Source: Deltaproteobacteria bacterium (lineage in GTDB: Bacteria; Desulfobacterota; Deferrimicrobia; Deferrimicrobiales; Deferrimicrobiaceae). From it: a stretch of DNA of 59,324 nt. The notes beneath the pieces were generated by a model that did not search any database, had not been told where the DNA came from, and was given only the letters and a program-made list of their open reading frames with translations. The stretch is taken from positions 1 to 59,324 of the forward strand of contig JACRNP010000029.1 of NCBI GenBank assembly GCA_016234845.1, read 5' to 3'. This document shows positions 1 to 59,324 of the stretch, in pieces (position 1 is the first letter of the stretch; the number at the start of each line of letters is the position of its first letter). Both the position numbers and the translations under genes were made by a program.

Positions 1-459
1 GTGGCGTACAGCAAGAGCGAGGCGAAGATCACGGTAGTGAAGGTCCCCGACAAGCCTGGGATCGCCGCGAAGATCTTCAAGCCGCTGTCCGAGGCGAACG
101 TCGTGGTCGACGTCATCGTCCAGAACGTGTCGGTCACCGGGTTCACCGACCTGACCTTCACGGTCGGCCGCACCGACTACAAGAAGGCGATGAAGATCAC
201 GGAAAAGGTGGCCCGGGAGGTCGGTGCGGAAAAGGTCGTCGGCGACGACAAGATCGCCAAGGTGTCCATCGTCGGGATGGCGATGCGTTCCCATTCGGGA
301 GTCGCCACCAAGGTGTTCGAGACGCTGGCGGGCGACGGGATCAACATCCTCGGGATCACCACTTCCGAGATCAAGATCTCCGTTCTGATCGAGGAGAAGT
401 ACACGGAGCTCGCGGTCCGCGTGCTCCACGGAGCGTTCGAGCTGGGGAAACCGGCCTGA
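1..459 (+). CDS. lysC: Aspartate kinase, C-terminal ACT domains (5' truncated by window)
   Basis: [12 protein letters not shown]...VDVIVQN and [16 protein letters not shown]...[12 protein letters not shown] are the two ACT domains of aspartokinase. Confidence 0.92.
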
Positions 460-505
460 AAGCGCCGCATCTATAAAGGGAAACGGAAAGCCACCGGGGA
501 GCCAA

Positions 506-2095
506 ATGAAAAAGGTGCAGCTGTACGACACGACGCTACGGGACGGGACGCAGTCGCAGGAGGTGTCCCTGTCGGTCCTCGACAAGCTGAAGGTCGCCGA
601 GAAGCTCGACGAGTTCGGCATCCACTACATCGAGGGCGGGTACCCCGGCAGCAATCCCAAGGACAAGGAGTTCTTCGAGCTTGCCCGGAAGATCCGGTGG
701 AAGAACTCGGTCATGTGCGCGTTCGGGATGACCCGGCGGGTCGGCAAGAAGGTGGAAGAGGATTCGATGATCCGGGTGATCCTCGCCGCCGGCACCCCGG
801 TGGTCACGGTGGTGGGAAAATCGTGGGACTTCCACGTGATCGAGGCGCTCCGCACGACGCTCGACGAGAACCTCCACGCGGTGAAGGAGACGATCGCGTA
901 CCTGAAGCGCCACGCGGGGACGGTGTTCTTCGACGCGGAGCACTTCTTCGACGGGTACAAGAACAACCCGAAATACACGATGAAGGTGCTGTCGGCGGCG
1001 GCCGACGCGGGCGCCGACTGCCTGGTGCTGTGCGACACCAACGGCGGATCGATGCCTTCGGAGGTGGCGCAGATCGTCCGGGAGGTGCGCAAGGCGACCC
1101 GGATCCCGATCGGTATCCACACGCACAACGACGGCGAGATGGCGGTCGCCAACACCCTGGCGGCGGTGGAGCAGGGGGCCACCCAGGTGCAGGGGACGAT
1201 CAACGGGTACGGCGAGCGGTGCGGGAACGCGAACCTTTGCTCGATCATCCCGGCGCTCCAGCTCAAGATGGGCCAGGAGGTGCTCCCCAAGGGGCAGATG
1301 AAGAAGCTCTACACCCTTTCCCGGTTCGTCGCCGAGGCGGCCAACATGAAGCACTGGCTGCACCAGCCGTACGTGGGGGACGCCGCGTTCGCCCACAAGG
1401 GCGGGATGCACGTGTCCGCGATCCGCAGGCATCCGAAGACGTACGAGCACCTCGAGCCGGAAGTCGTGGGAAACCGGCGCCATGTGCTGATCTCCGACCT
1501 GGCGGGGCGCAGCAACATCCTCTCCAAGATCCAGGAGCGGGGTCTCAAATTCAACACGAAGGACCCCAACACGGAAAAGATCCTGGACGAGATCAAGGAG
1601 CTCGAGCACAAGGGATACCAGTTCGAGGGGGCCGACGCCTCCTTCGAGCTCCTCGCGCGAAGGGCGCTCGGCGAGCACGAACCGTTTTTCGAACTGAAAG
1701 GGTTCCGGGTGATCGACGAAAAGCGGTCCGAGGGGGAGGCCCCGATCGCCGAGGCCACGATCATGATCGCGGTCGACGGGAAGGTCGAGCACACCGCGGC
1801 GCTGGGGAACGGCCCCGTGAACGCCATGGACAACGCCCTGCGGAAGGCGCTCGAGAAGTTCTATCCGGAAGTTTCCGAAGTCCGGCTTCTGGACTACAAG
1901 GTCCGCGTCATCCAGCAGACCGGGACCGGCTCCTCGGTACGCGTCTTGATACAGTCCGGGGACAAGGAGTCGAACTGGGGGACCGTCGGCGTCTCGCACA
2001 ACATCATCGAGGCGTCGTGGCAAGCCCTGGTCGACAGCATCCGGTTCAAGCTCTGGAGGACGCGGCGTGGCCAACCGGGGGAATCCGGGTCGTAG
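506..2095 (+). CDS. cimA: Citramalate synthase (LeuA/CimA family)
   Basis: YDTTLRDGTQ, HTHND, GYGERCGN motifs; 529 aa with LeuA allosteric domain; follows lysC. Confidence 0.88.
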   Translation: MKKVQLYDTTLRDGTQSQEVSLSVLDKLKVAEKLDEFGIHYIEGGYPGSNPKDKEFFELARKIRWKNSVMCAFGMTRRVGKKVEEDSMIRVILAAGTPVVTVVGKSWDFHVIEALRTTLDENLHAVKETIAYLKRHAGTVFFDAEHFFDGYKNNPKYTMKVLSAAADAGADCLVLCDTNGGSMPSEVAQIVREVRKATRIPIGIHTHNDGEMAVANTLAAVEQGATQVQGTINGYGERCGNANLCSIIPALQLKMGQEVLPKGQMKKLYTLSRFVAEAANMKHWLHQPYVGDAAFAHKGGMHVSAIRRHPKTYEHLEPEVVGNRRHVLISDLAGRSNILSKIQERGLKFNTKDPNTEKILDEIKELEHKGYQFEGADASFELLARRALGEHEPFFELKGFRVIDEKRSEGEAPIAEATIMIAVDGKVEHTAALGNGPVNAMDNALRKALEKFYPEVSEVRLLDYKVRVIQQTGTGSSVRVLIQSGDKESNWGTVGVSHNIIEASWQALVDSIRFKLWRTRRGQPGESGS

Positions 2096-2504
2096 CTGGC
2101 TGCTGATTTCCACGATTCTGCTGGTCTGGAATGTCGGGTCCTCCGCCCGGCAGCTCTGGAGTTCCGCTCCATTCCTCAATTCGTCCTCGCCGTATGCGAT
2201 CGGAGGCATTTCCGGCGGGAATGTGTCTCTGCTCCCCGCATCCGACAACGTCAGCGCCCGATTGGGCCCTCTCTCCTTGCGTCAAAAATATCTCTTAGGA
2301 AAACGGATAGATATAAACGTGGCGACTATTGAGGAGATTTCGGAGTTGCCGGGGATCTCCGACGTCGCAGCCAGGGAGCTGGTGGAGGAAAGGAGGCGGA
2401 TCGGGAGGTTCCGGTCCCCCGAGGAGCTGCTGGCGGTCCGTGGAATCAAGGAGAAACGGCTGAAGAAAATCCTTCCATTTCTGACCGGATTGCCGAATAA
2501 TTGA
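2067..2504 (+). CDS. ComEA-family helix-hairpin-helix DNA-binding protein with N-terminal hydrophobic segment
   Basis: IDINVATIEEISELPGIS...R.IGRFRSPEELLAVRGIKEK HhH pattern. Confidence 0.8.
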   Translation: MANRGNPGRSWLLISTILLVWNVGSSARQLWSSAPFLNSSSPYAIGGISGGNVSLLPASDNVSARLGPLSLRQKYLLGKRIDINVATIEEISELPGISDVAARELVEERRRIGRFRSPEELLAVRGIKEKRLKKILPFLTGLPNN

Positions 2505-2522
2505 CCGGTATTGTCTTATAAT
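2497..2522 (+). promoter_or_regulatory. Perfect -10 box (TATAAT 2517-2522) overlapping an IscR type-1-like operator (GAC-N7-GTC core)
   Basis: ATAATTGACCGGTATTGTCTTATAA matches 16/25 of the IscR type-1 consensus; lies upstream of cysE-rrf2-iscS. Confidence 0.45.
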
Positions 2523-2545
2523 CGTTCCATAAGAAGGGGGCAAGG

Positions 2546-3226
2546 ATGTTCGAGCGGATCCGAAACGACATCAAGGTCATCTTCGAGCGGGACCCGGCGG
2601 CGCGCAGCGTGCTGGAGATCTTCCTCTGCTATCCGGGGTTCCACGCCGTGCGCTTCCACACGCTGGCCCACTGGCTCTGGAAGAAGGACGTGAAGGTCCT
2701 CGCCCGCTTCGTTTCCCACATCGGCCGTTCCGTGACCGGGATCGAGATCCACCCGGGAGCGACCATCGGGGAAGGGTTCTTCATCGACCACGGGATGGGG
2801 GTGGTGATCGGGGAGACCTCCGAGATCGGCAGGAACGTGACCCTCTACCACGGGGTGACCCTGGGGGGAACGAGCTGGAACAAGGGGAAGCGGCACCCGA
2901 CCATCGGCGACAACGTGATCGTCGGCGCGGGCGCCTCCATCCTGGGGAACATCCGCATCGGGGAGAATTCGAAGATCGGGTCGGGGTCGGTGGTGAACCG
3001 GGAGGTCCCGCCGAATTCCACCGTCGTGGGGATTCCGGGCCGGATCGTCTACCGGGAAGGGAACGTCTACAACGATCCCACCGGCGTGGCCGGGACGCCC
3101 GATCCGGAGGGAAAGGCGATCCAGTGCCTGACCGAGCAGATCCAGGCGCTGGAGAAGAAGGTGGAGGAACTTTCGAAGGAGCGGGGGGAGGCGAAGGAAC
3201 GAACGGCGGAGAGGTCGGCGTCGTGA
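2546..3226 (+). CDS. cysE: Serine O-acetyltransferase
   Basis: [41 protein letters not shown] hexapeptide repeats. Confidence 0.95.
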
Positions 3227-3654
3227 AGATCACCTCGCGGGGAAGGTACGCGGTGATGGCGCTGGTGTCGCTGGCGTCGGCGTCCCGCGGGAACCCGGTT
3301 CCGATCCAGGCGATCGCGAAGCGGGAGGCGATCCCGGAGCCTTACCTGCAGCAGTTATTCCTGCGCCTGCGGAAGAAGAACATCGTGAAAAGCGTTCGCG
3401 GCCCCGGCGGCGGCTTCATCCTCGCGAGGCACCCGTCCGAGATTACGGTGGGGGAGATCATCCGGACGGCGGAGGGGAAGCCGGCCCGGGTCGGGTGCCG
3501 ACAGCCCGGGCGCCGGTGCGACATGATCGAGAAGTGCCGCACCCAGGGGATGTGGGACGCGCTCGAGGGGAGGATCGAGGAGTTCCTCGACTCGATGTCG
3601 GTGGAGGATTTGTTCGAAGGCAGGGGAGAACCGCGCCAGGGGGTGGGGGCGTGA
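3223..3654 (+). CDS. Rrf2-family transcriptional regulator (IscR-like, three Cys)
   Basis: [30 protein letters not shown]; GTG start overlaps cysE stop (GTGA). Confidence 0.9.
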
Positions 3655-4829
3655 GGAAGGGCTACTTCGACCACAATGCGACCACCCCGGTCCACCCGGA
3701 AGTCGCCGATGCGGTCCAGCCGTTCCTCGGAGAGCTGTTCGGGAACCCGTCGAGCATCCATTGGGCGGGGAGGGACGTCCGCAAGGCGGTGGAGGACGCC
3801 CGGGCGGAGATCGCCGCGTTCTACGGCTGCCGTCCGCTGGAGATCGTCCTCACCAGCTCCGGGACCGAGTCCGATAACCTGGCGGTCAAGGGCGTGGCGT
3901 ACCGCGAGGGGAACGGGGGGAAGCACATCGTCACGTCGGCGGTGGAGCATCCCGCCATCATGAACACGTGCCGATTCCTCGAGACCCGGGGGTACCGCGT
4001 GACGTACGTGCCCGTGAACCGGCAGGGGATCGTGGAGCCCGACGCGGTGCGCGCCGCGATCGCGAAGGACACGATCCTCGTGTCGATCATGACGGCCAAC
4101 AACGAGACCGGGTGCCTGATGCCGATCCGGGAGATCGGAAGGATCGCGCGGGAGGCGGGCGTCCTGATGCACACCGACGCGGTGCAGGCCACCGGCAAGG
4201 TCCCGCTCTCCTGGGACGACCTCCCGGTGGACCTCCTCACCTTCTCGGGACACAAGATCAACGGGATCAAGGGGGCGGGGGGGCTGATCGTCCGCAAGGG
4301 AGTGGAAATCGCCGCCGCGATCCACGGCGGGCACCAGGAACGCGGGCGCCGCGGGGGGACCGAGAACGTGGTCGGGACCGTGGCGATGGGGAAGGCGTTC
4401 TCCATCCTGCGGAGGGAGATGGACGCGGAAGCGGCGGAGGTGCGCCGCCTGCGCGACACGTTCGAGGCGGAGCTCTTCGCCCGGATCCCGGACCTTGTGC
4501 TGAACGGTCACCCCACGCTGCGGCTTCCCAACACCGTCAACCTGTCGTTCCGGTTCGTGGAAGGGGAGGCGCTGCTGCTGAACCTCGACATGCTGGGAAT
4601 CGCCTGCTCCTCCGGCTCCGCGTGCACTTCCGGGTCGCTGGAGGCGTCCCCCATCCTGATGGCGATGGGAGCCGACCCGACCGACGCGCAGGGCGCGCTG
4701 CGCTTCTCGCTCGGCCGGGGGAACACGGACGACGACGTGGCGTACGCGGTGGACGCCATCGAACAGGTGGTCGGCAAATTGCGGGCGATGTCCCCGCTGT
4801 ACCACCCCCGCGAAGCGAGGGCGCGATGA
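3651..4829 (+). CDS. iscS: Cysteine desulfurase (IscS/NifS family)
   Basis: [23 protein letters not shown] (PLP Lys), SSGSACTSG (catalytic Cys); GTGA overlap start. Confidence 0.93.
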
Positions 4830-5914
4830 GCAAGCGGCGGATCCTCGCGGCGCTGAGCGGGGGGGTCGACTCCTCGGTGGCGGCGCTGCTCCTGCAACGG
4901 GAAGGGTGGGAGGTCGTCGGGGTGTCGATGGACCTCTACGACTATTCGGCGGTCACACGGGACCGGGAGGGGTCGTGCTGCTCGCTCGACGACCTCTACG
5001 ACGCGCGGCGGGTGTGCGACATCCTCGGAATTCCGTATTACGTCCTGAACCTCCGGGAGGAGTTCCGGCGGGAAGTGATCGACCCGTTCGTCCACGAATA
5101 CTCCGCCGGGCGGACCCCCAACCCGTGCATCCTCTGCAACGAGCATCTGAAATTCCGCGCGCTCCTGCGGAAGGCGGACGAGCTGGGCGCGGAAGGGGTG
5201 GCCACGGGGCACTACGCCGTGATCCGCCGGGAGGCGGACGGTCGCGGCCGCCTGTTCGCGGCCCCGGACGCGTCGAAGGACCAGTCGTACTTCCTCTTCT
5301 CCCTCGACAGCGCGCGGCTGGGGAGGATCCGGTTCCCGGTCGGCGAGATGCCGAAGGAGGACGTCCGCCGGCTCGCCCGCGGCGCAGGCCTCCCGGTCTA
5401 CGAGAAACGGGAGAGCCAGGACATCTGCTTCGTCACCGACGACTCGTACGCGAAGTTCCTCGAGACCAAGGGGATCCGGGAGGATCAGGGGCGGTTCGTG
5501 GACCGGGAGGGGAACTTCCTGGGGAACCACAAGGGGGTGCTCCACTACACGGTGGGCCAGCGCAAGGGGCTCGGGATCGCCGCCCGGGAGCCGCTCTTCG
5601 TGGTCGCGATCGACGCGGAGCGCAACGAGGTGGTCCTGGGTACGGAGAACGACACGTTTTCCGTCGGGGCCACGGTCGCGTGCCCCACGTTCGTGGCGGG
5701 AGCGCCCCCTTCGGCGGAGTTCCGCGCGACGGCGAAGATCCGGTACCGTCACCCCGGGGCGCCGTGCGCGGTCCGCGTCGCCGGGGATCGCGTCGAGGTG
5801 CGGTTCGACGTCCCGCAACGCAGCGTGACCCCGGGCCAGGCGCTGGTCCTCTACGAGGGAAACGAGGTGCTGGGAGGCGGCTGGATCGAATGCGCGGACG
5901 CCTCGCGGTCGTAA
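4826..5914 (+). CDS. mnmA: tRNA 2-thiouridine(34) synthase
   Basis: SGGVDSS PP-loop, [38 protein letters not shown]. Confidence 0.95.
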
Positions 5915-7188
5915 CCGTCGGCTGCAAGGCGAATTTCGCCGACTCCGCGGGAATCGTGGCGCGAGCCGCCCGCGCCGGGTTCCACGTCGTCCCCCAAGGG
6001 GAGCCGGCCGACGTCCTGGTCGTCAACAGCTGCACCGTCACCCACAAGGCGGACCGCGATTCGCGCGCGCTGGCGCGGCGGCTCCGGCGCGAGAATCCGG
6101 GCGCCGTACTCGTCATGACCGGATGCTACGCCGAAGTCTCCCCCGCGGCCCGGGGCTCCCTCCCGGAGGTCGATCACTGGATCGGGATCGGCGACCCCGA
6201 GGCGCTCTCCGGAATCCTCCGTTCGATCGCGGGCGTGCAGGCTCCGGTCGGCGAGGAACCGACCGAGCACGCGGCGGGGAAGCTGCTGGGGCGGACCCGG
6301 ACGTTCCTGAAGGTCCAGGACGGGTGCGACGCGCACTGCGCCTACTGCGTGGTTCCGGCGGCCCGCGGGAGAAGCCAGTCGGTCCCGTTGAAGGATATCG
6401 TGGAGCGCGCGGTCCGCGCCGAGTCGGAGGGTGCGCGGGAGCTGGTGCTGACCGGGATCCACGTCGGACGGTACGGCCACGACCGGGGAGAGCGGGAAGG
6501 GCTTGCGGGGCTGCTCCGGGCGCTGCTTTCGGCGACGACGGCGTGCCGGTTCCGGCTGGGATCGGTGGAGCCGGAGGAGGCGACGTCGACCCTGGCCGGG
6601 CTGCTGGCGGAAGGCGGCCGGATCTGTCCCCACCTGCACGTTCCGCTGCAGAGCGGTTCCGACCGCGTGCTCCGGCGGATGCGCCGGCCGTATACCGCCG
6701 GCCGATATCGTGAGAGACTGCACATGCTCTCGTCGGCCGTTCCGGGTTTGCGACTCGGGGCCGACGTGATCGCGGGATTCCCGGGCGAGACGGACGTCGA
6801 TTTCGGGGAAACGGTGGAGCTGCTCCGCGGCTCTCCCCTGAGCTACCTCCACGCGTTCAGCTACTCCTCCCGCGCCGGCACCGAGAGCGCGGGGTGGGCG
6901 GACGACGTACCGCCATCGGAGAAGAAGCGGCGGACCGCCCGGCTCCGGGAGATCGATTCGACGATGCGAAAAAAGTACCTGGAGACGCAGTTGGGGAGGA
7001 CCGTTCGGGTGATCGCCGAGACGCGAGGGACGGCCCCGGGGGAGTTCCGCGGGACATCGGAGAATTACGCCGAGGTGTCGTTCCGGGGGGAAGCCGTGAG
7101 AACGGGCGACCTGGTCCCGGTTTCCGTGGAGTCCGTCCACGGATTCACCCTTTTCGGGAAGGTGGTGACGGAACTTGGGCCGCGCTGA
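5890..7188 (+). CDS. mtaB: tRNA t6A37 methylthiotransferase (radical SAM)
   Basis: [53 protein letters not shown]. Confidence 0.88.
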
Positions 7189-7864
7189 CGATATCGGCGG
7201 ATACCGGTTCGGTTCCCCGGAGCTGCTCGAGGAGGCGCTGCGGCACGGATCCGCCCACGTGAAAGGGGAGGAGAAGCGTTCGTACGAGCGGCTGGAGTTC
7301 CTGGGGGACGCCGTGCTGAACCTTTGCGTCGCCGAGGAGATGTACCGGACGCTGCCGGTGGCGGGGGAGGGGGTCCTGACCAGGGCGCGCGCCGCCGTCA
7401 TCAACAACCGGAACCTGTTGAAGGTGGGGGAGCGGATCGGCGTCCCCGCACTGCTGGCGACCGACCCGTCCGTCCGGAAAAAAGGGGGCGGCGTGACGCG
7501 GAAGATGACGGCGGACGCGGTCGAGGCGATCGTCGGGGCGATCTTCGTGGACGCGGGCTTCGACGCGGCGCGCGACTTCGTGCTGCGGCACTTCCGGGTT
7601 CCCGATTTCCTCGGTCAGCTCGTCTCCGGCTTCGACGCCAAATCCCGCCTCCAGGAGCGGTGCCAGGGGCACGGCGAGGCGCTGCCGGAATACAGGCTCC
7701 TCTCGACCGAGGGTCCGGATCACGAAAGGACGTTCGAAGTCGAGGTGCGGCTTCCCGGGCGTGCGCCGTCCCGCGGAAAGGGGAGGACGAAGAAGGAGGC
7801 GGAAATGGCGGCGGCCGCCAAAGCGCTCTCCCTCCTCGACGGTCCGGAAGCGGAAACCGCATGA
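7175..7864 (+). CDS. rnc: Ribonuclease III
   Basis: ERLEFLGDAVL signature, DAVEAIVGA, C-terminal dsRBD. Confidence 0.95.
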   Translation: MGRADDIGGYRFGSPELLEEALRHGSAHVKGEEKRSYERLEFLGDAVLNLCVAEEMYRTLPVAGEGVLTRARAAVINNRNLLKVGERIGVPALLATDPSVRKKGGGVTRKMTADAVEAIVGAIFVDAGFDAARDFVLRHFRVPDFLGQLVSGFDAKSRLQERCQGHGEALPEYRLLSTEGPDHERTFEVEVRLPGRAPSRGKGRTKKEAEMAAAAKALSLLDGPEAETA

Positions 7865-8757
7865 AGCGAAAGTCCGGGTTCGTCGCCCTCCTCGGTCGCC
7901 CCAACGTCGGAAAGTCCACGCTCATGAACCGCATCCTCGGGCGGAAGATCGCCATCGTCACCCCGAAGCCGCAGACCACTCGGGACCGGATCGCCGGGAT
8001 CCACACGGAAGGGCGAGGGCAGATCGTCTTTCTGGACAGCCCCGGGATCCACCGTCCCACGAGGGCGCTCAACTCGCACATGGTGCGGACGGCGCAGCGG
8101 ATCGGAGAGGAGTCCGACCTCGTCGCGCATCTGGTCGACGACCGCCCCATCGGCAGGGGGGGGGAGGACGGGCTTGTCCGCGGGATCCTGTCGAACCTTG
8201 CCGTACCGAGGATCCTCGTCGTGAACAAGGCCGACCGGATGGGCGCTGGGCGCGCCGAGGCGCTTCGGCTGGAATTGACGCGCGACGGATTCTACGCGGC
8301 GTCGTTCGCCGTTTCGGCCGCGAAGGGGACCGGTGTGGAAGCGCTCCTGTCCGCGCTCTTCGCGCGGCTGCCGGAAGGGCCGGCCTACTACCCGGAGGAC
8401 GACCTGACGGACCTCCCGATGCGGTTCATCGCCAAGGAGGTGATCCGGGAGAAGCTGTTCGGGCAGCTGGACGACGAGATCCCGTACAGCGTCGCGGTCC
8501 GGATCGAGGAGTACAAGGAAGAGCCGGAAAAGGACCTCGTGCGGATCCGCGCGGAAGTGTGCGTGGAGCGGGAGTCGCAGAAGGGGATCGTGATCGGGAA
8601 GGGCGGGGCGAACCTGAAGAAGGCGGGAACCGCCGCCCGCGTCGAGCTGGAGAAAGAGATCGGCACGCGGGTATACTTGGAGCTGTTCGTGAAGGTGGAG
8701 CGGGAGTGGTCGCGGGACGAATCCATGCTGAGGCGGCTGGGATATGAGCCGGGGTGA
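7861..8757 (+). CDS. era: GTPase Era
   Basis: GRPNVGKSTL, TPKPQTTR, DSPG, NKAD, KH domain GIVIGKGG. Confidence 0.95.
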   Translation: MKRKSGFVALLGRPNVGKSTLMNRILGRKIAIVTPKPQTTRDRIAGIHTEGRGQIVFLDSPGIHRPTRALNSHMVRTAQRIGEESDLVAHLVDDRPIGRGGEDGLVRGILSNLAVPRILVVNKADRMGAGRAEALRLELTRDGFYAASFAVSAAKGTGVEALLSALFARLPEGPAYYPEDDLTDLPMRFIAKEVIREKLFGQLDDEIPYSVAVRIEEYKEEPEKDLVRIRAEVCVERESQKGIVIGKGGANLKKAGTAARVELEKEIGTRVYLELFVKVEREWSRDESMLRRLGYEPG

Positions 8758-10065
8758 GTTCACCGTCGCGCTGGTGGGGCGCCCGAACGTGGGGAAGTCC
8801 ACCCTCTTCAACCGGATCGCCGGGAGGCGGCGCGCCATCACCTTCGACCAGCCCGGAATCACCCGGGACCTGGTGGCGGAGCCGGTGGAGTGCGACGGCC
8901 GGCGGTTCCTGCTGATCGACACCGGCGGGTACGTCCCGGGAGGCGACGACGACCTCCTGCCGAAGATCCGCGGCCAGGTGCTCCGCGCCGTCTACGAATC
9001 CAACCTGGTCGTATTCCTCGTGGACGCGCGGGACGGCCTCCTCCCCCTGGACAAGGAGATCGCCGGCATGCTGCGGGAGCGGGAGAAGCCGTTCCTCCTC
9101 GCGGCGAACAAGGTCGACGCGAAGCAGGGCCGTGAGGGAATCTCCCAGTTCCACGCCCTGGCGATCGACGCGATCTACCCGGTCTCCGCCGAGCACGGCA
9201 CCGGAGTGTCCGAGCTGCTGGAGGAGGTGGTGGCCCGGATGCCGCCGAAAGGGTCCGGGGAGGAAACGGTATCCCGGGAGCCGGACGATGTTCCGCGGAT
9301 CGCGATCGTGGGCCGCCCGAACGTGGGAAAGTCGACCCTGGTGAACACGCTGGCCGGGTTCGACCGCGTCATCGCCTCGGAGCTGCCGGGCACCACGCGC
9401 GACGCGATCGACGTGATGGTCACCCGCGACGGGAAGCGGTACCTGCTGATCGACACGGCGGGGATCCGCGCCAAGCGGAAGACCGAGGACGTGATCGAGA
9501 AGTTCTCGGTCATCAAGAGCCTCGACTCCCTCAAGCGGTGCGACCTCGCGGTGCTGCTGATCGACGGACCCGAAGGGCTCTCCCACCAGGACCGGCAGAT
9601 CCTGCGCTACATTTTGAACGAGGAACGGGCGGTCGTCGTGGCGGCGAACAAGGCGGACCGGTGGGAGGGGGAGGAGGAACGGAGGAGGGCGATGCGGTCG
9701 ATCCAGGAAGGGCTCGAGTACGCCTCCTTCGCCGCCGTGGTCCCCACCGTGGCCACTACGGGAAAAGGGTTCCCCCTGCTGTTCCGCAAGATCGAGGAGG
9801 CGATCGCGAACTTCCGCACGCGCGTCCCCACCGGAATCCTGAACCGGATGGCCCAGACGTTCCTCTACTCGGTGCCGATCCCGTCGCAGCAGGGGAGGAA
9901 CCGCGCGTTCTACATGACCCAGGTGGGGGTGTCGCCCCCGTCCTTCGCCGTCTTCGTCAAGGAGCGCAAGGGGATCCCCGACTCCTTCACCCGCTACCTC
10001 CAGAACAGGATCCGGGAACGGTTCGGGTTCGAGGGATCGCCCGTCCGCGTCGTCTACCGGGAGCG

Positions 10066-10069
<4 letters not shown>
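8744..10069 (+). CDS. der: Ribosome biogenesis GTPase Der
   Basis: Two tandem GRPNVGKST G-domains with DTGG and DTAG. Confidence 0.95.
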
Positions 10070-13354
<3,285 letters not shown>

Positions 13355-13357
13355 ACA

Positions 13358-14908
13358 TTGGACGGGAAGATCCTCATCCTCGATTTCGGCTCGCAGTACA
13401 CGATGCTGATCGCCCGGCGCGTCCGGGAGCTGCGCGTCTACAGCGAGATCCACCCGTTCCACGTCGGAATCGACTTCATCCGGGCGTTCGGGCCTTCGGG
13501 GATCGTCCTCTCCGGCGGCCCGGCGAGCGTCTACGACGACGACGCCCCCCGCGTCTCCCGCGAAGTGCTGGATCTCGGCGTCCCCGTGCTCGGGATCTGC
13601 TACGGGATGCAGCTCGTGGCGGACCTGATGGGGGGGAAGGTCGGCCGGTCCGACGACCGGGAGTACGGGATCGCGAACATCCGCGGCCAGTGGGGCAGCC
13701 CGCTGTTCCTCGGAATCGAGGAGTTCCGGCACAACATGGAGATCCCGGTCTGGATGAGCCACGGCGACCGGATCGAGGAGCTTCCGATGGGGTTCTCCTC
13801 GATCGCCCGGTCCGGCAGCTCGCCCGTGGCCGCCATGTCCAACCACGAGGGGACGATCTTCGGGGTCCAGTTCCACCCGGAGGTCGTGCACACCCCGAAG
13901 GGAAAGGAGATCCTCTCGAACTTCCTCTTCCGCGTCTGCGGCCTCGAGCCGACCTGGACCATGCACTCCTTCGTGGAGACCAGCGTGCGGAAGATCCGGG
14001 AAACGGTGGGCGGCGCGGGCGTCGTGCTGGGGCTGTCGGGCGGCGTCGACTCCTCCGTCGCGGCGGTGCTCCTCCACAAGGCGATCGGCGACCGGCTCAC
14101 CTGCATCTTCGTGAACAACGGGGTGCTCCGGAAGGGCGAGGCGGAGGACGTGATCCACACGTTCCGCGACAGCATCGGGCTGCACCTCGAGTACGTGGAT
14201 GCCGAGAAGGCGTTCCTCGACGCGCTGGACGGCGTGGAGGACCCGGAGCGGAAGCGGAAGATCATCGGGGAGCTGTTCGTGCGCGTGTTCGAGGAGGCGT
14301 CCCGGAAGATCCCCGGCGTCGCTTTCCTCGGGCAGGGGACGCTCTACCCCGACGTGATCGAGAGCGTCTCCTTCAAGGGGCCGTCCGCGGTCATCAAGTC
14401 GCACCACAACGTCGGCGGCCTTCCCGAAAAGATGCACCTGAAGCTCATCGAACCGCTGCGCGAGCTGTTCAAGGACGAGGTGCGGGAGCTGGGCCGCGAG
14501 CTGGGGGTGCCGTCCCACGTGCTCGACCGGCAGCCGTTCCCGGGGCCCGGGCTCGCGGTCCGGATCCTCGGTCCGGTCTCCGGGGAGAGCCTGCGGATCC
14601 TGCGGGAGGCGGATGCGATCGTGATGGAGGAGATCCGGGCGGCCGGGCTGTACGAGTCGATCTGGCAGGCGTTCGCGGTTCTCCTCCCGGTGAAGACCGT
14701 GGGGGTCATGGGCGACTTCCGGACGTACGAGAACGTCGTGGCGGTGCGCGCCGTGCACAGCCAGGACGGGATGACCGCCGACTGGGTGCGGCTCCCGTAC
14801 GACGTCCTCCAGCGGATCTCCTCCCGGATCATCAACGAGGTGAAGGGGATCAACCGCGTCGCGTACGACATCTCGTCGAAGCCGCCGAGCACCATCGAGT
14901 GGGAATGA
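13358..14908 (+). CDS. guaA: GMP synthase (glutamine-hydrolysing)
   Basis: [44 protein letters not shown]. Confidence 0.97.
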
Positions 14909-17900
14909 AGCGCTTCGTCCACCTCCACCTGCACTCGCAGTACAGCCTGCTCGACGGGACGATCCAGTTCGGTCCCCTGGTCCGCCGGGTGAAGGAGCTG
15001 GGGATGCCCGCCGTCGCGGTCACGGACCACGGCGGGATGATGGGGACGATCGAGTTCTACGAGGAGGCCCGGAAAAACGGCATCAACCCGATCATCGGGA
15101 CCGAGATCTATGTCGCACCCGGCTCCCGCGAGGAGCGGAAGGTCGCCCCGACCGGCGAGTACGCCTACCACCTGATCCTGCTGGCGGAGAACGACACGGG
15201 GTACCGGAACCTGCTCCGGCTATCCTCCCTGGCGCACACCGAAGGTTTCTACTACAAGCCGCGGGTCGACAAGGAGCTTCTCCGGCGCTACTCGGAGGGG
15301 CTGATCGCCACCTCCGCCTGCCTGCAGGGCGAGATCCCGTTCGCGCTGGGGACGGAAGGGGAGGCGCGGGCGCTCGAGGTGCTGGAAGAGTACCGGTCGA
15401 TCTACGACGACGGCCGCTTCTTCCTCGAGATCCAGGACAACGGGCTACCGGAGCAGGAGAAGATGAACCCGCTCCTCATCGCGCTGTCGAAGCGGACGAA
15501 GACCCCGCTGGTCGCCACGAACGACTGCCACTACCTGAACCGGGAGGACGCCCGGTTCCAGGAAATCCTGCTCTGTCTGCAGACCGGCAAGACGATCGGG
15601 GACCCCACCCGGATGCGGTTCGGGTCGGACCAGTTCTACGTCAAGACGTACGAGGAGTTCGAGCGCGCCTTCGGGCACGTGGCGATGGACGCCCTGAAGA
15701 ACACGCTCCGGATCGCCGAGCGGTGCCAGGTGGAGATCGAGCTGGGCAGGAACAAGATCCCCGAGTTCGCCCTGCCTCCGGGGGTGTCGTCCGGAGAGTA
15801 CTTGAGGGAGCTGGCAACCCGGGGCCTGGAGCGCCGTCTCGAGGAGCACCGGCGGAAGGATGGGGCGCTTTCGAAGGATGCGGAAGCGGAGTACCGTCAC
15901 CGGCTCGCGTACGAGCTCTCCGTCATCGAGGAGACCGGCTTCCCGGGATATTTCCTGATCGTCGCGGACTTCATCGGGTACGCCAAGGACCGCGGCATCC
16001 CGGTGGGGCCCGGGCGCGGCAGCGCGGCGGGAAGCCTGGTCGCGTATGCGCTTCGAATAACCGACGTGGATCCGATACCTTACAAGCTGCTCTTCGAGCG
16101 ATTCCTTAACCCCGAACGGGTGAGCCTCCCCGACATCGACTGCGACTTCTGCAAGGATCGCCGGGACGAGGTGATCGCCTACGTCCAGGAAAAGTACGGA
16201 CGGGAGAACGTGGCGCAGCTCATCACGTTCGGAACGTGGAAGCCGCGCGCCGCCGTACGGGACGTCGGCCGGGTGCTCGAGATGCCGTACGCGGAGGTGG
16301 ACCGGATCGCCAAGCTGATACCCGCCGACCTGAAGATGACCCTCGAGAACGCACCGAAGGCGGAGCCGCAGCTGAAGGAGCTGATCGATTCCAACCCGAA
16401 GGTCGCCGAACTGTTCCGGTATTCGAGGGAGATCGAGGGACGCTCCCGCCACGCGGGCACGCACGCCTCGGCGGTGGTGATCGCCAACCGGCCGATCACC
16501 GAGTACTGCCCGCTGTACCGGCAGGCCACCGGAGAGATCACGACCCAGTACGCCATGCACCCGGTCGAGCGGGTCGGACTGGTGAAGTTCGATTTCCTGG
16601 GCCTGCGGACGCTGACCGCGATCCACGACACCCTCCGGCACCTTTCCTCGCTGCGGGGGATCGAGATCGACCTCGCCGCGCTGCCGCTGACCGACGCGGC
16701 GACCTACGAGACGCTGACCCGCGGGGACACCGCCGGCGTGTTCCAGAGCGAGAGCAAGGGTTTCACCGAGCTCACGATGAAGCTCCGGCCCGACCGGTTC
16801 ACGCACCTGATCGACCTGATGGCGCTGTATCGCCCGGGGCCGCTGCAGAGCGGGATGGCGGACGACTTCGTGGAGCGCCGGCACGGGCGGCGGAAGGTCG
16901 TCTACGCCCTGCCGCAGCTCGAGGAGATACTGAGCGGGACGTACGGCGTCATCGTGTACCAGGAGCAGGTGATGGAGATCGCCAAGGCGCTGGCCGGCTT
17001 CACGCTGGGAGAGGCCGACGTGCTCCGGAAGGCGATGGGGAAGAAGGACGACGCCCTCATGGAGAAGCAGAAAGCGCACTTCCTCGAGGGGGCGAAGGCG
17101 AACGGGATCCCGGAGCGGAAAGCCTCCGAGATCTTCGAGCTGGTCCGGCAGTTCGGAGGGTACGGCTTCAACAAGTCGCACAGCGCCGCGTACGCCCTGA
17201 TCGCGTACCAGACGGCGTACCTGAAGACCCACTACCCGCTGGAGTATTACAGCGCCCTGATGACCTCCGAGTCCGGGGACACCGACAAGATCATCCGGTA
17301 CATCGCGCACTGCCGGGAGAAGGGGATCCCGATCCTCCCGCCCGACGTGAACGAGTCCCGATTCGCGTTCTTCCCCGCGGGCAACGCGATCCGGTTCGGG
17401 CTGGGCGCCGTCAAGGGATTGGGGGAGGGTGCGATCGAGTCGATCCTCGAGGCCCGGGAGGAGCGTCCCTTCGAATCGATCCGGGACTTGCTCGCACGGG
17501 TGGACCTGCGGAAGGTGAACAAGCGGGCGGTGGAGAGCCTGATCAAGTCCGGAGCGCTGGACTCCCTCGATGCGGATCGCGGGGCGGTGTTCAACGGGCT
17601 GCCCGCCCTGATCGAGGAGGCGCAGGCGGAAGCGCGCAGGAAGGAGTCCGGCCAGTTCTCCCTCTTCGGGGGGGAGGCGGAGGAGAAGAAGCCGGCGCAG
17701 CGGAAAGGCGGCGGACCGCCGCCCGCCCCGGCGTGGACGAGACGCGATCGCCTCCAGTACGAGAAGGAGGCGCTGGGCTTCTACATCACCGGGCACCCTC
17801 TCGATTCGTGCGCCGCCGAAATCGCGATGTACGCCAACGCCACCACCGGAAAGCTTCCGGGATTCCACCACGGCGCGGAGGTGAAGCTCGGCGGCATCAT

Positions 17901-18375
17901 CGCTTCCCTGAAGGAGAAGGTCACGAAGAGGGGGGAGAAGATGGCCATCCTGACCCTCGAGGACCTCGAAGGGACGGTGGAGGTCACCGTGTTCCCCCGT
18001 ACGTACCAGGAGTGCCGCGAGATCCTGTCGACCTCCGCCCCGGTCTTTCTGCTCGGACGGATCGAAAAGGGGGAACAGGGGGTGAAGGTCACCATGGACG
18101 AGCTCTTCCTCATCGAGGACGTCCGGGAGCGGCTGGCCCGGTCGGTCCACTTCGACATCCTGCTCGACCGGGTGGGAACCGCGGAGATCTCCGAGCTCCG
18201 GAAGGTCATCGCGCGGAACGCGGGGGACAAGAAGGGATTCCTCCACGTATTCCGTGCGGGGGAGTACGAAGCGATCATCGCGCTGCCGGAGGGCGCGGGC
18301 GTTTCCCCGTCCCTCGAACTGGCGCGCGAGCTCAAGAACCGGTTCGGGTACGGGGTCCTGCGGCTCCACGGATGA
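14905..18375 (+). CDS. dnaE: DNA polymerase III alpha subunit
   Basis: [16 protein letters not shown] domain, [32 protein letters not shown]. Confidence 0.97.
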
Positions 18376-19499
18376 CGCCTCCCGCCGCCGGACAGGAGCG
18401 CGCACTCCTCGTCTTCGCCCACCGGAAGTCGGCGAAGGGTCCCGCCGCCGTGCTCCACGTGTCCGAGGTGATGGACGAGCTTCGGGAACTCGTCCGGTCG
18501 GCGGGGGCCCGGGTCGTCGGCTCCCACGTCCAGACCGTGCAGACGGAGAATCCGGCCACGATCGTGGGAAAGGGGACGCTCGGGCGGCTCAAGGAAGAGG
18601 TCGCCGCGCTGGAGGCCAACCTGGTGGTCTTCCAGAACCTCCTGCGGCCGAAGCAGCAGGCGCTGCTCGAGAAGGAGCTGGAAGTGAAGACGCTCGACCG
18701 GCGGGAGATCATCCTCGACATCTTCGCCCAGCGGGCACGAACGAAGGAGGGGAGGCTGCAGGTGGAGCTGGCGCAGCTTTCCTTCCGGCTGGGACGGCTG
18801 GCTGGCGGGCGGACGGAGCTGTCCCGACTCGGCGGCGGGATCGGGACCCGGGGACCCGGCGAGAAGAAGCTGGAGGAGGACCGCCGCAGGATCCGAGCGC
18901 AGATCCGGCAGATCGAGAAGGAGCTCACCACGGTCCGGAGGACCCGCTCCCTCCACTACCTGCGGCGCAGGGAAGTCGGGTACCCGGTCGTCGCCCTGGT
19001 GGGGTACACCAACGCGGGAAAGTCGACCCTCTTCAACCGGCTCACGGGGGCCGACGTGTTCGTCGCGGACCGGATGTTCGCCACCCTCGATCCCACGGCG
19101 CGGCGGTTCCGGCTTCCCGGCGGGAAGGACGCGATCCTCGTGGACACGGTCGGGTTCATCCACGATCTTCCGGAAGAGCTTCGCCAGGCGTTTCTCGCCA
19201 CCCTCGAGGGGATCGGCGAGGCCGACCTGCTCCTGCACGTGGCCGACGGGAGCGCCGACGCGATGGACGGCAACATCGCGTCGGTCGATGCGATCCTGTC
19301 GGAGCTGTCGTTCCGCGACAAGCCGACCGTGCTCGTGGCGAACAAGAGGGACCTCTGCGCGCACGGCACGCGGGCGCCGCAGGGAGCGGTCAAGGTTTCG
19401 GCGAAGACCGGCGACGGGATCCACGGGCTGCTGTCGGCCGTCGAAGGGGAATTATGGCGTCGGCATCCGGAAAAGACCGGTTCGACCAGGCCCGCCTGA
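18372..19499 (+). CDS. hflX: GTPase HflX
   Basis: ILDIFAQRARTKEG.LQVELAQL, GIGTRGPGE, GYTNAGKST, FATLDPT, DTVGF. Confidence 0.95.
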   Translation: MTPPAAGQERALLVFAHRKSAKGPAAVLHVSEVMDELRELVRSAGARVVGSHVQTVQTENPATIVGKGTLGRLKEEVAALEANLVVFQNLLRPKQQALLEKELEVKTLDRREIILDIFAQRARTKEGRLQVELAQLSFRLGRLAGGRTELSRLGGGIGTRGPGEKKLEEDRRRIRAQIRQIEKELTTVRRTRSLHYLRRREVGYPVVALVGYTNAGKSTLFNRLTGADVFVADRMFATLDPTARRFRLPGGKDAILVDTVGFIHDLPEELRQAFLATLEGIGEADLLLHVADGSADAMDGNIASVDAILSELSFRDKPTVLVANKRDLCAHGTRAPQGAVKVSAKTGDGIHGLLSAVEGELWRRHPEKTGSTRPA

Positions 19500-20056
19500 T
19501 CAACATCGCCAACGGCCTCACGGCGATGCGGGTGCTCCTGGTCCCCCTGTTCGCGTACCTGCTGATATCGGGCAGGGAGCGGGAGGCGCTCGTCGTGTTC
19601 GGGGTGTGCGGCGTGAGCGACGGGCTCGACGGACTCCTCGCGCGGTGGCTCCGGCAGAGGACGCTGGTCGGGGCATTCCTCGACCCGATCGCCGACAAGC
19701 TGCTCATGGCGACCGCCTTCATCGTGCTCGCCTACGTGCGGATCATCCCCACGTGGCTCACGGTCCTGGTGATCAGTCGCGACCTCTTCATCCTGGTCGG
19801 AAGCTCCCTCTACCTCCTCCTGCTCGAATCGACCGACATCCGGCCGACGGGGATGAGCAAATTGAACACCGGGGTGCAGATCCTGACGGTGGTCTACTAC
19901 CTCGCGGTCGCCGCGTTTCCCGAGGCGGCGGATTCCATCGGGGCTTCGGACGGAACCGTCGTCGCGTCCGTCGTGCTGACGGTCTGCGCGCTCACCACGG
20001 TCCTCTCCGGCGTGCAGTATCTCTACCTGGGGATCCGCAAGCTGTCCGATGCGTGA
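19454..20056 (+). CDS. CDP-alcohol phosphatidyltransferase family protein
   Basis: NIANGLT..R and SDGLDGLLAR...GAFLDPIADK signature. Confidence 0.9.
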   Translation: MASASGKDRFDQARLINIANGLTAMRVLLVPLFAYLLISGREREALVVFGVCGVSDGLDGLLARWLRQRTLVGAFLDPIADKLLMATAFIVLAYVRIIPTWLTVLVISRDLFILVGSSLYLLLLESTDIRPTGMSKLNTGVQILTVVYYLAVAAFPEAADSIGASDGTVVASVVLTVCALTTVLSGVQYLYLGIRKLSDA

Positions 20057-21392
20057 GGGGCTGCCGGCGGCGCTGGCGCGCGCGGAACCAGGGGGCGGGG
20101 TCCGCGTGGACCTCGTGACCCGCGGAACCCCCGCCGACCTCGCCGGGATCCGGGCGGGCGACCGGGTCGTGTCCGTTTCCGGATCCCCGGTCGAGGACCT
20201 CCTCGACCTGCACTTCCTGACCTCCGGAAGCCGTTTCACGATTCGATGGAGGAACGCCGCGGGGGAGGAGCGCGAGCGATCCTTCCGCCCCGCGGGTGCG
20301 CCGCTGGGGATCCACCCCGAGCCGATCCGCGTGCGCCGGTGCCGGAACCGGTGCGTGTTCTGCTTCATCCACCAGCTTCCAAAGGGGTTGCGCCGAACGC
20401 TCTACGTGAAGGACGAGGACGTGCGGCTCTCCTTCCTGCACGGGCAGTACGTCACCTTTTCCGACCTGACCGACGGGGAGATCCGGAAGATCGTCCGGTA
20501 CCGCCTCTCTCCGCTCTACGTCTCGATCCACACCACGGACTCCGCCCTTCGAAGGAGGATGCTCGGGAACCGCGAGGCGCGGGACATCCTTCCGCTGCTC
20601 CGCCGTCTGGCACGCGCCGGCATCGCTCTTCACGGCCAGATCGTGGTGTGCCCCGGCATGAACGATGGGGAGGAGCTGGAGCGAACGCTGCGCGGGCTTT
20701 CGGCCCTTCGGCCGGGCCTGCGGTCCGTGGCGGTGGTGCCGGTCGGACTCACTTCCCATCGGGCGGGGCTGCCGCCGCTCCGGGCGGTCTCCCGGGAGGA
20801 GGCGAGGCGAACCCTCTCCCTCCTGCGGAGATTGCGGAAGGAAGGCGTCGGGAGGCTCGGCGGGGAGCCGTTCGCGTCCGCGGCGGACGAATATTACCTG
20901 ATCGCGGGAGAGCGTGTCCCGGGAAGAAGGGCGTACGGTTCCTACGCGCAGATCGGAAACGGGGTGGGGCTGCTTCGCCGCTTCCTGGACGGGTCGGCGG
21001 CGCTCTTCCGCCGGAAGGAGTGGCCGGGAGGGCCGGTGGGCGGGACCGTCGTGACCGGCGCGTCGGCCGCCCCGTTCGTTCGCGAATTTCTCGAGGAGTT
21101 CTCCCGGCGGGCCGGAGTCCGCTTCACCGCCGCGGTGGCCAGGAACCGTCTGATGGGGGATAGCGTCACGGTGACCGGCCTCCTGGGGGGCGGGGACATC
21201 CTCGCCGCGGTGGAGGGAAAGGTCCGGGGAGCGCTGTACATCCCTTCCGTCACCCTGCGGGATGCGGGGGACCTGTTCCTCGACGGGTTGACACCCGCGG
21301 ACGTCTCCCGGATCACCGGGGCGCGGGTCCGGGTGTTCGACCCCACCCCGCGGGGGTTCCTCGACGCATCCCACGGTGAAAATCACCCATAA
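20049..21392 (+). CDS. PDZ + radical-SAM DUF512 family protein
   Basis: CRNRCVFCFIHQLPKGLR.TLYVKDED.RLSF, SPLYVSIHTT, GQIVVCPG.NDG. Confidence 0.85.
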   Translation: MREGLPAALARAEPGGGVRVDLVTRGTPADLAGIRAGDRVVSVSGSPVEDLLDLHFLTSGSRFTIRWRNAAGEERERSFRPAGAPLGIHPEPIRVRRCRNRCVFCFIHQLPKGLRRTLYVKDEDVRLSFLHGQYVTFSDLTDGEIRKIVRYRLSPLYVSIHTTDSALRRRMLGNREARDILPLLRRLARAGIALHGQIVVCPGMNDGEELERTLRGLSALRPGLRSVAVVPVGLTSHRAGLPPLRAVSREEARRTLSLLRRLRKEGVGRLGGEPFASAADEYYLIAGERVPGRRAYGSYAQIGNGVGLLRRFLDGSAALFRRKEWPGGPVGGTVVTGASAAPFVREFLEEFSRRAGVRFTAAVARNRLMGDSVTVTGLLGGGDILAAVEGKVRGALYIPSVTLRDAGDLFLDGLTPADVSRITGARVRVFDPTPRGFLDASHGENHP

Positions 21393-21397
21393 TATCG

Positions 21398-21427
21398 TTG
21401 ACATTTCCATGCGTTCTCTGATATTTT
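21398..21427 (+). promoter_or_regulatory. Sigma70-type promoter for tRNA-Val/thrS
   Basis: TTGACA-N18-TATTTT with extended TG, 24 nt upstream of the tRNA. Confidence 0.5.
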
Positions 21428-21450
21428 TCCTTGTCTTGATCGGAGTGGAC

Positions 21451-21527
21451 GGGCGATTAGCTCAGATGGTTAGAGTACCTGCTTGACATGCAGGGGGTCA
21501 CTGGTTCAAGTCCAGTATCGCCCACCA
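21451..21527 (+). tRNA. tRNA-Val(GAC)
   Basis: 77-nt cloverleaf; GGGCGAT/ATCGCCC acceptor stem, anticodon loop TTGACAT, GGTTCAAGTCC, 3' CCA. Confidence 0.96.
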
Positions 21528-21572
21528 TTTCCCCTCCCCCCCACGTGGCGAAAAACGAACGGATCCGGTGAG

Positions 21573-23402
<1,830 letters not shown>

Positions 23403-23413
23403 AGGAGGACGCC

Positions 23414-23998
23414 ATCGCCAAGGAATCCAGAATCAACGAGCAGATCCAGGTGCCGGAGGTGCGGCTTGTGGGCGCCGAGGGAGAGCAGCTCGGCGTGGTG
23501 AATACGTCGGAGGCGCTCCAGCGTGCACGGGCGCTCGACCTCGACCTGGTGGAGGTGGCGCCGATGGCCGTTCCGCCGGTCTGCCGGATCATGGATTTCG
23601 GCAAGTTCAAGTACATCCAGAGCAAGCGGGAGCAGGAGGCCCGGAAGAAGCAGACGGTGATCCAGGTCAAGGAGATCAAGGTCCGTCCCAAGACCGAGGA
23701 GCACGACATCAACACCAAGCTCAAGCATATCCGCCGCTTCCTGGAGGAGGGGGACAAGGTGAAGGTGACCGTCCGGTTCCGCGGGCGGGAGCTGGCCTAC
23801 GCCTCCCAGAGCGGATTCGAAGTGCTGAAGCACATCGTAGACGCCATCGCGGACGTCGCGAAGGTGGAGTCCGCGCCGAAGATGGAGGGGAAGACGATGA
23901 TGACCATCGTGACCCCGACGGCGCACAAGAAGAAACCGTTGGCAGCACCCGCGAAACCGGGGCCCGCGGCCCCGGAGGCCGGGAAACAGGAGGGATAG
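23414..23998 (+). CDS. infC: Translation initiation factor IF-3, ATC start codon
   Basis: RINEQI...VRLVG, PPVCRIMDFGKFKY, VKEIKVRP; SD AAAGGAGG followed by in-frame ATC at 23414. Confidence 0.93.
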   Translation: MAKESRINEQIQVPEVRLVGAEGEQLGVVNTSEALQRARALDLDLVEVAPMAVPPVCRIMDFGKFKYIQSKREQEARKKQTVIQVKEIKVRPKTEEHDINTKLKHIRRFLEEGDKVKVTVRFRGRELAYASQSGFEVLKHIVDAIADVAKVESAPKMEGKTMMTIVTPTAHKKKPLAAPAKPGPAAPEAGKQEG

Positions 23999-24001
23999 GA
24001 G

Positions 24002-24199
24002 ATGCCCAAGATGAAATCGAACCGGGGCGCGAACAAGCGTTTCCGGGCGACCGGCGGCGGCGGGATCAAGCGCGCCAAGTCCGGCAAGAGCCACATCCTG
24101 ACGAGCAAGGACCGGAAGCGGAAGCGGGGGCTGCGGAAATCCGCCCTCGTGGACAAGACGAACGAGCGTTCGATCCGGCGCCTGCTGCCGTACATTTAA
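24002..24199 (+). CDS. rpmI: 50S ribosomal protein L35
   Basis: MPKMKSNRGANKRF...HILTSK. Confidence 0.95.
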   Translation: MPKMKSNRGANKRFRATGGGGIKRAKSGKSHILTSKDRKRKRGLRKSALVDKTNERSIRRLLPYI

Positions 24200-24214
24200 C
24201 CGAAGGGACATGCC

Positions 24215-24571
24215 ATGCCTCGCGTGAAGAGAGCGGTACATTCGCACAAGAAGCGCCGCAAGATCCTGAAGCTCGCCAAGGGGTTCCGCGGAGGCCACGG
24301 GAACCTGCTCCGGTCGGCCAAGGAGGCCGTCGCCCGCGCGCTGCGGTACGCCTACCGCGACCGCCGGACGAAGAAGCGGGAGTTCCGCGCCCTGTGGATC
24401 ACCCGCGTCAACGCGGCGGCACGGGAGAACGGGCTTTCGTACAGCCAGTTCATGTTCGGCCTGAAGAAGGCGGGGGTCGAGGTGGACCGCAAGATCCTGG
24501 CGGACATCGCGGTCAACGACGCCTCCGGCTTCCGGTCGCTCGCCGAAAAAGCAAGAGCCGCGCTGGCGTAG
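24215..24571 (+). CDS. rplT: 50S ribosomal protein L20
   Basis: MPRVKR...[23 protein letters not shown]. Confidence 0.97.
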
Positions 24572-24579
24572 GGGGGCCG

Positions 24580-25560
24580 TTGTCCGGCACCTCCGATCGG
24601 ATCGGACGCCTCCTCGAGGAGGGGCTCGCGGCCCTCGCGGCCGCGCGGAGCGAGAGCGACCTCCTCGAGGCGAAAGGGCGGTTCTTCGGCAAGAAGGGGG
24701 AGATCTCCGGGATTCTTAAGGGGATCGGTTCCCTCTCCATCGAGGAGCGCAAGGCGCTGGGGGCCGAATCGAACCGCGCCCGCGCCGAGCTCGAATCGGT
24801 CTTCGACGCCCGGCTCGAGGAGATCCGCGAACGGGAACGGGACGCCCGGGAGGGGAAGGAGCGGATCGACGTCACCCTTCCCGGGAGGGCGCTCCTCCCC
24901 GGCCGGCGGCATCCCATCCTGCAGACGATGGCCGACACCATCGCCGTCTTCCGGCGCCTGGGCTTTTCGGTGCGGACCGGGCCGGACGTGGAGAAGGACT
25001 ACTATAATTTCGAGGCGCTCAACTTCCCGCCCGAGCACCCCGCGCGAGACATGCAGGACACCTTCTACGTCGAGTCCGACGCGATGGACCTGGTCCTGCG
25101 CACCCACACCTCCCCCATCCAGATCCGCACGATGGAGAAGACCCGTCCGCCGGTCCGGATCATCGCTCCCGGGGCGGTGTACCGGTCCGACTCGGACATC
25201 ACCCACTCCCCGATGTTCCACCAGGTGGAGGGGCTGGCGGTCGACCGGGACATCACGATGGCGGACCTCAAAGGTCTGCTGACCGAGTTCTGCCGGATGA
25301 CGTTCGGCGCCGAGATGGACATCCAGTGCGTCATCTGCGGCGGCTCCGGCTGCCGCGTCTGCAAGGACACCGGATGGCTCGAGATCCTCGGGGCCGGCAT
25401 GGTCGACCCGGCGGTGTTCGGCTTCGTAGGGTACGACCCCGAGGAGTACACGGGGTTCGCATTCGGCATGGGCATCGAGCGGATCGCGATGTTGCGCCAC
25501 GGCATCTCGGACATCCGTCTCTTCTTCGAAAACGACATCCGGTTCCTCTCGCAGTTCTGA
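24580..25560 (+). CDS. pheS: Phenylalanyl-tRNA synthetase alpha subunit (missing RFRPSxFPFTEPS motif)
   Basis: HPARDMQDTFY, LRTHTSPIQIR, HSPMFHQVEG, WLEILGAGMV, GFAFGMGIER; TTG start. Confidence 0.92.
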   Translation: MSGTSDRIGRLLEEGLAALAAARSESDLLEAKGRFFGKKGEISGILKGIGSLSIEERKALGAESNRARAELESVFDARLEEIRERERDAREGKERIDVTLPGRALLPGRRHPILQTMADTIAVFRRLGFSVRTGPDVEKDYYNFEALNFPPEHPARDMQDTFYVESDAMDLVLRTHTSPIQIRTMEKTRPPVRIIAPGAVYRSDSDITHSPMFHQVEGLAVDRDITMADLKGLLTEFCRMTFGAEMDIQCVICGGSGCRVCKDTGWLEILGAGMVDPAVFGFVGYDPEEYTGFAFGMGIERIAMLRHGISDIRLFFENDIRFLSQF

Positions 25561-25588
25561 CCACGGCGGGAGGGGGAGACACCTTCTC

Positions 25589-27997
25589 TTGAAGATACTC
25601 TGGTCCTGGCTCGCGGAGTTCATCGACACGCGGCTCTCGCCCGCGCAGGTGCAGGAGGCGCTGACAATGGCCGGCGTGGAGGTCTCCTCCTGCCGTTTCC
25701 TCGGCGAGGGGCTGGACTCCGTGGTCACGGCGAGGATCCTCGGGATGGGGCAGCACCCGAACGCCGACCGGCTGTCGGTGTGCCGGGTCACAGACGGGAC
25801 GGCGGAGTACGACATCGTCTGCGGCGCGCGGAACATGAAGGCGGGGGATGCCGTGGCGCTTGCGAAGGTCGGCGCCAGGCTCCCCAACGGCGTGGAGATC
25901 CGGAAGGCGAAGATCCGCGGACGGCAGTCGGAAGGGATGCTCTGCTCCGAGCAGGAGCTGAAACTCGCGGAGGAGTCGGCCGGGATCCTGATCCTCGCGG
26001 AGGACACGGCTCCGGGTCGGCCGCTCGCCGAAGCGCTCGGGCTGTCCGACTGGCTGCTGGAGGTGGAGATCACCCCGAACCGGGGCGACTGCCTGAGCGT
26101 ACTCGGGGTCGCGCGGGAGATCGCATCCGTCACCGGCGAGGCGGTGCGGATCCCCGACGTATCCGTCCGCGAGGACGGACCTCCGATCGAAAGTCTCGTT
26201 ACCATCGACGTGTCCGACCCCGGGCTCTGCCCGCGGTACACCGCGCGCGCCGTCACCGGCGTGAAGGTGGGACCGTCCCCCGACTGGATGCGCCGGCGGC
26301 TGGCCTTCTGCGGGATCCGGCCGATCAACAACGTCGTCGACGTCACGAACTACCTCCTCCTCGAGACCGGGCAGCCGATGCACGCGTTCGACCTCGAACG
26401 TCTGCGCGGCGCCCGCATCGACGTGAAGGCGGAGGCGGAGCCGACGACGTTCACCACACTGGACGGAACGGAGCGGAAGATCGATCCCGGGATGCTCCTC
26501 ATCCGCGACGGAGAGGGGCCGGTCGCGGTCGCGGGCATCATGGGCGGCCAAAACAGCGAGGTGACCGAAGGCACGACGAAAGTGCTGTTCGAAAGCGCCC
26601 ACTTCGCCCCCGCCTCGATCCGGCGGACCGGGCGCCGCCTGGGGCTGTCCAGCGAATCGTCGTACCGGTTCGAACGGGGCGTGGATCCGGCGGGGACGGT
26701 GTTCGCGGCGGACCGCGCCGTTTCCCTGCTGGCCCGTATGTCGGACGTGGCCGCGGCGAAGGGAGTCATCGACATCGGAGGCGGGGGCTCGCTCGATCGG
26801 ACCGTACGCTTCCGCCACGCGAGGGCGGAACGGATCATCGGAAAGGGATATTCCCCCGAGGAGTGCGAAGGGATCTTCACACGCCTCGGGTTTCCGGCGA
26901 CCCGCACGGGAGACGGGGAGTGGCGGGTTTCCGTCCCGTCCTACCGGTTCGACATCGAGCGGGAGATCGACCTGATCGAGGAGATCGCGCGGCTTTCGGG
27001 ATACGACGCGATTCCCGCGACGTATCCGGAGTCCAAGGCCCCCGATTTTTCCGCCGCCGACCGGTTCGTCGATATTTCCGAGCGGGCATGCGATTACCTT
27101 CAGGGGCGCGGGTTCCACCAGGCGGTGAACTTCTCGTTCGTGTCCGGTCGGAAATGGGAGCGCATGGGGAAACTGTTCGGATTCGACGAAGGGGACGCGG
27201 TTCGCGTGAAGAATCCGATTTCCGACGAAACGACCCTGATGCGTCCGCACCTGCTGTCGGGACTGCTCCAGAACGTATCCGACAATGTTCGGCGTTTCAT
27301 CGAGGATGTCCGCCTCTACGAAACGGGAAAAGCCTACGGAAAGCGGTTCGTCGACGGACACTTCGAGGAGCATCGTCTGGGGATCGTCCTTTGCGGCAGG
27401 CGCCTGCCGGGAGAGTGGACCGGAGGATCCGCCCCGGTCGATTTCTTCGATATGAAAGGCGTGGCGGAGCCGCTTCTCCACTTCCTCGGATCGGGACCGG
27501 TCCACGTCGTTCCCTCCCGGCAACGTCCTTTCCTTGAGGAAGGGAAGGCGGCGGACATCGTTTGCCGCGGCGAGGTCGTCGGCTGGTTCGGGGCGATCCG
27601 GCGGGAACTGCTGTCCGAGTATGAAATCGCCGGCCCCGTATTCTATGGGGAAATCCGTCTCGAGGCCGCGACGTCCGCTCCGCCTCCGCCCGGCGCGTAT
27701 CGTCCGCTTCCGAAATTCCCCCCCGTTTTCCGGGATGTTGCGTGCGTGTTTCCGGACAATGTCCCGGTGGGGGACGTCCTGTCGATGGTTCGGGAAGTCT
27801 GCACCGAGATCGCGGACGCGACCGTATTCGACGTGTTTACGGGAGAAAAGATCGGAGAGGGGAAGAAGAGCGTGGCGATCCGGGTGAAATTGCAACCTTC
27901 AGACAGAACCTTGACGGACGCCGACGTAAATAGTATACATACCAAGATCGTAAATTTATTGGAGAATCGGTTCGGGGGCAAGATCCGGACCTCTTGA
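25589..27997 (+). CDS. pheT: Phenylalanyl-tRNA synthetase beta subunit
   Basis: HPNADRL, VCGARN, ITPNRGDCLS, INNVVDVTNY, RFERGVD, DLIEEIAR. Confidence 0.96.
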   Translation: MKILWSWLAEFIDTRLSPAQVQEALTMAGVEVSSCRFLGEGLDSVVTARILGMGQHPNADRLSVCRVTDGTAEYDIVCGARNMKAGDAVALAKVGARLPNGVEIRKAKIRGRQSEGMLCSEQELKLAEESAGILILAEDTAPGRPLAEALGLSDWLLEVEITPNRGDCLSVLGVAREIASVTGEAVRIPDVSVREDGPPIESLVTIDVSDPGLCPRYTARAVTGVKVGPSPDWMRRRLAFCGIRPINNVVDVTNYLLLETGQPMHAFDLERLRGARIDVKAEAEPTTFTTLDGTERKIDPGMLLIRDGEGPVAVAGIMGGQNSEVTEGTTKVLFESAHFAPASIRRTGRRLGLSSESSYRFERGVDPAGTVFAADRAVSLLARMSDVAAAKGVIDIGGGGSLDRTVRFRHARAERIIGKGYSPEECEGIFTRLGFPATRTGDGEWRVSVPSYRFDIEREIDLIEEIARLSGYDAIPATYPESKAPDFSAADRFVDISERACDYLQGRGFHQAVNFSFVSGRKWERMGKLFGFDEGDAVRVKNPISDETTLMRPHLLSGLLQNVSDNVRRFIEDVRLYETGKAYGKRFVDGHFEEHRLGIVLCGRRLPGEWTGGSAPVDFFDMKGVAEPLLHFLGSGPVHVVPSRQRPFLEEGKAADIVCRGEVVGWFGAIRRELLSEYEIAGPVFYGEIRLEAATSAPPPPGAYRPLPKFPPVFRDVACVFPDNVPVGDVLSMVREVCTEIADATVFDVFTGEKIGEGKKSVAIRVKLQPSDRTLTDADVNSIHTKIVNLLENRFGGKIRTS

Positions 27998-28015
27998 AGG
28001 CCGGGAGGAGGCGTC

Positions 28016-28306
28016 ATGACGAAGGCGGACCTGGTCGAGATCGTTTACGAGAAAATCGGGGGGCTCTCGAAAAAGGAGTCCCAGGATATCGTCGAGGCCA
28101 TCTTCGAAACGATGAAGGGAAGTCTCAAGGAAGGCGAGAAAATCAAGATCTCGGGCTTCGGCAACTTCACCCTCCGCGACAAGCGCCCGAGAAAAGGCCG
28201 CAATCCCCAGACCGGAGACGACATCCAGATCACGGCGCGCCGGGTGCTCACGTTCCGGCCGAGCCAGATCCTCAAAACCTACATCAACGAAGAGAAGCCC
28301 GCGTAA
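28016..28306 (+). CDS. ihfA: Integration host factor alpha subunit
   Basis: MTKADLVE, KISGFGNF, RKGRNPQTG; follows pheT. Confidence 0.92.
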   Translation: MTKADLVEIVYEKIGGLSKKESQDIVEAIFETMKGSLKEGEKIKISGFGNFTLRDKRPRKGRNPQTGDDIQITARRVLTFRPSQILKTYINEEKPA

Positions 28307-28320
28307 GAATCGGGGGGATA

Positions 28321-28674
28321 TTGGCAACACCCCAGATTCCGGACAAGTTCTACTTCAAGATCGGGGAAGTCAGCCGCATCTTGGGTGTGAAGCCTTACGT
28401 CCTGAGATTCTGGGAGACCGAATTCCGGCTGTCACCCGCGAAGAACCGGTCGCAGCACAGGGTTTACAAGCGTCAGGAGGTGGACACCCTCCTGGAGATC
28501 AAGCGGCTGTTGTACGTGGAAAAGTTCACGATCGACGGCGCGCGCACGAAACTGAAGGAGCGGCTGAAGGAGAAGCAGCGACAGCTGAAACTGGAGCTTA
28601 CGGAAAATCCCTTCAAGATCGAGCTTCGAGCCCTCAGGAAAGAGCTCGTCAAGATTCAATCGATACTTAAATGA
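28321..28674 (+). CDS. MerR-family transcriptional regulator
   Basis: IPDKFYFKIGEVS..LGVKPYVLRFWETEF; conserved position after ihfA. Confidence 0.88.
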   Translation: MATPQIPDKFYFKIGEVSRILGVKPYVLRFWETEFRLSPAKNRSQHRVYKRQEVDTLLEIKRLLYVEKFTIDGARTKLKERLKEKQRQLKLELTENPFKIELRALRKELVKIQSILK

Positions 28675-28690
28675 ACCCCGCTTAACGTAG

Positions 28691-28715
28691 TGATAATGCA
28701 AGACTTGCGTTATCA
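28691..28715. promoter_or_regulatory. 25-bp near-perfect palindrome, candidate operator
   Basis: TGATAATGCAAG-A-CTTGCGTTATCA, 11/12 arm match. Confidence 0.5.
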
Positions 28716-28741
28716 TATTCACAACAAGAGGTTGGGCTGAC

Positions 28742-29107
28742 ATGGAACGCGGCGACCGCCCGTGGGGACATTACCTCGTTCTCTTCGAGGACGCGGGATA
28801 CAAGGTGAAGCGGTTCGTTGTGATCCCGGGCAGGCGCTTGAGCCTCCAGCGGCACAGGATGCGCGCGGAGCACTGGCAGGTGGTACGGGGGGAGGCGCTG
28901 GTCACCTTGGGAACGGAGGTCGTGCGCCTCGGACCGGGCGGGACCGCCGTGATCCCGCTGGGCGCCCTGCATCGCGTGGAAAGCGTCGGGAAGGAGGACC
29001 TCGTCATCATCGAGGTCCAGATGGGGGAGTACGTCGGAGAGGACGACATCGAGCGGTTCGAGGACGATTTCGGAAGGGCGGAAACGGCGAACGCGCGGCG
29101 GAATTGA
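28742..29107 (+). CDS. Mannose-6-phosphate isomerase type II C-terminal (cupin) domain protein
   Basis: RPWGHY, YKVKR..V.PG.RLSLQRH..RAEHW, IIEVQMGEYVGEDDIERFEDDFGR. Confidence 0.88.
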   Translation: MERGDRPWGHYLVLFEDAGYKVKRFVVIPGRRLSLQRHRMRAEHWQVVRGEALVTLGTEVVRLGPGGTAVIPLGALHRVESVGKEDLVIIEVQMGEYVGEDDIERFEDDFGRAETANARRN

Positions 29108-29108
29108 G

Positions 29109-29137
29109 ATGACAACACCCACTTCGTCCGGTAAAAT
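29109..29137 (+). promoter_or_regulatory. Sigma70-type promoter for tRNA-Pro
   Basis: ATGACA-N17-TAAAAT, 15 nt upstream of the tRNA. Confidence 0.55.
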
Positions 29138-29152
29138 CGGTACTTCACGGAT

Positions 29153-29229
29153 CGGGACGTAGCGCAGCCTGGTAGCGCACCTGCATGGGGTGCAGGGGGC
29201 CGCTGGTTCAAGTCCAGTCGTCCCGACCA
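29153..29229 (+). tRNA. tRNA-Pro(GGG)
   Basis: 77-nt cloverleaf; CGGGACG/CGTCCCG acceptor stem, anticodon loop ATGGGGT, 3' CCA. Confidence 0.96.
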
Positions 29230-29238
29230 GCAGACCCG

Positions 29239-29274
29239 AAGGGGTTACGAGACGCGATCTCGTAACCCCTTTTC
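29239..29274 (+). terminator. Intrinsic terminator after tRNA-Pro
   Basis: AAGGGGTTACGAGA-CGCGA-TCTCGTAACCCCTT hairpin ending in a T run. Confidence 0.75.
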
Positions 29275-29300
29275 CATGAGAACCTCCAGGGGGTACGATC

Positions 29301-30059
29301 TTGGACTCGGACGGACACATCATCCTGGTCTCGAACGACGACGGCGTGCGCTCGGAAGGGATCGAGGCGCTCGCGGATGCGATGAGGGAGCTCGGCACGG
29401 TGTACGTGGTCGCGCCCGACCGGGAGCGCAGTGCGGCCAGCCACTCCCTGACCTTGAGTCACCCGCTTCGGGTGGAGAAGCTTGGGGCCCGCGTCTACTC
29501 GGTCGACGGCACTCCCACCGACTGCGTCAACCTCGGAGTGAACGGGATCCTGAAGGGGAAGAAGGTCGACCTCCTCGTTTCCGGAATCAACAAGGGGGCG
29601 AACCTCGGGGACGACATCACATACTCCGGAACCGTTTCCGCGGCGATGGAAGGGACGATGCTCGGCATCCCCTCGATCGCGGTTTCGCTCGTCACGAGGA
29701 GCAGGTTCCGTTTCGACGTGGCGGGGGAGTACGCGTTGGCGATCGCGCGGAAGGTGATGCGGCACGGGCTGCCGGACGACACCCTTCTGAACGTCAATGT
29801 CCCCAACATGGCGAAGGACGATATCGCCGGGGTGCGGATGACGCGAATGGGGAAGCGGGTATACGGGGACATGATCGTCGAGAAGCGGGACCCCCGGGGG
29901 CGGAAATATTACTGGATCGGAGGCGACCACCTGAGCAGCGAAGAGGTGCCGGGCTCCGACCTCGAGGCGGTCGAGGAGAACCACGTTTCGATCACCCCCA
30001 TCCACCTCGATCTCACGAACTACTCCGCGCTGCGGACTTTGAGGAAATGGACCTGGTGA
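29301..30059 (+). CDS. surE: 5'/3'-nucleotidase SurE
   Basis: ILVSNDDG, VAPDRERSAASH, GTPTDCV, SGINKGAN, YSGTVSAA. Confidence 0.95.
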   Translation: MDSDGHIILVSNDDGVRSEGIEALADAMRELGTVYVVAPDRERSAASHSLTLSHPLRVEKLGARVYSVDGTPTDCVNLGVNGILKGKKVDLLVSGINKGANLGDDITYSGTVSAAMEGTMLGIPSIAVSLVTRSRFRFDVAGEYALAIARKVMRHGLPDDTLLNVNVPNMAKDDIAGVRMTRMGKRVYGDMIVEKRDPRGRKYYWIGGDHLSSEEVPGSDLEAVEENHVSITPIHLDLTNYSALRTLRKWTW

Positions 30060-30697
30060 AGGAAGAGCTCCTCCGGCGCCGGATGGTCGAGGAGCAGATC
30101 CGCCGGCGGGGGGTTGCGGACGAACGGGTGCTCGCCGCGATGGAAGCGGTCCCCCGGCACCTCTTCGTCCCGGAGGAACTGCGGCACCTGGCGTACGCGG
30201 ACGATCCGCTCCCGATCGGCGAGGGGCAGACGATCTCCCAGCCGTACATCGTTGCGGAGATGACGGCGGCGCTTCGACTGTCCGGCGGCGAGAAGGTGCT
30301 GGAGATCGGCACCGGGTCCGGATACCAGACCGCGATCCTGGCCCGGATCTGCCAGGAGGTGTACACGGTGGAGCGCCTCCGGTCGCTCAGCGAGGAGGCG
30401 TCGAAGCGACTGCTGGCCCTCGGTGTGAGCAACGTCCATTACGAAGTGGGCGACGGATCGCTCGGGAGCCCGTCCAACGCGCCGTTCGACCGGGTCCTTT
30501 CCGCGGCCGCGTCCCCGGCGATGCCCTCCCCCTGGTTCGAACAGCTTGCGGAGGGCGGCATCATGGTGCTCCCGGTCGGCGGACGGATGGAGCAGTCGCT
30601 CGCGCGCGTCACGAAGCGGGGCGGGAAGCCGGTGTCCGAATACCTGGGTGGATGCCGGTTCGTCCCCCTCGTCGGGAAGCACGGGTTCCGAAGTTGA
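30047..30697 (+). CDS. pcm: Protein-L-isoaspartate O-methyltransferase
   Basis: VPRHLFVP, PIGEGQTISQP, VLEIGTGSGYQ, RFVPLVG. Confidence 0.95.
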   Translation: MDLVKEELLRRRMVEEQIRRRGVADERVLAAMEAVPRHLFVPEELRHLAYADDPLPIGEGQTISQPYIVAEMTAALRLSGGEKVLEIGTGSGYQTAILARICQEVYTVERLRSLSEEASKRLLALGVSNVHYEVGDGSLGSPSNAPFDRVLSAAASPAMPSPWFEQLAEGGIMVLPVGGRMEQSLARVTKRGGKPVSEYLGGCRFVPLVGKHGFRS

Positions 30698-31194
30698 GGA
30701 GGACGGTCTTCGCCGCCGCCTTCCTGGCGTCGGCTCTCTTCGCGGGTTGCGCGTCTCTTTCGCCGGATCGGATCCCGGGGGACGGTGCGGGGAGACCCTC
30801 GCCGGCCGACCGGCTCGCCGGCAGAAGATTCGCTCCGCCGGTCGCCGGCGTCGTTTCGTCCGGATTCGGGGGGAGGAGCGGAAGACTCCATGCGGGAGTG
30901 GACATCCCCGCTTCGCCGGGAACCGAAGTCCGGGCGGTCGACATCGGAGTGACGCTGTACGCGGGGAACGAACTTCGCGGCTACGGGAACGCCGTCATCC
31001 TGGAACACGGCGGAGGGGTGACCACGCTCTACGGACATCTCGGGACGATTCGTGTAAAATCGGGCGATGCCGTGCCGGCGGGGGGTGTCGTCGGGACGGT
31101 CGGACGCACGGGGAACGCGACGACGGACCACCTCCACTTCGAGCTGCGCCTCGACGGACAAGCGGTGGATCCGGCGCCCTACCTTCACGACTGA
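30694..31194 (+). CDS. M23-family metallopeptidase, probable lipoprotein (NlpD-like position)
   Basis: Lipobox LFAGC, HAGVD, GYGNAVILEH, LYGHL, HLHFE. Confidence 0.85.
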   Translation: MRRTVFAAAFLASALFAGCASLSPDRIPGDGAGRPSPADRLAGRRFAPPVAGVVSSGFGGRSGRLHAGVDIPASPGTEVRAVDIGVTLYAGNELRGYGNAVILEHGGGVTTLYGHLGTIRVKSGDAVPAGGVVGTVGRTGNATTDHLHFELRLDGQAVDPAPYLHD

Positions 31195-31203
31195 GGTGAC
31201 GCG

Positions 31204-31731
31204 ATGCCGATGAGCGATCTGAAGAAGAGGATCCGGAACGTCCCCGACTTCCCGAAGAAGGGGATCCAGTTCAAGGACATCACGACGCTCCTTTCCGACC
31301 CGGCGTCGTTCCAGCAGGCGATCGACCTGATGGCGCACCGGCACTTCGCGAAGGGGATCGACGCGGTGGTGGGAATCGAGGCGCGCGGATTCGTCATGGG
31401 CGCGGCGATGGCGTACAAGCTCGGGACCGGCGTGCTCCTCGTCCGGAAGCCCGGGAAGCTCCCGCACAAGACCGTGTCCGCTTCCTACGACCTCGAGTAC
31501 GGGAAGGACCGGCTCGAGATCCACGAGGACTCGATCCGTCCCGGGATGCGGGTCGTCGTGGCGGACGACGTGCTGGCGACCGGCGGGACGGTTTCGGCGG
31601 TGGTCGGGCTCCTGAACCGGCTCGGGGCGGTTGTTGTAGAATGTTCCTTCCTCGCGGAGCTCACCGCGCTCAAGGGCCGTGAGCGCCTCAAGGGGCAGAA
31701 GGTGTATTCTTTGCTGCAATTCGAGGATTGA
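31204..31731 (+). CDS. apt: Adenine phosphoribosyltransferase
   Basis: [41 protein letters not shown]. Confidence 0.96.
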
Positions 31732-31749
31732 CCCCGGGGAGGGGAGCGC

Positions 31750-31826
31750 GCCCCCGTAGCTCAGGCGGACAGAGCAGAGGTTTCCTAAACCTTTGGCCGG
31801 GTGTTCGAGTCACCCCGGGGGCGCCA
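31750..31826 (+). tRNA. tRNA-Arg(CCT)
   Basis: 77-nt cloverleaf; GCCCCCG/CGGGGGC acceptor stem, anticodon loop TTCCTAA, 3' CCA. Confidence 0.94.
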
Positions 31827-31860
31827 TCGAATCCACATCCTTGAACGGGAGATGCGCCCG

Positions 31861-33750
31861 ATGACCGTGGAGGCAACCGAACGGGACGAGCGAAGGTATC
31901 GCGATCTCTTCGATCACATGCAGGAGGGATTCGCGTACTGCAGGATGAAGTACGTCAACGGCGATGCGGTCGATTTCACCTACCTGTCGGTCAACAAGGC
32001 GTTCCAGAAGCTGACGGGCCTCGAGAACGTCGAGGGGAGACCGGTCAGCGAGGTGATACCGGGGATTCGCGCGTCCGATCCCGGGCTGTTCGAGATCTAC
32101 GGGCGCGTCGCGACCACCGGCAAGCCGGAAAAGTTCGAGACGTACGTCAAGGGGCTGGGCCAGTGGTTTTCCGTCTCCGTCTACAGCCCGGAGCCGGAGC
32201 ACTTCGTCGCCGTGTTCGACGTCGTCACGGACCGGAAACGGTCGGAGGAGACCGCCCGGAGGGAGACCTCCCTGCGGAACGTCCTGCTGGACAATCTCCC
32301 GTGCGTCGCCCTGGTCCTGCGGAAGAAAACCCGGGAGATCGTCGCCTGCAACGAGATGGCGAAGAGGTACGGAGCCGTCGTCGGCAGGGTGTGCTACGAC
32401 GTCCTCGCGGTTCCCGGGACGCCCTGCCCGTTCTGCCTTGCCCCCGAGGTATGGGAGACCAGCGGGTCCCGCCAGGTCGAAGCCGGATACATGGGGAAGC
32501 ACTGGTTGGGGATCTGGGTCCCGTTCTCCGACGACCTGTACGTGCATTACATCTTCGAGATCACCGATCGGAAGCGCGCGGAAGAGGAGCGCAGCCGCCT
32601 GCAGTCGCAGCTTCAGCAGGCGATGAAGATGGAGGCGGTGGGCCGGCTGGCGGGCGGGGTGGCGCACGATTTCAACAATCTGCTCACGGTGATCCTCGGG
32701 AACCTCTCGCTTGCGCTGGGGAAGGTGTCGTCCGGCGACGCGGTGGCGGAGATGCTGGGGGAGGCGAACCGCGCGGCGGAGCGGGCCGCCCGGCTGACCC
32801 AGCAGCTGCTGGCGTTCTCGCGGAAGCAGATCATCGAGCCGAAGGTCCTGGACCCGAACGGGCTGGTGATGAACCTGCACACGATGCTGTCGCGCCTGAT
32901 CGGCGAGAACATCGCTCTGGTTCCGCTGCCGGGAGCGGGTGTGGGATTGGTGAAGGTCGACCCGGGGCAGTTCGAGCAGATCCTGGTGAACCTGGCGGTG
33001 AACGCACGGGACGCGATGCCGGACGGCGGCCGCCTGACGATCGAGACGTCGAACGCGGAGCTGGACGCGTCGTACTGCGCGCGGAACCCGGACGTTTCTC
33101 CTGGCCGGTACGTCCTGGTGTCGGTGGGGGACACGGGCTGCGGAATGACCGACGAGGTGAAGGCGAAGATCTTCGAGCCGTTCTTCACGACGAAGGAAAA
33201 GGGGAGCGGGACGGGACTCGGGCTGTCGATGACGCACGGCGCGGTGAAGCAGGCGGGGGGCTCGATCGCGGTGACGTCGGAGGTCGGAAAGGGGACGACG
33301 GTCCGGATCTACCTTCCGCGGGTGGAGGGCGAGAAGGCGCGGGTAGTGGAGGATCCGGCCTCGGAGGAGTTTCCCGGGGGGACGGAGACGGTCCTCCTGG
33401 TAGAGGACGAGGAGATGGTGCGGGAGCTTGGCGCCCGCGTGCTGGAGCGTCTGGGGTACAAGGTCCTCATGGCGTCGGGGGGCGCGGAGGCGGTCGCGGT
33501 GGCCCGGGAGTTCTCCGGCGGGATCGACCTGCTGTTGACCGACGTCGTGATGCCGGGGATGAACGGGAGCGAACTGGCGTCGCAGCTGATCCTCCTGCAC
33601 CCGGATATGAAAGTGCTCTTCACGTCCGGGTACACGGAAAACGCGATCGTCCACCACGGGGTGCTGGACGAAGGGGTCTCCTTCATCTGGAAACCGTACA
33701 CGCCCTCTTCGCTGGCGTGGAAGATCCGGGGGGTGCTGAACGGAAGATGA
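31861..33750 (+). CDS. Hybrid sensor histidine kinase (PAS-PAS-HisKA-HATPase-REC)
   Basis: GGVAHDFNNLL H-box, NLAVNARDAM, FEPFFTTK..GSGTGLGL, LLTDVVMPGMNG receiver. Confidence 0.92.
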   Translation: MTVEATERDERRYRDLFDHMQEGFAYCRMKYVNGDAVDFTYLSVNKAFQKLTGLENVEGRPVSEVIPGIRASDPGLFEIYGRVATTGKPEKFETYVKGLGQWFSVSVYSPEPEHFVAVFDVVTDRKRSEETARRETSLRNVLLDNLPCVALVLRKKTREIVACNEMAKRYGAVVGRVCYDVLAVPGTPCPFCLAPEVWETSGSRQVEAGYMGKHWLGIWVPFSDDLYVHYIFEITDRKRAEEERSRLQSQLQQAMKMEAVGRLAGGVAHDFNNLLTVILGNLSLALGKVSSGDAVAEMLGEANRAAERAARLTQQLLAFSRKQIIEPKVLDPNGLVMNLHTMLSRLIGENIALVPLPGAGVGLVKVDPGQFEQILVNLAVNARDAMPDGGRLTIETSNAELDASYCARNPDVSPGRYVLVSVGDTGCGMTDEVKAKIFEPFFTTKEKGSGTGLGLSMTHGAVKQAGGSIAVTSEVGKGTTVRIYLPRVEGEKARVVEDPASEEFPGGTETVLLVEDEEMVRELGARVLERLGYKVLMASGGAEAVAVAREFSGGIDLLLTDVVMPGMNGSELASQLILLHPDMKVLFTSGYTENAIVHHGVLDEGVSFIWKPYTPSSLAWKIRGVLNGR

Positions 33751-33774
33751 AGGGCCGGGGCCCGGAGAGCCGGG

Positions 33775-33957
33775 TCACACGGGGGGGGCCAGCTTCTTCT
33801 CCCGCTCGATGAAACGCTCCACGTCCTTTCGGCGGAAACGCCACTGGTTGCCGCTCTTGAATCCCTTCAGGAGACCCCTGCGGGCCATGTCGTTCACGGC
33901 GTCCGGGCTCAGGTCGAGCAGTATGGCCAGATCGCGCGTCTTCAGGACATTGGGCAT
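33775..33957 (-). CDS. Small excisionase-like helix-turn-helix DNA-binding protein (HTH_17-like); alternative TTG start at 33972
   Basis: LKTRDLAILLDLSPDAVNDMARRGLLKGFKSGNQWRFRRKDVERFI. Confidence 0.8.
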   Translation of the reverse strand: MPNVLKTRDLAILLDLSPDAVNDMARRGLLKGFKSGNQWRFRRKDVERFIEREKKLAPPV

Positions 33958-34110
33958 GGTTTCCAGGATCAAGCGAACCCCCGAGCGGCGGACCCGATGC
34001 GATGGGTCAAAAATAACATACCGTTATATTGTTGTAAATGGAGTATTTTCGTGAATGCATTATTTCTTTCGTTTTATTATCAATAAGATACGCGAAGGAG
34101 CCGATCGGAC

Positions 34111-34776
34111 GTGCGGGTTTTCCTCTATTCCTTGATTTCGATCCCCATCCTGTTCGCAGACGCCGTTCTTCTCTACTCGTTTCCGGCGCGGACGATTGGA
34201 CGATTCTCCCCGCTGCAATGGGGGCAGGTCGGCGGAGGGGCGTTGATCTACTTCCTCTTCCATTTCATCGTGCGGAAACCGGAGCGGATGTACCTCTGGG
34301 CCCACGAATTCACGCACCTGATCGTGGCGAAGATGTTCTTCCGGGAGGTTCACGGTTTCCACATCACTTCCCGCTCGGGGGGAAAGGTGGTGATGGACGG
34401 GACCAACGTCGCGATCGACCTCGCCCCGTACGCGGTGCCGCTCTACAACGCGGCGGCCCTGGTCCCGATCGCGCTGCTCCGTGGGAAGTACGAGCACGCG
34501 GAGGGGATCTACCTCTGCGGCGCGGCGTTCCTGTTCACGATGCACCTGTGGTTTTCGGCGGAAGGCTTCCTGAACGGACAACCGGACGTCCGGCGCAGCG
34601 GGCGGATGTTTTCCGGCGCGGTGGTTCTCCTGTTCCTGACGCTCTGGATTCCGTTCCTCGTCGCGCCGGGAACGGGCGCCGGGTTCCACGGTCTCCACCA
34701 CCTCTACCGCGCATGGCTGGGGAAGGGATTCGCCGTGGGCCGCGAACTACTTTCGCGGGGAGTCGCCCTTTTTTAA
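34111..34776 (+). CDS. Membrane zinc metalloprotease-like protein (M50-like)
   Basis: HEFTH (HExxH) motif and LAPY within several TM segments. Confidence 0.65.
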   Translation: MRVFLYSLISIPILFADAVLLYSFPARTIGRFSPLQWGQVGGGALIYFLFHFIVRKPERMYLWAHEFTHLIVAKMFFREVHGFHITSRSGGKVVMDGTNVAIDLAPYAVPLYNAAALVPIALLRGKYEHAEGIYLCGAAFLFTMHLWFSAEGFLNGQPDVRRSGRMFSGAVVLLFLTLWIPFLVAPGTGAGFHGLHHLYRAWLGKGFAVGRELLSRGVALF

Positions 34777-35316
34777 TCCCGCGACGATCGCGTCGGCGTT
34801 CGTAAGGAATTCCCGGATCCGATCCGCCGTCCACGCTCCGCGCACGACGCCTGCCCCGTCCACCAGGACGGCGGTCGGCGTTTTCTCGACCCCGTACGGG
34901 TCCGACGCGATGAAGAAGTCGTTCCGGAGATCGTCGAGGCCGACCGGCATCCGCAGCCCCGTCTCCTTCCGGAAGGAGCGGACGGCGTTGGAGAACCGTT
35001 TCCCGTCGAGATTCACCCCGACCGTGCGCAGGGACGCACCGCGCCGGGTGCCGTATCCGTCGATCTCCGGAACCAGTTCCTTGCACGTGGGACAGAAGAC
35101 GGACCAGAAGACGACCAGGGTCGGTTTCCCGCTCCCGGGCCGGAACGAAACATCCTTTCCGTCGATGTCCTTCAACGAGAATCCGGGGGCCTTTTCGCCG
35201 GATCGGACCAGGGGCCGCAGGGCCTGCATTTCCGCGCCGACTCCCGAAGCGGCGGCGGCGAGGACCGAGGCGGCGACCACGACGGCTCCGATCCGCCTGC
35301 GAACGATTCCCGGCAC
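34747..35316 (-). CDS. Exported TlpA/ResA-like thioredoxin-fold protein
   Basis: Signal peptide, APGFSLKDIDG, FWSVFCPTC, YGVEKTPT. Confidence 0.85.
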   Translation of the reverse strand: MPGIVRRRIGAVVVAASVLAAAASGVGAEMQALRPLVRSGEKAPGFSLKDIDGKDVSFRPGSGKPTLVVFWSVFCPTCKELVPEIDGYGTRRGASLRTVGVNLDGKRFSNAVRSFRKETGLRMPVGLDDLRNDFFIASDPYGVEKTPTAVLVDGAGVVRGAWTADRIREFLTNADAIVAGLKKGDSPRK

Positions 35317-35321
35317 AGGCT

Positions 35322-35852
35322 CTACTCCTTTTCCTGCCGGATCCGCTGGATGACCTCCGCGATCCTCTCCTGCGTCGCCCAGTAGTAGTTCGCCTCGGCG
35401 TACCGGATGATCCCCTTCCGGTCGAGGATGACGCTGGTGGGGAGCGCATTGATGCCGAAGGCGTGCCAGGCGTCGAGGTTCCTGTCGAGCAGCACCGGAA
35501 AGTCGATCTTCCACTCCTTCAACGTGTTCTTCACCCGCTCGATGTGCGCCCGGGAGATGTTCTGGCTCTCCTGGTTGACGGCGAGCACCACGATGTCGGG
35601 GCTCGATTTGTAGATTCCCTGCAGGAACGTCAATTCCTCCCCGCAGCGCGGACACCACGATGCCCAGAAGGCGATCAGGACGATCTTCCCCTTGTAGGAG
35701 GATATATCCACGCTCGCTCCCTCGATGGTGGGCAGGGTCACCTTGGGGACCGGCTGCCCGACCTCCACGGTGAGGGCGGACGCGGGGGTCGGCGGGAGTA
35801 CGGACAGGCAGAGCGCCAGGGCGAGGACGATCGCGGAGATGGCACGGCGCAT
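35322..35852 (-). CDS. Exported TlpA/ResA-like thioredoxin-fold protein
   Basis: Signal peptide, FWASWCPRC, FGINALPTSVILDRKG. Confidence 0.88.
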   Translation of the reverse strand: MRRAISAIVLALALCLSVLPPTPASALTVEVGQPVPKVTLPTIEGASVDISSYKGKIVLIAFWASWCPRCGEELTFLQGIYKSSPDIVVLAVNQESQNISRAHIERVKNTLKEWKIDFPVLLDRNLDAWHAFGINALPTSVILDRKGIIRYAEANYYWATQERIAEVIQRIRQEKE

Positions 35853-35856
35853 GGAA

Positions 35857-37404
35857 TCAGGCTCCTTTCGGCGGTGAAGGGTGGCAGCCAAAGCAGATGC
35901 TACGGAAATCGGCGCGAGGAAGGAAGTCTTTTTCGGCGAGCGCCCCTTCCGGCAGATACTTGTGGTCGTGTACCGAAGGGGACCCGCCGCGGATCCTCGC
36001 GACCGGATGGCAGGAGAGGCACTCCCCGGCGCGATCGGTCTCGCGGCCGTGGTGGCGGGGCGGCGGAAGCACCCGCCCGTCGTGGCAGGACAGGCAGAAT
36101 TCCCGGGCGCTCATCTTCCTCGGAGCGGAGCGGGCGTCGATCCGATCGGGCCCCCCGCGGAAGTTCTTGCACAGGTCGCACGTCGCCCCCTCGACGATGA
36201 GCATGCGGGACGCCCAGAAGGCGAACTGGGAGCGGCGATCGGCGTAGCTCCCGTCCCCCCGGAAGGTGGTGTCGTCCTGCCCCGGCTTCGGGATCAGCCC
36301 CTGGAAATGCTTCGCGAGGTTCCCGCCGGGCTGATACCCGACCGGGAACCGGTATTCGCCGGTCATGTCGTGCCCGGTGGTGTGGCAGGACTCGCAGATC
36401 ATGGTCCTTCGATTCGGGGAAAGCTTTCCGGGATGCACGATCTTTGCCGGCGTGCCGCCGCTCTCGGCGTGCGCACGGCCCGGCCCGTGGCACGCCTCGC
36501 ACCCGACCCCTTCCTCCACGAACGCCGGGAGGGAAGGGTCGTACCCGGTGACGTGGCACCCCGCGCACGACTTTCTCCAGTCGGGCTCCCGCCAGTACCC
36601 GAGGTTCCACTTCCCCTCGCGGATGATCCAGATCGGCGTGCGGACCACGAGCGCGTCCCCCTTCCGGCTGATGAACCGCTGGGCGGTCCGGCTTCCGAGG
36701 ATGTACGCGATCTCCGAAGGGGGGAACGGCGTGTTGTTGTCGAACTTCGCGAGCAGCGCGTCCGGGTGATTCTTGGGGGAGCGGAGCATGCGGGCGTGCG
36801 GGGAGCGCCGCCACTCGGCGTATTCCTTGCGGTGGCAGCGCGAACAGGTCCGGGACCCCGCGTACGAGGCGGTATCGGTGCGCCCGGGAGACGGATTCGA
36901 TGCGATGGCGCCGGGGGTGTGGCATCGCCCGCACAGTTCGCCTTCGGAATTCGGCACCCGCAGGAAGTAGGTCCGGAACCGTGGGGAGAAGTGCGGGAAC
37001 ACGGTGTCCCGGATCTTTTCGAGCAGCGGCCTGCCGGTGTGGCGCCGGCTCGAGATGGGCGCGGCGTGGGGCGCGTGGCACGTGATGCACGTCATCGTGC
37101 CGTCGCTGTCCAGAGGGAGCGAACCGGAGATGCCCCTCCGCGGCGCGATGTCGATCGGGTGCGTGACGTGGGATGCGTGGCATCGGGTGCAGAGGGAATA
37201 GATGTCCCGCCGGAAATTCATCTGGCGATACGGCCTTCCCGCCTCCGGCCGTTCGTCGATATGGCATTCCGCGCACCGGGACGGGTCGCGCAGCGCCGCG
37301 TGCGGGTCCGAGGCGGTGGAGTGGCTGAAGAGGATCGACTCGGCCGCGTACGCGAAGCCGTACGCGGCGAGGAGGACGGCCAGGATGCGGGCGGCTCGTT
37401 TCAA
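35857..37404 (-). CDS. Exported multiheme c-type cytochrome (11 CxxCH + 1 CxxCK)
   Basis: Motifs counted in the translation; signal peptide ...AYGFAYA; TTG start overlaps upstream stop (TTGA). Confidence 0.9.
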   Translation of the reverse strand: MKRAARILAVLLAAYGFAYAAESILFSHSTASDPHAALRDPSRCAECHIDERPEAGRPYRQMNFRRDIYSLCTRCHASHVTHPIDIAPRRGISGSLPLDSDGTMTCITCHAPHAAPISSRRHTGRPLLEKIRDTVFPHFSPRFRTYFLRVPNSEGELCGRCHTPGAIASNPSPGRTDTASYAGSRTCSRCHRKEYAEWRRSPHARMLRSPKNHPDALLAKFDNNTPFPPSEIAYILGSRTAQRFISRKGDALVVRTPIWIIREGKWNLGYWREPDWRKSCAGCHVTGYDPSLPAFVEEGVGCEACHGPGRAHAESGGTPAKIVHPGKLSPNRRTMICESCHTTGHDMTGEYRFPVGYQPGGNLAKHFQGLIPKPGQDDTTFRGDGSYADRRSQFAFWASRMLIVEGATCDLCKNFRGGPDRIDARSAPRKMSAREFCLSCHDGRVLPPPRHHGRETDRAGECLSCHPVARIRGGSPSVHDHKYLPEGALAEKDFLPRADFRSICFGCHPSPPKGA

Positions 37405-38000
37405 GCGGGACCGACGCGGAATTCCTTCAGGGCGTCGCGAAGCCGGGAGACGGCGTCGCCCGCCGCCGCGACGAGCTGCATCTCCTCGGACGGAAGGGCG
37501 TGGCCGCCGAGGGAGAGTCTCGCCTCGGACAGTGCCCGCTCCGCCCGCTCCCCGAGCCGCTGCAGGGCGATGATCCGGTCCGCGTGGGACCGGAGGGAAT
37601 CCCGGTACGACTCGCCGAGATCGAGCAGGAGGTCCCCGCTGCGAAACCGGAACTCGGGGTCGAGCACTCCCGCACCCAGTTCCTGGAAGAGGAGGCGGAA
37701 CTTGTGGATCGGCCCCCCGAGTCGGTGCGACTCTCGAAGGGCGAGGAGTAAGGTGAGGCCGATCGTCACGAGGAACGAGATGCCGCCGGCGACGATCACC
37801 GCCGGAAGGAGAACCTGCCATGTGTGCCGAAGGCGCAGGTGGACGCTGTAGAAGCTCCTGCCGAGCTCCTCGTCCGCGAGGAAGTAGAGGAGCAGGGACA
37901 GAAGGAGGATCCCGCCCGCCCACACCGATCCTACCTTGAGGAGGAACGGTCCCTGGCTGCGGATGTCGATCCAGTAGGTCCGTCGCTTTGTCCGGTTCAT
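37401..38000 (-). CDS. Two-TM membrane protein with HAMP-like region
   Basis: Two hydrophobic helices, then SHRLGGPIHKF...FRFRSGD, typical of small HAMP/MCP-like proteins. Confidence 0.65.
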   Translation of the reverse strand: MNRTKRRTYWIDIRSQGPFLLKVGSVWAGGILLLSLLLYFLADEELGRSFYSVHLRLRHTWQVLLPAVIVAGGISFLVTIGLTLLLALRESHRLGGPIHKFRLLFQELGAGVLDPEFRFRSGDLLLDLGESYRDSLRSHADRIIALQRLGERAERALSEARLSLGGHALPSEEMQLVAAAGDAVSRLRDALKEFRVGPA

Positions 38001-38054
38001 GGGTCCCCCGCGGCGAGCGATTGGCGGAACATCCTTCGGCACGAGATCACCTTT

Positions 38055-38082
38055 AACTTTTCGGCAGAATTGCCGTAAAGTT
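38055..38082. promoter_or_regulatory. 28-bp palindrome between divergent operons
   Basis: AACTTTTCGGCA-GAAT-TGCCGTAAAGTT, 11/12 arm match. Confidence 0.5.
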
Positions 38083-38086
38083 TACT

Positions 38087-40249
38087 GTGGGATACCAGTC
38101 GGGACGATTCGTCGGGACGGGGGGTTCGCCGGGGGTGGAGAGGATCCGTTCGCAGGACCGATCGGGGGATTTCTTCCTTGTGGCGGTCCTGGTCGCCAAT
38201 TTCACGTGCGGGATCCTCCTTCTGCTCTGGTTGCGCGCGGATCTGACCCGCGACCTGATCGACGACGAGAGGACGCTCGTCTCCTCCAGGGTCAACTCGT
38301 ACCTGTGGGGAAAGATCGTCCTGTTTGCGTCGTCCGTGGGCGCCGACGGGCGTTTGATGCCGGTGGGCCGCGGGTTCCCCTCGGAGGTGGGTCCCGTGAC
38401 ATTCGTTCGGGAACTGCCGCCGGACGAAAGCTTCGAACGGGTCCGCTCCGGAACCGGCGGTCTGCTTCCCTTGTTCCTTGGAAGGCCTCGGGAGGAAGCC
38501 GGGAGAGGATCCGTGCTCCCGCTGGCGGCCCACGTCGCCGGATTGACCGGATCGGATCGGTACGTGCTCGGATCCGTATCCCTCGCGGACCTTTCCGGGT
38601 ATTTCACCGACCTCAAGGCACACGGAATCCTTTGCCGGCTGGTCGACTCGGGAGGAAATCACCTCTTCGGGGACAAGGAGGCCTTCGCCGCGCCGGGCGG
38701 ATCGTGGGTCCTCGGGACCGCGCCGATCCTTGCCGGCGGGATCGGCAACGGGTGGTCCGCGCAGGTTTTCATCATGTCCGCCGGTCCGCACCTTCCCATC
38801 CTGCCGCAGGCGATCCTTGCGCTGTTCTTCCTGTTCAACGCCGCGACGCTGGTTTTTCTCCGGAAAAGGTTCCTGCGGCCCCCCCTCGACGCGCTGGACA
38901 GGATCTCCGGGGCATTGTCGGAGCAGGGGGAGCTTCTTCCCCGACAAGCGCCTCCGCGCCAGATATCCGACGCGGTGACAAGCCGGTTCGTCCGCTTCCG
39001 GAAGGAGATCGAGGAGGAGCGGATCGCCCTCGAGGAGAAGTTCGCGAGGCAGGTCAACGACCTTGGGCAGGCGCACAAGGACCTGGTCGCCCACCACAAG
39101 GTGACGAAGAAGATGCTCCAGTCCCGCCGGATCGACGAGGTGTTCGACACCCTCCTGGACGGCATCGCCGAGGGGTACGGATTCCGGGGGGCGCTCCTGG
39201 GGAAAGTTTCCAGGGACGGTTTCGTCGTTTTCGCCGGGGAGCCGGATCCGCTGTCCGGCGTTCCGACGCGGATCCCGTTGTGGAATCCGAACTCTCTCCT
39301 TGCGAGGACATTCTGGAGCGGGACAAGCGCCTTCCTGCCGACTCCGCTCGAAACGCCCCACCTCCCGGAAGAGGAGGCGATCCTGGGGGAGCGTGGCGGG
39401 GCTTCGTACGTCGTGCCGGTCACGAGGAACCTCAAGTCGCGGTGCGCCGACATCAGGAATTGCGGCGATCGGAGCTGCATCAATTTCTTTTCCGAGAACC
39501 TGAAGTGCTGGCTTCGTCGGATCCCCCCCGGATCGTTCATTCCCGACGCCGACCCGGAGCAGTTCCGGGTGCCGCTCGAGGGGTGCCTTCAGTGCGAGGT
39601 CTTCCCGTCGGCGGCGCTTCTTGTGCTCCGCACCGTCCCGAACGGGAAGGGGATCACTCGGGAAACCGTCGTCCCGGTCTCCACCCTTGCGTCCGAGGCG
39701 ACGCTTGCCCTTGAGGTCGTATCCCTCTACGACAACATGAAGTTAATGGCTATAACCGATGGTTTAACAGGGCTTTTCAATCACAGAGAGTTCTACAATG
39801 CGCTCCGCCGGGAACTGGAACGGGCTCGTCGGTACAAGCACAACATGTCCCTTCTCATGATCGATGTGGACGACTTCAAGCAGTTCAACGATCGATTCGG
39901 CCACCCCGCAGGGGACATCGCGCTGAGGAAAATCGCCGACCTGATACGCGGATGCGCCCGCACCACGGACATCATCGCGAGATACGGAGGGGAGGAGTTC
40001 GCCCTCATCCTGCCGGAATCCCAGCCGGTCGGCGCCTTGATGGTAGCGGAGAGGATCAAGACGGAGATCTCATATCACAACTTCATCCCGAACGCGAGCA
40101 AACCGGTACATCTAACCGTAAGCGTTGGTGTATTTTCATCGGAAGACGGCGGGGTCTCGGAAGACCAGATGGTTTCCCTTGCGGACGAGGCGGCATACAC
40201 CGCAAAGCAGCAGGGGAAGAACCGGGTCGTGGTGAAGGCGGCCACATAA
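38087..40249 (+). CDS. Membrane-anchored diguanylate cyclase (GAF-like domain with Cys-rich insert + GGEEF)
   Basis: Two TM segments, DGLTGLFNHR, IDVDDFKQFNDRFGHPAGD, RTTD I-site, RYGGEEF. Confidence 0.9.
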   Translation: MGYQSGRFVGTGGSPGVERIRSQDRSGDFFLVAVLVANFTCGILLLLWLRADLTRDLIDDERTLVSSRVNSYLWGKIVLFASSVGADGRLMPVGRGFPSEVGPVTFVRELPPDESFERVRSGTGGLLPLFLGRPREEAGRGSVLPLAAHVAGLTGSDRYVLGSVSLADLSGYFTDLKAHGILCRLVDSGGNHLFGDKEAFAAPGGSWVLGTAPILAGGIGNGWSAQVFIMSAGPHLPILPQAILALFFLFNAATLVFLRKRFLRPPLDALDRISGALSEQGELLPRQAPPRQISDAVTSRFVRFRKEIEEERIALEEKFARQVNDLGQAHKDLVAHHKVTKKMLQSRRIDEVFDTLLDGIAEGYGFRGALLGKVSRDGFVVFAGEPDPLSGVPTRIPLWNPNSLLARTFWSGTSAFLPTPLETPHLPEEEAILGERGGASYVVPVTRNLKSRCADIRNCGDRSCINFFSENLKCWLRRIPPGSFIPDADPEQFRVPLEGCLQCEVFPSAALLVLRTVPNGKGITRETVVPVSTLASEATLALEVVSLYDNMKLMAITDGLTGLFNHREFYNALRRELERARRYKHNMSLLMIDVDDFKQFNDRFGHPAGDIALRKIADLIRGCARTTDIIARYGGEEFALILPESQPVGALMVAERIKTEISYHNFIPNASKPVHLTVSVGVFSSEDGGVSEDQMVSLADEAAYTAKQQGKNRVVVKAAT

Positions 40250-40250
40250 G

Positions 40251-41057
40251 ATGGATCCGAATGGACGCGAGCCTTTCGACAGCCGGTTCAAGGCCGCCGT
40301 CGAAAGGAACTTCGACCAGAGCGCGCAGGCGTACGACCTGTTCGAAGGGAAACACCATCTCTTCGAGACGCTTACGCAAAAGCAGCTGGAACTGATCGAG
40401 CCGTCGCGCCCGGAACGGATCCTGGACGTGGGATGCGGGACCGGGATATCGACCCTTGCGCTCCACAAGTCGCTCGCGGGCCGATCTCCCCACATTTACG
40501 CGATCGACATCAGCGAGGCGATGCTCCACCAGGCGAAGGAGCGATGCCGCAAGGCGAGGGGGGTGTATTTCGTACGCGGGGACGCGGAAAATCTGGAGGC
40601 GTATTTCCACGAGGCGTTCGACGCGATCTTCTACACCGCCTCCGTTTTCCTTCTCCCGAGATTCGCCGATTCGATCCGACAGGCGAGCCGGCTGCTTCTT
40701 CCGGGAGGGGTTCTTTCCATCAGCTACTATTCCGGATTATTCACGTCGGAAGGGGAGGATGCCATCCGGAAGACATTCCCGGAGTTGAGGTACCAGTACG
40801 GGGCATTTCCCATCCACGAACTCCTGGCGTGCCTCGAATCGCTACACGAATACCGGACGACGAAGGTCGACCTGCGTTTCGAGGCGACAAGGGAGTTCCT
40901 GTTCGATTTCCTGTCCATTCCGGCGCAGTCGGCGGGACTGTTTCCAAAGGTTCCGTACCTGGAACGCATTCCGATGGTCCGGGATCTGTGCGCGGTGCTG
41001 GAAGCGAAGGCCGGGCCGATCTACATGGGGTGGAAGGTGCTGATCGCCCGGAAGTGA
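40251..41057 (+). CDS. Class I SAM-dependent methyltransferase
   Basis: RILDVGCGTG motif I, AIDISEAML, VRGDAENL. Confidence 0.85.
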   Translation: MDPNGREPFDSRFKAAVERNFDQSAQAYDLFEGKHHLFETLTQKQLELIEPSRPERILDVGCGTGISTLALHKSLAGRSPHIYAIDISEAMLHQAKERCRKARGVYFVRGDAENLEAYFHEAFDAIFYTASVFLLPRFADSIRQASRLLLPGGVLSISYYSGLFTSEGEDAIRKTFPELRYQYGAFPIHELLACLESLHEYRTTKVDLRFEATREFLFDFLSIPAQSAGLFPKVPYLERIPMVRDLCAVLEAKAGPIYMGWKVLIARK

Positions 41058-41078
41058 GCGTTGCCGCCATTCGACGTT

Positions 41079-41106
41079 ATTTGACATAATATACATTACC
41101 AGACGT
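41079..41106 (-). other. dif: Chromosomal dif site (XerC arm - spacer - XerD arm)
   Basis: Minus strand ACGTCTGGTAA TGTATA TTATGTCAAAT vs E. coli GGTGCGCATAA TGTATA TTATGTTAAAT; intergenic; gene orientation converges here. Confidence 0.88.
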
Positions 41107-41468
41107 AACCGCCCCATGGATCGCATTTTGATCCTTCTCTGAATTGGTGTCAAGACCAATTTTTCCCCTTCATAATCGGTCCTCCGCTTCGCGTCGCTCA
41201 CCTGGTCCTTTATCGTTTGCCTGTTGGGTAAAACATCAGACAATAATCTTGCGGGTGCGACGCGCTCCACGGGAGCTACGCTTTTTCGTACCAGGACGCC
41301 TGTTGCTGCGCCCCGCCAATGCGACAAAGTACCTCGCGGGGCGCATTCGTCTATAAGTGGTTGGTTTGCTTTGCGGGTAATAGTTACACACGCGCTGCGC
41401 TTTGTGGCGACATACGGGCTGAGTCCGGACTGTATTTGGAACGAATCAACATCTATCTTTGAAAATTG

Positions 41469-41870
41469 TTATTTCAATTTTTTATCAAGTATTGAACTTA
41501 TAATATTAATTTCTTCTGTTATTTTATGTGCTTTTAAATATGCATTTATCCATAATTCTCTAAATACAGTGTAAACGTGTTCATATTTCTCCCCAAGTAA
41601 TCTCTGAAAATCAATACCCTCAAAGTCTTTTCGGTTAAGAATAAATATGATTTGCCTCCCTTTAGATAATGATAGCGCATGATCGGGAGGTGCGTCTCTT
41701 TCATCCAAATCAGGTATCTCTTTTAATGATAGCCCATATTCTCCTTCTAATGGAGCAACAAGCATGCTTGTGTCAGCGGTTTTTTCCCATTGAATTACAC
41801 CTTTTAAGGTACCTTTAAATATCTTTGTGAATAAAGCTATAACTTCTGCATTTATTGGAAAGTCGGCCAT
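41469..41870 (-). CDS. Hypothetical soluble protein, 133 aa (IMEX cargo)
   Basis: Very AT-rich intact ORF, SD-like GAGGGG, 12 nt downstream of partner gene. Confidence 0.75.
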   Translation of the reverse strand: MADFPINAEVIALFTKIFKGTLKGVIQWEKTADTSMLVAPLEGEYGLSLKEIPDLDERDAPPDHALSLSKGRQIIFILNRKDFEGIDFQRLLGEKYEHVYTVFRELWINAYLKAHKITEEINIISSILDKKLK

Positions 41871-41882
41871 ATGATCCCCTCT

Positions 41883-42371
41883 CTACTTTTTGTTGATTGT
41901 TGATTCGTACTTTCCATATTCTGCTGCCAGAATAGTACTTAGCCTAACAGCTACAGAGAGTATTCCTGACATTTCTGATTGATTAGGGGTTCTAATTATA
42001 AATTTCCTGAATTGTGAATTCAATGTATCTAATTGAGTTATTGTCAAACTAAGATTTGATTTCGTATCATCACAAAAATGATCAGACCATCTGTTTATTA
42101 TAAACGTTAGCCTAAGAATTAGCCTATTACAAATAAATGATGCAACTGGCCAAATACTATTTTCAGAGTTAATTTTAATTAAATTAATATCATCTCCGCA
42201 TTCCCTTAACTCTTGAGCGACAGATTTTCTCTCTATAAGATTTCTTGCCTCAACTGCGGCTTCCTCTGCCCGCTTAGACACTTTCAAAACATAAAGAGTA
42301 AAAATAAGACCAAATAAGCTCGCTATGTTCCCCCAATTTATCAATAACCAATCAGCAATATTGTTAATCAT
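41883..42371 (-). CDS. Hypothetical protein with one N-terminal TM helix, 162 aa (IMEX cargo)
   Basis: WGNIASLFGLIFTLYVL hydrophobic helix followed by a helical region; AT-rich intact ORF. Confidence 0.75.
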   Translation of the reverse strand: MINNIADWLLINWGNIASLFGLIFTLYVLKVSKRAEEAAVEARNLIERKSVAQELRECGDDINLIKINSENSIWPVASFICNRLILRLTFIINRWSDHFCDDTKSNLSLTITQLDTLNSQFRKFIIRTPNQSEMSGILSVAVRLSTILAAEYGKYESTINKK

Positions 42372-42612
42372 TATGGTTTATAAAACCTCGAATTTCAAAA
42401 ATGCCACCTATCCACCCTTCTGTTTCGATAACACACGGTTGCATAACTGTGTTTCTATGTCAAGAAGGAGCGAAAAGTTGAAGAAAGAATTAATCTTTTT
42501 TGAAGATGATTGTTCGGAATGCACCATCAAGTGAATCGAAATATCAGGGTGCTGTTAGTTCTAACGGACTTCCGGTTCCGCCTAGAAAATCCAACCCGCG
42601 GTGGCCATGAAG

Positions 42613-42648
42613 AAGGACGGCCAAGCCCTCCGGGCTTTGCCCGTCCTT
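42613..42648. repeat. GC-rich hairpin in the non-coding part of the island
   Basis: AAGGACGG-CC-AAGCCC-TCC-GGGCTT-TGC-CCGTCCTT, 8+6 bp stems. Confidence 0.6.
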
Positions 42649-43077
42649 GTATCCAATCGTAAAAGTGATTCTTGGATTTGGTTATGATGATCCCATCAAG
42701 CACCGGGGATCTTCCAAAAATTCCCCGTGCTTCCTCGATACGTATCAAGTCCGGGTGTGCCTGCGACGCTGTGACTCGCTCTCGACCGAGAAGCCGTACG
42801 ATCTACACCTTAGAGCGTCACCGAGTCCAGCAGGACAGCAGCTCCGCCAAAGTGTCCCGCCTGTCCAAAACGGCACACCCGTTATCCTTGGCGCGAGCCC
42901 AGAGCATTCTGGCATCATCCACATGCCCCCTTGACCGGCTTCTCGGCGACGTACGCTATATTTCCTTGCGGACGTCAGATGTACCCTATCTCCCGGTTGG
43001 TGAGCGTCGGCCTCGATTCTCGGAATTCAATTTAACGTTATTCCCGAAGCCCCAGGATATAAGCCAGCAGCCCCCTT

Positions 43078-43533
43078 TCACTTATTTATGAAGCATCCCC
43101 GCCAGCAACATCGCTCACGTTCGAACTTCCGAGCAGAAGAAATCAGGGCTTCGACCTCCTGCCGCAAGTAGCCCTTTTCCCGTGGCCCCAAATGCTCTGC
43201 CGCTTCCTTTCGATTGTTCAACCACTCCCTCATTTTCCGGAATCTTTCCGTGTCCGTTCCTTCCAGCAAGCGGAACACAGGAAGAACCGTTTTGACGCAC
43301 CATTCCTTGTACAGGACAAGAGATTCAAGGCGCGCCTGTTCCTTTTCGTCGGAAACAGCGTTCGCCCTGACCTTATAGAAAAACGGTTGTGTGAATTGAT
43401 GAACGAGAGAGAGAAAACGGAGAATTTCTTTTACCGCAACCTGATCGGTTTCCATGACGATCCGGTAGCGGTCGCCATGCTGCCGAACTTCGATGAGTTT
43501 GAAATCAGAATTGACTTGAGAGTTGCTAAGCAT
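43078..43533 (-). CDS. Hypothetical protein of about 151 aa (IMEX backbone); the reading frame extends to 43689
   Basis: Longest ORF of the island, next to the degenerate dif copy; start uncertain; no recognisable family. Confidence 0.55.
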   Translation of the reverse strand: MLSNSQVNSDFKLIEVRQHGDRYRIVMETDQVAVKEILRFLSLVHQFTQPFFYKVRANAVSDEKEQARLESLVLYKEWCVKTVLPVFRLLEGTDTERFRKMREWLNNRKEAAEHLGPREKGYLRQEVEALISSARKFERERCCWRGCFINK

Positions 43534-43711
43534 ATCCGACCGGCCCCCATCATCCAACAAGGGATTTTCCGGCGGATACGCATGTTTCTTACAACCACGA
43601 AGTTCAGTTCGACTGTGTCCGTGCCCGGTAGCATCAACACAGCCCTGTGGTTCTTGGGGGTATTCTATCGAATTCCGCCGCCCCGTCAAGGAGTATTTTC
43701 TCCTTTAAGGA

Positions 43712-43739
43712 CGGAAGGTTAATATACATTACCAGACGC
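43712..43739 (-). repeat. Second dif-like site with degenerate XerD arm
   Basis: Minus strand GCGTCTGGTAA TGTATA TTAACCTTCCG. Confidence 0.82.
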
Positions 43740-43765
43740 AGCAGGAATCGATAATCCCCGGGGAT

Positions 43766-46033
43766 TCAAGCCCCCCACATCCGCTCCGAGAAGTCCGATC
43801 CCGGCAGTTCAGCGGAAAACGTCCCGTACATGGGCCACCGCTCCCCAAGCGTCCCCTTCGGCTGGATCGTGATGAAGAACTCCAGCCGTTCGTCCTTCAC
43901 GCAGTCGATCAGCTCGAACGGAAACCCGATCTCCACGACTTTCGAATACGCCATCCGCACACCGAATTCGTGTTCGGCCTCCAGGACGGATGGACCCGGG
44001 TCCGCGTGGTGGGATCCGCCGAAACCGGAAAACGTGCACGAAGATGTTCCCTCCGGAAGATTCAGGTCGATTCGCATCTTCCGGTTCTTTTCGGGGAAAA
44101 GAAGCTCCAGGGTGACCTCGGTCGTGTTCTCCGTCGCCACCGGGTCGATGTCGAACCGAAAGAACAGTTCGGTCTTGCTGAAGCCGTAGAAGAACGAGGA
44201 AAGGATAAGGCGAGCGGCCCGGTGCATCGTGCCGAATTCGGGGTTCGGGATGTAATGGAAGGCAGAACTCCATTCGAAATAGGAAGTTACGATCCCGTCG
44301 ATGTTCGGATGGATGTAGGACATTGGCGCCGGTATGGCGTTTTTCCTGGACGGAATCCTTTCGGCTTTGATGATCGGAACATCCAGCATATCCGGTGGAT
44401 TAATGCCCATCGAATTATATGCGGCTTTAATGTTGTGGCGAAACAGGCGGTCGAATTCGGGACCGTGCGGAGTGAAATGGTCGTCCCCGTACCACCAGCA
44501 CCAGTCGGACCCTTCCGCCGCGAATATGTACTCCTCGGCCTCCTTCAGTTTTTCCGGCACCGCCTCTCCCGATTTTTCGAAGTTCCCCGCCTTCGATTCC
44601 CAGAGGGATCGAACCCGCGACAACATGTCCCAGGCGGCGTGGTCCTCGGGGTGCCCGATCCATATATGGAATGTCCCGTCGATCCAGGAGCCGGTAGGAA
44701 CCGACGGCAGCTCCTCGAACGTCCGGGTCTGTTCAAGCGCCTCGGAAACGGGCACGCATTCGACCACGGGACGGAGCTGCTCGAGTTTCGACATGAGCGT
44801 CCTCAGGAAGTAGACTCCGGAATCCGGAAAATATTCCCAGGCGTTTTCGCCGTCCAGGATCACGGGGACGATCGGATCGTCTCCGTAATATGTTGAATTG
44901 TTACTTGATAATGAATCGTATATGCACTTGATATTATGTACAAAATTATTTGCGGCATCGTCCGCGTTCCACCGGGAATACTCGAAGCCGATGAGGTCCG
45001 AAAGACGATGGTCGCGGAAGAGGATCCGGATATCGCCCGAAGGGGTTTTCACGGAGTACGGCCGGTACAGCCATCGGGGCTCCATGGGAATACCGTCGGA
45101 ATTCCGATGGATCGGTTTGCCGAGCGCCTTGGAAAGGAGCGCCTCGTCCGTTGCGATCCAGCGAAAACCCGCCTCGGAGGCGAGATCGAGGGTCGCGGGG
45201 CTGATGGACCCTTCCGACGGCCATAAACCTTTCGGATTCGCCCCGAACAGGTCGCGGAAGACGTCCCTCCCCCGCTCCAGCTGCCTTCGGGCGTCTCGCG
45301 GGAAGGAGAACGGCATCGAGGGGAGCGACGCGCCCGGCCACGCGTCCTGCGCGGACCGGTTGTCGATCAGCAGGGGGAGGATGGGATGGTACATCGGGGA
45401 CGACGAAAGCTCCCCGCCGTCCTCCTTCTCGAGTTTCCGGTACTCGTCGAACATGGCGCCCATCACGTCGATCTGGCGGTCGAGGACGTACTGCTTCTCT
45501 CTCTCCGTGTACCGACCGCCCTTTCGCCAGAGCCGGGATAGCTCTGGGTCCTCCTCGAGATGGAGCGGGTGGTACCAGGCCAGGTTGAACAGGGTGACGA
45601 GGTCGGTGTACTCCGAAGCGCCGAAGGTCCCCGAGCGGCCGTTTCCCCGGAGGGAGCGGATCGCGTTTTCATGTCCACGGAACAGCTCCGCGTACCGGGG
45701 CTGGGGGAGGATCATCGTCGGCGCGAACGCGGAAAAGAAGTTCCGGAGGATGAATTCCTCCTCGTCCCTCGAAAGGTCCAGGGCGTTTTTCCGGGAAACG
45801 GCGAGGAAGATGTCTTCCGCTCCGTTTTCGACGTAGTCCCGGACCTGGATCAGCAGGGAGGGGACCAGGTTGAACGTGTGCCGCACGCCCCGGAACTCGC
45901 GGAAGATCCGCGGGAGGGAGACGTAATCCTTGACCGCGTGGAGGCGCACCCATGGGAGGGTGTAGGTCCCGGTTTCCGGGTCCTTGTAGTACGGCTGGTG
46001 CATGTGCCAGAGAAAACAGAGTCTGAGCTTCAT
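43766..46033 (-). CDS. Glycoside hydrolase family 57 (amylopullulanase-like)
   Basis: WHMHQPYY, YHPILPLL, GLWPSEGS (nucleophile Glu), ILDGENAWE (acid/base Asp), AEGSDWCWW. Confidence 0.92.
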   Translation of the reverse strand: MKLRLCFLWHMHQPYYKDPETGTYTLPWVRLHAVKDYVSLPRIFREFRGVRHTFNLVPSLLIQVRDYVENGAEDIFLAVSRKNALDLSRDEEEFILRNFFSAFAPTMILPQPRYAELFRGHENAIRSLRGNGRSGTFGASEYTDLVTLFNLAWYHPLHLEEDPELSRLWRKGGRYTEREKQYVLDRQIDVMGAMFDEYRKLEKEDGGELSSSPMYHPILPLLIDNRSAQDAWPGASLPSMPFSFPRDARRQLERGRDVFRDLFGANPKGLWPSEGSISPATLDLASEAGFRWIATDEALLSKALGKPIHRNSDGIPMEPRWLYRPYSVKTPSGDIRILFRDHRLSDLIGFEYSRWNADDAANNFVHNIKCIYDSLSSNNSTYYGDDPIVPVILDGENAWEYFPDSGVYFLRTLMSKLEQLRPVVECVPVSEALEQTRTFEELPSVPTGSWIDGTFHIWIGHPEDHAAWDMLSRVRSLWESKAGNFEKSGEAVPEKLKEAEEYIFAAEGSDWCWWYGDDHFTPHGPEFDRLFRHNIKAAYNSMGINPPDMLDVPIIKAERIPSRKNAIPAPMSYIHPNIDGIVTSYFEWSSAFHYIPNPEFGTMHRAARLILSSFFYGFSKTELFFRFDIDPVATENTTEVTLELLFPEKNRKMRIDLNLPEGTSSCTFSGFGGSHHADPGPSVLEAEHEFGVRMAYSKVVEIGFPFELIDCVKDERLEFFITIQPKGTLGERWPMYGTFSAELPGSDFSERMWGA

Positions 46034-46066
46034 CTCGCCCCCCACCCTCCCCGATCGGGCGGCAGG

Positions 46067-46765
46067 CTATTCCAATTGCGCCAGCCTGAGCTCGACCAGG
46101 TCGCGGACCCTGGTCTCGGGCGAATCCTTCAGCAATTGGCGGTACAGCGCGATCGCGTCGGACTTCCTGCCCGAGAGCGCCAGCGTGCGGGCCTCCCCTA
46201 CCTGCGATTGCGCCTTCATCTCCGCGTCGGCGAATCCTTGCGCGGCGCGATACGCCGCCGCGGCGGCCGCGTAGTCGCCTTTCGCTTCGAGGGAGCGCGC
46301 GACTCCCTCCCGCAGGAGGTACTTCATGATCCCCTCGTCCTTCCCGGATTCCGAACCTGCCCGGAACTGCGACGCGGCAAGCCCGTAATTTCCGCGGTGG
46401 AATGCGATGCTTCCGAGATAGTACCGCGCGTAGACCGCCGCGCGTGTGGAAGGGTGCACGTTGACGTGCGCCGCCAGGAACTGCTCCAGCGCCGCCATCT
46501 TCTCCGGGTCCGCCTCCGCGGGGGAAAGCAGGAACTCCCGGGCACGGTTCAGGTGCGGCCAGAGTTCGCGGCTGGACTTGTTCTCCTCCCACTGGAGGTA
46601 CGCCTTCGTGCCGAGTCCGAGCGCCACGACCGCCGCGATCCCGAGGACCGCGGCGGTGACCTTCGCGCGGTTCTCCTTGCACCACTCGACCACACGTCCG
46701 AACGTGCTGATGAATTCGTCGGGACCCTTCAGGTCCTTTCGGGTATACCGGATCTTCTCCGCCAT
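46067..46765 (-). CDS. YfgM-like TPR membrane protein
   Basis: MAEKIRYTRKDLKGPDEF N-terminus, one TM helix, TPR-like repeats. Confidence 0.75.
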   Translation of the reverse strand: MAEKIRYTRKDLKGPDEFISTFGRVVEWCKENRAKVTAAVLGIAAVVALGLGTKAYLQWEENKSSRELWPHLNRAREFLLSPAEADPEKMAALEQFLAAHVNVHPSTRAAVYARYYLGSIAFHRGNYGLAASQFRAGSESGKDEGIMKYLLREGVARSLEAKGDYAAAAAAYRAAQGFADAEMKAQSQVGEARTLALSGRKSDAIALYRQLLKDSPETRVRDLVELRLAQLE

Positions 46766-46790
46766 GGTTCTTCCGCTCCTTGGGTTCCTG

Positions 46791-47432
46791 CTACCGGGCG
46801 AGGATTTCTCGTGCGTTATCCTGCATCCGGAGAGCTTCCGGCTCGGGAAGCCCCGCCCCCCGGATGATCCGAAGCGCCGCATCCCAACGGGTGAAATCGC
46901 CGGGAGCGTGCGCGTCGGTATTGTATACCATCCGGGCCCCCGTTTTCACCGCGATCCTTGCGACGTGGCCGTTGGTCAGACAGTGGCCCCGGCGGGCGGT
47001 GATCTCGAGGCACACGCCGTTCTTCCGGGCGAGCCGGGCCTCCTCTTCCGTCAGCAGGCCGGGATGCGCGAGGATATCCGCTTTCGCCTCGATGGCGGCG
47101 AGGTTGGTCCCCTTCGGCACCGGCTCGACGATCGTCTCTCCATGAACGATCACCACCTTCGCGCCCAGCTTCCGCGCGCGGGCCACCATGGACGCCACGA
47201 GTCGGGGGGGTACGTGCGTGATCTCGACGCCCGGGTACGCCGCGGCGCGCGTCGCGCCGCGGAGCTCACGACACACGCGGACCATGTTTTCGAGGATGAG
47301 CTCGAGGTTGGACGGGTCGGCGTGGTCCGTGATCGCGAGCGACCGGTATCCGGCGGCCACCGCGCGGGAAACGACCTCGGCGGGGATCAGCTCCCCGTCG
47401 CTGAACGTGGAGTGCATGTGCAGGTCGATCAA
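46791..47432 (-). CDS. PHP-domain phosphoesterase (histidinol-phosphate phosphatase-like)
   Basis: DLHMHSTFSDG, AITDHAD, GVEITH, HGET, LAHPG, NTDAH. Confidence 0.85.
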   Translation of the reverse strand: MIDLHMHSTFSDGELIPAEVVSRAVAAGYRSLAITDHADPSNLELILENMVRVCRELRGATRAAAYPGVEITHVPPRLVASMVARARKLGAKVVIVHGETIVEPVPKGTNLAAIEAKADILAHPGLLTEEEARLARKNGVCLEITARRGHCLTNGHVARIAVKTGARMVYNTDAHAPGDFTRWDAALRIIRGAGLPEPEALRMQDNAREILAR

Positions 47433-48985
47433 GCGGGTTCTCCTTCGAGGAATTGCCGGATGACCGAGGCGAGCGAATCGCGAATCTCTCCGGCGGTCAC
47501 CTGCTCCATCTCGCGGACCTTCAGCGAACAGCCGAGCCGCTCGACGCGGTTCCGGAACAGGCGCAGCGTGTTCTCCCCCAGGCCGAAATCGGAAAACGCC
47601 TTCCCCATGACGGCGAGCGCTACCTTGGAGGAGGTCCCCCGAATGAAGTCGGACACCGACATCAGGCTCTCGAGGGAGCCGGTCATCTCGTCCTTGAGGA
47701 ACACCACGATCCCGAGCGGCGCGGGGGCCAGCGTGTACCAGAGGGGGGATACGGAGCGCCGGTACGGGAAGGCGTACAGGAGGACCGGGCACTTCTCCCC
47801 GACCTTCAGTTTCCCGAAGATCCCGAGCGGGAACCCTTCCTTCCGGCGAAGGGAGAAGAAGACGTTGTCGATCTCGAAATCCCGGTATTTCCCGAGCGCC
47901 ATCACCAGCGATTCGAGCAGTCCCGGGTCGGGCAGGAAGAAGACGACCCTCCCGATCCCTCCTCCCGCGGCCGATCCGCGTTCTTCGAGCCTCGCGCGGA
48001 GACGCGCCAGGTCCTCCGTCGGGAGAAACTCGCTCTTCGAGGGGAGCGCGTCGAAGACCCCCACCTGGAGGACCCCGCGGCTCTTGAGCGACAGGATCGC
48101 CTCGTAGACCGCGAGATCGGGGAAGTTGCAATTGTTGACGATGTCCTCCACCCGCGAGCAGAATTCGGACAGCAGGAGCACCTCGCGGACCGCTCCTCCC
48201 GCGGCGGCGATCTCCTTCGCGTCCTTTACCACCGCGACGGCGTCGGTCGGCTGCGGAAGCGTGTGCCGGATCTTCTGCAGTTCGTCCTCGTGGCGGAGCC
48301 CCTCGAGGATCGCGTGCTGGCTCGGCGTGTAGATGGAGCGGCGGACGCCGACCTTCCCCGGAAGAAAGCGGAACTTCCCCTCCCGGAGCGGGATCATCCG
48401 GAAGAGCGCCTTCTCGCCGATGATGTTCTGGGTGGCGGCGGAGACGATTTCCCCCCGTTCGATGTAGATCGATCCCGCCAGGCGTTCTCCCTCCACCTGC
48501 AGGATGCCGCTCTTCCGGTTCAAGGAGAGCATCTGCCACAGGTCGGGGATGAAGATCTGGCTCAAGTTCCCGCTGATCTCGGAGTCCCCGGTCAGCGCTT
48601 CGGAGAGGGGGTCCTGGAAGAGGGTGCGCTGGATCCGCAGGAGGATCTCCTCCTCGTGGTACGGCTTCCGCAGGAATTCGTCCACTCCGGGGCGGAACCC
48701 CGAAACGCTCTGCTCGCGGTCGCTCAGGAAGAACACCGGCAGGTTCTTCGTGTTCGGATTGCTCCGGAGGATCTGCACGAGGCGGTCCGGGGCGAGGATC
48801 GGGACCGCGAGGTCCAGCAGGATCACGTCCGGCCTGCGCAGGAGGGTTTCCGCCAGCGCCTTGCTGCCGTCGGCCGCCTCGACGACCTCCAGTCCCTTTT
48901 CCCGCAGGAACAGCGCCAGCCCCTGGCGGGACTTGTCGGAAGGGTCCGCGATCAGGATCCGCTTGGCGGCGGTCGCCAGCGTCAT
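47429..48985 (-). CDS. Response regulator + DUF4388 + degenerate small-GTPase-like C-terminal domain
   Basis: REC domain (ILLD...FLRKP), GNLSQIFIPDLWQMLSLNRKSG.L DUF4388 pattern. Confidence 0.75.
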   Translation of the reverse strand: MTLATAAKRILIADPSDKSRQGLALFLREKGLEVVEAADGSKALAETLLRRPDVILLDLAVPILAPDRLVQILRSNPNTKNLPVFFLSDREQSVSGFRPGVDEFLRKPYHEEEILLRIQRTLFQDPLSEALTGDSEISGNLSQIFIPDLWQMLSLNRKSGILQVEGERLAGSIYIERGEIVSAATQNIIGEKALFRMIPLREGKFRFLPGKVGVRRSIYTPSQHAILEGLRHEDELQKIRHTLPQPTDAVAVVKDAKEIAAAGGAVREVLLLSEFCSRVEDIVNNCNFPDLAVYEAILSLKSRGVLQVGVFDALPSKSEFLPTEDLARLRARLEERGSAAGGGIGRVVFFLPDPGLLESLVMALGKYRDFEIDNVFFSLRRKEGFPLGIFGKLKVGEKCPVLLYAFPYRRSVSPLWYTLAPAPLGIVVFLKDEMTGSLESLMSVSDFIRGTSSKVALAVMGKAFSDFGLGENTLRLFRNRVERLGCSLKVREMEQVTAGEIRDSLASVIRQFLEGEPA

Positions 48986-50854
48986 CTAGAAATTCCCCTG
49001 CAGCAGGTACATTTCCTGCACCTTTTCCAGCATCGACTCGACGAGCCACTCGTCCGCGGTGTTGAAGCCTTCCACTTCCCCGCGCCGGTCGGTTCCGAAA
49101 AGTCCGTACGCGCCGCCCTCCTTCAGATACAGGATGACCTCCCGGTTCTTCAGGAGTTCGTCGTCGGCGGAAACGTACAGGAGATTCTTCGCGTCGAAGC
49201 GGGTGGCCCCCGACTGGCCGACGATGTAGATGTTCCGCCTGGCGGACCCCGCGGAGTCGAAGGAGAGGAAGATCTGCTTGTAGATCTCGGGGGTGGGACC
49301 GGCGGCGATCACGATCCCCCGGTCCTCCGGGCTGGTCGCGGCGTCCTGCGCCACCGATTCGAGGATCCGCAGGAAATTGTCCCGCGGGAAGCTGAAGTGG
49401 GCGTTCCGCCCCAGGTCCCTGCGCATCCGCAGGAAGTACGGGACATCCTCTCCTTTCCGGAGCGTCTCGTAATATTCCGGTTTCCCGACCAGGATTTCGA
49501 ACGCCTCCCAGAAGGAGCGGTCGGACAGCCGCATCCGGTGCAGCGGGCTCTTCTGCTGGCGGGCGAACTTCTCCTCCGCGACCCGCAGCAGCTCGTGGAA
49601 TTCCTTTCCGTCCCGCGGACAGGTCGCCGACATGAAGAAGGTCTGGAGGGAGAACTCCGCTCCGAGAAAATGGATCCGGCTCTTTTCCCGGACGGCCTTG
49701 CGCAGACGGCGAACGGCGAGCATCGAGCCGAACGCATCGGTCTCCGGCAGGACGATGCAAAAGCGGTTCGCATCCTGGCGGGCGACGAGATCGGAGTCGC
49801 GAACCGCCTTCCGCACCGCTTCGACCATCGCCGACAAGGCTCCGGCCACGATGCTCTCCCGGGTCTGTTCCATGAGGAAGGAGTAGTTCTCGACCACGAG
49901 AAACACGACCGAGAGGGGGCGGCGGAACCGGCTCGCCTTGTACCGCTCCTTCTCGAAGTAGTCCTCCAGGAACACCGCCGAGTACGCGCCCGTCTCCGGG
50001 TCGCGCAGGGAGATCTTCTCCATCCGCTCGAGCCGGTCGATGGTGTTCAGGGCGCCCGCCGCGTAATCCGCGATGATCCGCGCCATGTGGATCTCCCGCT
50101 CGCCGTACTCCCTCCGATCCTTCCGGTCCCCCAGTTTCACGAGGCCGATCGGCTTCTCCTGGTGGACGAGCGGCACGTACAGGTGGGAGCCTGCGCGGCC
50201 GGAAGCGGTTCCCTTCCCTTCGGGTGCCCCGACCTGGACCACGAAGGGAGATCCTTTCCAGACCGATTCGGCGATTTCCGACTGGGACAGGAAGAAGCGG
50301 GAACCTTCCCGGTCGATCCCGATGACTCCCCGCACCGAGGCGATCATCATCTCGTCCGGATCCTCGGCGGCGGTCAGCCAGATGACGCAGTTCTCCGCGC
50401 CGAGCTCCCCCGCGAAGGTGTCCGTGATGTGCGCCAGAAGCTTCTCCTCGTCCTGGGAAGACATCATGCGGAGGCATTGCTGGTACATCGACGCCATCGA
50501 GTAGTATTCGAGGCTCTCGGAAAGCAGACGGTCCGCCACCGAACCTTCCGGGCCCTCGTGGGAGGGGGATCCCCAGATGACCCACCGCGCGATTTCGTGG
50601 ATGGGGGGGTCTCCCCGGTACAGGAAGACCGGACCGCCGGTCAGGCGCGGGTCGGTCAGCCCCCCGATCCGTCCGGGACGCGCGCCGTCGGCCGGCGCGG
50701 CGACCGCCGCGTACGGGGCGTGATCGAACTTCCCTTCGACCAGCCACGCCGGGGGACGGTACTCGAAACGCACCTCGTGGTCGAGAACGGAAAAGCGGAG
50801 CTCCCGATCGGGGGCGGCGTCCTCCTGCAGGACCAGGATCCGGGATGACTTCAT
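48986..50854 (-). CDS. GAF + degenerate GGDEF protein (I-site intact)
   Basis: GAF-like segment, RDPETGAYS, RDSDLVARQDANRF in place of RxxDxxxRYGGEEF. Confidence 0.75.
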   Translation of the reverse strand: MKSSRILVLQEDAAPDRELRFSVLDHEVRFEYRPPAWLVEGKFDHAPYAAVAAPADGARPGRIGGLTDPRLTGGPVFLYRGDPPIHEIARWVIWGSPSHEGPEGSVADRLLSESLEYYSMASMYQQCLRMMSSQDEEKLLAHITDTFAGELGAENCVIWLTAAEDPDEMMIASVRGVIGIDREGSRFFLSQSEIAESVWKGSPFVVQVGAPEGKGTASGRAGSHLYVPLVHQEKPIGLVKLGDRKDRREYGEREIHMARIIADYAAGALNTIDRLERMEKISLRDPETGAYSAVFLEDYFEKERYKASRFRRPLSVVFLVVENYSFLMEQTRESIVAGALSAMVEAVRKAVRDSDLVARQDANRFCIVLPETDAFGSMLAVRRLRKAVREKSRIHFLGAEFSLQTFFMSATCPRDGKEFHELLRVAEEKFARQQKSPLHRMRLSDRSFWEAFEILVGKPEYYETLRKGEDVPYFLRMRRDLGRNAHFSFPRDNFLRILESVAQDAATSPEDRGIVIAAGPTPEIYKQIFLSFDSAGSARRNIYIVGQSGATRFDAKNLLYVSADDELLKNREVILYLKEGGAYGLFGTDRRGEVEGFNTADEWLVESMLEKVQEMYLLQGNF

Positions 50855-50867
50855 CCGTCCCGCCGTC

Positions 50868-51356
50868 CTACATCTTGTACTTGCTGAACTGCTCGGGGTC
50901 CATCTTCTCGAGCAGTTCCGTCCACTTGTCCTTCTCTCCCTCCGCCGCCTCCCCTTCGTCCATCGACAGCGCCTTCGAGAACACCTCTTCCGAGACGACG
51001 ATCGGTACCTCGCACCGCAGCGCGAGGGCGATCGCGTCGCTGGGACGGGAGTCCAGCACGAAGGCTCCTCCACCCCTCTCGAGGTGGAGGGCCGCGAAGT
51101 AGGTGTTGTCCCGGATGTCGGTGATCTCGACCTTCCGGAGCTTCGTGCCCGTGTTTTCGAGGATCGACTTGAGGAGGTCGTGCGTCATCGGACGCGGAAG
51201 GTCAACCCCCTCGAGGACCAGGACGATCGCATTCGCCTCCAGGAGCCCGATCCAGATCGGAAGGACCCGCTGGTTCTGCCGGTCCCGCAATACGACGACG
51301 GGCGATTTCGTCACGGGATCGACCGTCACGCCGGCCACCGTCATCTCCTTCGGCAT
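50868..51356 (-). CDS. Bifunctional nuclease family protein (DUF151)
   Basis: LPIWIGLLEANAI, PRPMTHDL, DSRPSDAIALA. Confidence 0.92.
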   Translation of the reverse strand: MPKEMTVAGVTVDPVTKSPVVVLRDRQNQRVLPIWIGLLEANAIVLVLEGVDLPRPMTHDLLKSILENTGTKLRKVEITDIRDNTYFAALHLERGGGAFVLDSRPSDAIALALRCEVPIVVSEEVFSKALSMDEGEAAEGEKDKWTELLEKMDPEQFSKYKM

Positions 51357-51360
51357 CCCG

Positions 51361-52668
51361 CTACCTCTCCTCTCCGGAAAGGGTGTGCGCCGCGGAGGCG
51401 GAAACGAACACCTCGCGGATCGGACCGTTCCCGGTTCCCGGGGTGAAATTCACCATCTTGTGGCACGGGGTCCGGCCGCACAGCCGCCCGGGATCCCTCG
51501 CGCTCTCTCCTTCGACGAGGACGGGATACGTCCGTCCGACCGCATCCGCGAGGCGGTCCCGCGTGTGCCCGTCCTGCAGGGCCTGGAGGATCCGAAGCCT
51601 CTCTGCGCTTTCGGACGGATCCACCCCTCCCGTCATTTCGGCGGCCCTTGTGCCGGGTCTGGGGGAGAAGCGGAAGGAGAACGACGAGTCGTACCGGACC
51701 TCCTCCATGACGGACAAGGTGTCCCGGAAATCCGCTTCCGTCTCCCCCGGGAATCCGACGATGAAGTCCGAGGAGTACGCCATGCCGGGTCGCGCGGTGC
51801 GCAGCGCGGCGATCTTCCGGAGGTACTCTCCCCGGGTGTATCCCCGTCCCATCGCGGAAAGAATGCGGTCGGACCCCGACTGGAGCGGAAGGTGGATATG
51901 CGGGCAGACGGTTTCGGTCTCCCCGATGAGCCCGATGGTCCGGTCGTCGAGGTCCCGGGGATGGGAAGTGATGAAACGGACGCGGAGGATCCCCTCCACC
52001 CGCGCGATCCGGCGCAACAGTTCGAAAAAAGGGATCTCCCCTTCCTTCTTTCCGTACGAGTTCACGTTCTGCCCGAGAAGAACGATCTCCCGGACGCCTT
52101 TTTCGGCGAGCGCGCGGATCTCGGAGAGGATGGAGGAGGAGGCGCGGCTGACTTCCGGACCGCGGACGACCGGGACGATGCAGTAGGCGCAGAAGTTTTC
52201 GCACCCCTGCATGATGGCCACCATGGCGGAAACGGCGCCGTCCGCAAGGTACGGCGAGACGTCCCAATGCCCGACGTCCCCGTCCATCGAGAGCATGACG
52301 GACGGGAGGCGGTCCTCCGCCCGCCGAACCATCTCCGGGAGCCGGGAGATGTTGTGCGTCCCGAAGACGAGGTCGACGTGGGGCGCCTTTCCGCGCAACG
52401 TTTCGCCGGCCTGCTGCGCCAGGCACCCTCCGACACCGACGAGCCGCCCCGAGCGGCCCCTCTTCCAGCGGCGGAGCGTGCCGAGCTCGCTGTAGATCTT
52501 CCGGTCGGCCTTGTCGCGGATGCTGCAGGTGTTGAGAAGAACGAGGTCGGCCTCCTCGAGCGAGGAGGCGGGAGCGTAGCCGGCTCCGGACAGGAGCGAT
52601 AGCATCCTCGCGGAGTCCACCGCGTTCATCTGGCAGCCGAACGTCTTGATGTAGACGGTGCGCCGCAT
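51361..52668 (-). CDS. miaB: tRNA i6A37 methylthiotransferase
   Basis: TFGCQMNAVDS, LNTCSIRDKA, QGCENFCAYC, LLGQNVNSYG, HLPLQSGS, TRAM domain. Confidence 0.94.
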   Translation of the reverse strand: MRRTVYIKTFGCQMNAVDSARMLSLLSGAGYAPASSLEEADLVLLNTCSIRDKADRKIYSELGTLRRWKRGRSGRLVGVGGCLAQQAGETLRGKAPHVDLVFGTHNISRLPEMVRRAEDRLPSVMLSMDGDVGHWDVSPYLADGAVSAMVAIMQGCENFCAYCIVPVVRGPEVSRASSSILSEIRALAEKGVREIVLLGQNVNSYGKKEGEIPFFELLRRIARVEGILRVRFITSHPRDLDDRTIGLIGETETVCPHIHLPLQSGSDRILSAMGRGYTRGEYLRKIAALRTARPGMAYSSDFIVGFPGETEADFRDTLSVMEEVRYDSSFSFRFSPRPGTRAAEMTGGVDPSESAERLRILQALQDGHTRDRLADAVGRTYPVLVEGESARDPGRLCGRTPCHKMVNFTPGTGNGPIREVFVSASAAHTLSGEER

Positions 52669-52676
52669 GACCCCAC

Positions 52677-52704
52677 ATTATACCCCGGGGGAGGCGTCCG
52701 TCAC
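52677..52704 (-). promoter_or_regulatory. Promoter for miaB, possibly leaderless
   Basis: GTGACG-N16-TATAAT on the minus strand, ending 8 nt before the ATG. Confidence 0.5.
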
Positions 52705-53705
52705 CGGCTCCGTTTCTTCGCCTTCCTTCCCGCGGGGGACGGTTTGCCGTTCAGGAAGTGGAACGCGAAGCTGTGGTCCACGACCTTTTCCGAGATGGTG
52801 TACGGGTCGGTCCGCTTCATCGCCATCCGGGAGAGGAGCGGCTCGAGAAGCCCATGGCGGTCGAGATCGGAGACCGCCTTCTCGATCAGGCGCGTCTTCA
52901 GGATCTCGAGGAGCTCGACGCGGGCCTTTTCCCGGAGGTATTTCGACAGGACCGGGTCCTGGTGGACGTACCCGCTGTGCCGTTCGACCTCTTCCATCAG
53001 GGCGGCGGTCCCCGTGTCGGTGGCGGCCACCGTGGAGACGACCGGGGGTCTCCACTCCCCGTCGGCGTACGTCCCCATCGAGACCATCGTCTCGATCTCC
53101 CGGCGGGTCTTGTCCGCCCCGTCGCGGTCGGACTTGTTCACGACGAAGATGTCGGCGATCTCCAGTATGCCGGCCTTGATCGCCTGGATGTCGTCGCCCA
53201 GTCCCGGCACCACGACCACCAGGTTCGTGTGGGCGACCTTGACGATTTCGACCTCGTCCTGCCCCACTCCCACCGTCTCGATGAGGATGACGTCCTTCCC
53301 CATGGCGTCCATGACGTTCACGATGTCGATGGTGGAGCGGGACAGCCCCCCGAGGTGACCGCGGGTGGCCAGGCTCTTGATGAAGACCCCCTCGTCGAGG
53401 GCGTGGGACTGCATCCGGATCCGGTCGCCGAGGATGGCGCCGCCGGTGAACGGACTGGTGGGGTCGATCGCGACGATGCCGACCGTCCTGCCGCCGCTCC
53501 GCAGCATCGCGGTCATCCGGTTGACCAGGGTCGATTTCCCGGAGCCCGGAGCCCCGGTGATGCCGACGATGTAGGCGCGCCCGGTGTGGCGGTACAGCGT
53601 CTTGAGGGTCCGGATGGCGGAAGGGAGCTCGTCGTCCAGGTCGCGCATCAGCCGCGCGGCGGCCCGGACGTCCCCTGAGAGGATCTCTCTGGGGGCGACG
53701 GACAT
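52701..53705 (-). CDS. meaB: Acyl-CoA mutase-associated G-protein chaperone
   Basis: GITGAPGSGKST, AIDPTSPFTGGAILGDRIRM, ETVGVGQDE, DDIQAIKAGILEIAD, VNKSD. Confidence 0.93.
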   Translation of the reverse strand: MSVAPREILSGDVRAAARLMRDLDDELPSAIRTLKTLYRHTGRAYIVGITGAPGSGKSTLVNRMTAMLRSGGRTVGIVAIDPTSPFTGGAILGDRIRMQSHALDEGVFIKSLATRGHLGGLSRSTIDIVNVMDAMGKDVILIETVGVGQDEVEIVKVAHTNLVVVVPGLGDDIQAIKAGILEIADIFVVNKSDRDGADKTRREIETMVSMGTYADGEWRPPVVSTVAATDTGTAALMEEVERHSGYVHQDPVLSKYLREKARVELLEILKTRLIEKAVSDLDRHGLLEPLLSRMAMKRTDPYTISEKVVDHSFAFHFLNGKPSPAGRKAKKRSR

Positions 53706-53707
53706 TC

Positions 53708-53811
53708 AGTGCTCCCTCGAAGGCGTATCGTGAATACGCCGAGGGAGGGTAACGAAGCCGGGGCGGATGCAGCGGCGCTCGAATGTGAGCGTATTTATGA
53801 AAGGGAGCACT
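53708..53811 (-). promoter_or_regulatory. Structured intergenic element with 10-bp terminal inverted repeats and a hairpin covering the meaB SD
   Basis: AGTGCTCCCT (53708-17) / AGGGAGCACT (53802-11); internal CTCCCTC-GAA-GGCGTAT-CGTGA-ATACGCC-GAGGGAG. Confidence 0.55.
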
Positions 53812-54989
53812 TAGTACCCCCGGATCAGCTTGCGGGCGATGATGATCCTCTGCACCTCGGAGGTCCCCTCGCCGATCTCGCAGAGCTTGGCGTCGCGCAT
53901 GAACCGCTCCGCCGGGTACTCCTGCGTGTACCCGTACCCGCCGAAGATCTGCACCGCCTTGATGGTCCCCCGCATCGCCGCCTCGGAGGCGAACAGCTTC
54001 GCCATCGCCGCTTCCTGCGCGTACGGGAGCCCCCGGTCCTTCAGGTACGCGGCGCGGAACGTCAGGAGCTCCGCGGCCTCGAGTTCGGTCGCCATGTCGG
54101 CGAGCATCCACTGGATCGCCTGGAACTCCGCGATGGGCTGGCCGAACTGGGTCCTCTCGCGGGCGTACGACAGCGCCTCCTGCATCGCCCCCATGCCGAT
54201 CCCCGTGGCGAGGGCCGCGATCGAGATCCTTCCCCCGGCGAGGTTCCGCATCGTGTCCCGGAAGCCGGAGTTCACCGTTCCCACGATCGCGTCGTCCCCG
54301 ACCTCCATGTCCTCGAACACCAGCTCCGCCGTGTCGGAGGAGCGCATACCCAGCTTGTCGAGCTTCCGGCCGACCGAGAGTCCCTTCGTCCCCGCGGGGA
54401 CCACGAAGGCCGTGATCCCGTCCTTCCCCTTCTCCTTGTCCGTCACGGCCAGGATCACGTACACCCCGCCGACGCTCCCCTGCGTGATGAACATCTTGTT
54501 CCCGTTGATGATCCATCGGTCGCCCGCCCGTTCGGCCCTCGTGCGCATCGCGACGGAATCCGAGCCGGACCCGGGCTCGGTGAGCCCCCAGGCTCCGAGC
54601 GTCGAACCGGATGTGAGGCCGGGGAGGTATCTCCGCTTGATCTCCTCGGAACCGAACCCGAGGATGTGGGCGGTGCAAAGGGAGTTGTGGGAGGCTACGG
54701 TGAGCCCCAGGGAGCCGTCCCCCCGGGCGATCTCGGAGACGGCGATCGCGTAGCTCACCGTGTCCATCCCGGCGCCGCCGTACTCCTCCGGGACCATCGC
54801 CCCCAGGATCCCGAGCTCTCCGAGCTTCGCGACCGTCTCCGACGGGAATTTCCCGGTGACGTCCCAGTCGTGCGCGTGCGCGCGCACCTCCTTCGCGACG
54901 AACGAGCGCAGCATGTCCCGCAGCGCCTGCTGCTCGGACGTGAGCGAAAAGTCGACTTCCCCGTTTTTCGGGCACGCGCCAGCCGTCAT
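53811..54989 (-). CDS. Acyl-CoA dehydrogenase
   Basis: GLTEPGSGSD, NGNKMFIT, KLGMRSSDT, RTQFG, QIFGGYGY, IGEGTSEVQR. Confidence 0.93.
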   Translation of the reverse strand: MTAGACPKNGEVDFSLTSEQQALRDMLRSFVAKEVRAHAHDWDVTGKFPSETVAKLGELGILGAMVPEEYGGAGMDTVSYAIAVSEIARGDGSLGLTVASHNSLCTAHILGFGSEEIKRRYLPGLTSGSTLGAWGLTEPGSGSDSVAMRTRAERAGDRWIINGNKMFITQGSVGGVYVILAVTDKEKGKDGITAFVVPAGTKGLSVGRKLDKLGMRSSDTAELVFEDMEVGDDAIVGTVNSGFRDTMRNLAGGRISIAALATGIGMGAMQEALSYARERTQFGQPIAEFQAIQWMLADMATELEAAELLTFRAAYLKDRGLPYAQEAAMAKLFASEAAMRGTIKAVQIFGGYGYTQEYPAERFMRDAKLCEIGEGTSEVQRIIIARKLIRGY

Positions 54990-55020
54990 TCCCGATCCCC
55001 TCCCGTGATCTCTTCCCGTC

Positions 55021-55473
55021 CTAACGGCGCGGCTGGATCCGGCCGTTCACGTATTCGACGATCTCCTGGATCGTGGTCCCCGGCGTGAACACCCGGTCCA
55101 CTCCCTTCTTCATCAGCTTGGGGATGTCCCCGTCGGGGATGATCCCGCCTCCGAAGACGACCACGTTCCCCATCTTCTTCTCCTTCAGGAGCTCCATCAC
55201 CTTCGGGAAGAGGTAGTTGTGCGCACCGGAGAGGATGGAGAGGCCGATCCCGTCGACGTCTTCCTGGGCCGCCGCGTTCACGATCATCTCCGGCGTCTGG
55301 TGCAGCCCGGTGTAGATGACCTCGATGCCGGCGTCCCGCAGCGCCCGCGCGATGATCTTGGCGCCCCGGTCGTGGCCGTCGAGCCCCGGCTTCCCGACCA
55401 GGATGCGGACCTTACGGGAACTTTTCCCCTGCGGGGGGGCCGCCTTCGCCGACTTTCCCTTTGCCGTCGCCAT
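55021..55473 (-). CDS. Cobalamin-binding small subunit of acyl-CoA mutase (IcmB/McmB-like)
   Basis: [12 protein letters not shown] (DxHxxG), [16 protein letters not shown]. Confidence 0.93.
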
Positions 55474-55499
55474 GTCCTTTCCTCCTGGAAAATGTCTTC

Positions 55500-57182
55500 C
55501 TAGAACATCGCGGGGTCGGTGTAGACCCCCATCGTCTCACGGAGGGTATCGCACATCTCGCCCAGCGTCACGTACTCCCTCGCGGCGTCGACCAGGAGCG
55601 GCATCAGGTTCACCTTCGGGTCGAGGGAGGCTTCCGAAAGCGCCGAGAGCCGCGACTCGACCCGCTTCCGGTTCCGTTTCCGGCGGACGTCCCGTGTCCT
55701 CGCCACCTGCCGCCTCTCGACGTCCGGATCGATCTTGAGCAGGGGGATCGGAGGCTCCTCGTCGATCTTGTACGCGTTGACCCCGACGATCCGCTTCTCG
55801 CCCGAGTCGACCAGCCGTTGGTGGTGGAACGCGGCGTCCGCGATCTCCCGCTGCGGGTATCCCCGCTTGACCGCCGCCACCATGCCGCCCATGTCGTCGA
55901 TCCGGCGGATGTACTCCATCGCCTTCGCCTCCATCTCGTCGGTCAGCCGCTCGACGAAGAACGAGCCGCCCAGCGGGTCGATGGTGTTCGCCGCGCCGGA
56001 CTCCTCGGCGATGATCTGCTGGGTCCGCAGGGCGACCATCACCGACTGCTCCGTGGGGAGGGCCAGTGTCTCGTCCATCGAGTTGGTGTGCAGCGACTGG
56101 GTTCCTCCGAGGACGCCGGACAGCGCCTGGAGGGCGACCCGCACGACGTTGTTCATCGGCTGCTGGGCGGTGAGCGTGCAGCCGGCCGTCTGCGTGTGGA
56201 ACCGCAGCTTCCAGGAGTTCTCGTCCTTCGCGTGGAACCGGTCCCGCAGGATGCGCGCCCACATCCGCCGCGCCGCGCGGTACTTGGCGATCTCCTCGAA
56301 GAAGTCCATGTGCGCGTTGAAGAAGTAGGAAAGCCGCGGGGCGAACTTGTCCACCGGGATTCCGGCCTCGATTCCCGCCTGGACGTACGCGATCCCGTCG
56401 GCGATGGTGAACGCGAGCTCCTGGACCGCGGTGGATCCCGCTTCCCGGATGTGGTAGCCGCTGATGCTGATCGTGTTCCACTTGGGCACGTTGTCCGCGC
56501 AGTAGGCGAGGATGTCCGTGATGATCCGCATGGACGGCTCGGGGGGGAAGATCCAGGAGTGCTGCGCGATGTACTCCTTCAGGATGTCGTTCTGGATCGT
56601 TCCGCCGAGCTTCGCGAACGGGACTCCCTGCTTCTCGGCGACCGCCAGGTACATCGCGAAGACCATCGCGGCGGGGCCGTTGATGGTCATGGAGGTCGTG
56701 ACCTTGTCGAGCGGTATCCCGTCGAACAGGATCTCCATGTCCTTCAGCGAATCCACCGCCACGCCGCACATCCCCACCTCCCCCCGCGCCCGGGGAGAGT
56801 CGGAGTCGTACCCCATGAGCGTCGGGAAGTGGAACGCGGTGGAGAGGCCGGTCTGCCCCTGCGAGAGCAGGAATTTGAACCGCTCGTTGGTGTTCTCCGC
56901 GGAACCGTATCCCGCGAACTGGCGCATGGTCCAGAGCCGTCCCCGGTACATCGACGGCTGGACGCCGCGGGTGTACGGGAAGCGGCCCGGGAATCCCAGA
57001 TCCTCCTCGTAATCGAGGTTGGAGAGCGCGTCGGGGGTGTAGAGGACGCCGATCTCCTCGTCGGACACCGTGGAAAAGCGCCCGAGCCGTTCCGGGGACC
57101 TGCGGATCGCCGGGGCCAGGCATTCGTCCTGCCATTTCTTCCGGTTCGAGGCGGTATCCGCGAGTCTCTTCCTGTCGTACAT
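55500..57182 (-). CDS. icmA: Acyl-CoA mutase large subunit, isobutyryl-CoA mutase-like
   Basis: [10 protein letters not shown] (Phe), [11 protein letters not shown] (Gln), [22 protein letters not shown]. Confidence 0.8.
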
Positions 57183-57196
57183 GGGTCGTTCCTCCC

Positions 57197-57736
57197 CTAC
57201 CTCTCTATGCCGACGCGCGCGTCGACTCCCGCCTTGTAGTAATGCTTGATCTCGCGCATCTCCGTCACGAGGTCGGCCGCCTCCAGGATCTCGGGGGGGG
57301 CTCCCCTGCCGGTGAGAATCAGCTCCATCCCGTCCGGTTTCCGCCGCAGCGCTTCCAGCACCTCCCCGACGGGGATCAGGCCGAAATCCATGGCGCAGTT
57401 GATCTCGTCGAGGACCAGGATGTCCGCCTGCCGCCCCTCGATGATCCGTTTCGCCTTCTCCCACCCCTGCTTCGCGAGGCGGACGTCCTCCGGGTCCGGG
57501 TTCCTCCGGTTCACGAAGGTGTCCCGGCCGGCCTGGACGATCTCGACCTGGGGGGCGAGCCTCCGGACCCCCTCGAGCTCCCCGTAGTCGATCCAACCCT
57601 TCATGAACTGCAGGATCGCGACCTTCAGGCCGTGGCCGGCGGCGCGGACCGCGAGCCCGAGGGAGGCGGTCGTCTTCCCCTTCCCGTTTCCGGTGTAGAC
57701 CTGCACGTACCCCTTGCCGATGTCCCCGGGACGCAT
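57197..57736 (-). CDS. btuR: Cob(I)alamin adenosyltransferase (BtuR/CobO family)
   Basis: [43 protein letters not shown]. Confidence 0.93.
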
Positions 57737-57746
57737 TCCTCCGCCC

Positions 57747-58877
57747 CTACCGCAGGATCGAACGCGAGATCACCAGGCGCTGGACCTCGGACGTCCCCTC
57801 GTAGATCGTGGTCACCTTGATGTCGCGCAGGTGACGCTCCACCGGGTATTCCCGGATGTACCCGTACCCGCCGAGGACCTGGACCGCCTTGTGGCACGCG
57901 CGGTTTCCCGCCTCCGTGGCGAAGACCTTCGCCATCGAGGCTTCCTTCGCGTACGGAACCCCTTTGTCCTTCAGGAAGGCGGCCCGGTAGGCCAGAAGCT
58001 GGGCTGCGTCCAGCTCGGTGACGGCGTCCGCCAGCATCCACTGGATCGCCTGGAAATCGGAAATCGGCTGGCCGAACTGCCTCCGGTCCTTCGCGTACTC
58101 CGCCGCCGCCGCAACCGCCGCGCGGGCGATCCCGATCGCCTGGGAAGCGATCCCGATCCGCCCGCCGTCCAGCGCCGCGAGCGCGATCTTCAGCCCTTCG
58201 CCCGGCTTTCCGAGCATGGACGATTTCGGCACCCGGCAGCCGTCGAAGGAGAGGGAGACGGTGTCGGAACCTTTCAGCCCCATCTTGTGCTCGCGCTTCC
58301 CGACCGAATATCCCGGGGTCCCCGGAGGAACGAGGAACGCGGAAATCCTCCGGGGCGATTTCTGCGTGACCGCCATGACGATCGAGACGCAGGCGTTCCC
58401 TCCGTTGGTGATGAAAACCTTCGACCCGTCGATGACGAACGCGTCGCCGTCCTCCCGGGCGAAGGTCGTAAGCCCCCCCGCGTCGGATCCGGCACCGGGC
58501 TCGGTGAGGGCGAACGCGCCGGCCCCCTTTCCGCCGGACAGGAGCGGGAGGTACGCGCGTCGCTGCTCCTCGGACCCGAACCGGAAGATCGCCTCTCCCA
58601 CCATGTTGGTGACCGCCATCCCGACGCCGGTGGATGCGCAGCCGCCCGCGACCTCCCGCAAGGCGACGCTGTAGGCGACCGGTCCCGCGTCGGAGCCGCC
58701 GTATTCGGCGGAGTACAGCATCCCCAGGAGCCCCAGCTCCGCGAGGCGGGTCATGTTCTCCGCCGGGTAGCGGCTCTCCTCGTCGACCGCCGCGGCCTTC
58801 GGGGCGAACTCCTTCCGCGCCAGGTTCCGGACCATGTCCTCGACCTGGAGCTGCTCTTCGGAAAGGAGGAAATCCAT
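57747..58877 (-). CDS. Acyl-CoA dehydrogenase (butyryl-CoA dehydrogenase-like)
   Basis: FALTEPGAGSDA, GSKVFITN, KMGLKGS, LDGGRIGIA, QVLGGYGY, IYEGTSEVQR. Confidence 0.93.
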   Translation of the reverse strand: MDFLLSEEQLQVEDMVRNLARKEFAPKAAAVDEESRYPAENMTRLAELGLLGMLYSAEYGGSDAGPVAYSVALREVAGGCASTGVGMAVTNMVGEAIFRFGSEEQRRAYLPLLSGGKGAGAFALTEPGAGSDAGGLTTFAREDGDAFVIDGSKVFITNGGNACVSIVMAVTQKSPRRISAFLVPPGTPGYSVGKREHKMGLKGSDTVSLSFDGCRVPKSSMLGKPGEGLKIALAALDGGRIGIASQAIGIARAAVAAAAEYAKDRRQFGQPISDFQAIQWMLADAVTELDAAQLLAYRAAFLKDKGVPYAKEASMAKVFATEAGNRACHKAVQVLGGYGYIREYPVERHLRDIKVTTIYEGTSEVQRLVISRSILR

Positions 58878-58884
58878 TTCCCGC

Positions 58885-59324
58885 CTACCCTTTGAGGAGC
58901 GCGGAAGCGATGACCAGCCGCTGGATCTCCGATGTCCCCTCGTAGATTTCCGTGATCTTGGCGTCGCGGAAGTGCCGCTCGGCCGGGTACTCCTTGATGT
59001 ACCCGTACCCGCCGTGGATCTGGACCCCCTTGACCGCCGCGCGCATCGCCGTTTCGGACGCGTACAGCTTCGCCATGGACGACTCCTTCGAATGCCGCAT
59101 CTTCCGGTCCTTCATCCACGCCGCCCGCCATGTGAGGAGCCTGGCCGCGTCGATCTCGGTCGCCATGTCGGCCAGCATCCACTGGATCGCCTGGAAGTCG
59201 CTGGTCGCCTGGCCGAACTGCCTGCGGTCCTTCGAATACGCCAGGGCGTCCGCGTACGACGCGCGGGCGATCCCGAGCGCCTGCGCGGCGATCCCGATGC
59301 GGCCGCCGTCCAGGGTGTTCATGG
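58885..59324 (-). CDS. Acyl-CoA dehydrogenase, C-terminal part (5' truncated by window)
   Basis: TLDGGRIGIAAQA, RRQFG, QIHGGYGY, IYEGTSEIQR. Confidence 0.92.
   Translation of the reverse strand, partial: MNTLDGGRIGIAAQALGIARASYADALAYSKDRRQFGQATSDFQAIQWMLADMATEIDAARLLTWRAAWMKDRKMRHSKESSMAKLYASETAMRAAVKGVQIHGGYGYIKEYPAERHFRDAKITEIYEGTSEIQRLVIASALLKG

Follow-up and report, generated by a model that had tools for sequence, protein, structure and literature searches.

A 2,633-bp AT-rich insert between a methyltransferase gene and a GH57 glycoside hydrolase gene of the window (the whole stretch of 59,324 nucleotides that was analysed) is very probably an integrative mobile element exploiting host Xer (IMEX), inserted at the chromosomal dif. 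On sequence comparison, it is a member of an undescribed family of such elements, found only at the GH57–dif–methyltransferase locus in related uncultured lineages.

The insert is bracketed by an exact 19-nt direct repeat, TAATATACATTACCAGACG, at positions 41087–41105 and 43720–43738; no third copy was found in the window at up to three mismatches, and none is expected from shuffled sequences. The left site, next to the methyltransferase gene, is a full dif, ACGTCTGGTAA-TGTATA-TTATGTCAAAT, and its XerD arm and spacer are identical to those of the dif of three relatives (L004, L005, and L006). The right site, next to GH57, reads GCGTCTGGTAA-TGTATA-TTAACCTTCCG; it has the same spacer, an XerC arm that differs only at the outermost base, and a non-canonical arm on the XerD side in which the dif XerD arm is retained only at the three innermost bases. 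Ten related elements carry the same class of non-canonical arm. At the outermost position of the XerC arm, the host-flank side and the empty allele have G, and the element side and all family members have A. These two sites, the only dif-like sites of the insert, are located on the same strand and are co-oriented, with the degenerate arm and the left XerC arm facing the insert. The left dif coincides with the peak of the cumulative GC skew at about 41 kb, and the insert has a GC content of 42–44% versus 65–70% in its surroundings. The repeat corresponds exactly to the XerC arm plus the spacer, with the arms exchanged, as Xer chemistry predicts. A preliminary description of this DNA had reported the 19-bp repeat with one complete dif and one dif with a degenerate XerD arm, the orientation of the degenerate arm and the left XerC arm into the island, an interior far more AT-rich than the host, and a geometry of the TLC/GGI type; the coordinates, the arms, and the base composition are all borne out by our analysis, and the canonical XerC arm, the identical spacer, and the non-canonical XerD arm agree with the proposed geometry.

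Empty sites were found both in relatives and in the source population. In L004, L005, and L010, dif is located 26–33 nt past GH57 and is followed by the methyltransferase gene after a further ~22 nt. The source data are groundwater metagenome runs (SRR12113393, SRR12113396, and siblings), and the contigs of one of them (run X1) include a 41-nt unitig of the empty site (GTTATTTGACA, the repeat, and CAGCAGGAATC) at a depth of 13.3, along with an occupied-junction unitig (43607–43749) at a depth of 24.8 and the right flank at 46.1, so that the empty-site junction accounts for about 29% of the depth of the locus. In addition, 51 nt at 41294–41344 are common to another contig in runs X2 and X3. At least three alleles, namely the empty site, the window element, and a variant with other cargo, occur together in one population. 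Among runs X1–X4 the empty allele was assembled in X1 only, and run X5 yielded diverged flanks only. The X1 empty allele could stem from a co-occurring sister strain rather than from excision, a second strain being seen in the contigs. Since the site is empty in relatives and in part of the same natural population, the insert is a real mobile element. The preliminary description had held that a vertically inherited segment with no empty-site allele would count against its reading, and the empty sites listed above show the opposite. Of the two junctions reconstructed there, the empty site has turned out to be a real sequence in X1, while the attP junction of the circle was found in no contig of runs X1–X4, a weak negative because contigs drop rare forms.

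Table 1. Features of the element and its host flanks (window positions)
Feature	Position	Strand	Remarks
SAM-dependent methyltransferase, host flank	40251..41057	+	conserved dif neighbour, XerD side
dif, methyltransferase-side end	41079..41106	-	XerD arm 41079-41089 (host), spacer 41090-41095, XerC arm 41096-41106 (from element; outermost base A)
Conserved element end	41107..41369	-	75-84% identity across elements
Cargo ORF, 133 aa, orphan	41469..41870	-	no family match; one homolog in 5.8 billion proteins
Cargo ORF, 162 aa, orphan	41883..42371	-	hydrophobic N-terminus; seven homologs, all unnamed
GC-rich hairpin then UUCUUC, terminator-like	42590..42660	-	common to short-form element L098; shuffle z-score only -1.55
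Conserved non-coding block, ~395 nt; candidate structured RNA or single-stranded DNA element	42693..43089	-	directly after o203
o203 core gene	43078..43533	-	151 aa here, 167 aa in most relatives; proposed Xer accessory/activation factor (inferred)
o203 leader and promoter	43534..43711	-	TTGACG-16-TAGAAT at 43689-43662; conserved TAAAGGAGAAAATACTCC before promoter, adjoining non-canonical arm
Hybrid site, GH57 side	43712..43739	-	arm 43712-43722 (element, TTAACCTTCCG), spacer 43723-43728, XerC arm 43729-43739 (host; outermost base G)
GH57 glycoside hydrolase, host flank	43766..46045	-	conserved dif neighbour, XerC side

A search for relatives of the backbone protein o203 revealed 19 homologs, and every fetched locus lies between GH57 and the methyltransferase gene and is bounded by an XerC arm, TGTATA, and a related non-canonical arm. 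Each element combines exchangeable cargo with a backbone of ~1.3 kb, arranged in the order att site, promoter and o203, ~395-nt block, variable cargo slot, and ~265-nt end. At related loci, arrays of modules of 266–3,643 bp were observed, including a shorter dif-bounded class (class B), and some of these modules are visibly decaying. In the six arrays that also contain other modules, the o203-type element adjoins the true dif, as would be anticipated for the latest arrival by Xer integration. Between the window and the L084 clade, synonymous divergence amounts to 0.62–0.75 for the element gene and 1.6–2.0 for the host methyltransferase gene; the lower divergence of the element relative to its host flanks points to horizontal transfer. 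In close hosts, element and flank divergence are similar, and much of the spread there could therefore be vertical. As to the database check proposed in the preliminary description, a search for the ORFs next to other dif sites, every fetched o203 locus sits at dif; the description's reading of the insert as a very small IMEX, satellite or remnant, agrees with the empty sites as far as the IMEX is concerned, and the idea of an isolated remnant does not hold for what is one of a family of dif-locus elements with a conserved backbone.

The cargo differs between family members, and in the window element it consists of two orphan genes. The AF2 model of the 133-aa product is unusable (pLDDT 50), and the 162-aa ORF is preceded by a promoter-like site at 42398–42370. 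The window element is devoid of the 74-aa (weak HTH) and 111-aa ORFs present in long-form relatives; a private deletion of these ORFs was ruled out, since L098 has the same short form. None of the plausible element ORFs had a match in Pfam, PHROG, PADLOC, or NCBIfam, no recombinase, Rep, or virion domain was detected in any ORF tested, no Zot or pI genes were found among the element ORFs (Pfam, PHROG), and the window contains no tyrosine-recombinase motif, as had been noted for recombinase, Rep, and pI/Zot before. Since replication and virion genes are absent, the element may be a satellite or depend on transformation.

Two non-coding regions of the backbone are conserved. The ~395-nt block aligns in at least eight elements, and RNAalifold predicts 89 pairs in it, of which 12 changed on both sides, compared to 4.9 ± 1.5 in shuffles (none of 500 reached 12) and 1–6 in slid controls. 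A search against Rfam (E ≤ 1, positions 39000–46000) gave no match. The element end contains an invariant hairpin at 41308–41344 (9-bp GC stem, 19-nt loop), a sigma-70-like promoter pointing outward (TTGACA-17-CAAAAT, 41153–41125), and the motif GGGGCGGTTA abutting the XerC arm; it was not called an RNA because covariation support is absent (term +1.56). Both this outward promoter and the o203 promoter are conserved across elements.

The only protein-coding gene common to all members is o203. A 203-aa ORF was rejected as the gene, since the alignment shows that its first 52 codons correspond to the promoter and leader rather than to protein. The dN/dS ratio is 0.05–0.19 among relatives and 0.33–0.43 for the window copy, and by this measure o203 is under purifying selection; the window copy is the most diverged one, with a truncated C-terminus and relaxed dN/dS, and the short-form element L098 keeps a well-conserved, strongly constrained gene. 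No match to o203 was found in Pfam, NCBIfam, PDB, or BFVD (including a sequence-profile search of PDB and a Foldseek search of the o203 model against PDB and BFVD, E ≤ 0.001), and IMG/VR, INPHARED phages, and PLSDB plasmids contain no member of the family. Likewise, hmmscan against Pfam-A did not detect DUF3653, the domain of the TLC-phi factor XafT, in window o203 (E ≤ 0.1) or in protein P0007 and the remote homologs (E ≤ 1). Two of these remote homologs, P0023 (locus L101) and P0025 (L102), are encoded within ~60–180 nt of a dif-like or dif site, and three (P0022, P0024, and P0025) are fused to HTH domains, recalling the HTH plus DUF3653 layout of XafT (PMC6744903).

It is possible, although somewhat short of probable, that o203 serves the element encoding it as an Xer accessory or activation factor that works at the non-canonical arm, an analogue rather than a homologue of XafT. 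Since o203 has no similarity to DUF3653 or to a known fold, this role is deduced from position and conservation: o203 and its remote homologs always lie beside an att site, in three different element types. A serious alternative, with a substantial chance of being correct, is that o203 has a regulatory, maintenance, or replication function or binds the RNA of the adjacent structured block, integration being performed by XerCD alone, through basal XerC activity, or with a factor supplied in trans. The conserved structured block immediately downstream of o203 would suit such a function, the protein resembles no recombination directionality factor either, and the short class B modules found in these arrays follow the same site design and yet have no o203-type gene; on the other hand, the constant adjacency to att sites and the presence of o203 as the sole protein-coding gene in every member argue for the recombination role.

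For the mechanism, we infer that the element depends on Xer, that it forms a circle, and that o203 takes part as outlined above. The 2,633-bp circle would carry the attP ACGTCTGGTAA-TGTATA-TTAACCTTCCG, with a good XerC arm, a spacer identical to that of dif, and a non-canonical arm replacing the XerD arm, and its junction is predicted to read ...CGGAAGGT-TAATATACATTACCAGACG-TAACCGCCCC.... Host XerC and XerD presumably recombined this attP with the dif GCGTCTGGTAA-TGTATA-TTATGTCAAAT. The expected products are seen in the window, a perfect dif beside the methyltransferase gene and a hybrid site beside GH57; with a perfect dif regenerated, chromosome-dimer resolution would be kept. Following an argument made for TLC-phi and the gonococcal island, the poor XerD arm of the hybrid site should shield the insert against excision driven by FtsK. 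In the circular form, transcription from the outward promoter would cross attP and enter o203, and one could speculate that this leads to circle-specific expression. A broader hypothesis, which we consider doubtful, is that the family represents an integrase-free gene-capture system operating on host Xer, in which a non-DUF3653 protein, possibly together with the ~395-nt RNA or DNA, activates or directs XerCD at the non-canonical arm, promoters crossing attP make expression dependent on the circle, and the elements build, together with class B modules and by successive integrations, arrays of dif cassettes in an uncultured Deferrimicrobiota-like lineage.

The insert could also be an immobile relic, which entered at dif through Xer in the past and is now unable to move, the polymorphism being due to ancient lineage sorting or to loss in one direction only, through FtsK-XerCD or repeat-mediated deletion. 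The state of the window o203, the lack of two backbone ORFs of long-form relatives, the missing circle junction in the X1–X4 contigs, and the decaying modules in related arrays are all in line with this scenario. However, conservation extends to the att site, the two promoters, the structured block, and the element end, all of them intact, o203 is strongly constrained in the second short form, and one population holds at least three alleles, making a relic unlikely and a mobile Xer-exploiting element the preferred interpretation.

Much less likely is the involvement of a recombinase other than XerCD, for example, the integrase of a helper element targeting a dif-like sequence, in which case the resemblance to dif would reflect target choice only. 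A pair of HTH_17 and tyrosine-integrase genes is indeed present a few kb from the locus in L084 and L085, but it is located beyond the host methyltransferase and GGDEF genes, outside the arrays, and both the missing integrase motif in the window and the match of repeat and exchanged arms to Xer chemistry speak against it. Finally, vertical inheritance of the segment, with a dif-like repeat that arose by chance or by duplication, is a reading for which the small size of the element might be cited, but it is scarcely conceivable given the empty sites in three relatives and the same population, the low GC content of the insert, the zero expected chance matches of the repeat, and the different cargo in homologous elements.

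The best-known IMEXs are those of gamma- and beta-proteobacterial pathogens, in which they move toxin and resistance genes. The DUF3653 domain, the only known Xer activation factor domain, has been reported only in gamma- and beta-proteobacteria (PMC6744903). A site design like that of TLC and GGI is now seen in a distant uncultured groundwater lineage, beside a different conserved protein. If o203 does activate or direct XerCD, it would represent a second, independent solution to FtsK-independent Xer activation and a second superfamily of Xer activation factors, as anticipated by Midonet et al., who suggested that the gonococcal island might have a factor belonging to another superfamily (PMC6744903); attP and one gene would then make a compact, testable model. 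In addition, the dif arrays suggest that the terminus can act as a site of cassette accretion without a dedicated integrase.

Among known systems, TLC-phi of Vibrio cholerae, an XerD-first satellite phage with XafT, is similar in that its attP combines a canonical XerC arm, a centre identical to dif, and a non-canonical XerD arm, in that integration regenerates a functional dif without a recombinase of its own, and in that a small element-encoded gene is located near the XerD side of attP (PMC6744903; PMC9226527). XafT is detectable only from non-integrated TLC-phi (PMC9226527). Unlike TLC-phi, the window element has no DUF3653/XafT homolog, no Cri-type Rep or other replication gene, possesses the ~395-nt structured block and a variable cargo slot, and resides in an uncultured non-proteobacterial host. 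The GGI of Neisseria is likewise bordered by dif and by a dif-like site, the degenerate XerD arm of which is believed to block FtsK-dependent excision, and it has no XafT-like protein (PMC6744903); however, it is a large island with a type IV secretion system, whereas the window element measures 2.6 kb and carries two orphan cargo genes along with a conserved candidate factor gene.

CTX-phi and VGJ-phi, which integrate by an XerC-first route with the Holliday junction resolved by replication, are also integrase-free, inserted at dif, and found in tandem dif arrays (PMC9226527; PMC4246890), but they are filamentous phages that carry Rep and virion genes. In CTX-phi, two inverted sites fold into a single-stranded attP, in contrast to the single site of the window element, while VGJ-type sites keep the XerD arm and have limited spacer homology; in the window element the spacer is fully identical to that of dif and the XerD arm is degenerate. 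Acinetobacter pdif modules and integron cassettes share with this family the organisation into short site-bounded gene modules with variable cargo that are stacked in arrays. Integron cassettes depend on IntI and attC, and the window element has no integrase; the pdif modules reside on plasmids between inverted XerC/D-D/C sites, unlike the direct repeats at the chromosome terminus described here.

The element is bounded by a 19-nt exact direct repeat, TAATATACATTACCAGACG, located at positions 41087-41105 and 43720-43738, and no third copy with up to three mismatches was found in the window, where none would be expected by chance (expectation 0). The spacer of the right site is identical to that of the left site, as is the XerC arm except for its outermost base, while only the three innermost bases of the XerD-side arm are retained. 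The GC content of the 2.6 kb between the sites is 42-44%, versus 65-70% in the surroundings. The exact repeat, the pairing of a complete dif with a dif carrying a degenerate XerD arm, and the AT-rich interior, all reported in the preliminary description, were thus recovered. The cumulative GC skew reaches a maximum at ~41 kb of the window, as expected of a terminus. A further match to the XerC-arm/spacer core, with one mismatch (CGTCGGTAT-TGTATA-CCATCCGGGCC, 46910-46940, plus strand), lies in inverted orientation inside a coding sequence 3.2 kb to the right of the island; it is probably due to chance, although only 0.03 such matches were expected.

Features of the element and its flanks, and unitigs of metagenome run X1
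Feature	Position	Strand	Details
SAM-dependent methyltransferase, flank	40251-41057	+	
Left site	41079-41106	-	ACGTCTGGTAA-TGTATA-TTATGTCAAAT; complete dif (XerC arm, spacer, XerD arm)
Conserved outward sigma-70-like promoter	41153-41125		TTGACA-17-CAAAAT; within conserved end
Conserved end, ~265 nt	41369-41107		
Invariant hairpin	41308-41344		Within conserved end
Conserved non-coding block, ~395 nt	43089-42693	-	Follows backbone gene
o203 promoter	43689-43662	-	TTGACG-16-TAGAAT
Right site	43712-43739	-	GCGTCTGGTAA-TGTATA-TTAACCTTCCG
GH57 glycoside hydrolase, flank	43766-46045	-	
X1 unitig, left flank, shared	41019-41105		k-mer depth 50.3
X1 unitig, right flank, shared			k-mer depth 46.1
X1 unitig, left junction, occupied-specific			k-mer depth 31.4
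X1 unitig, occupied right junction	43607-43749		k-mer depth 24.8
X1 unitigs, window element's own end and cargo			k-mer depth 21.1-21.3
X1 unitig, empty-site junction (41 nt)			k-mer depth 13.3

Relatives were retrieved via the GH57 protein; the closest MAGs, labelled delta-proteobacterium or Candidatus Deferrimicrobiaceae, showed 59-69% identity. In three loci (L004, L005 and L010), GH57 is followed after 26-33 nt by a perfect dif and, ~22 nt further, by the methyltransferase, an arrangement that represents an empty site; in L006, ~6.9 kb separates GH57 from dif. The window sequence is present in four metagenome runs from groundwater, all belonging to the same study, which are probably its source, so that the occupied state in these runs is not independent evidence. 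In run X1, a 41-nt unitig consisting of GTTATTTGACA, the 19-nt repeat and CAGCAGGAATC joins the left and right flanks via one site only and exactly matches prediction. The empty site reconstructed in the preliminary description therefore exists in X1, and the site is also empty in the three relatives. The outermost XerC-arm base is G on the host-flank side of the window and in the empty allele, and A at the element's end in the window and in all family members, a pattern predicted by exchange within or adjoining the spacer.

The unitigs of X1 and their depths reveal at least three co-existing alleles: empty, the window element, and a related element that has the same ends, a backbone ~9% divergent and other cargo. 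A second backbone allele occurs in all four runs, X1-X4, at a third to half of the depth (43020-43636). Its ~9% divergence is patchy, with identity over 42689-43020 and 43607-43720, and it departs from the window to the left of 42689 and to the right of 41114, which indicates other cargo; the pattern resembles that of a mosaic or recombining population. No contig with the circle junction was found among the assembled contigs of these runs. The runs also contain another strain, slightly diverged, so the empty allele may belong to this sister strain instead of arising via excision.

The largest ORF of the element (43078-43689, minus strand; 203 aa) has 19 homologs among 5.8 billion proteins, none of which is named or has a Pfam domain. 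The 203-aa length was rejected as the true gene product, since the alignment puts the start at ATG 43533 and the upstream "codons" constitute a conserved promoter and leader; the protein, o203, comprises 151 aa in the window and 167 aa in most relatives. The promoter is preceded by TAAAGGAGAAAATACTCC, directly after the non-canonical arm. All loci retrieved via o203 homologs (L006, L084-L100) sit between GH57 and the methyltransferase, and all of them have, ahead of the gene, XerC arm-TGTATA-non-canonical arm, the latter being GTATCCGACGA, TTAACCGACGA or TTAAACGGCGG, and TTAACCTTCCG in the window. Wherever the contig extends far enough, the elements terminate in ...GGGGCGGTTA and a perfect dif. 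The element, read in the preliminary description as a very small IMEX (satellite or remnant), is thus a member of a family and not a one-off. Values of dN/dS of 0.05-0.19 among relatives indicate purifying selection; the window copy has diverged furthest (0.33-0.43) and has a shorter C-terminus.

No match to o203 was found in Pfam or NCBIfam, DUF3653 included, or among PDB sequences, and its AF2 model (pLDDT 69.7), a beta-hairpin and four helices, matched no fold in PDB or BFVD. When 1.84 billion representatives were searched exhaustively with an HMM, the yield was limited to two close clusters and seven remote matches, and three of the remote matches carry a C-terminal HTH. Two remote homologs were placed in genomic context. 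Upstream of P0023 are ACGTCTGATAA-TAGATA-GTTTCATAGGT and a TTGACA promoter, and L101:780-1632 suggests adaptation of the o203 family to hosts whose dif differs. P0025 is separated by 177 nt from a true dif with exactly the window's sequence, on the XerC side, beside the same methyltransferase; its locus, L102:2147-2891 (JGI Ga0214473_10114771), represents a third type of element at a dif of this sequence. There the protein is a C-terminal HTH fusion reading into the element, and the contig stops after 3.1 kb. In these contexts, three types of element link the o203 domain with att sites of the dif type.

The family layout comprises an att site, promoter and leader, backbone gene (o203), ~395-nt block, cargo slot and ~265-nt end. 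Only long forms carry additional ORFs of 74 aa (weak HTH_23 match) and 111 aa; the window element and L098 are short forms lacking both and have in common a terminator-like hairpin after the block. With homologues in L006, L084, L085, L087, L092, L095 and L098, the block gave a consensus structure of 89 pairs, 12 of which showed both-sided changes, versus 4.9 +/- 1.5 in shuffles (0/500) and 1-6 in slid controls. It contains long-range complementary segments and many G-C/G-U alternations, on the sense strand of the backbone gene. With eight sequences, from which the structure itself was derived, these data are suggestive of a structured block. It has no Rfam match; a new structured RNA is one possibility, and a single-strand DNA element, e.g., an origin or packaging signal, is another. 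No covariation was found in the conserved end. Cargo slots are AT-rich throughout, and no two of the elements compared carry the same cargo. The window cargo consists of two orphan ORFs, of 162 aa (hydrophobic N-terminus; seven homologs) and 133 aa (one homolog), without a family match or usable model. Related elements carry, among other cargo, a DUF6864 and a DUF1232 protein (L087:5922-6419, L098:2169-2510).

When the window is compared with the L084 clade, the methyltransferase shows a synonymous divergence of 1.6-2.0 and the backbone gene one of 0.62-0.75, and the non-coding backbone is alignable at 71-84% identity; the lower divergence of the element shows that it postdates the host split. 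Among members of the L084/L085/L098 clade, element and host have diverged to a similar extent, so the element may have been inherited vertically there. Genes for HTH_17 (excisionase-like) and a tyrosine integrase were observed at L084:14764-16504 and L085:8849-9046, ~3.5 kb past the methyltransferase-GGDEF flank; this pair probably represents another integrative element, distinct from the island, close to the terminus.

Six related loci have several co-oriented modules in the dif region (class B arrays at L087:181-3120, L084:5128-7786, L006:14721-16391, L096:2776-3523, L097:1654-3724 and L098:655-971). Class B modules (266-2,193 bp) open with XerC arm-TGTATA-TTCTCCGGGCATTCGCATGG. Their cargo consists of single genes of various kinds, among them genes for outer-membrane beta-barrel, prepilin-like, PNPOx-like and DUF3617 proteins. 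The reverse strand of a conserved ~60-nt leader after the att start reads TTGACAGA-17-TATCAT. This promoter points back over the att site, and the cargo ORFs begin at the far end on the same strand, so that on a circle it would transcribe the cargo in the manner of an integron cassette. Decay is greatest in the sites nearest GH57, and the o203-type element is always the module adjoining the true dif, the position of the latest integrant in the Xer model.

XafT, TLC-phi's Xer activation factor, combines an HTH with DUF3653, is encoded next to the degenerate XerD arm of TLC-phi, activates XerD and aids synapsis of imperfect sites (PMC6744903, PMC9226527). By analogy, o203 is tentatively proposed as the element's Xer accessory factor, a role we consider possible rather than probable. 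On a circle, the outward promoter at the opposite end would read over attP into the o203 gene. XafT is detectable only from non-integrated TLC-phi (PMC9226527), and one could speculate that circle-dependent reading of o203 parallels this restriction.

No description of an IMEX in this host lineage was found in the literature. The empty sites in relatives and X1 and the TLC/GGI-type geometry support the IMEX interpretation, and the element is most likely a genuine IMEX with clear boundaries, belonging to a new family. Unlike CTX, it lacks both a pair of inverted sites and phage genes; unlike VGJ, its spacer is fully identical and its XerD arm degenerate; and, unlike in pdif modules, its sites are direct repeats in the chromosome. 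TLC and GGI have the same site design, with a canonical XerC arm, identical spacer and non-canonical XerD arm, but two defining features of TLC, DUF3653 and Rep, are missing. By this comparison, the element would function like a TLC-type IMEX, yet outside the TLC family.

Follow-up and report, generated by a model that had tools for sequence, protein, structure and literature searches.

The window analysed here, that is, the whole stretch of 59,324 nucleotides from a Deltaproteobacteria bacterium of the family Deferrimicrobiaceae, carries two small neighbouring genes, hereafter A and B, whose coordinates are compiled in Table 1 together with those of the surrounding features. The original prediction had described two intact open reading frames (ORFs) 12 nt apart in the interval 41469–42371, which was confirmed, and to this we add that both are encoded on the minus strand, a detail absent from that description. 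It had also put their GC content at roughly 30%, clearly more AT-rich than the rest of the island. The calculated GC content was 0.33–0.35 across positions 41501–42500 versus 0.50–0.55 in the rest of the insert that harbors the genes, and approximately 0.66 for the whole window. The A-B pair itself has a GC content of about 33% in a genome of 66%, and in 10 out of 10 loci compared the GC content of the pair was lower than that of its flanks.

Table 1. Position of genes A and B and of associated features within the window
Feature	Position	Strand	Description
Chromosomal dif	41079–41106	minus	ACGTCTGGTAA-TGTATA-TTATGTCAAAT
Gap from dif to the stop codon of B	41107–41468		~360 nt, ~50–55% GC
Inserted element	41107–43711		2.6 kb between dif and the dif-like site
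Gene B	41870–41469	minus	133 aa, contains IQWEKTAD, ends ...LWINAYLKAHKITEEINIISSILDKKLK; intact ORF (ORF list)
A-B spacer	41871–41882	minus	12 nt; Shine-Dalgarno-like AGAGGGGA ahead of B
Gene A	42371–41883	minus	162 aa, N-terminus MINNIADWLL; intact ORF (ORF list)
Region upstream of A	42372–42520	minus	AT-rich, putative promoter/operator
Inverted repeat	42433–42452		8-bp stem, in the AT-rich region upstream of A
Conserved non-coding backbone block	42615–43077	minus	~460 nt; possible structured RNA or ssDNA element
Backbone ORF	43078–43689	minus	203 aa, no family match
Degenerate dif-like site	43712–43739	minus	XerC arm and spacer kept; XerD arm replaced by unrelated sequence

A and B are probably co-transcribed. 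Across all homologous pairs, which were found at 10 other loci, the two genes are separated by 2–19 nt or overlap. Regulatory signals in the region upstream of A (42372–42520) are only putative, since this sequence showed no conservation among the homologous loci; a scan for promoters and terminators around A-B likewise gave no signal beyond the expectation from shuffled sequences.

With regard to coding capacity, A and B are real genes. Both are under purifying selection, with dN/dS values (Nei-Gojobori), taken only where synonymous sites were unsaturated, of 0.09–0.19 for A and 0.08–0.17 for B. The database gene call uses a shorter start for A, which results in a protein of 132 aa; we consider the 162-aa form to be the correct one because homologs retain the N-terminal hydrophobic segment.

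Protein A consists of one N-terminal hydrophobic anchor (residues ~11–29), followed by a K/R-rich stretch and then by a four-helix bundle. In its AlphaFold2 model, obtained from a small alignment (pLDDT 87), helices span residues 13–70, 74–94, 101–126 and 131–161; the first ~19 residues of the long helix 13–70 are hydrophobic, and this helix runs on into an up-down four-helix bundle. This agrees with the helical protein of 162 aa with a single transmembrane segment that had been proposed, as does the solubility of its 133-aa partner. A single N-terminal hydrophobic segment was present in 10 out of 10 A-family members, with Kyte-Doolittle values of 1.45–2.55, and that of the window protein (1.52) is moderately hydrophobic. 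All ten members also have few K/R residues ahead of the segment and 2–5 of them within the 15 residues after it, and, based on this positive-inside pattern, the anchor is predicted to be oriented N-out, C-in, with the bundle in the cytoplasm. In a widened alignment, G14, S18, G21, A38, R48, L55, R94, Q120 and E133 were invariant. The best-conserved feature of the family is the small-residue motif G14-x3-S18-x2-G21 on one face of the anchor, a pattern that suggests helix–helix oligomerisation. We therefore refer to A as a putative membrane effector.

Two more specific assignments for A were considered and ruled out. Its reading as a HEPN-type RNase (Rx4-6H motif) was rejected because the His residue is unconserved, and the window protein has only R94-x3-H98; in the Foldseek search, a HEPN match appeared at rank 42, as one among many matches to generic bundles. 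A metal or disulfide site formed by Cys58 and Cys81 was discarded as well, both Cys residues being invariant in close relatives and absent from distant homologs.

Protein B is soluble and mildly acidic (pI 5.6), of the alpha+beta class, and has no hydrophobic segment. Its AlphaFold2 model, also from a small alignment (pLDDT 85), shows an alpha-beta4-alpha-alpha topology, and across the family only core Trp, Ala and Leu residues are conserved. Foldseek retrieved no credible match to this fold in the PDB (best E 0.047, TM 0.29), a SecB-like one included, and no match in BFVD; the same program recovered only generic four-helix bundles with A (PsbQ, FAT domains, designed proteins). Neither the model nor Pfam gave an HTH, RHH or AbrB match, and B thus lacks a DNA-binding domain such as type II antitoxins usually have; it is not an OB fold nor a DUF669 protein either. 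B is a putative regulator, antitoxin or sensor partner.

The families of A and B are uncatalogued, and the gene pair is rare. That no family had been recognised at the outset held in every search performed: A, B and the neighbouring 203-aa ORF had no match in Pfam, NCBIfam, PHROGs or PADLOC, and A and B had no meaningful match to PDB sequence profiles with either small or large alignments. When 54 B and 9 A family members were compared with Pfam, scattered single matches with E>0.01 were the only outcome. In PADLOC-DB v2.0.0, no family was found at E<=1 for A or B, and the A-like proteins from the distant loci L047 and G257 matched none at E<=0.001. Relatives of A and B were absent from 50,697 phage (INPHARED) and 72,556 plasmid (PLSDB) records and from IMG/VR, and 185,579 species-representative genomes contained no close relative of A and none of the one B homolog searched. 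A survey of 400 genomes of the same phylum added a B homolog in just one more genome, G257. Among 5.8 billion proteins, a word-indexed search yielded only one B relative and seven A relatives, and a B profile run against 1.84 billion representatives collected 73 clusters, nearly all of them stand-alone proteins of 130–150 aa that come exclusively from metagenomes.

The genomic position of the pair was then defined by the sites that flank it. The 28-mer at 41106–41079 corresponds to the chromosomal dif site: it is identical to E. coli dif at 20 out of 28 positions, including 6/6 in the spacer and 10/11 in the XerD arm, and, with 0–2 changes, it adjoins the same methyltransferase gene in four genomes of the family (G005, G008, G014 and G016). 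The cumulative GC skew of the window has its maximum at ~41000. Elsewhere, the genome has genes for a XerD equivalog (329 bits, at the cut-off) and for another recombinase of the Xer type. This dif and the degenerate dif-like site share a 19-nt perfect direct repeat (41087–41105 and 43720–43738), which comprises the XerC arm, the spacer and three further nucleotides and occurs in only two copies in the genome. Given that in G004, G005, G006 and G018 the methyltransferase gene, dif and a GH57 gene are contiguous, representing the empty site, the segment 41107–43711 is an insertion. The claim that the genes are mobile-element cargo was thereby substantiated: the pair lies inside a 2.6-kb insert at dif whose site is empty in relatives, and, judging by its low GC content, it is horizontally acquired and mobile.

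None of the ORFs of the element contained a recombinase domain or matched Phage_integrase. Elements that make use of XerCD have been described with this arrangement of a dif site, a degenerate second site and no recombinase gene within the insert, and the carrier, as judged from its sequence, appears to be an IMEX-like, putatively Xer-dependent, integrase-free element. A filamentous-phage reading was ruled out, as no replication or morphogenesis genes are present. For the non-coding block (42615–43077), 83 base pairs were predicted, 7 of them with compensatory changes, in a comparison of only two sequences; Rfam gave no match over positions 40000–45000, and the stretch from dif to the end of gene B (41107–41468) contained no convincing ORF or RNA. 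The carrier resembles the IMEX of the TLC/GGI type and the pdif modules of Acinetobacter in being an integrase-free insert exactly at dif, flanked on one side by a complete dif and on the other by a site whose XerD arm is degenerate, with XerC/D-type recombinases encoded elsewhere, and with different cargo at the same site in related genomes. It differs from them in its size of just 2.6 kb, in the lack of replication or phage genes, in its backbone, made up of a 203-aa ORF with no family and the conserved 460-nt non-coding block, and in its origin, an uncultured high-GC lineage.

Different cargo was present in the relatives. Genome G001 carries a sister element that adjoins the same GH57 gene and begins with a degenerate site. 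Its 219-aa ORF (L020:2140-2799) shows 69% amino acid identity over 192 residues to the 203-aa ORF of the window, and both elements have the ~460-nt non-coding block in common. Between the equivalents of window positions 42683 and 42655, however, G001 has a 1.6-kb inserted cassette with a type II DNA methyltransferase (Pfam N6_N4_Mtase, 4.6e-41; PADLOC MTase_II, 1e-63); a 218-aa gene overlaps that of the methyltransferase, and this combination makes the cassette a probable restriction-modification system. Other small inserts lie between dif and a degenerate site in G016 and G014, the cargo being a transglutaminase-like protein at 31% GC in one and a YiiD_C thioesterase in the other. Thus, small elements recur at dif in these Deferrimicrobiaceae relatives, and A-B is the AT-rich variable cargo of one of them.

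Outside this element, A-B behaves as an obligate-looking pair. In 11 out of 11 independent loci having A (the window and 10 others; pairs were seen in L003, L004/5/46, L006-8, L009, G257/L032, L034, L035, L038 and L047), the A-like gene is directly followed by a B-like gene, down to ~25% identity. Each of the contigs with close A relatives has a B-like gene immediately downstream, and distant A-like genes were recognised directly upstream of B in G257 (hhalign probability 93%), L047 (hhalign probability 99.9%), L034, L035 and L038. DNA similarity between the loci is confined to the two coding regions. The A gene of L009 is interrupted by a TAG codon, in frame, at the position of the conserved Trp95, next to an intact B; this was seen in one metagenome contig and may be an assembly error, and a broken A with an intact B would be expected if A were the harmful partner.

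The neighbourhood of these loci was examined in a sample of ~13, mostly short metagenome contigs, for which there is no formal background rate. An Old/GajA-like (OLD) nuclease gene (3.5e-39) is found beside the pair in L035, PDC-S32 (3.4e-62) in L038, a large HmaB/PglX-like methyltransferase gene (2.7e-23) in L034 and a fragment of the restriction enzyme XcyI in L009. A NikA-like mobilisation protein is encoded in L004, and DUF559 and DUF433 proteins in L047. Only housekeeping genes were visible over the few kb available in L003 and G257. Homologs of B were also found without A: in L033 as an overlapping gene at the third position of an HTH_17–PIN/VapC50-like operon, in L025/26 after the integrase of a relaxase-bearing element and ahead of a gene for an unknown protein, and in L029 alone beside surE, in surroundings that look housekeeping over the few kb visible. 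The original prediction had named the genomic context of homologs as a check, and the outcome was mixed: defence-type neighbours occur in L034, L035, L038 and L009, in addition to the G001 sister element, and none in L003, G257 or L029. The association of B with different putative effectors, a modular swapping, is typical of conflict systems.

Judged by its genomic context only, A-B probably constitutes a two-gene conflict module of a new type. The idea of a defence or addiction module, as first advanced, is favoured by the invariable pairing (11/11), the low GC content (10/10), the defence and mobile neighbours and the translational coupling of B to a PIN toxin, and is thus partly supported; against it stand the lack of any PADLOC model, at least three loci with a housekeeping appearance (L003, G257 and L029) and a B protein devoid of the DNA-binding domain of type II antitoxins. 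More broadly, searches of Pfam, NCBIfam, PHROGs, PADLOC and PDB profiles linked A and B to no known toxin, antitoxin or defence family. The absence of the module from the phage and plasmid records and from IMG/VR, and the moderate hydrophobicity of the anchor in the window copy of A, also speak against it. In its complete form, our preferred reading is that A-B is a conflict module, working along toxin/antitoxin or abortive-infection lines, that travels as exchangeable cargo of a small XerCD-dependent dif element, which we regard as having a little less than an even chance of being right. According to this proposal, A would be tethered to the inner membrane by its one N-terminal helix, its cytoplasmic four-helix bundle being the regulatory part, and B would act in the cytoplasm as a binding partner without enzymatic activity that either holds A inactive or senses a trigger. 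Once B is lost or titrated, A would oligomerise via its anchor and damage the membrane, and growth would stop. The outcome would be either the stabilisation of the element (addiction) or the abortion of a phage infection. The binding of A to B, the toxicity of A, the existence of a trigger and the protection from phages are all steps that we infer.

Several known systems offer a frame for the conflict-module reading. Like RexA/RexB of phage lambda and KwaA/KwaB of Kiwa, A-B consists of two adjacent, co-oriented genes for a membrane and a soluble protein, is located on mobile DNA and lies beside other defence genes in several of its loci. RexB and KwaA are multi-pass membrane proteins, whereas A has one membrane helix plus a cytoplasmic bundle; B, in turn, falls well short of RexA or KwaB in size and its fold is unmatched, and no sequence or profile similarity to either system was found (PADLOC). 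With type II toxin-antitoxin (TA) and TA-chaperone (TAC) systems, A-B shares the organisation as a small, tightly coupled and co-oriented pair on mobile elements. One B homolog occupies the third position of an HTH-PIN operon, as an accessory or chaperone component of TAC would, and one locus combines a broken A with an intact B. The differences are that B has neither a DNA-binding antitoxin domain nor a SecB-like match, that A matches no toxin family and that the putative toxin gene comes first. Since every homology test failed and B is without the type II antitoxin DNA-binding domain, A-B is likened to RexAB, Kiwa and TA systems and is not counted as a member of any of them.

An unlikely explanation is that A-B forms a non-lethal membrane docking platform for DNA metabolism, in which SSB-client enzymes would be recruited or titrated by the C-terminal tip of B, itself kept at the membrane by A; such a platform could modulate replication, repair or the processing of incoming DNA, including the exclusion of foreign DNA. 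This idea stems from the finding that 17 of the 54 full-length B representatives (~1/3) have [IVLP]P[FL] at the C-terminus, preceded by acidic residues, e.g., DDIPF, DDDEVPF, EDDEDVPF or DDPPF. Such ends, acidic and then [IV]PF, share the chemistry of the C-terminal tip of SSB (...DDDIPF). DDDIPF is the SSB-Ct docking peptide (PMC11981726), and prophage DUF669 proteins are proposed mimics of SSB-Ct (PMC13687109). In L034, L035, L038 and L047, the B partner of an A-like protein bears such a tail. A tail-bearing B is, however, also coupled to a PIN toxin, which fits a conflict system better. Unlike SSB or the DUF669 mimics, B is neither an OB-fold nor a DUF669 protein and is mildly acidic, and no SSB-client gene was consistently found near it. 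The window B ends ...SSILDKKLK, and its whole subclade, with KKLK, KEEE or KEEKK ends, has no tip. As this tipless subclade still keeps A, the tip is inessential to the A-B pair, and it is a lead on the B family, not a property of the window locus.

Exclusion is a frequent role of small membrane-anchored proteins encoded on mobile elements, and A-B might accordingly be a moron derived from a prophage or another element, dedicated to superinfection exclusion or anti-defence, in which A would block the entry of foreign DNA or act against a host system, B being an accessory and no suicide being involved. We consider this improbable. One neighbour, in L006, gave a weak tape-measure-like match (E 0.0066, below the Pfam cut-off), which points in this direction, whereas 50,697 phage genomes, IMG/VR and the BFVD structures contained no relative, and most of A is predicted to lie in the cytoplasm instead of the periplasm, which is unusual for injection blockers.

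We give still less credit, and only very little, to a role of A-B in the service of the element itself, i.e., in its maintenance, transfer or the control of Xer recombination. The pair does belong to an element that has dif on one side and a degenerate dif-like site on the other, and Xer-exploiting elements can carry their own Xer-modulating factors. However, the backbone common to the sister element is the 203-aa ORF with the 460-nt block, not A-B, and other elements at the same dif hold unrelated cargo. Furthermore, around the other A-B loci no convincing dif-like site or flanking repeat was found, with DNA homology stopping at the coding regions. Finally, that A and B are chance frames in AT-rich junk DNA or decaying pseudogenes, as their extremely low GC content in a high-GC host, the absence of a family match and the lack of a convincing promoter or terminator might suggest, is effectively refuted by their conservation as a pair in at least 10 other loci on other contigs, dN/dS values of 0.08–0.19 together with saturation at synonymous sites, confident AlphaFold models and the 73 clusters of B.

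Returning to the conflict-module reading, a broader version of it centres on B. The B family may constitute the portable sensor or adaptor of a new class of conflict systems, able to work with alternative effectors, namely A, a PIN nuclease and one or more other partners; about one third of its members would display the SSB-like tip as a bait, so that phage or plasmid proteins that bind SSB tips would trigger the effector, and the window pair would be a tipless variant, a swappable cargo of a minimal XerCD-dependent element, in a lineage where dif would capture one small element after another. In this full form, the proposal is a long shot.

Candidate two-gene defence systems are now numerous. 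If A-B is a working defence or addiction module, it would add two protein families without known relatives to the catalogue, and would provide a mechanistic handle in the form of a single-helix membrane effector and of a regulator that recurs with other effectors, often with an SSB-type tip. If it is neither toxic nor protective, A-B stays an orphan mobile gene pair. Independently of function, the 2.6-kb integrase-free element and the cargo of its sister elements (methyltransferase, transglutaminase-like protein and thioesterase) suggest that dif is an exchange hot spot in this uncultured family, in which case the Xer-exploiting life style would reach well beyond Vibrio, Neisseria and Acinetobacter. 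In the G001 element, the methyltransferase cassette is followed by an AT-rich orphan ORF and an ISL3 transposase gene.

The small inserts at the dif site beside the methyltransferase gene were found to differ from genome to genome in this family, as seen in the window and in the corresponding regions of related genomes (L020, L022, L023 and L024). The insert of G016, of approximately 0.86 kb and 31% GC, codes for a transglutaminase-like protein, that of G014 (approximately 1.4 kb) codes for a YiiD_C thioesterase, and the sister element of G001 carries both an ISL3 transposase and a cassette with a type II methyltransferase. The site is empty in G004, G005, G006 and G018. In G008 (L021), dif and the GH57 gene lie about 8.3 kb apart, the intervening DNA has a host-like GC content (65%), and no second dif-like site was detected; this stretch may have arisen by rearrangement, or it may be an insert old enough to have ameliorated.

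Coordinates of the features described.
Feature	Location	Strand
dif site	window 41079-41106	
Second dif-like site	window 43712-43739	
Non-coding block	window 42615-43077	minus
Non-coding block, G001	L020:2800-3215	
dif region of G008	G008:C4:15500-26500	
Three-gene operon with B-family gene	L033:4188-5683	
Protein next to distant B homolog	L026:3252-4046	
A homolog with in-frame TAG	L009:3761-4243	
161-nt duplication, copies	L009:1534-1694 and 2740-2900	

Besides its cargo, the element carries a non-coding block of about 460 nt, located downstream of the 203-aa backbone ORF and kept in G001, in which indel-rich stretches alternate with near-identical blocks. RNAalifold predicted 83 pairs from these two sequences only, with compensatory changes in 7 of them, and no match was found in Rfam. 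The block may act as a structured RNA, or the element may use it as a folded single-stranded DNA site.

With regard to B, around one third of the family proteins in alignment A4 end in an acidic tail followed by [IV]PF, resembling the C-terminal docking peptide of SSB (P0013, P0015, P0018, P0019, P0023, P0026, P0029, P0032, P0033, P0036, P0038, P0042, P0048, P0061, P0075, P0076 and P0078); the B protein of the window itself does not bear this tail. In the search with the B profile, a giant protein of 3652 aa (P0047) reached an E value of 3.5e-19, yet without any single reported stretch; this score is probably an artefact of repeats or of composition.

B-family genes also occur with other partners. 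An operon in L033 is organized as HTH_17, PIN_3/VapC50_C and a B-family protein ending in DDDEVPF; since the second and third genes share a 4-nt overlap, the B-family member may be the third component of a VapBC-like module. Within an integrase/relaxase element (L026), the protein encoded immediately downstream of a distant B homolog gave no match in family searches and contains RHIYEH, which fits the HEPN Rx4H pattern.

In L009, the conserved Trp95 of the A homolog is replaced by an in-frame TAG, with the remainder alignable through to the end and the downstream B gene intact. This could reflect decay of the putative toxin or else an assembly error. The same locus contains a 161-nt duplication (88% identity) of 3'-terminal aminotransferase gene sequence, whose copies bracket a trypsin-like protease gene and which looks like an insertion scar.
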